A stretch of 64,000 nucleotides of DNA, from the NCBI RefSeq assembly GCF_002854065.1, contig NZ_CP024147.1; one strand, given 5' to 3'. Position numbers and translations under genes: made by a program. Below the pieces are notes generated by a model that made no database searches, was not told where the DNA came from, and saw only the letters and a list, made by a program, of their open reading frames with translations. This DNA is from Escherichia coli. GTDB lineage: Bacteria > Pseudomonadota > Gammaproteobacteria > Enterobacterales > Enterobacteriaceae. Of this stretch, positions 1 through 64,000 are shown one piece after another (the first letter of the stretch is position 1; the number at the start of each line of letters is the position of its first letter).

Positions 1-1028
1 GTTTCCACCGTTTTTTCCATCTTCAGTATCAGCGAAGTGATAGCAAAGGACACCAGGGTACCTACCGTAACACCGGCAATTGTCGCCAGGAACGAACCTT
101 TCGGCGTCAGCGCCAGGTAAGCAAAGATAGACCCCGGACTTGGGCCAGCCACCAGACCACCGTCCAGTAAGTTAAACATCCAGGTGCCAGACATACCGCC
201 CGCAATCATGGCAATAATAGTCAGCGGCTTCATCAGCACATATGGGAAATACAGTTCGTGGATGCCACCGAGGAAGTGAATAATCATCGCCCCGGGCGCA
301 GAACGTTTACTCATCCCTTTACCAAACAAGGTAAACGCCAGCAGCAGCCCCAGGCCCGGACCTGGGTTAGAGGCCACCATAAAGAAGATGGATTTACCGT
401 TAACCGAAGCCTGTTGCATTCCCAGCGGATAATAGACGCCCTGATCGATCGCATTATTAAGGAAAAGCACTTTCGCCGGTTCATTGATGACTGACAGCAG
501 AGGCAGATAACCCGCATGTACCAGCGCCTCAATACACTCTTTGACGAAAGTATTGGCAATTAACACCGCCGGGCCGATCACTTCAAAACCCAGCAGACAA
601 AGGAGCATCCCCGCGATACCTAATGAGAAGTTATTGATAACCATCTCAAAACCGGCAGGTATGCGTTTTTCCAGTGCCTTATCAACATATTTTATGACCA
701 GACCACCGAGCGGCCCCATAATCATTGAGCCAAGGAACATCGGGATCTCTGCGCCGACGATCACACCAATAGTACCTATTCCGCCCATGACCGCGCCGCG
801 TTTACCGCCGACCAGATGACCACCGGTAGAACCAATCATCACGGGCAATAAATAGGTAATCATCGGGCCGACAATTTTGGCGAAATGTTCGTTAGGCAGC
901 CAACCGGTGGGAATAAATAACGCAGTAATAAAACCCCAGGCAATAAAAGCACCAATATTGGGGATGACCATTGCAGTCAAAAAGCCCCCAAAAGCCTGGA
1001 CCTTTGCACGAGCAGACTTGTTTTCCAT
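1..1028 (-). CDS. cmtA: PTS mannitol-type EIICB component CmtA, 5' part (gene runs off the window start)
   Basis: Minus-strand ORF starting at the ATG at 1026-1028 (MENKSARAKVQAFGG...); membrane IIC-like sequence recognised from K-12 CmtA; position upstream of tktA matches K-12. Confidence 0.8.
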   Translation of the reverse strand, partial: MENKSARAKVQAFGGFLTAMVIPNIGAFIAWGFITALFIPTGWLPNEHFAKIVGPMITYLLPVMIGSTGGHLVGGKRGAVMGGIGTIGVIVGAEIPMFLGSMIMGPLGGLVIKYVDKALEKRIPAGFEMVINNFSLGIAGMLLCLLGFEVIGPAVLIANTFVKECIEALVHAGYLPLLSVINEPAKVLFLNNAIDQGVYYPLGMQQASVNGKSIFFMVASNPGPGLGLLLAFTLFGKGMSKRSAPGAMIIHFLGGIHELYFPYVLMKPLTIIAMIAGGMSGTWMFNLLDGGLVAGPSPGSIFAYLALTPKGSFLATIAGVTVGTLVSFAITSLILKMEKTVE

Positions 1029-1055
1029 AATATTATCCTGTAGAGGAGAGAGTAA

Positions 1056-1499
1056 TTATCCGCGGCTGATAATGTCCGCTAATTGTTTTTCTGATGATGC
1101 TGTTAAGAGTTGTTCGAGTATTTCTTCTTCGCACAGTAATTCACTTAACGCCTGAATAGCGCCAATGTGCGAATCGGCATCGGCAGCAGAGAGTCCGATG
1201 AGTAATTTAATTGGTTCGTCATTCCCCGGAAAATAAACACCTTGTTCAAGTAATGTCAAAGACATCCCGGTTTTAAGCGCCCCACATTCCGGTCGCGCAT
1301 GAGGCATTGCCACGCCTGGTGCGAGAATATAATAAGGGCCATTGTTGATGGTGGAATCTTTAATAGCCTGAATGTAATTCTCGCTGATATAGTTTTTATC
1401 CAGCAATGATGCCATCGAGAAATCGATAGCTTCCTGCCAATCTTTTGCTGAATGTATAACTGAGATTGATGATTCTGGAAAATAATCACTAAGCCGCAT
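1056..1499 (-). CDS. cmtB: PTS mannitol-type EIIA component CmtB
   Basis: 147-aa ORF, same length and context as K-12 CmtB; EIIA-like sequence. Confidence 0.8.
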   Translation of the reverse strand: MRLSDYFPESSISVIHSAKDWQEAIDFSMASLLDKNYISENYIQAIKDSTINNGPYYILAPGVAMPHARPECGALKTGMSLTLLEQGVYFPGNDEPIKLLIGLSAADADSHIGAIQALSELLCEEEILEQLLTASSEKQLADIISRG

Positions 1500-1555
1500 A
1501 AATTATCCTTATTTTATTTTTAGGGTGCCGTCCGGCGGTAAAAATAAAATACTCG

Positions 1556-2323
1556 GGTAATGACTCCAACTTATTGATAGTGTTTTATGTTCAGATAATG
1601 CCCGATGACTTTGTCATGCAGCTCCACCGATTTTGAGAACGACAGCGACTTCCGTCCCAGCCGTGCCAGGTGCTGCCTCAGATTCAGGTTATGCCGCTCA
1701 ATTCGCTGCGTATATCGCTTGCTGATTACGTGCAGCTTTCCCTTCAGGCGGGATTCATACAGCGGCCAGCCATCCGTCATCCATATCACCACGTCAAAGG
1801 GTGACAGCAGGCTCATAAGACGCCCCAGCGTCGCCATAGTGCGTTCACCGAATACGTGCGCAACAACCGTCTTCCGGAGACTGTCATACGCGTAAAACAG
1901 CCAGCGCTGGCGCGATTTAGCCCCGACATAGCCCCACTGTTCGTCCATTTCCGCGCAGACGATGACGTCACTGCCCGGCTGTATGCGCGAGGTTACCGAC
2001 TGCGGCCTGAGTTTTTTAAGTGACGTAAAATCGTGTTGAGGCCAACGCCCATAATGCGGGCAGTTGCCCGGCATCCAACGCCATTCATGGCCATATCAAT
2101 GATTTTCTGGTGCGTACCGGGTTGAGAAGCGGTGTAAGTGAACTGCAGTTGCCATGTTTTACGGCAGTGAGAGCAGAGATAGCGCTGATGTCCGGCGGTG
2201 CTTTTGCCGTTACGCACCACCCCGTCAGTAGCTGAACAGGAGGGACAGCTGATAGAAACAGAAGCCACTGGAGCACCTCAAAAACACCATCATACACTAA
2301 ATCAGTAAGTTGGCAGCATCACC
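1556..2323 (-). mobile_element. insAB: IS1 copy 1 (768 bp; insA 1993-2268, insB 1571-2074 on minus strand), variant isoform
   Basis: Terminal inverted repeats GGTAATGACTCC...GCAGCATCACC; InsA/InsB ORFs; perfect 9-bp direct target duplication AAATACTCG at 1547-1555 and 2324-2332. Several residues differ from copies 2 and 3. Confidence 0.95.
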
Positions 2324-2653
2324 AAATACTCGTGCGGTTTAATGAAAGCAATTGGGTACGCGAGAAGAAAAACCCCATAAACCAAAATAATAAAACCTTA
2401 AATAACAACAATATGAAATTGATATCTTTAAAGTCAACTTTGTGTTTGTTATGTTTATCACAAAATCAACATTTTGTTTGTTATTGTATTTGTGATGCAT
2501 ATCTCTATTTATTTATTGAATGTTCGAAAACATACTTTTCTAATGCAATGTTTTTTCGCTATACCCCTTTATAGAATCTGAATTCTCACCTGTCGGCTGT
2601 TTTCTCCTCATCTCATGTGACATATTCCCACACTTTACTCAAGGAAGATTGTC

Positions 2654-3562
2654 ATGAAAGCACCTGTTTCATTAACCTCATTTCGCCCACAAAAATCTCT
2701 TGCTATCGCCATCGGCGTGCTTGCCGTGGTTGTGCTGCCATTTCTCTCGTATTACACCGTTAATGAAGGTGAACGCGGCATTTTGCTGCGCTACGGAAAA
2801 ATCGTAAAAGTTGCCGAGCCGGGTCTGGGTTTTAAGATCCCGTTTATGGAAAGCGTGGAGAAAATTTCCACGCGTAATCAGGCTGTGGTCTATCAGGGAT
2901 TACAGGCCTACAGCCGCGACCAGCAACCGGCACAAATGACAGTATCAGTCAGCTTCCACATTAAACCTTCAGAAGCAGGCGCGGTTTATACCACCTACAA
3001 CACCATTGAAGCATTAAAAGATCGTCTGATTGTCCGTCAGTTGCCAACTCAACTGGAGAACGTTTTCGGCCAATATACCGCCATCAGCGCTGTACAGGAT
3101 CGTACAAAACTGGTTCAGGATCTGCAAAATGCCATGCGCAAAGCCGTTGTTGGGCCAGTGGTAATTGACGGGGTCCAGATTGAAAATATTGATTTTTCTG
3201 ACGCTTATGAAAAGTCGATTGAAGACCGAATGAAAGCAGAAGTCGCCATTGCCACGCGTAAGCAAAATCTGGAAACAGAGAAAATCCAGGCGCAAATAGC
3301 GGTAACTCAGGCCCAGGCAGAAGCAGACAGTAAACTGGCGGCAGCCAAAGCAGAAGCGGAAACTATTCGCGTAAGAGGCGCGGCAGAGGCTGAAACTATT
3401 CGTTTAAAAAGTGCGGCTGAAGCAGAAGCAATCCGCCTGCGCGGTGAAGCTCTGCGGGATAATCCCGGACTTGTAGCCCTCACCACTGCCGAACGTTGGG
3501 ACGGTAAACTGCCCGATACCATGATCCCCGGCAGCACAGTTCCGTTTATCTCTACTAAGTAA
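2654..3562 (+). CDS. SPFH/band-7 (flotillin-like) membrane protein with C-terminal Ala/Glu-rich 11-aa tandem repeats
   Basis: 302-aa ORF with N-terminal hydrophobic anchor, SPFH-like core and three repeats AEAETIRVRGA/AEAETIRLKSA/AEAEAIRLRGE; AT-rich upstream region 2330-2650; no K-12 gene at this position as far as I recall. Confidence 0.7.
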   Translation: MKAPVSLTSFRPQKSLAIAIGVLAVVVLPFLSYYTVNEGERGILLRYGKIVKVAEPGLGFKIPFMESVEKISTRNQAVVYQGLQAYSRDQQPAQMTVSVSFHIKPSEAGAVYTTYNTIEALKDRLIVRQLPTQLENVFGQYTAISAVQDRTKLVQDLQNAMRKAVVGPVVIDGVQIENIDFSDAYEKSIEDRMKAEVAIATRKQNLETEKIQAQIAVTQAQAEADSKLAAAKAEAETIRVRGAAEAETIRLKSAAEAEAIRLRGEALRDNPGLVALTTAERWDGKLPDTMIPGSTVPFISTK

Positions 3563-3564
3563 AA

Positions 3565-3590
3565 AAAGGGCCGCTTTCGCGGCCCTTGAG
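3565..3590. terminator. Stem-loop terminator downstream of the SPFH gene
   Basis: GGGCCGC-TTTC-GCGGCCC perfect hairpin preceded by an A-run; the same 22-bp sequence recurs at 3741-3762. Confidence 0.6.
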
Positions 3591-3594
3591 AGTG

Positions 3595-3735
<141 letters not shown>

Positions 3736-3738
3736 TCT

Positions 3739-3765
3739 AAAGGGCCGCTTTCGCGGCCCTTCTCA
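3739..3765. terminator. Stem-loop terminator downstream of tktA (second copy of the 22-bp hairpin)
   Basis: Identical GGGCCGCTTTCGCGGCCC hairpin immediately 3' of the tktA stop on the minus strand. Confidence 0.6.
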
Positions 3766-3781
3766 CAAAACGTCTTACTGA

Positions 3782-5773
3782 TTACAGCAGCGCTTTTGCT
3801 TTCGCAACAACGTTATCAACAGTGAAGCCGAACTCTTCAAACAGCAGCTCTGCCGGAGCAGATTCACCGAAGGTGGTCATACCGACGATAGCACCGTTCA
3901 GGCCAACATACTTGTACCAGTAGTCAGCAATACCCGCTTCTACCGCAACGCGTGCAGTAACCGCTTTCGGCAGTACGGATTCACGGTAAGCCGCATCCTG
4001 CTTGTCGAATGCATCGGTAGACGGCATGGAAACCACGCGCGCCTTCACGCCTTCGGCAGTCAGTTTTTCGTAGGCGGCAACAGCCAGTTCAACTTCCGAA
4101 CCGGTCGCGATGAAGATCAGTTCCGGCTGACCGGCACAGTCTTTCAGCACATAACCACCGCGCGCGATGTTTGCCAGCTGCTCTTCAGTACGCTCCTGCT
4201 GCGCCAGGTTCTGACGGGAGAGGATAAGCGCGGTCGGGCCGTCCTGACGCTCAACACCGTATTTCCATGCCACTGCAGATTCAACCTGGTCACATGGACG
4301 CCATGTAGACATGTTCGGGGTCACGCGCAGAGAAGCAACCTGCTCTACCGGCTGGTGAGTCGGGCCATCTTCGCCCAGACCGATGGAGTCGTGGGTGTAA
4401 ACCATCACCTGACGCTGTTTCATCAGCGCAGCCATACGTACGGCATTACGTGCGTATTCTACGAACATCAGGAAGGTGGAGGTGTACGGCAGGAAGCCAC
4501 CGTGCAGGGAGATACCGTTAGCAATCGCGGTCATACCGAACTCGCGAACACCGTAGTGGATGTAGTTACCCGCAGCATCTTCGTTGATTGCTTTAGAACC
4601 AGACCACAGGGTCAGGTTAGACGGTGCCAGGTCAGCGGAGCCGCCGAGGAATTCCGGCAACAGCGGACCGAACGCTTCGATAGCATTCTGCGACGCTTTA
4701 CGGCTGGCGATTTTCGCCGGATTAGCCTGCAGTTTAGCAATGAACTCTTTCGCTTTCGCGTCGAAGTCAGACGGCATTTCACCTTTCATACGACGGGTGA
4801 ATTCAGCCGCTTCCTGCGGGAAGGCTTTGGCGTAAGCCGCGAATTTCTCATTCCAGGCAGCTTCTTTCGCCTGGCCTGCTTCTTTCGCATCCCACTGCGC
4901 ATAGATTTCAGACGGGATTTCGAACGGTGCGTATTTCCAGCCCAGCTGTTCGCGGGTCAGAGCGATTTCTGCATCACCCAGCGGCGCACCGTGGGAGTCG
5001 TGAGTACCGGCTTTGTTCGGGGAACCGAAACCGATGATGGTTTTGCACATCAGCAGGGACGGTTTGTCAGTCACTGCGCGCGCTTCTTCTACTGCGCGTT
5101 TGATGGATGCTGCGTCATGACCGTCGATGTCGCGAATAACGTGCCAGCCGTAAGCTTCGAAACGCATTGCGGTGTCGTCGGTGAACCAGCCTTCAACGTG
5201 ACCATCAATAGAGATACCGTTGTCATCGTAGAACGCAATCAGTTTACCCAGCTTCAGCGTACCCGCCAGAGAGCAAACTTCGTGGGAGATGCCTTCCATC
5301 ATGCAGCCGTCGCCCATGAAGGCGTAGGTGTAGTGATCGACAATGTCGTGGCCCGGACGGTTAAACTGCGCCGCCAGCGTTTTTTCTGCAATCGCCATAC
5401 CTACTGCGTTGGCAATACCCTGCCCCAGCGGACCGGTGGTGGTTTCCACACCAGCGGTGTAACCCACTTCCGGGTGGCCCGGAGTTTTAGAGTGCAGCTG
5501 ACGGAAGTTTTTCAGTTCTTCCATCGGCAGATCGTAACCGGTGAGGTGCAGCAGGCTGTAGATCAGCATGGAGCCGTGGCCGTTGGACAGCACGAAGCGG
5601 TCACGGTCAGCCCAGGACGGATTCTGCGGGTTGTGTTTCAGGAAATCACGCCACAGGACTTCGGCAATGTCAGCCATACCCATAGGGGCACCCGGGTGAC
5701 CGGATTTGGCTTTCTGTACTGCGTCCATGCTCAGCGCACGAATAGCATTGGCAAGCTCTTTACGTGAGGACAT
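3782..5773 (-). CDS. tktA: Transketolase 1
   Basis: 663-aa ORF from [28 protein letters not shown]; thiamine-diphosphate enzyme sequence recognised as K-12 TktA. Confidence 0.95.
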
Positions 5774-6050
5774 TTTGACTCCAGATCGGATGATGAAGGG
5801 CACGCCCTTAACGACTTGACGACAGCGCGTTTTGGGCTACGCCGGAAAATTTGCCAACAATTTACCGCAAGCCGCGCGTCATGTACATGGAACATCCTTT
5901 TGCCGCTTCAGAAATCTCTGGATCATGCTCGCATGTTGCGCAATCTACTCGCCCGTCCGCTGCGCTTTTCCTTATACTGAGACTGAGCGTCGGTTCACCT
6001 GCAAACGGCGCATTTTTAGAATAATCCTGACCTTGTGCGGAAGAAAAAAC

Positions 6051-6809
6051 ATGAAAATTCGCGCCTTATTGGTAGCAATGAGCGTGGCAACGGTACTGAC
6101 TGGTTGCCAGAATATGGACTCCAACGGACTGCTCTCATCAGGAGCGGAAGCTTTTCAGGCTTACAGTTTGAGTGATGCTCAGGTGAAAACCCTGAGCGAT
6201 CAGGCATGTCAGGAGATGGACAGCAAGGCGACGATTGCGCCAGCCAATAGCGAATACGCTAAACGTCTGACAACCATTGCCAACGCGCTAGGCAACAATA
6301 TCAACGGTCAGCCAGTGAATTACAAAGTGTATATGGCGAAGGATGTGAACGCCTTTGCGATGGCTAACGGCTGTATCCGCGTCTATAGCGGGCTGATGGA
6401 TATGATGACGGATAACGAAGTCGAAGCGGTGATCGGTCACGAAATGGGGCACGTGGCGTTAGGCCATGTGAAGAAAGGGATGCAGGTGGCACTTGGTACA
6501 AATGCCGTGCGAGTCGCGGCGGCCTCTGCGGGCGGTATCGTCGGCAGTTTATCGCAATCACAGCTTGGTGATCTGGGCGAGAAATTAGTCAATTCGCAAT
6601 TCTCCCAGCGCCAGGAAGCAGAGGCGGATGATTACTCCTACGATTTACTGCGCCAACGCGGCATCAGTCCGGCAGGTCTTGCCACCAGCTTTGAAAAACT
6701 GGCAAAACTGGAAGAAGGTCGCCAAAGCTCAATGTTTGACGACCATCCAGCATCCGCCGAACGCGCCCAGCATATTCGCGATCGTATGAGCGCGGACGGG
6801 ATTAAGTAA
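6051..6809 (+). CDS. loiP: Periplasmic metalloprotease LoiP (YggG), lipoprotein
   Basis: 252-aa ORF from MKIRALLVAMSVATVLTGC with HEMGH zinc motif; ATG at 6051; the track ORF is an upstream extension. Confidence 0.9.
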   Translation: MKIRALLVAMSVATVLTGCQNMDSNGLLSSGAEAFQAYSLSDAQVKTLSDQACQEMDSKATIAPANSEYAKRLTTIANALGNNINGQPVNYKVYMAKDVNAFAMANGCIRVYSGLMDMMTDNEVEAVIGHEMGHVALGHVKKGMQVALGTNAVRVAAASAGGIVGSLSQSQLGDLGEKLVNSQFSQRQEAEADDYSYDLLRQRGISPAGLATSFEKLAKLEEGRQSSMFDDHPASAERAQHIRDRMSADGIK

Positions 6810-7125
6810 GGCATGGTGGTGCCAAACGTAGTTCAGATAAGGCATTTACGCCGCATCTGACATAAATGGCACATTCACTACCTCGTGCGCATTGCCGGAT
6901 GCGATGCTGGCGCATCTTATCCGGCCTACGGGTGCCAAACGTAGGTCAGATAAGGCGTTCACCCCGCATCTGACATGAATGGCACATTTGTTACCTTGTG
7001 CGCATTGCCGGATGCGATGCTGGCGCATCTTATCCGGCCTACGGGTGCCGAACGTAGGTCGGATAAGGCGTTCACGCTGCATCCGACATTAATGGCACGT
7101 TTTACCCGTGCGCATCGCATCTGGT
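6810..7125. repeat. Three tandem REP/BIME units
   Basis: About 100-bp unit (GTGCCAAACGTAGGTCAGATAAGGCG...CCGCATCTGACA...GCGCATTGCCGGATGCGATGCTGGCGCATCTTATCCGGCCTAC) repeated three times between loiP and speB. Confidence 0.8.
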
Positions 7126-7127
7126 GC

Positions 7128-8048
7128 TTACTCGCCCTTTTTCGCCGCCTGAATATACAGCATTTCCAGCGCCAGCGTTGCCGCTGCCAGAGCGGTGATT
7201 TCCGACTGATCGTATGCCGGAGCCACTTCCACTACGTCCATCCCAACGATGTTGAGATCTTTCAGGCCGCGTACCAGTTTAATAGCGCGATCGGAGGTCA
7301 GACCGCCAATTACCGGCGTACCGGTTCCCGGCGCAAATGCAGGATCCAGGCAGTCGATATCAAAGGTCAGGTAAACCGGCATATCACCCACAATTTGTTT
7401 CACCTGGGCGATAACGTCATCCACGCTGCGATCGTTCACCTGGCAGGCGTCCAGCACGGTAAAGCCGTTGTCTTTATCAAATTCGGTACGAATACCAATC
7501 TGCACGGAATGATTCGGATCGATCAGACCTTCTTTCGGCGCGGTATAGAACATGGTGCCGTGGTCAAATTCACAACCGTTCGCGTAGGTATCGGTGTGGG
7601 CGTCAAAGTGTACCAGCGCCATTTTGCCGAAATGCTTCGCATGAGCACGCAGCAGCGGCAGCGTAACAAAGTGGTCACCACCGAAGGAGAGCATACGCTT
7701 ACCGGCAGCCAGCAGCTTCTCGGCGTGTGCCTGCAGTTTTTCGCTCATCTCACGGGCATCGCCGAAGGCATATACCAGATCGCCGCAGTCCACCACGTTC
7801 AGACGCTCGCGCATGTCGAAATTCCACGGGAAGCGGTTGTGTTCCCAGGCCAGGTTAGTCGAAACCTGGCGAATCGCCGCCGGGCCATGACGACCACCGG
7901 CACGGCCAGAGGTGGCCATGTCGAACGGCACGCCGGTGATCACCCAGTCGGCATCGCTGTCATACGGCTGGAAGTTCATCGGCAGGCGTAAAAAACCAAA
8001 GGCGTTGGAAACCAGTGAGTTATCGTATTGATGACCTAAGGTGCTCAT
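7128..8048 (-). CDS. speB: Agmatinase
   Basis: 306-aa ORF, arginase-fold sequence recognised as K-12 SpeB. Confidence 0.95.
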
Positions 8049-8183
8049 GGATGGACTCCTATTACAAAGTCGATATAAAAAAACCCTTCCGCGTCGTTAG
8101 GCCCGACGAGGAAGGGTTGGATTTGCGAAACACAAGTTTGTGCTAATTATCGCCTTAAATGGGCGAGGCATCAAGCGAGGTTG

Positions 8184-8650
8184 CTATTTCCGACACGGTG
8201 GCGGCGCATAGCCATTGTTATCTGCCGGAAAGGCTTGTCCAGAGCACGGCGGCAGCGCGTTTTGCGCCTGGCCTTGTAATTCAAAGGCGGCAAAGCCGAT
8301 TACACCGGTATTACGCACATCGCCTTGCGCCGAATTGGCTGCGTAGGAATCAGCAACGTTGGCGAACTGAAAAGCCGCTTCGGTATGTTTATCTTTGCGG
8401 AATCCTTTAATCGCTAACGAATCTCCGGCATTCACAATATAGCCGTTGTTATTCAGCGAACCTTGCTTGCCGTTCAGCACATCCAGGCCATCAACCGTAG
8501 CAACGATCTCGTAGTTGGTGTTACGACTGTAATTACGAACATATAATTGATAATTCATTCCGACTCTGGCGTGGACAATATAGCGTGGTTCATTATTGGA
8601 TGAATCATAAACACGCGTAATAGGTAGAGAATTAAAATTACCATCGCGAA
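8184..8650 (-). pseudogene. 3' portion of an IS1-disrupted lipoprotein gene; its 5' portion is at 44235-44508
   Basis: Minus-strand reading frame is open right up to the IS1 end at 8651; joining rc(8184-8650) to 44235-44508 across the 9-bp duplication is in-frame and restores a 245-aa lipoprotein. Confidence 0.8.
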
Positions 8651-9418
8651 GGTAATGACTCCAACTTATTGATAGTGTTTTATGTTCAGATAATGCCCGA
8701 TGACTTTGTCATGCAGCTCCACCGATTTTGAGAACGACAGCGACTTCCGTCCCAGCCGTGCCAGGTGCTGCCTCAGATTCAGGTTATGCCGCTCAATTCG
8801 CTGCGTATATCGCTTGCTGATTACGTGCAGCTTTCCCTTCAGGCGGGATTCATACAGCGGCCAGCCATCCGTCATCCATATCACCACGTCAAAGGGTGAC
8901 AGCAGGCTCATAAGACGCCCCAGCGTCGCCATAGTGCGTTCACCGAATACGTGCGCAACAACCGTCTTCCGGAGCCTGTCATACGCGTAAAACAGCCAGC
9001 GCTGGCGCGATTTAGCCCCGACGTATCCCCACTGTTCGTCCATTTCCGCGCAGACGATGACGTCACTGCCCGGCTGTATGCGCGAGGTTACCGACTGCGG
9101 CCTGAGTTTTTTAAATGGCGGAAAATCGTGTTGAGGCCAACGCCCATAATGCGGGCGGTTGCCCGGCATCCAACGCCATTCATGGCCATATCAATGATTT
9201 TCTGGTGCGTACCGGGTTGAGAAGCGGTGTAAGTGAACTGCAGTTGCCATGTTTTACGGCAGTGAGAGCAGAGATAGCGCTGATGTCCGGCAGTGCTTTT
9301 GCCGTTACGCACCACCCCGTCAGTAGCTGAACAGGAGGGACAGCTGATAGAAACAGAAGCCACTGGAGCACCTCAAAAACACCATCATACACTAAATCAG
9401 TAAGTTGGCAGCATCACC
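8651..9418 (-). mobile_element. insAB: IS1 copy 2 (insA 9088-9363, insB 8666-9169); left end of the inversion
   Basis: 768-bp IS1 with IRs; ORF translations identical to copy 3; outer flank CATCGCGAA (8642-8650) is the reverse complement of the 9 bp preceding copy 3 (44500-44508). Confidence 0.95.
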
Positions 9419-10058
9419 CTCATGGGGTTATACATCAGCCGGGATTTCAAAAGCCTTCGGTGATGATAAATATCAACAGCAGTATTTATCACAGCGCAGC
9501 GGGTTTGCTATAGGTGAGGATGGTTTTGCATGGGGCCGCATGGACTATGATTCCGCGCTAATTGTCGATGCTACGGATTTGCCCGAAGATCAGTATTTCG
9601 AGGTGCGTAATCGTAATTCGGCACCAACGATTGTAAAAGGTGGTCAGAAAACAACGCTTTCTATGGAGCCGTATCGTAAGGTCGCACCAGAAGCTGAACA
9701 ACTCTACAGCAATAATATGGATGCTTATTACAATCTGAAAACGGAGTCTACTTCTACCTGGGCGAAACCAGGGCAAGTTTATAAAGTTAAACTTTCCGCA
9801 ACCCGGAATCTGACCGTCACCGGACGCCTTTATTTTGACGGTCAACCGTTGATTAACGCCAGGGTCGTTGGTGGGAATGCAATGGCAGATACTGATGGCT
9901 TATTTGTTGGTGATTTTACACTCCAGACAAATGAACAACTTAAATCTGTGAAAGTTAAACAAGACGGGCGTGATTTCATCTGTCCACTGCTGGATGAAAA
10001 TATCAAACTTGCGCAGGGTATTATGCAAATTCGTGAGGTTAATTGTGAAGTTCAATAA
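9419..10058 (+). pseudogene. C-terminal fragment of a fimbrial usher, 5' part removed at the IS1 junction
   Basis: No start codon; frame open from the IS1 boundary; ends with a Cys...Cys tail (CPLLDENIKLAQGIMQIREVNCEVQ) typical of usher C-termini; sits directly upstream of a CS1-type chaperone gene. Confidence 0.5.
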
Positions 10059-10755
10059 ATGGATGGCTCTTTTTTTAGGATTGTTGGCTGGGTTTTCTAC
10101 CGTAGCGCAAGCTATTGAGGTGTTTCCTATTGTAAAAGAAATAAAGGAAGAAACGCCAAGAGATAATTATATTACCGTTAAGTCTATGTTTAAGCTGAAT
10201 GATAAAGTTGATGTTCCAGAACCAGACAAACAGCAATATGAATTCGTTACGCTTGATCTCTATCACATAAAAAACCCAGGCGATAAAAAAGAAAATATGG
10301 AAAAGGAATTGGGGACGGAAAACCCTGCGCTGGTATTTTCACCGACCAAACTGGTTATTCCATTCGGTGAAGAAAGGAAAATTCGCATCATGCCTATGCG
10401 TCCGGTTGATCATGAAACGGTATACAGGCTGCGTGTACGACCAAGTTATCCGGAACAGGCCCTTGAAAAAGGGAAGGTCCGTTTTGCTATTGGATATGAT
10501 GTTTTAATTCGTTATCTCCCGTCAGGTAAGCACACTCAGGGGATACAGATTAGCTGTGATAAAAACAACTGGCATTTGAAAGCAACCGGTAATGTAAGAA
10601 GTGAATTACGTAAATTGGTGATTGATGGCCGGATGCAGGAGGGGAATTTCAATGTTTATCCGGAAAACAGCAGAACTCTTAACGTGAATAAACGTCTTTC
10701 CTTCGAAATGGATGGAAAAACGCTGGTTTACGAAAATTGTCTGCTTAAGGAGTAA
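10045..10755 (+). CDS. Periplasmic chaperone of alternate chaperone-usher (CS1/CFA-I class) fimbriae
   Basis: Signal peptide (probable GTG start at 10045, MKFNKWMALFLGLLAGFSTVAQA); spacing of hydrophobic blocks resembles CooB/CfaA-type chaperones as I remember them. Confidence 0.5.
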   Translation: MKFNKWMALFLGLLAGFSTVAQAIEVFPIVKEIKEETPRDNYITVKSMFKLNDKVDVPEPDKQQYEFVTLDLYHIKNPGDKKENMEKELGTENPALVFSPTKLVIPFGEERKIRIMPMRPVDHETVYRLRVRPSYPEQALEKGKVRFAIGYDVLIRYLPSGKHTQGIQISCDKNNWHLKATGNVRSELRKLVIDGRMQEGNFNVYPENSRTLNVNKRLSFEMDGKTLVYENCLLKE

Positions 10756-10758
10756 TTC

Positions 10759-18770: not shown

Positions 18771-20906
18771 ATGAAATCAATGAATATTGCCGCCAGTAGT
18801 GAACTGGTATCCCGACTTTCTACTCATCGCCGCGTGGTGGCGTTGGGAGATACTGATTTTACGGACGTCGCGGCAGTCGTCATTACCGCTGCGGATAGTC
18901 GCAGTGGCATTCTTGCGTTGCTTAAGCGCACCGGTTTTCATCTACCGGTGTTTTTGTATTCCGAACATGCTGTTGAATTACCTGCGGGCGTTACGGCGGT
19001 AATCAATGGCAACGAGCAGCAGTGGCTGGAGCTGGAATCCGCAGCCTGTCAGTATGAAGAGAATTTGCTGCCACCGTTTTATGACATGCTGACGCAGTAC
19101 GTTGAGATGGGCAACAGCACCTTTGCTTGCCCTGGACATCAACATGGTGCGTTCTTTAAAAAGCATCCTGCCGGACGCCATTTTTACGATTTCTTTGGTG
19201 AGAACGTCTTTCGCGCTGATATGTGTAATGCTGACGTAAAATTGGGCGATCTGCTTATTCATGAAGGATCGGCGAAAGATGCGCAGAAATTCGCAGCCAA
19301 AGTCTTTCATGCCGATAAAACCTATTTTGTGCTGAACGGCACATCGGCAGCGAATAAAGTGGTGACGAATGCGCTGTTAACGCGTGGCGATCTGGTGCTT
19401 TTCGACCGTAACAACCATAAGTCGAATCATCACGGCGCGCTGATTCAGGCGGGGGCGACGCCGGTCTATCTGGAAGCTTCACGCAACCCGTTTGGTTTCA
19501 TTGGCGGTATTGATGCGCACTGTTTTAATGAAGAGTATCTGCGCCAGCAAATTCGCGACGTTGCGCCAGAAAAAGCCGACCTGCTGCGCCCGTTTCGCCT
19601 GGCGATTATTCAGCTGGGAACCTATGACGGCACTGTCTATAACGCCCGTCAGGTGATCGATACCATTGGGCATCTGTGTGATTACATTCTGTTTGATTCC
19701 GCGTGGGTCGGTTACGAACAGTTTATCCCGATGATGGCGGATAGCTCGCCGCTGCTGTTAGAACTTAACGAAAACGATCCAGGGATCTTTGTGACTCAGT
19801 CGGTGCACAAACAGCAGGCGGGATTCTCACAGACGTCGCAGATCCATAAAAAAGATAACCATATCCGCGGACAGGCGCGTTTTTGCCCGCATAAGCGGTT
19901 GAATAACGCCTTTATGCTCCATGCTTCTACCAGCCCTTTCTATCCGCTGTTTGCTGCACTGGATGTTAACGCCAAAATTCATGAAGGGGAGAGTGGGCGT
20001 CGGCTGTGGGCTGAGTGCGTTGAGTTGGGTATTGAGTCGCGCAAGGCTATTCTTGCGCGCTGTAAGCTGTTCCGCCCGTTTATCCCGCCCGTTGTTGATG
20101 GCAAATTGTGGCAGGATTATCCGACATCAGTGTTAGCCAGCGACCGCCGTTTTTTCAGTTTTGAGCCGGGGGCGAAGTGGCACGGCTTTGAAGGATATGC
20201 CGCGGATCAGTATTTTGTTGATCCGTGCAAGCTGTTACTCACTACACCAGGTATCGATGCCGAAACCGGCGAATATAGCGACTTTGGCGTTCCGGCGACG
20301 ATTCTGGCGCACTATCTGCGTGAGAACGGCATTGTGCCGGAGAAGTGCGATCTCAACTCCATTCTGTTCTTATTAACTCCGGCGGAAAGCCACGAGAAGC
20401 TGGCACAACTGGTGGCGATGCTGGCGCAATTTGAACAGCATATTGAGGATGACTCGCCGCTGGCTGAGGTGTTGCCGAGCGTTTATAACAAGTATCCGGT
20501 GCGCTATCGCGACTACACCCTGCGCCAGTTGTGTCAGGAGATGCACGATCTGTATGTCAGTTTCGACGTCAAAGACCTACAAAAAGCGATGTTCCGCCAG
20601 CAGAGTTTCCCGTCAGTGGTGATGAACCCCCAGGATGCGCATAGCGCTTATATTCGCGGTGACGTGGAGTTGGTGCGGATTCGTGATGCCGAAGGGCGAA
20701 TTGCGGCAGAAGGGGCGTTGCCTTATCCACCTGGCGTGCTTTGCGTGGTACCCGGGGAAGTCTGGGGTGGGGCGGTTCAACGTTATTTCCTTGCACTGGA
20801 AGAAGGGGTGAATTTGTTGCCGGGATTTTCGCCGGAGCTGCAAGGTGTTTATAGCGAAACCGATGCGGATGGCATGAAACGGTTGTACGGTTATGTGTTG
20901 AAGTAA
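18771..20906 (+). CDS. speC: Ornithine decarboxylase, constitutive
   Basis: 711-aa ORF from MKSMNIAASSELVSRL; PLP-dependent decarboxylase recognised as K-12 SpeC. Confidence 0.95.
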   Translation: MKSMNIAASSELVSRLSTHRRVVALGDTDFTDVAAVVITAADSRSGILALLKRTGFHLPVFLYSEHAVELPAGVTAVINGNEQQWLELESAACQYEENLLPPFYDMLTQYVEMGNSTFACPGHQHGAFFKKHPAGRHFYDFFGENVFRADMCNADVKLGDLLIHEGSAKDAQKFAAKVFHADKTYFVLNGTSAANKVVTNALLTRGDLVLFDRNNHKSNHHGALIQAGATPVYLEASRNPFGFIGGIDAHCFNEEYLRQQIRDVAPEKADLLRPFRLAIIQLGTYDGTVYNARQVIDTIGHLCDYILFDSAWVGYEQFIPMMADSSPLLLELNENDPGIFVTQSVHKQQAGFSQTSQIHKKDNHIRGQARFCPHKRLNNAFMLHASTSPFYPLFAALDVNAKIHEGESGRRLWAECVELGIESRKAILARCKLFRPFIPPVVDGKLWQDYPTSVLASDRRFFSFEPGAKWHGFEGYAADQYFVDPCKLLLTTPGIDAETGEYSDFGVPATILAHYLRENGIVPEKCDLNSILFLLTPAESHEKLAQLVAMLAQFEQHIEDDSPLAEVLPSVYNKYPVRYRDYTLRQLCQEMHDLYVSFDVKDLQKAMFRQQSFPSVVMNPQDAHSAYIRGDVELVRIRDAEGRIAAEGALPYPPGVLCVVPGEVWGGAVQRYFLALEEGVNLLPGFSPELQGVYSETDADGMKRLYGYVLK

Positions 20907-20916
20907 GAATAAAAAA

Positions 20917-20950
20917 AACGGGTCACCTTCTGGCGACCCGTTTTTCTTTG
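20917..20950. terminator. Bidirectional rho-independent terminator between speC and nupG
   Basis: CGGGTCACC...GGCGACCCG hairpin flanked by an A-run on one side and a T-run on the other. Confidence 0.7.
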
Positions 20951-20955
20951 CGTAA

Positions 20956-22212
20956 TTAGTGGCTAACCGTCTGTGTACCTGTCGGGACACGAACGTGTTT
21001 ATATTTGAACATCGCCATGAACGCGAAGGCCAGAACCACGGAGTAACCAGCGAAAATCAACCATACGGTCTGCCAGTCGGTAATGCCGTTTTGGGTGTAC
21101 ATCTCAACCACTTTACCGCTCACGATGCCCCCGAGGATACAGCCGAAGCCGTTGGTCATCATCAGGAACATCCCTTGCGCACTGGCGCGAATAGCCGGGC
21201 TAACTTCTTTTTCGACAAACACCGAACCAGAGATGTTGAAGAAGTCGAACGCACAGCCGTAAACAATCATCGACAGAACCAGCAGTACGGTGCCGAACGG
21301 AGTCGGGTCGCCGTAAGCAAACAGCGCAAAACGCAGGATCCACGCCACGATACTGATCATCATTACGTTCTTAATGCCGTAGCGGCTTAAGAAGAACGGG
21401 ATGGTCAGAATGAACAGGGTTTCAGAGATCTGCGAAATCGACATGATGATTGACGCATGCTGCACGATGAAGCTGCTGGCAAACATCGGATCTTTGTCGA
21501 AGCTGTGCAGGAAGGTATTACCGAACATGTTGGTAATCTGCAGTTCCGCGCCCAGCAGCATTGAGAAGATGAAGAAGATTGCCATACGCTTGTTTTTAAA
21601 CAGCGCGAATGCATCGAGGCCCAGCAGGGTTGTCCAGCTCTGATTCGCTTGCTGTTTAGCAACCGGAATATGCGGCAGAGTCAGGGTAAACAGAACCAGA
21701 ATGGCGGAAAGTGCTGCGCCAATATACAGCTGCATGTGGCTTAATTCGAAGCCAGACAGGCTCACCACCCACATTGCCATGATAAAGCCGATGGTGCCCC
21801 AGATACGGATTGGCGGGAAGTCAGTAACGATATCCATCCCGGCATTTTGCAGGCGATAGTAAGAGATGGTGTTGATTAACCCAAGCGTTGGCATATAAGC
21901 AAACGAGTTAATCAATATCACAAGGAACATCGCTTCCGGCGTCGTGACCTGTGCCGCCATGAACAGCGTGATAGCGCCAATGGTGTGGCAAATGGCATAT
22001 ACCCATTTCGCACTTAACCATTTGTCGGCCACAATCCCCAGCAGCGCAGGCATAAAGACCGCGGCGATACCCAGTGAACTATAAACTGCGCCAATAGAAG
22101 CACCGTCAAACTTCAGGGTAACAAACATATAGGAGCCGAGGGTTGTCAGCCAACTTCCCCACAGACAGAACTGCAGAAAAGAGAGGATTTTCAGCTGCAG
22201 CTTAAGATTCAT
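20956..22212 (-). CDS. nupG: Nucleoside:H+ symporter NupG
   Basis: 418-aa MFS transporter from MNLKLQLKILSFLQF. Confidence 0.95.
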   Translation of the reverse strand: MNLKLQLKILSFLQFCLWGSWLTTLGSYMFVTLKFDGASIGAVYSSLGIAAVFMPALLGIVADKWLSAKWVYAICHTIGAITLFMAAQVTTPEAMFLVILINSFAYMPTLGLINTISYYRLQNAGMDIVTDFPPIRIWGTIGFIMAMWVVSLSGFELSHMQLYIGAALSAILVLFTLTLPHIPVAKQQANQSWTTLLGLDAFALFKNKRMAIFFIFSMLLGAELQITNMFGNTFLHSFDKDPMFASSFIVQHASIIMSISQISETLFILTIPFFLSRYGIKNVMMISIVAWILRFALFAYGDPTPFGTVLLVLSMIVYGCAFDFFNISGSVFVEKEVSPAIRASAQGMFLMMTNGFGCILGGIVSGKVVEMYTQNGITDWQTVWLIFAGYSVVLAFAFMAMFKYKHVRVPTGTQTVSH

Positions 22213-22413
22213 GTTAATTTCCTCACATCGTGATGCGGATGAGTGTTTGAAAAAGCACATTTGACCGTGCGAGATGATGGGATTCTATCAACTTCGCGGA
22301 CTGGTTTTTTGTTACCTGCGGCAAATAATTGCAAACATTCCTAATTTGCAAAACGAAATTGTGATATGGATAACATTTTTGCCCCTGAGCATCGTCAGGG
22401 GCGGTTAGTGGAA

Positions 22414-23520
<1,107 letters not shown>

Positions 23521-23557
23521 TTATGCAAGCTGCCGGAGGCGTGCTCCGGCACTGTTT

Positions 23558-23836
<279 letters not shown>

Positions 23837-23860
23837 TCATCCTCTTTATCGACTCACGCG

Positions 23861-24913
23861 CTAAACCGGCGCGCCAGTGCGTAACTGCTGTAACAAACGC
23901 TCCACGGGAGCCGCCAGGCCAACTGACGGCGGTTGCGCTAAGTTATACCAGAGCGCATTGCCTTCATCCATGCAGCCGGTGAATGACGACACGGGAAGCC
24001 ACATAGGCACAATATCTAAGTGGAAATGGCTGAAGGTATGCCGAAACGCGGTCAGCTGCGTCAGGTTATCGGCAGCAATCTGCCGTTGCGCCAGCCACTG
24101 CCGCAAACTTTCTTCGTCGGCAAACTGCGGGAAACAGTATAAACCGCCCCACAATCCGCTCGGCGGACGCTGCGCCAGCAATACTTCATCTTCGTGCTGT
24201 AACAGGAGAAAGTAGCCGGTGCGCTCCGGCAGCGTCTGTTTCGGTTTTTTGCCCGGATAAAGCGACCAGCTATTGTTGGTGGCGGCAATACATCCGTTTT
24301 GTAGCGGACAGAGCGAACATTTCGGCTTCGAACGCGTGCAAATCATCGCGCCCAAATCCATCATCGCCTGATTAAACCGTTCCACGCCGACCGCGGGCGT
24401 CACCTGCTCGCTTAAACTCCATAATTTATTCTCGACCTCTTTTTTCCCAGGCCAGCCGCTTACAGCATAGCAGCGCGCCAGCACCCGTTTGACGTTACCG
24501 TCGAGAATCGGAAAGTGCTTACCCAGAGAAAGCGAGAGAATCGCGCCTGCGGTGGAACGCCCGACGCCCGGCAGTGCTGCAACTTCCTCAAAGGTTTCCG
24601 GGAATTTACCGCCGTGTAAGGTCGCCACTTGTTGTGCCGCTTTATGCAGATTGCGCGCGCGGGCGTAATAGCCAAGCCCGGTCCACAAGTGGAGAACTTC
24701 GTCGAGCGGCGCATTGGCGAGATCGGTCACCGTCGGGAAGCGCGCCATAAAGCGTTCAAAATAGGGGATAACGGTCGCAACCTGAGTTTGTTGCAACATC
24801 ACTTCTGAGAGCCATACTTTGTAGGGCGTCTTGTCAATTTGCCAGGGCAGAGTTTTTCGCCCGTATTTATCGTACCAGTCCAGAACCTGGGCTGAAAATT
24901 GCGACGCTTGCAT
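23861..24913 (-). CDS. mutY: Adenine DNA glycosylase MutY
   Basis: 350-aa ORF from [25 protein letters not shown] with HhH and 4Fe-4S Cys cluster. Confidence 0.95.
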
Positions 24914-25073
24914 GGTCACCGAATTCACTGTTGTTGGGGGCAAGATTGCAGCACAGCGACGGCAGGGTGTAAACCGGAACTTTCCGCAGCCACGGCCTTA
25001 TCATGCTTGCATCCGGCAACTAACTTTGGATAATGCCCGTTTTCAGAACACTTTCACAAGCGACTAAATCTTT

Positions 25074-25793
25074 ATGAAAAACGACGTCATTTCACCGGAA
25101 TTTGATGAAAACGGCCGCCCACTGCGCCGTATCCGTAGTTTTGTGCGCCGCCAGGGGCGACTGACCAAAGGCCAGGAACATGCGCTGGAAAACTACTGGC
25201 CGGTGATGGGCGTTGAATTCAGCGAAGATATGCTGGATTTCCCCGCGCTTTTTGGCCGTGAAGCGCCGGTGACGCTTGAGATTGGTTTTGGCATGGGGGC
25301 GTCGCTGGTGGCAATGGCTAAAGATCGCCCCGAGCAGGACTTCCTCGGCATTGAAGTGCATTCACCGGGCGTTGGTGCGTGCCTGGCTTCTGCGCATGAA
25401 GAGGGCTTAAGCAACCTGCGCGTGATGTGTCACGATGCGGTTGAAGTGCTGCATAAAATGATTCCTGACAATTCATTGCGCATGGTGCAGCTCTTTTTCC
25501 CTGACCCGTGGCACAAAGCGCGCCATAATAAACGCCGTATCGTTCAGGTGCCGTTTGCCGAACTGGTAAAAAGCAAACTGCAGCTGGGGGGCGTATTCCA
25601 TATGGCGACCGACTGGGAACCTTATGCGGAACATATGCTTGAAGTGATGTCTTCTATTGACGGTTATAAAAACCTGTCAGAGAGCAATGATTACGTACCG
25701 CGTCCGGCATCACGTCCGGTGACGAAATTTGAACAACGTGGTCATCGTCTTGGTCACGGAGTATGGGACTTAATGTTCGAGAGGGTGAAATAA
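25074..25793 (+). CDS. trmB: tRNA (guanine-N7)-methyltransferase
   Basis: 239-aa ORF; K-12 TrmB. Confidence 0.9.
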
Positions 25794-26119
25794 TGGCAAA
25801 GAACCGTAGCCGTCGTCTGCGTAAAAAAATGCACATCGACGAATTCCAGGAGTTAGGATTTTCGGTGGCATGGCGATTCCCGGAAGGTACATCGGAAGAA
25901 CAGATTGATAAAACCGTTGATGATTTTATTAACGAGGTTATCGAACCGAACAAACTGGCCTTTGACGGCAGCGGTTATCTGGCCTGGGAAGGTCTGATCT
26001 GCATGCAGGAAATCGGCAAATGCACCGAAGAACATCAGGCGATTGTGCGTAAGTGGCTGGAAGAGCGCAAACTGGATGAGGTACGCACCAGCGAACTTTT
26101 CGACGTTTGGTGGGACTAA
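25793..26119 (+). CDS. yggL: DUF469 protein YggL
   Basis: 108-aa ORF from [18 protein letters not shown]; ATG overlaps the trmB stop (TAATG). Confidence 0.9.
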   Translation: MAKNRSRRLRKKMHIDEFQELGFSVAWRFPEGTSEEQIDKTVDDFINEVIEPNKLAFDGSGYLAWEGLICMQEIGKCTEEHQAIVRKWLEERKLDEVRTSELFDVWWD

Positions 26120-26124
26120 GAAAG

Positions 26125-26235
26125 CATACGGGCGATGACAAATGCAAAACTGCCTGATGCGCTACGCTTATCATGCCTACAAAGATGCACGATCGAGTAG
26201 GCGGGATAAGGCGTTTACGCCGCATCCGGCATGGA
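26125..26235. repeat. REP element
   Basis: GCCTGATGCGCTACGCTTATCATGCCTAC ... GGATAAGGCGTTTACGCCGCATCCGGC palindromic units. Confidence 0.7.
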
Positions 26236-26302
26236 AAACGCGTACTTTGTTATCAATCTGGGGCCAGCAAATGCTGGCCTGATTTGTTCTTGAGGGAAGA
26301 CT

Positions 26303-27022
26303 ATGATGCGCAAAATGCTGCTGGCGGCAGCACTTTCAGTGACGGCAATGACCGCTCACGCCGACTACCAGTGCAGCGTCACGCCGCGTGACGATGTGAT
26401 TGTCAGCCCGCAAACCGTGCAGGTGAAGGGCGAAAACGGCAATCTGGTGATCACGCCAGACGGCAACGTGATGTATAACGGTAAGCAATATTCCCTGAAT
26501 GCCGCCCAGCGCGAGCAGGCGAAGGATTATCAGGCTGAACTACGTAGCACGCTGCCGTGGATTGATGAAGGCGCGAAAAGCCGCGTCGAGAAAGCCCGTA
26601 TTGCTCTGGATAAAATTATCGTTCAGGAGATGGGCGAAAGTAGCAAAATGCGCAGCCGTCTGACCAAACTTGATGCGCAGCTGAAAGAGCAGATGAACCG
26701 CATTATCGAAACGCGCAGCGATGGCCTGACGTTCCACTATAAAGCCATTGATCAGGTTCGCGCTGAAGGCCAGCAATTAGTGAATCAGGCAATGGGCGGA
26801 ATTTTACAGGACAGCATTAATGAAATGGGCGCGAAAGCGGTGCTGAAAAGCGGCGGTAACCCATTACAGAATGTGCTGGGAAGCCTGGGGGGGCTGCAAT
26901 CCTCAATCCAAACCGAGTGGAAAAAGCAGGAAAAAGATTTCCAGCAGTTTGGCAAAGATGTTTGTAGCCGCGTTGTGACTCTGGAAGATAGCCGCAAAGC
27001 CCTGGTCGGGAATTTAAAATAA
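26303..27022 (+). CDS. yggN: Periplasmic protein YggN (DUF2884)
   Basis: 239-aa ORF with signal peptide; K-12 position. Confidence 0.85.
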   Translation: MMRKMLLAAALSVTAMTAHADYQCSVTPRDDVIVSPQTVQVKGENGNLVITPDGNVMYNGKQYSLNAAQREQAKDYQAELRSTLPWIDEGAKSRVEKARIALDKIIVQEMGESSKMRSRLTKLDAQLKEQMNRIIETRSDGLTFHYKAIDQVRAEGQQLVNQAMGGILQDSINEMGAKAVLKSGGNPLQNVLGSLGGLQSSIQTEWKKQEKDFQQFGKDVCSRVVTLEDSRKALVGNLK

Positions 27023-27197
27023 TCCTCTATTTTAAGACGGCATAATACTTTTTTATGCCGTTTAATTCTTCGTTTTGTTACCTGCCTCTAACTTTGTAGA
27101 TCTCCAAAATATATTCACGTTGTAAATTGTTTAACGTCAAATTTCCCATACAGAGCTAAGGGATAATGCGTAGCGTTCACGTAACTGGAGGAATGAA

Positions 27198-28244
27198 ATG
27201 GAGTTTTTCAAAAAGACGGCACTTGCCGCACTGGTTATGGGTTTTAGTGGTGCAGCATTGGCATTACCCAATATCACCATTTTAGCAACCGGCGGGACCA
27301 TTGCCGGTGGTGGTGACTCCGCAACCAAATCTAACTACACAGCGGGTAAAGTTGGCGTAGAAAATCTGGTTAATGCGGTGCCGCAACTGAAGGACATTGC
27401 GAACGTTAAAGGCGAGCAGGTAGTGAATATCGGCTCCCAGGACATGAACGATGATGTCTGGCTGACACTGGCGAAAAAAATTAACACCGACTGCGATAAA
27501 ACCGACGGCTTCGTCATTACTCACGGTACCGACACGATGGAAGAAACCGCTTACTTCCTCGACCTGACGGTGAAATGCGACAAACCGGTGGTGATGGTCG
27601 GCGCAATGCGCCCGTCCACGTCCATGAGCGCAGACGGTCCATTCAACCTGTATAACGCGGTAGTGACCGCAGCTGATAAAGCCTCCGCTAATCGTGGCGT
27701 GCTGGTGGTGATGAACGACACCGTACTGGACGGTCGCGATGTCACCAAAACCAACACCACCGACGTAGCGACCTTCAAGTCTGTTAACTACGGTCCTCTG
27801 GGTTACATTCACAACGGTAAGATTGACTACCAACGTACCCCGGCACGTAAGCACACCAGCGACACGCCGTTCGATGTCTCTAAGCTGAATGAACTGCCGA
27901 AAGTCGGCATTGTTTATAACTACGCTAACGCATCCGATCTTCCGGCTAAAGCCTTGGTAGATGCGGGCTATGATGGCATCGTTAGCGCTGGTGTGGGTAA
28001 CGGCAACCTGTATAAAACCGTATTTGACACTCTGGCGACCGCCGCGAAAAACGGTACTGCAGTCGTGCGTTCTTCCCGCGTACCGACGGGCGCTACCACT
28101 CAGGATGCCGAAGTGGATGATGCGAAATACGGCTTCGTCGCCTCTGGCACGTTGAACCCGCAAAAAGCGCGCGTTCTGCTGCAACTGGCTCTGACGCAAA
28201 CCAAAGATCCGCAGCAGATCCAGCAGATCTTCAATCAGTACTAA
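27198..28244 (+). CDS. ansB: L-asparaginase 2, periplasmic
   Basis: 348-aa ORF, signal peptide and TGGTIAG asparaginase motif. Confidence 0.95.
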   Translation: MEFFKKTALAALVMGFSGAALALPNITILATGGTIAGGGDSATKSNYTAGKVGVENLVNAVPQLKDIANVKGEQVVNIGSQDMNDDVWLTLAKKINTDCDKTDGFVITHGTDTMEETAYFLDLTVKCDKPVVMVGAMRPSTSMSADGPFNLYNAVVTAADKASANRGVLVVMNDTVLDGRDVTKTNTTDVATFKSVNYGPLGYIHNGKIDYQRTPARKHTSDTPFDVSKLNELPKVGIVYNYANASDLPAKALVDAGYDGIVSAGVGNGNLYKTVFDTLATAAKNGTAVVRSSRVPTGATTQDAEVDDAKYGFVASGTLNPQKARVLLQLALTQTKDPQQIQQIFNQY

Positions 28245-28254
28245 TCGCCTCGCC

Positions 28255-28282
28255 CCGGTATCGTGCCGGGGCTTTTTCACTT
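28255..28282 (+). terminator. Rho-independent terminator of ansB
   Basis: GCCCCGG...CCGGGGC hairpin followed by TTTTTC. Confidence 0.65.
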
Positions 28283-28360
28283 CAGACTCACGTCCATTGC
28301 CAATTTTAATTACCCTAATGATAATCACTGGAATAAATTATTCCGCGCGAGGGTTTTCGG

Positions 28361-29368
28361 GTGAAAAAGCAATGGATTGTTGGCACGGCGCTGCTTATGT
28401 TGATGACTGGTAATGTCTGGGCAGATGGCGAACCGCCAACTGAAAATATCTTAAAAGATCAATTCAAAAAGCAGTATCACGGCATTCTCAAGCTTGATGC
28501 TATCAGTTTAAAAAACCTTGATGCGAAAGGTAATCAGGCCACCTGGTCAGCAGAAGGCGATGTTTCTTCCAGCGATGATCTCTATACCTGGATCGGTCAG
28601 TTGGCAGATTACGAACTGCTCGAACAGACCTGGACGAAAGATAAAGCGGTAAAATTCTCGGCGATGTTAACCAGTAAAGGAACGCCCGCGTCTGGCTGGT
28701 CGGTGAACTTTTACTCTTTTCAGGCGGCAGCTAGCGATCGTGGGCGGGTGGTCGACGATATCAAAACGAATAATAAATATCTGATCGTGAATAGCGAAGA
28801 TTTCAATTATCGCTTTAGTCAGCTTGAGACTGCGTTGAATACCCAGAAGAACTCGATTCCTGCGCTGGAAAAGGAAGTGAAAGCGCTTGATAAGCAAATG
28901 GTGGCGGCGCAGAAAGCAGCGGATGCATATTGGGGAAAAGATGCAAATGGTAAGCAAATGGCCCGCAAAGACGCCTTTAAAAAAATTCACCAACAGCGTG
29001 ATGAGTTTAATAAACAGAACGATAGCGAGGCGTTCGTGGTTAAATATGACAAAGAGGTTTATCAACCGGCGATTGCGGCATGTCATAAACAGAGTGAAGA
29101 GTGTTATGAAGTGCCGATTCAGCAGAAGCGAGATTTCGATATCAACGAACAACGGCGACAGACTTTTCTGCAATCACAAAAAATTAGCCGTAAATTGCAG
29201 GATGACTGGATAACGCTCGAAAAAGGGCAATATCCGTTAACGATGAAAGTTTCAGAAATAAACAGTAAAAAAGTCGCGATTTTGATGAAGATTGACGATA
29301 TCAACCAGGCTAATGAACGCTGGAAAAAAGATACCGAACAACTGCGGCGCAATGGGGTGATTAAGTAA
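28361..29368 (+). CDS. yggM: Periplasmic DUF1202 protein YggM
   Basis: 335-aa secreted ORF at the K-12 position. Confidence 0.85.
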   Translation: MKKQWIVGTALLMLMTGNVWADGEPPTENILKDQFKKQYHGILKLDAISLKNLDAKGNQATWSAEGDVSSSDDLYTWIGQLADYELLEQTWTKDKAVKFSAMLTSKGTPASGWSVNFYSFQAAASDRGRVVDDIKTNNKYLIVNSEDFNYRFSQLETALNTQKNSIPALEKEVKALDKQMVAAQKAADAYWGKDANGKQMARKDAFKKIHQQRDEFNKQNDSEAFVVKYDKEVYQPAIAACHKQSEECYEVPIQQKRDFDINEQRRQTFLQSQKISRKLQDDWITLEKGQYPLTMKVSEINSKKVAILMKIDDINQANERWKKDTEQLRRNGVIK

Positions 29369-29374
29369 GTTTTG

Positions 29375-29605
29375 ATATAGCGCACGATTTGTAGCAGGAT
29401 GCGGCGTTGACCCCGCATCCGGCAATCAACGTCTGATGCGACGCTAGCGCGTCTTATCAGACCTACAACAGCTGCCACATGTCGGCTGAGGTGCTCACGC
29501 CGCATCCGGCAATCAACGTCTGATGCGACGCTTGCGCGTCTTATCAGACCTACAACCGTTGCCACATGTAGGCTGGATAAGGCGTTCACGCCGCATCCGG
29601 CAATA
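29375..29605. repeat. Tandem REP/BIME array
   Basis: Two to three near-identical units (GCCGCATCCGGCAATCAACGTCTGATGCGACGCTTGCGCGTCTTATCAGACCTACAAC...). Confidence 0.8.
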
Positions 29606-29610
29606 CAAGT

Positions 29611-30747
29611 TTACTCCGCCAGAAAAAGCTCCAGCAGCGAATTTAAAAACAACTTCCCATGTTCCGTTATCTGCCAGTAATCCGCACATTCTGTGAGATA
29701 ACCCTGAGCGATAGCCTCGTCTAACTGAGGGCGAATAACCTCTTCTGAAAGGCCAGTATACTGGCTAAACTCCACGCGCGGCGCGGCCTCCAGCAGACGG
29801 AAGCGATTCATAAAGAACTCAAACGGCTTATCTGCAGCTTCGACATCACGCTGGCTTTCCAGATACCTTCCCTGCATAAAACCACGCGGATGACGCGTTT
29901 TGGTGGTACGCAGAATGCGCCCATCCGGGAAGGTCACTTTGCCGTGCGCACCGCAGCCAATACCGATGTAGTCGCCAAATCGCCAGTAGTTGAGATTGTG
30001 CTGGCACTGATAACCCGGTTTGGCGTAAGCGGAAGTTTCATATTGCTGATAGCCCGCTGCGGTTAATAACTGATGCCCCTGTTCGAAAATATCCCACAGC
30101 GCGTCATCGTCCGGCAGCACCGGTGGTCGCGAACCAAACAGCGTATTGGGTTCGATGGTCAGTTGATACCAGGAAAGATGCGGCGGATTCAGTTCAATGG
30201 CCTGGCGTAGATCGCCAAGCGCCTCTTCCAGTGATTGATCCGGTAGTCCATGCATCAAATCAAGGTTAAAGCTACGTAACCCTAAACCGCTCGCCAGCTT
30301 TGCCGCGCGTTTCGCTTCTTGCGGGCCATGAATACGCCCAAGTCGTTTCAGCTTTTCTTCGCTAAAACTCTGCACACCAATAGAGATGCGGTTTACACCA
30401 GCACGCTGATAATCGACAAAGCGATCCGCTTCTACCGTGCCTGGGTTCGCTTCCATAGTAATTTCTGCATCCGCTGCCAGCGGCAAACGCGCACGCACGC
30501 CGTCCAGCAGCGTTTGCATCGCCGGGCCGGAAAGCAGGCTCGGCGTACCACCGCCAATAAAGATTGTCTTTACTTCACGGCCCTGAGCGTAAGCCACATC
30601 ATTGTCCAGATCGCAAAGCAGATGCTGAACATAATCGTCGTGCGGCACTTCTCCTTTCAACGCGTGAGAGTTGAAATCGCAGTACGGGCATTTCTGCACG
30701 CACCACGGGATGTGAATGTAGAGACTCAGCGGCGGTAATTTAACCAT
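29611..30747 (-). CDS. hemW: Heme chaperone HemW (YggW), radical SAM family
   Basis: 378 aa with CxxxCxxC motif ([10 protein letters not shown]). Confidence 0.9.
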
Positions 30748-31333
30748 TACGTAAAGCGTCCAACAGCAGTTTCAATGCCTGACCACGGTGGGAAATGGCG
30801 CTCTTTTCTTCGCGGGTCAGTTCGGCAGCGGTTTTCCCTTCGGAAGGTACGAAGAAGATTGGATCATAACCAAAGCCACCAGTGCCCGCCGGTTCACGAG
30901 TAATCACGCCCGGCCAGCTGCCGTGGCACACCAGCGGGGTCGGATCTTCCGCGTGACGCAGATACACCAGCACGCAGTGGAAACGCGCCTGACGTTGGTC
31001 GTCCGGTACGTCTTTCAGTGTTTCCAGCAGTTTTTGCAGATTCTTTTGATCGGTCGCGTCTTCACCGGAATAACGCGCGGAGTAAATGCCCGGCGCGCCG
31101 CCAAGCACATCTACCGCCAGACCAGAGTCGTCGGCAATTGCCGGTAAACCGGTCACTTTTGCCGCATGGCGCGCTTTCAGAATCGCGTTTTCGATAAAGG
31201 TCAGGCCGGTTTCTTCAGCGGAATCTACGCCGAGGTCTGTTTGGGCCACGATATCAAGACCGAAGTCGCTAAGCAGCGACGCCAGCTCACGCACTTTACC
31301 GGCATTGCCGGTTGCGAGGACAACTTTTTGCAT
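30740..31333 (-). CDS. rdgB: dITP/XTP pyrophosphatase RdgB
   Basis: 197-aa Ham1-family ORF. Confidence 0.95.
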
Positions 31334-31340
31334 AGGATAC

Positions 31341-31631
31341 CTAATTAATTAACGCCGCGATTTCTGGCGGGATTTGTTGCGGATTAATGATTTTAATTTG
31401 TTTGTGGCGGCCAAGTTCGCCTTTTTCAATCACCACCTGGCTTTTGGCAACCCGGAATTGCTTACCGAGAAACTTCACCAGATGACTGTTGGCCTGGCCG
31501 TCAACCGGCGGCGCGGTTATGGCGACTTTTACCTCGTCGCCATGTAAACCGACAATAGAATCACGGCTGGCTTTCGGCTGAATATAAAGCCGTAAAACCA
31601 GACCGTCATCGTTAACTGTTACGGCACTCAT
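31341..31631 (-). CDS. yggU: DUF167 protein YggU
   Basis: 96-aa ORF from [24 protein letters not shown]. Confidence 0.85.

Positions 31632-64000: not shown

Follow-up and report, generated by a model that had tools for sequence, protein, structure and literature searches.

IS1 is a 768-bp element that makes duplications of 8-9 bp at its target, and four isoform types are recognized in K-12 (PMC12428005). Type I (IS1A and IS1E) is regarded as the 'consensus', while type II (IS1B and IS1C) has nine mismatches to type I; both types make target duplications of 8-9 bp (PMC12428005). The role of the A6C motif in IS1 was described in the same work, in which the IS1A isoform was reported as the main active type and IS1B/C of K-12 as almost inactive (PMC12428005). 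Inversion of DNA by intramolecular replicative transposition 'in trans' was described for IS26 and Tn4401 (PMC4471558). Citing Turlan and Chandler 1995, that paper also states that IS1-family elements transpose replicatively (PMC4471558); replicative deletions made by IS1 are credited to Turlan and Chandler 1995.

We analyzed a stretch of 64,000 nucleotides of Escherichia coli DNA, here called the window, which carries three IS1 copies, at 1556-2323, 8651-9418 and 44509-45276. The copy at 1556 is almost certainly an intact, canonical IS1A-type IS1 that transposed into the AT-rich divergent spacer between cmtB and an SPFH gene, independently of the pair of IS1B-type copies. The event is probably recent and specific to this lineage. 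The features of this site are as follows.

1056-1499, minus strand: cmtB (PTS EIIA; PTS_EIIA_2), with IS1 in its upstream region, 56 bp from ATG to IRR
1547-1555, no strand: left 9-bp target-site duplication AAATACTCG, single in empty sites
1556-2323, minus strand: complete IS1A-type IS1, 768 bp, assigned from sequence, isoform comparison and domain matches
1556-1578, minus strand: IRR terminal inverted repeat, on the cmtB side, with the ATG of that gene (1499) 56 bp away
1571-2074, minus strand: insB' frame, an ORF of 167 aa, expressed in vivo only as the InsAB' fusion
1993-2268, minus strand: insA ORF, repressor, 91 aa
2011-2017, minus strand: A6C (-1) programmed frameshift motif AAAAAAC, intact, read from the sequence
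2301-2323, minus strand: IRL terminal inverted repeat, overlapped by a promoter-like site (2316->2289)
2324-2332, no strand: right 9-bp target-site duplication AAATACTCG, a perfect match to the left copy
2654-3562, plus strand: SPFH/Band_7 'prohibitin family' gene, start 330 bp from IRL, with IS1 upstream

The first-pass annotation had placed an IS1 at 1556-2323, and we could read both ends of the 768-bp element directly from the sequence. At 1556 the element reads GGTAATGACTCCAACTTATTGAT (IRR) and at 2323 it closes with the reverse complement of GGTGATGCTGCCAACTTACTGAT (IRL), which places it on the minus strand. Its length, and the imperfect inverted repeats of about 23 bp at its termini (GGTGATGCTGCCAACTTACTGAT / GGTAATGACTCCAACTTATTGAT), are those of IS1. 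Also the coding organization agrees, with overlapping insA and insB' ORFs and the A6C motif for the -1 frameshift that gives InsAB'. When this frameshift was made in silico, the InsAB' product of the 1556 copy had 232 aa and contained the zinc ribbon of InsA, the HTH and the DDE_Tnp_IS1 domains. The scores were 69.9 bits for Zn_ribbon_InsA (PF03811), 98.4 bits for HTH_Tnp_IS1 (PF12759), 259.4 bits for DDE_Tnp_IS1 (PF03400) and 243.2 bits for the NCBIfam IS1 transposase equivalog NF033558, all four far above the curated cut-offs. In a promoter scan, a promoter-like site (2316->2289) overlapped the IRL, which is the known position of the insA promoter. Together with the 9-bp direct duplication of a target that is single in the unoccupied site, within the 8-9 bp of IS1, the element shows every defining feature of IS1 that can be checked in silico.

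The perfect 9-bp direct repeat noted beside the element at first pass, AAATACTCG at 1547-1555 and 2324-2332, was identical on re-reading. By chance, nine of nine bases would agree at two given positions with a probability of about 4e-6. We then looked at genomes in which the site is unoccupied. In E. coli Z1322HEC0005 the empty site reads ...GGTAAAAATAAAATACTCGTGCGGTTTAATG..., with the 9-mer present once, and the 9-mer is also present once at the empty site of the near-isogenic E. coli CUWW06 (NZ_CP182139.1). Window positions 1-1555 align with CUWW06 L027 2893-4447 with 0 mismatches over 1,555 bp, and positions 2324-8650 align with L027 4439-10765 with 3 mismatches over 6,327 bp, so that the two flank alignments overlap by exactly 9 bp (L027 4439-4447). 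Since the 9-mer is single in the unoccupied CUWW06 site, the 1556 copy arrived by simple transposition. The earlier reading of a simple insertion with an intact target duplication was thus borne out by the unoccupied sites of both strains, and among the anatomy, the flanks and the empty-site comparisons we found no evidence against it. By analogy with established IS1 biology, InsAB' would have been made by -1 frameshifting at the A6C motif, would have bound the inverted repeats, cut AAATACTCG with a 9-bp stagger and joined the ends of the element to the target; subsequent repair would then have duplicated the 9-mer.

The neighbors of the element are, as first annotated, cmtB (PTS_EIIA_2) and an accessory gene, the latter encoding a Band_7/SPFH 'prohibitin family' protein. 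The SPFH gene is absent from K-12 and widespread in E. coli. The spacer between the two genes is divergent, has a length of 377 bp and is 31% GC, compared with 51% for the whole window. IS1 is known to prefer AT-rich targets, and the composition of the spacer fits this preference.

We searched 5,426 complete E. coli genomes for the exact junction of the 1556 copy and found it in none of them. Exact matches to the SPFH protein, the truncated lipoprotein ORF and CmtB were present on many E. coli contigs, and again the junction was on none of these. Because the junction query by its design finds only one orientation of IS1, the junction with the opposite orientation was also built and searched. 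IS1 within tens to hundreds of bp of the site was found in 7 genomes in the same orientation and in 5 genomes in the opposite one. These nearby insertions were independent ones, of IS1A, IS1B or divergent IS1, and occupied differing positions. In WCHEC050613, for instance, IS1 lies 22 bp away from the 1556 site, and in FDAARGOS_448 another nearby IS1 has its own duplication, GGGAAACCG. In some of the other genomes IS1 was present inside cmtA or cmtB, and elsewhere IS1 was accompanied by loss of cmtAB.

These data bear on whether the insertion allele could have been imported by homologous recombination or transduction from a strain that already carried it. E. coli recombines frequently, and IS1 is present in the same intergenic region in about 12 other genomes, so occupied alleles do circulate. 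However, the exact junction occurred in 0 of the 5,426 complete genomes, and the flanks are 100% and 99.95% identical to those of CUWW06, whose site is empty, with no trace of an imported tract. As the flanks match an empty-site relative and the junction is found in no other genome, we regard import as highly improbable and local transposition as the explanation of choice.

We also considered whether the insertion is adaptive, with the cryptic cmtBA PTS operon or the SPFH gene either switched on, as bgl is by IS1 and IS5, or silenced. The element lies 56 bp upstream of the cmtB ATG and is transcribed towards cmtB, and the sole consensus-like promoter that faces cmtB (2437->2408) is now beyond the element. 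IS1 insertions near the site recur in other genomes, and IS1 is credited with creating promoters in the part of PMC9330008 that cites Prentki 1986. On the other hand, promoter-like sites in our scans were no commoner than in shuffled sequence. A putative hybrid outward promoter at the IRR end (TTGGAG, 17 nt, TATTTT) was rejected, as its -35 matches 3 of 6 positions and the scan made no call. The recurrent insertions were found in both orientations (7 vs 5), and many of them may be clonal. With a mean IS1 density of about 2.2e-6 per bp per genome, and with a junction search that joins pieces across about 560 bp, a uniform distribution predicts approximately 3 genomes per orientation, and the observed 7 and 5 are within about two-fold of it. 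Since the counts are near random expectation and show no orientation bias, they give no evidence of selection, for example for activation of cryptic cmt, and both an insertion hotspot and selection for cmt activation were rejected. An adaptive regulatory insertion is thus unlikely, and we found no support for it beyond the position of the element. That the insertion acts on cmtBA or the SPFH gene, be it by polarity or by activation, would be speculation.

The three IS1 copies of the window were compared base by base. No difference was found between the copies at 8651-9418 and 44509-45276; from both of them the 1556 copy differs at 8 of 768 nucleotides (IS coordinates 127, 262, 298, 301, 304, 393, 396 and 444). 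The first-pass annotation had reported differences in the InsA and InsB translations, and these do exist: InsA of the 1556 copy is 1 residue apart from that of the other two (L81F) and the annotated InsB ORFs of the two types are 5 residues apart. Of the five InsB-ORF differences, four precede the frameshift site, in a part of that frame which stays untranslated, and the actual transposase InsAB' differs between the types by only 2 residues (L81F and S130R).

The isoform comparison covered the reference copies IS1A and IS1B/C of K-12 MG1655, to the exclusion of IS1D and IS1F. The 1556 copy has 1 mismatch to K-12 IS1A (767/768) and 9 mismatches to K-12 IS1B/C; by near identity it belongs, among these references, to the IS1A isoform. 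The copies at 8651 and 44509 are of the IS1B type, 1 nt from K-12 IS1B/C (767/768). Exact matches (100%) to the 1556 copy were found on many E. coli chromosomes and plasmids, labelled 'IS1A family' by PGAP, and exact matches (100%) to the type at 8651 and 44509 were likewise found on many E. coli chromosomes and plasmids, labelled 'IS1B family'.

The 1556 copy shares with K-12 IS1A and IS1E (type I) the length of 768 bp, the same IRL and IRR ends, the same A6C motif and a target duplication of 9 bp, and in InsA and InsAB' the protein sequences agree at every residue. The sequence of the 1556 copy is intact. Unlike K-12 IS1A, which has A at IS position 262, the 1556 copy has T, and both proteins are unchanged by this difference. 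The location also differs, as the window copy lies in the cmtB-SPFH spacer and the K-12 copies lie in nhaR-rpsT or yrhA. From IS1B and IS1C of K-12 (type II) the 1556 copy is 8-9 nt apart. The designation 'variant IS1' given at first pass therefore holds relative to the two neighboring copies only; overall the element is of the canonical IS1A or 'consensus' type, and on its sequence it ranks as the most canonical form of IS1. What was right in that description is that the 1556 copy is a separate isoform and a separate event, being of IS1A type beside an IS1B-type pair and having its own 9-bp duplication. We are thus dealing with a known element of a known isoform with typical behavior, which is already known, textbook IS1. 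Its significance lies mainly in the annotation of the source strain, and the region as a whole is a record of IS1 having been active recently in a natural lineage of E. coli.

The copies at 1556 and 8651 are both on the minus strand, in direct orientation as noted before, and the bracketed segment, first given as about 6.3 kb, is exactly 6,327 bp long. All of the genes listed in it at first pass were found there.

2324-8650, no strand: interval between directly repeated IS1, containing the SPFH gene, tktA, loiP, speB and the C-terminal part of a lipoprotein gene

The longest stretch over which the two copies agree without a break is 324 bp, which is ample for RecA-dependent recombination. Arrangements of the Tn9 or argF type are known to be deleted, amplified or mobilised. 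As in Tn9 and in the IS1B-argF-IS1C segment of K-12, a direct IS1 pair brackets several kb (6.3 kb here and 10.7 kb at argF), and from this architecture deletion or amplification of the 2324-8650 interval seems plausible, although future recombination of the 1556 copy with the 8651 copy is speculative. Given the direct IS1 repeats, tktA, loiP and speB together with the SPFH gene would form a plausible unit of deletion or amplification. Knowledge of likely rearrangement sites of this kind is of practical use, as are the assembly checking and strain typing for which the insertion may serve.

Such an architecture could also mean that the 1556 and 8651 copies are the arms of a Tn9-like composite transposon, which moved as a unit with the SPFH gene, tktA, loiP and speB. 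The copies are indeed direct repeats, and the outer ends are one IRR (1556) and one IRL (9418), as in Tn9 and the argF segment. Nevertheless, K-12 and CUWW06 have a backbone collinear with the interior and with the outer flank on either side, and on this synteny the composite reading was rejected. Moreover, the 1556 copy is flanked by a 9-bp duplication of its own, the sequences at the outer ends do not match (AAATACTCG vs CTCATGGGG) and the arms are different isoforms. In Tn9-like transposons one would look for a shared outer duplication and a foreign passenger; unlike Tn9 and the argF segment, the pair in the window has two arms which arrived separately and a passenger which is native backbone. 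We consider the probability of a composite transposon here to be practically nil, and the 1556 copy is best read as a simple insertion, separate in origin from the IS1B-type copy at 8651.

Two side observations concern this interval. Repeated extragenic palindromes resembling REP/BIME are present at 3599-3711 and 6818-7120. Those at 3599-3711, downstream of the SPFH gene, match at 91% an inverted K-12 sequence near fbaA, and those at 6818-7120 form a partly duplicated block between loiP and speB.

The 8651 copy has a different history. It is not a simple insertion and forms one end of a 35-kb inversion, the other end of which is the copy at 44509. The features of this rearrangement are as follows.

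8642-8650, no strand: inversion target 9-mer CATCGCGAA, one of two inverted occurrences
8651-9418, minus strand: IS1B-type copy without its own target duplication, left inversion boundary, assigned from its flanks and the CUWW06 comparison
9419-44508, no strand: inverted segment of 35,090 bp, with the pheV-island remnant, pheV through speA and the N-terminal part of the lipoprotein gene
44500-44508, no strand: inversion target 9-mer TTCGCGATG, reverse complement of 8642-8650
44509-45276, plus strand: IS1B-type copy identical to the 8651 copy, right inversion boundary, assigned from its flanks and the CUWW06 comparison

Reading from IRL to IRR, the 8651 copy is flanked as CCCCATGAG / IS / TTCGCGATG and the 44509 copy as TTCGCGATG / IS / CACGCAAAG. 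No direct target duplication was seen at either copy when the flanks were read. Instead, a single 9-mer stands beside each copy, and the two 9-mers are mutually inverted on the chromosome (CATCGCGAA / TTCGCGATG). Compared with K-12, window positions 17473-44089 run backwards, from pheV to speA, and compared with CUWW06, positions 9419-44509 correspond to L027 45846->10756, reversed, with 6 mismatches in 35 kb. The segment 9419-44508 is thus inverted relative to both K-12 and CUWW06. GC skew is +0.036 inside this segment and -0.020 and -0.049 in its flanks.

We rejoined the junction in silico by linking positions 8050-8650 to the reverse complement of 44000-44499, with one copy of the 9-mer dropped. 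This restored a continuous lipoprotein ORF of 243 aa. The rejoined sequence of 1,101 nt was 100% identical, in one piece, to CUWW06, and 3,543 of the 5,426 complete E. coli genomes contained it at a coverage of at least 80%. K-12 lacks this lipoprotein gene, which about two thirds of E. coli genomes carry and whose usual place is between speB and speA; the 243-aa protein matched no Pfam family. In the window the inversion has split it into a C-terminal piece at 8184-8650 (minus strand) and an N-terminal piece at 44235-44508 (plus strand). Through the inversion speA and speB have also become separated, and 35 kb now have the opposite orientation with respect to replication.

One of the two copies at 8651 and 44509 gave rise to the other in this IS1-mediated inversion. 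As in the in-trans inversions of IS26 and Tn4401, the two IS copies are identical and inverted, the DNA enclosed by them is inverted too, each copy has beside it a single target 9-mer, mutually inverted, and a gene is split at the target. Either of two routes may have left this signature: intramolecular replicative transposition in trans, or RecA-dependent homologous recombination after a simple insertion, which could give the same end product. In difference from a plain in-trans inversion, the inner junction at 9418/9419 needs an additional adjacent deletion of 1,887 bp. In the window, 1,887 bp of the usher gene (CUWW06 L027 45847-47733) are missing next to the IRL of the 8651 copy, and the loss is an IS1-adjacent deletion at 9418/9419. 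The presumed donor IS1B in CUWW06 lies beside the intact usher gene and is already without a duplication. In the window, the remnant of this fimbrial usher (TcfC-like) is ORF 9405-10058, in which the C-terminal 217 codons alone are left.

CUWW06 and strain 100416, both ordinary E. coli, were the closest relatives that we found. CUWW06 carries an extra IS1B at L027 48847-49614 with the duplication GCTCTTCAG, and window positions 45613-45621 are the empty counterpart of this site. The extra copy interrupts a winged-helix regulator gene, of which the window has an uninterrupted version (ORF 45464-46069, minus strand). Together, the window and CUWW06 differ by four IS1 events against approximately 9 substitutions in 43 kb (about 2 per 10 kb). 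On the side of the window these are one simple insertion of IS1A, one IS1B-bounded inversion of 35 kb and one IS1-adjacent deletion. All of these are outcomes that IS1 is well known to produce. A Shigella origin, considered in view of the three IS1 copies in 64 kb, is not required, since many E. coli genomes have at least 40 copies and the closest relatives are ordinary E. coli.

At least two events duplicated IS1B-type copies between the window and CUWW06, namely the one that produced the inversion-associated copy and the one that produced the GCTCTTCAG copy of CUWW06. The extra copy in CUWW06 and the inversion copy in the window indicate that IS1B-type copies have been multiplying in both sister lineages, and evidently they multiplied recently in this lineage. 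The window IS1B-type sequence differs from that of K-12 IS1B/C by one base, nt 704, as a result of which InsAB' has Leu217, shared with IS1A, rather than the Gln217 of K-12 IS1B/C. Tentatively, the IS1B-type isoform of this lineage may itself be active in transposition, the difference possibly being Leu217 instead of Gln in InsAB', though we hold this to be rather doubtful. The alternative is that IS1A-type copies, for example the one at 1556, supply transposase in trans for the IS1B-type copies. If Leu217 did account for the activity, the contrast between a type II IS1 that is dead in K-12 and yet abundant in wild E. coli would come down to one residue.

Several further observations were made inside and around the inverted segment. 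A decayed type VI secretion cluster at 12824-17123 adjoins the tRNA-Phe gene pheV (about 17484-17559, minus strand). The remnant consists, in order, of a frameshifted tssB, tssC, tssK and the ORF 16146-17123, in which an N-terminal part of DotU is fused to a C-terminal part of JetD (Wadjet). The same type VI/pheV arrangement is present in CUWW06, where it is annotated as pseudogenes. Strain 100416 has a different IS1B-bounded arrangement at the T6SS/pheV region, with a Flp pilus cluster.

Follow-up and report, generated by a model that had tools for sequence, protein, structure and literature searches.

IS1-mediated inversions and deletions are well described in Escherichia coli and Shigella, and inverted copies of an insertion sequence commonly give rise to inversions. 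The locus analyzed here, contained in a 64,000-nucleotide stretch of an E. coli genome (hereafter the window), belongs with these systems: two inverted, identical IS1 copies likewise bound a segment of DNA, the target duplications have been exchanged between them, and a flanking deletion begins exactly at an IS1 end. There is no unusual feature in this arrangement, which can be regarded as a textbook case.

The gene interrupted by IS1 has its closest counterparts in the loci encoding the RefSeq protein WP_000758914.1, i.e., KFZ60_RS04025 (XJ34), A4C44_RS04595 (O157:H7 strain 2149) and ACNHKQ_RS18905 (CUWW06). They encode the same protein, at the same position between speA and speB, as the gene that can be restored from the window. 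The three loci are intact, whereas in the window IS1 interrupts the gene at nt 274, and the halves are located 36 kb apart on opposite strands. The preliminary description of this DNA had reported the 36-kb separation and the pseudogene state, and both were borne out, with an IS1 element present at each break; it had also called the gene unannotated, which does not hold, as RefSeq lists the protein under the names 'lipoprotein', 'hypothetical protein' or 'membrane protein'. What the window contains is a pseudogene, disrupted by IS1 and split by inversion, of a lipoprotein that is catalogued but functionally uncharacterized. We consider it very probable that it arose by insertion of an IS1 and by an inversion involving another IS1 already present next to a fimbrial usher gene. 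More tentatively, the product of the intact gene may be a non-essential binding module tethered to the outer membrane, and probably not a polyamine enzyme.

Restoration of the split gene

The 5′ fragment of the lipoprotein gene (gene nt 1-274; 44235-44508, plus strand) comprises 91 codons, including the signal peptide and the lipobox LLAG|C (Cys20). It starts with the ATG at 44235 and its frame is open until 44508, with IS1 following from 44509. The 3′ fragment (gene nt 275-732; 8184-8641, minus strand) ends with a stop codon at 8184-8186, and the minus-strand frame is open from 8650, where it abuts the IS1 end at 8651, down to this stop. When 44235-44508 and the reverse complement of 8184-8641 were joined in silico, a sequence of 732 nt was obtained, whose length is divisible by three and which contains 0 internal stops; the halves thus join in frame with the 9-mer counted once, as had been proposed. 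The restored ORF (MKKWKVRSALVALIVLLAGCSS...GYAPPPCRK) encodes 243 aa followed by a stop codon, and not the 245 aa given earlier. The other reported traits of the product were recovered, namely the lipobox, an Asn/Tyr-rich middle (13 N and 7 Y within residues 91-165) and the PPPC tail (YAPPPCRK).

The frame evidence for joining the two halves is weak, because 9 bp is a multiple of three and the reading frame is preserved with or without removal of the 9-bp duplication. What is decisive for considering the halves as one gene is the match to a contiguous, intact counterpart: the restored DNA is identical (732/732 nt, 100%) to the E. coli XJ34 gene, and of 5426 complete E. coli genomes, a collection that does not include the source genome, 3551 (65%) contain the gene at ≥80% coverage. 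Both halves belong to one protein family, and the restored protein is the annotated RefSeq protein WP_000758914.1.

Without restoration, the frame of the 5′ fragment continues into IS1 and gives a 92-aa ORF (44235-44513), terminated by an IS1-encoded Gly-stop; exactly the same 92-aa product has been called in other genomes too. The fragment has retained its upstream region and could yield this 92-aa lipoprotein stub, which is the most that can be produced from what is no longer a functional lipoprotein gene. The 3′ fragment lacks its own promoter, start codon and signal peptide, and contains a residual internal ORF of 124 aa (8184-8558). The 92-aa stub, the internal 124-aa ORF and an IS1-initiated (chimeric) 217-aa usher remnant have been deposited as separate proteins and are now called separate 'hypothetical' ones. 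In the annotation, both fragments should carry one pseudogene label, and the 35-kb segment should be marked as an IS1-bounded inversion, which also uncouples speA from speB.

Native locus and distribution

The upstream neighbor of the gene is speA, encoding the biosynthetic arginine decarboxylase (42113-44089, plus strand), while the downstream neighbor is speB, encoding agmatinase (7128-8048, minus strand); a distance of 36 kb now separates it from speA, and the two genes lie on different strands. The order yqgB-speA-lipoprotein-speB-loiP-tkt was found in XJ34, O157:H7 strain 2149 and CUWW06, where the gene is intact and annotated 'lipoprotein'; the earlier placement of one lipoprotein gene between speA and speB is in agreement with the contiguous arrangement of these strains. 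A terminator-like hairpin with a U-run is located directly after speA (44106-44139, plus strand; dG −23.4 kcal/mol, z −7.5; L001 3872-3905), and another one after the lipoprotein stop codon (8075-8118, also delimited as 8082-8118, minus strand; dG −24.4 kcal/mol, z −4.6), just upstream of the speB ribosome binding site (RBS). The intact gene looks like a monocistronic unit bracketed by these two hairpins. A promoter scan around the gene gave 3 hits against 2.3 expected, i.e., chance level.

Strain K-12 MG1655 has no lipoprotein gene, and its speA-speB spacer (L003 2799-2935) is 137 bp long, close to the length of about 140 bp that had been given for it. Comparison with the window (44090-44234 and 8049-8183) showed that the last 77 bp of the spacer, with the second terminator hairpin and the speB RBS, are common with the lipoprotein-positive allele, while the first 60 bp are unrelated. 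The K-12 allele is no clean deletion: a 60-bp sequence without a match stands for approximately 935 bp of the lipoprotein-positive allele.

Orthologues with 60-75% identity occupy the same site after speA in Salmonella and Klebsiella; the full speA-lipoprotein-speB order is kept in Klebsiella, while in Salmonella speB is not adjacent. By this shared position the gene is an old resident of the locus, lost by K-12 and approximately 35% of E. coli genomes, and not a recent accessory gene. The term 'accessory', applied to it earlier, is correct with respect to its variable presence among complete E. coli genomes, but does not fit the site that it shares with its Salmonella and Klebsiella orthologues.

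The predicted lipoprotein and its family

The signal region of the restored product (MKKWKVRSALVALIVLLAG|C) has a basic n-region, a hydrophobic h-region and a lipobox of the form [LVI][ASTVI][GAS]C, and by these sequence criteria the product is a predicted lipoprotein and a substrate of signal peptidase II. Cys20 is invariant in 40/40 aligned diverse homologues. The residues following the cut are C20-S21-S22-N23; Asp is absent from position +2, and Ser at this position implies, by the +2 rule, that the protein would be sorted by the Lol system to the outer membrane.

In the AlphaFold2 model, built on the 40-sequence alignment (mean pLDDT 79.7, pTM 0.75), residues 34-213 form one all-beta sandwich, mostly with pLDDT >90, while the linker (residues 19-30) and the tail (residues 218-243) have pLDDT <50; the flexible linker comprises approximately 13 residues. 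The invariant polar and aromatic residues of the sandwich are R53, Y66, Y122, N128, E136, D142, Y159, R173 and Y191. The tail, with the motif FPxD..YAPPP, is predicted to be disordered yet it is conserved (A228, F229, P230, Y236, A237, P239 and P240), and in the enteric members it contains two cysteines, Cys224 and Cys241.

Among 1.84 billion cluster representatives, a profile search assigned 4208 to the family at E≤1e-3; with a threshold of E≤1e-30, the number was 535. The named members, mostly labelled 'outer membrane lipoprotein' or 'uncharacterized', originate from Enterobacteriaceae, Providencia, Proteus, Pseudomonas, Acinetobacter, Moraxella and Kingella, as well as from Ralstonia, Variovorax, Comamonas, Paracoccus and the myxobacterium Chondromyces. 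No Pfam match was found at E≤10 for the query or at E≤0.001 for 40 family members; NCBIfam gave only signal-peptide-level matches far below the cut-off, PADLOC no match, PHROGs only matches at E>0.02, and PDB no match by phmmer or by profile. A literature search found no paper naming the gene. The family, large and conserved, has a fold that is predicted with confidence, but no family model, structure or phenotype.

Fold searches revealed a weak and generic resemblance to Ig, MATH or DUF7918 domains and yielded no functional lead. The lipoprotein has no detectable sequence relationship to the MATH/TRAF beta-sandwich or to fungal DUF7918 (9-23% identity in structural alignments), and differs from both in being bacterial, predicted to be lipid-anchored and predicted to be periplasmic or surface-located, as well as in having an extra N-terminal strand module and the YAPPP tail. 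Some distant family members contain long low-complexity N-terminal linkers. Two members (P0252 and P0268) are circularly permuted, with the sandwich placed first, followed by a low-complexity linker, a 'GTxYGE..S.V' strand module and, as the last element, an RRYAPPPP tail; their architecture suggests a modular build of the family.

The gene neighborhoods of eight distant homologues have no genes in common: such homologues were found inside the his operon, between thrS and recO, beside galETK, beside sucAB and one gene away from a putative speG. A look-up for P0100 returned no record. In three Comamonadaceae-like loci (L004, L005 and L006) a 39%-identical homologue (6001-6813) lies inside the histidine operon, in the order hisG-hisD-lipoprotein-115-aa ORF-hisC-hisB-hisH-hisA, and, like the E. 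coli gene, it is enclosed by genes that belong to a single biosynthetic pathway. For the 115-aa ORF next to it, Pfam gave no match.

With low confidence, we read the intact product as a non-essential module of the envelope that would be anchored in the outer membrane and bind a protein, peptide or glycan, with the tail as a putative docking peptide. The binding-module idea draws on the weak fold resemblance of the model, and the invariant residues E136, D142 and R173 may just as well belong to a catalytic site.

IS1 elements and inversion of the intervening segment

The plus-strand IS1 (44509-45276, 768 bp) adjoins the 5′ gene fragment with its IRL, while the minus-strand IS1 (8651-9418, 768 bp) adjoins the 3′ fragment with its IRR and a truncated usher gene with its IRL. 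The two copies are in inverted orientation and differ by 0 mismatches over 768 bp; both have the terminal inverted repeats GGTGATGCTGCC... and ...GGAGTCATTACC and contain the insA/insB ORFs. The 9-bp target duplication TTCGCGATG (gene nt 266-274) is located to the left of the plus-strand IS1 (44500-44508, plus strand), and its second copy, whose reverse complement is TTCGCGATG, at 8642-8650 (minus strand). The intact XJ34 gene contains TTCGCGATG only once (L013 43752-43760), at the overlap of the alignment blocks (L013 43751-43760), and as a result of the inversion the duplication is now divided between the two IS1 copies. No target duplication was found at the other two IS1 junctions (9419 CTCATGGGG and 45277 CACGCAAAG), because of a 1,887-bp adjacent deletion and because the partner IS1 has no duplication even in CUWW06, so the history around this partner seems to be more complex.

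A third IS1 (1556-2323, minus strand), with 8 mismatches to the other two, is flanked on both sides by the 9-bp duplication AAATACTCG; it is a simple, unrearranged insertion and serves as an internal control. A fourth IS1, suspected at 59138-59641 from a 167-aa ORF of InsB length, proved not to be IS1 by sequence and inverted repeat searches.

Alignments to XJ34 and CUWW06 showed that the segment 9419-44508 of the window is inverted with respect to both. It begins with the usher remnant, continues with a type VI secretion system (T6SS) remnant, pheV, yqgA and speC, and extends as far as metK, speA and the lipoprotein gene's 5′ fragment. The window region 17475-44509 is in forward orientation to XJ34 L013 16718-43760 (99.07% identity), while the flanks, in the opposite orientation to the segment and collinear with the reference, correspond to the reverse of L013 48840-43751 (3561-8650; 99.98% identity) and of L013 6718-1 (45613-52331; 99.96% identity). 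GC skew is +0.028 for 17475-44508 and −0.005 and −0.071 for the flanks, and this opposite sign backs the inversion weakly.

The partner IS1 can be traced in CUWW06, a near-identical relative, which matches the usher region, a rare one, at 100% over 2.8 kb. The gene order of CUWW06 is glcB-glcA-winged-helix (wHTH) regulator-IS1-usher-three small genes-T6SS remnant-pheV-yqgA-speC ... speA-intact lipoprotein gene-speB. The window region 44508-45621 is identical (100%) to CUWW06 L030 7114-6001, and the junction between IS1 and 45277 is the IRR junction of the CUWW06 IS1, which is placed there downstream of the wHTH regulator gene. The junction at 9419 corresponds to L030 9001, and 1,887 bp of usher sequence beside IRL are absent from the window.

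The genetic event can be reconstructed as follows. The ancestor had the arrangement glcA-wHTH regulator-IS1-usher-T6SS remnant-pheV ... metK-speA-lipoprotein-speB-loiP-tkt, which CUWW06 has retained. A second IS1 then entered the lipoprotein gene at nt 266-274, duplicating TTCGCGATG, and was oriented from IRL to IRR in the direction of the gene, i.e., oppositely to the usher IS1. Given this opposite orientation, homologous recombination between the two copies would invert the approximately 35 kb between them, and each copy would keep one lipoprotein flank. The 5′ third of the gene, together with speA, is now found at 44235-44508 (plus strand) and the 3′ two thirds, together with speB, at 8184-8650 (minus strand), each part having one IS1 beside it and one copy of the duplication. 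An IS1-adjacent deletion of 1,887 bp has also removed most of the usher gene. The preliminary description offered no account of the 36-kb separation, the cause of which, as reconstructed here, is the inversion between the two inverted IS1 copies. We place high confidence in this genetic reconstruction (insertion and inversion), made for one assembly; the event is real but ordinary, and represents routine IS-driven genome decay.

Recurrent insertion of IS1 into the gene

IS1 insertions in the lipoprotein gene were also mapped elsewhere: at nt 231 (P0287), nt 241-249 (DS26-1), nt 250-258 (LY180), about nt 255 (S. dysenteriae Sd197 SDY_3135, 90 aa), nt 263-271 (FDAARGOS_1259), about nt 349 (an S. 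flexneri fragment, P0309) and nt 538-546 (GN25). The site at nt 266-274 is occupied by IS1 in forward orientation in the window and in L015, and in reverse orientation in CP055786.1, L016 and L017. In U1 and CUVET20 the element lies in the promoter region (−62 to −54). At least seven independent events from E. coli and Shigella map to gene nt 231-274 (window 44465-44508 / 8642-8650), and 7 of the 9 mapped genic IS1 events are thus confined to 44 bp of the 732-bp gene (binomial 9e-8; the loci and proteins providing this evidence include L014, L016, L017, L020, L021 and L022 as well as P0284 and P0287).

These truncated alleles have in common with the window the inactivation of the same gene, mostly at nt 231-274, and CP055786.1 has even the identical 9-bp target. 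They are independent of it, as judged from differing positions or the opposite IS1 orientation, and their host backgrounds are 1.5-3% different. In those whose flanks were read the halves are adjacent and there is no inversion, unlike in the window. The 44-bp stretch is AT-rich, with an identical 9-bp target used in both orientations, and the clustering is better explained by a hot spot for IS1 targeting than by selection acting on the protein. The modest wider value of the locus lies in the uncharacterized protein family and in this sharply localized, natural IS1 target hot spot inside a lipoprotein gene.

Alternative explanations

The insertion itself may be real while the separation of 36 kb results from an assembly error or represents only one of two isomers present together; in cells, a single IS1 would then interrupt the gene, and its halves would be adjacent. 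Identical inverted repeats are a setting in which short-read assemblers may mis-orient a segment, or in which both orientations coexist in a culture, and the two IS1 copies of the window, 100% identical over 768 bp, provide such a setting. Moreover, IS1 is present at the same site without an inversion in other genomes (L014), and the metagenome contig with the same junction (L015) ends inside IS1 and thus does not confirm the inversion. We nevertheless find this explanation improbable, as the source record is a single 4,639,454-bp contig, suggestive of a finished assembly, the junctions fit a reciprocal exchange in which every IS1 has one lipoprotein flank and one usher/regulator-site flank, and inversions between inverted IS copies are common. 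A different objection concerns not the inversion but the meaning of the knock-out, which could be convergent inactivation and not neutral decay, if repeated loss of the protein were advantageous, e.g., of a surface receptor for phages or colicins, or of an anti-virulence factor in Shigella. Independent knock-outs do exist: IS1 has interrupted the gene in S. dysenteriae, S. flexneri and, at several sites, E. coli; there are frameshifted alleles that number hundreds of members, and K-12 shows a full deletion. The confinement of most genic insertions to the short AT-rich hot spot, in both orientations at one target, and the intact state of the gene in 65% of the complete genomes of E. coli, O157:H7 among them, speak against such an advantage, which we consider unlikely. 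We would give equally little credit to the related proposal that the gene represents a pan-proteobacterial family of outer membrane lipoproteins with a MATH/DUF7918-like sandwich and a YAPPP docking tail, whose knock-outs reflect the selected loss of an envelope interaction module.

The position of the gene might also point to a tie with polyamine metabolism, such as sensing or handling of agmatine or putrescine at the envelope, which would account for the conserved location between speA and speB. The gene directly follows speA in E. coli, Salmonella and Klebsiella, and a 40%-identical paralogue of Trabulsiella has a DUF1161 gene on one side and a UPF0257 lipoprotein gene on the other, with a gene for an acetyltransferase of approximately 185 aa one gene further; these three probably correspond to ynfD, ynfC and speG of K-12, respectively. 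Synteny within one family is, however, expected from vertical descent, strong terminator hairpins isolate the gene from both speA and speB, speB is not its neighbor in Salmonella, the neighbors outside the enterics (his operon, recO, galETK, sucAB and thrS) are unrelated, and 35% of E. coli genomes, that of K-12 included, make polyamines without it. The terminators on both sides, the unrelated contexts outside Enterobacteriaceae and the absence from K-12 also speak against a component of a speAB operon. The link to polyamines is accordingly very unlikely, and we do not think that the lipoprotein is an enzyme of polyamine metabolism. The reading preferred here remains that of an IS1 insertion and an IS1-mediated inversion in the gene of a lipoprotein predicted to be tethered to the outer membrane.

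Other features of the window

The usher remnant (9405-10058, plus strand; junction 9418/9419) belongs to a fimbrial usher of the CS1/CFA-I class, TcfC-like and 853 aa long when intact. It has been cut to the C-terminal part of approximately 214 codons by the 1,887-bp deletion, which starts exactly at the IS1 IRL; the remaining ORF begins at a TTG inside IS1 and has been deposited as WP_249824097.1. The usher cluster is present in 8 of 5426 complete E. coli genomes.

A degenerate T6SS remnant (12717-17123) is located beside the tRNA-Phe gene pheV (17484-17559, minus strand), with no integrase. It contains (i) a frameshifted tssB (by the CUWW06 annotation), (ii) tssC (13246-14793), (iii) tssK (14812-16149) and (iv) a 325-aa ORF (16146-17123), in which a TssL/DotU N-terminus is fused to a C-terminal fragment of the Wadjet protein JetD.

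The winged-helix transcriptional regulator (45464-46069, minus strand; 201 aa) is intact in the window, while in CUWW06 its gene is split by a further IS1 and in XJ34 it is IS1-truncated; several independent IS1 insertions have therefore accumulated in this small region on the downstream side of glcA. An IS200C element located in XJ34 between tkt and a prohibitin-family gene (L013 48841-49545) is absent from the window (3561-3566).
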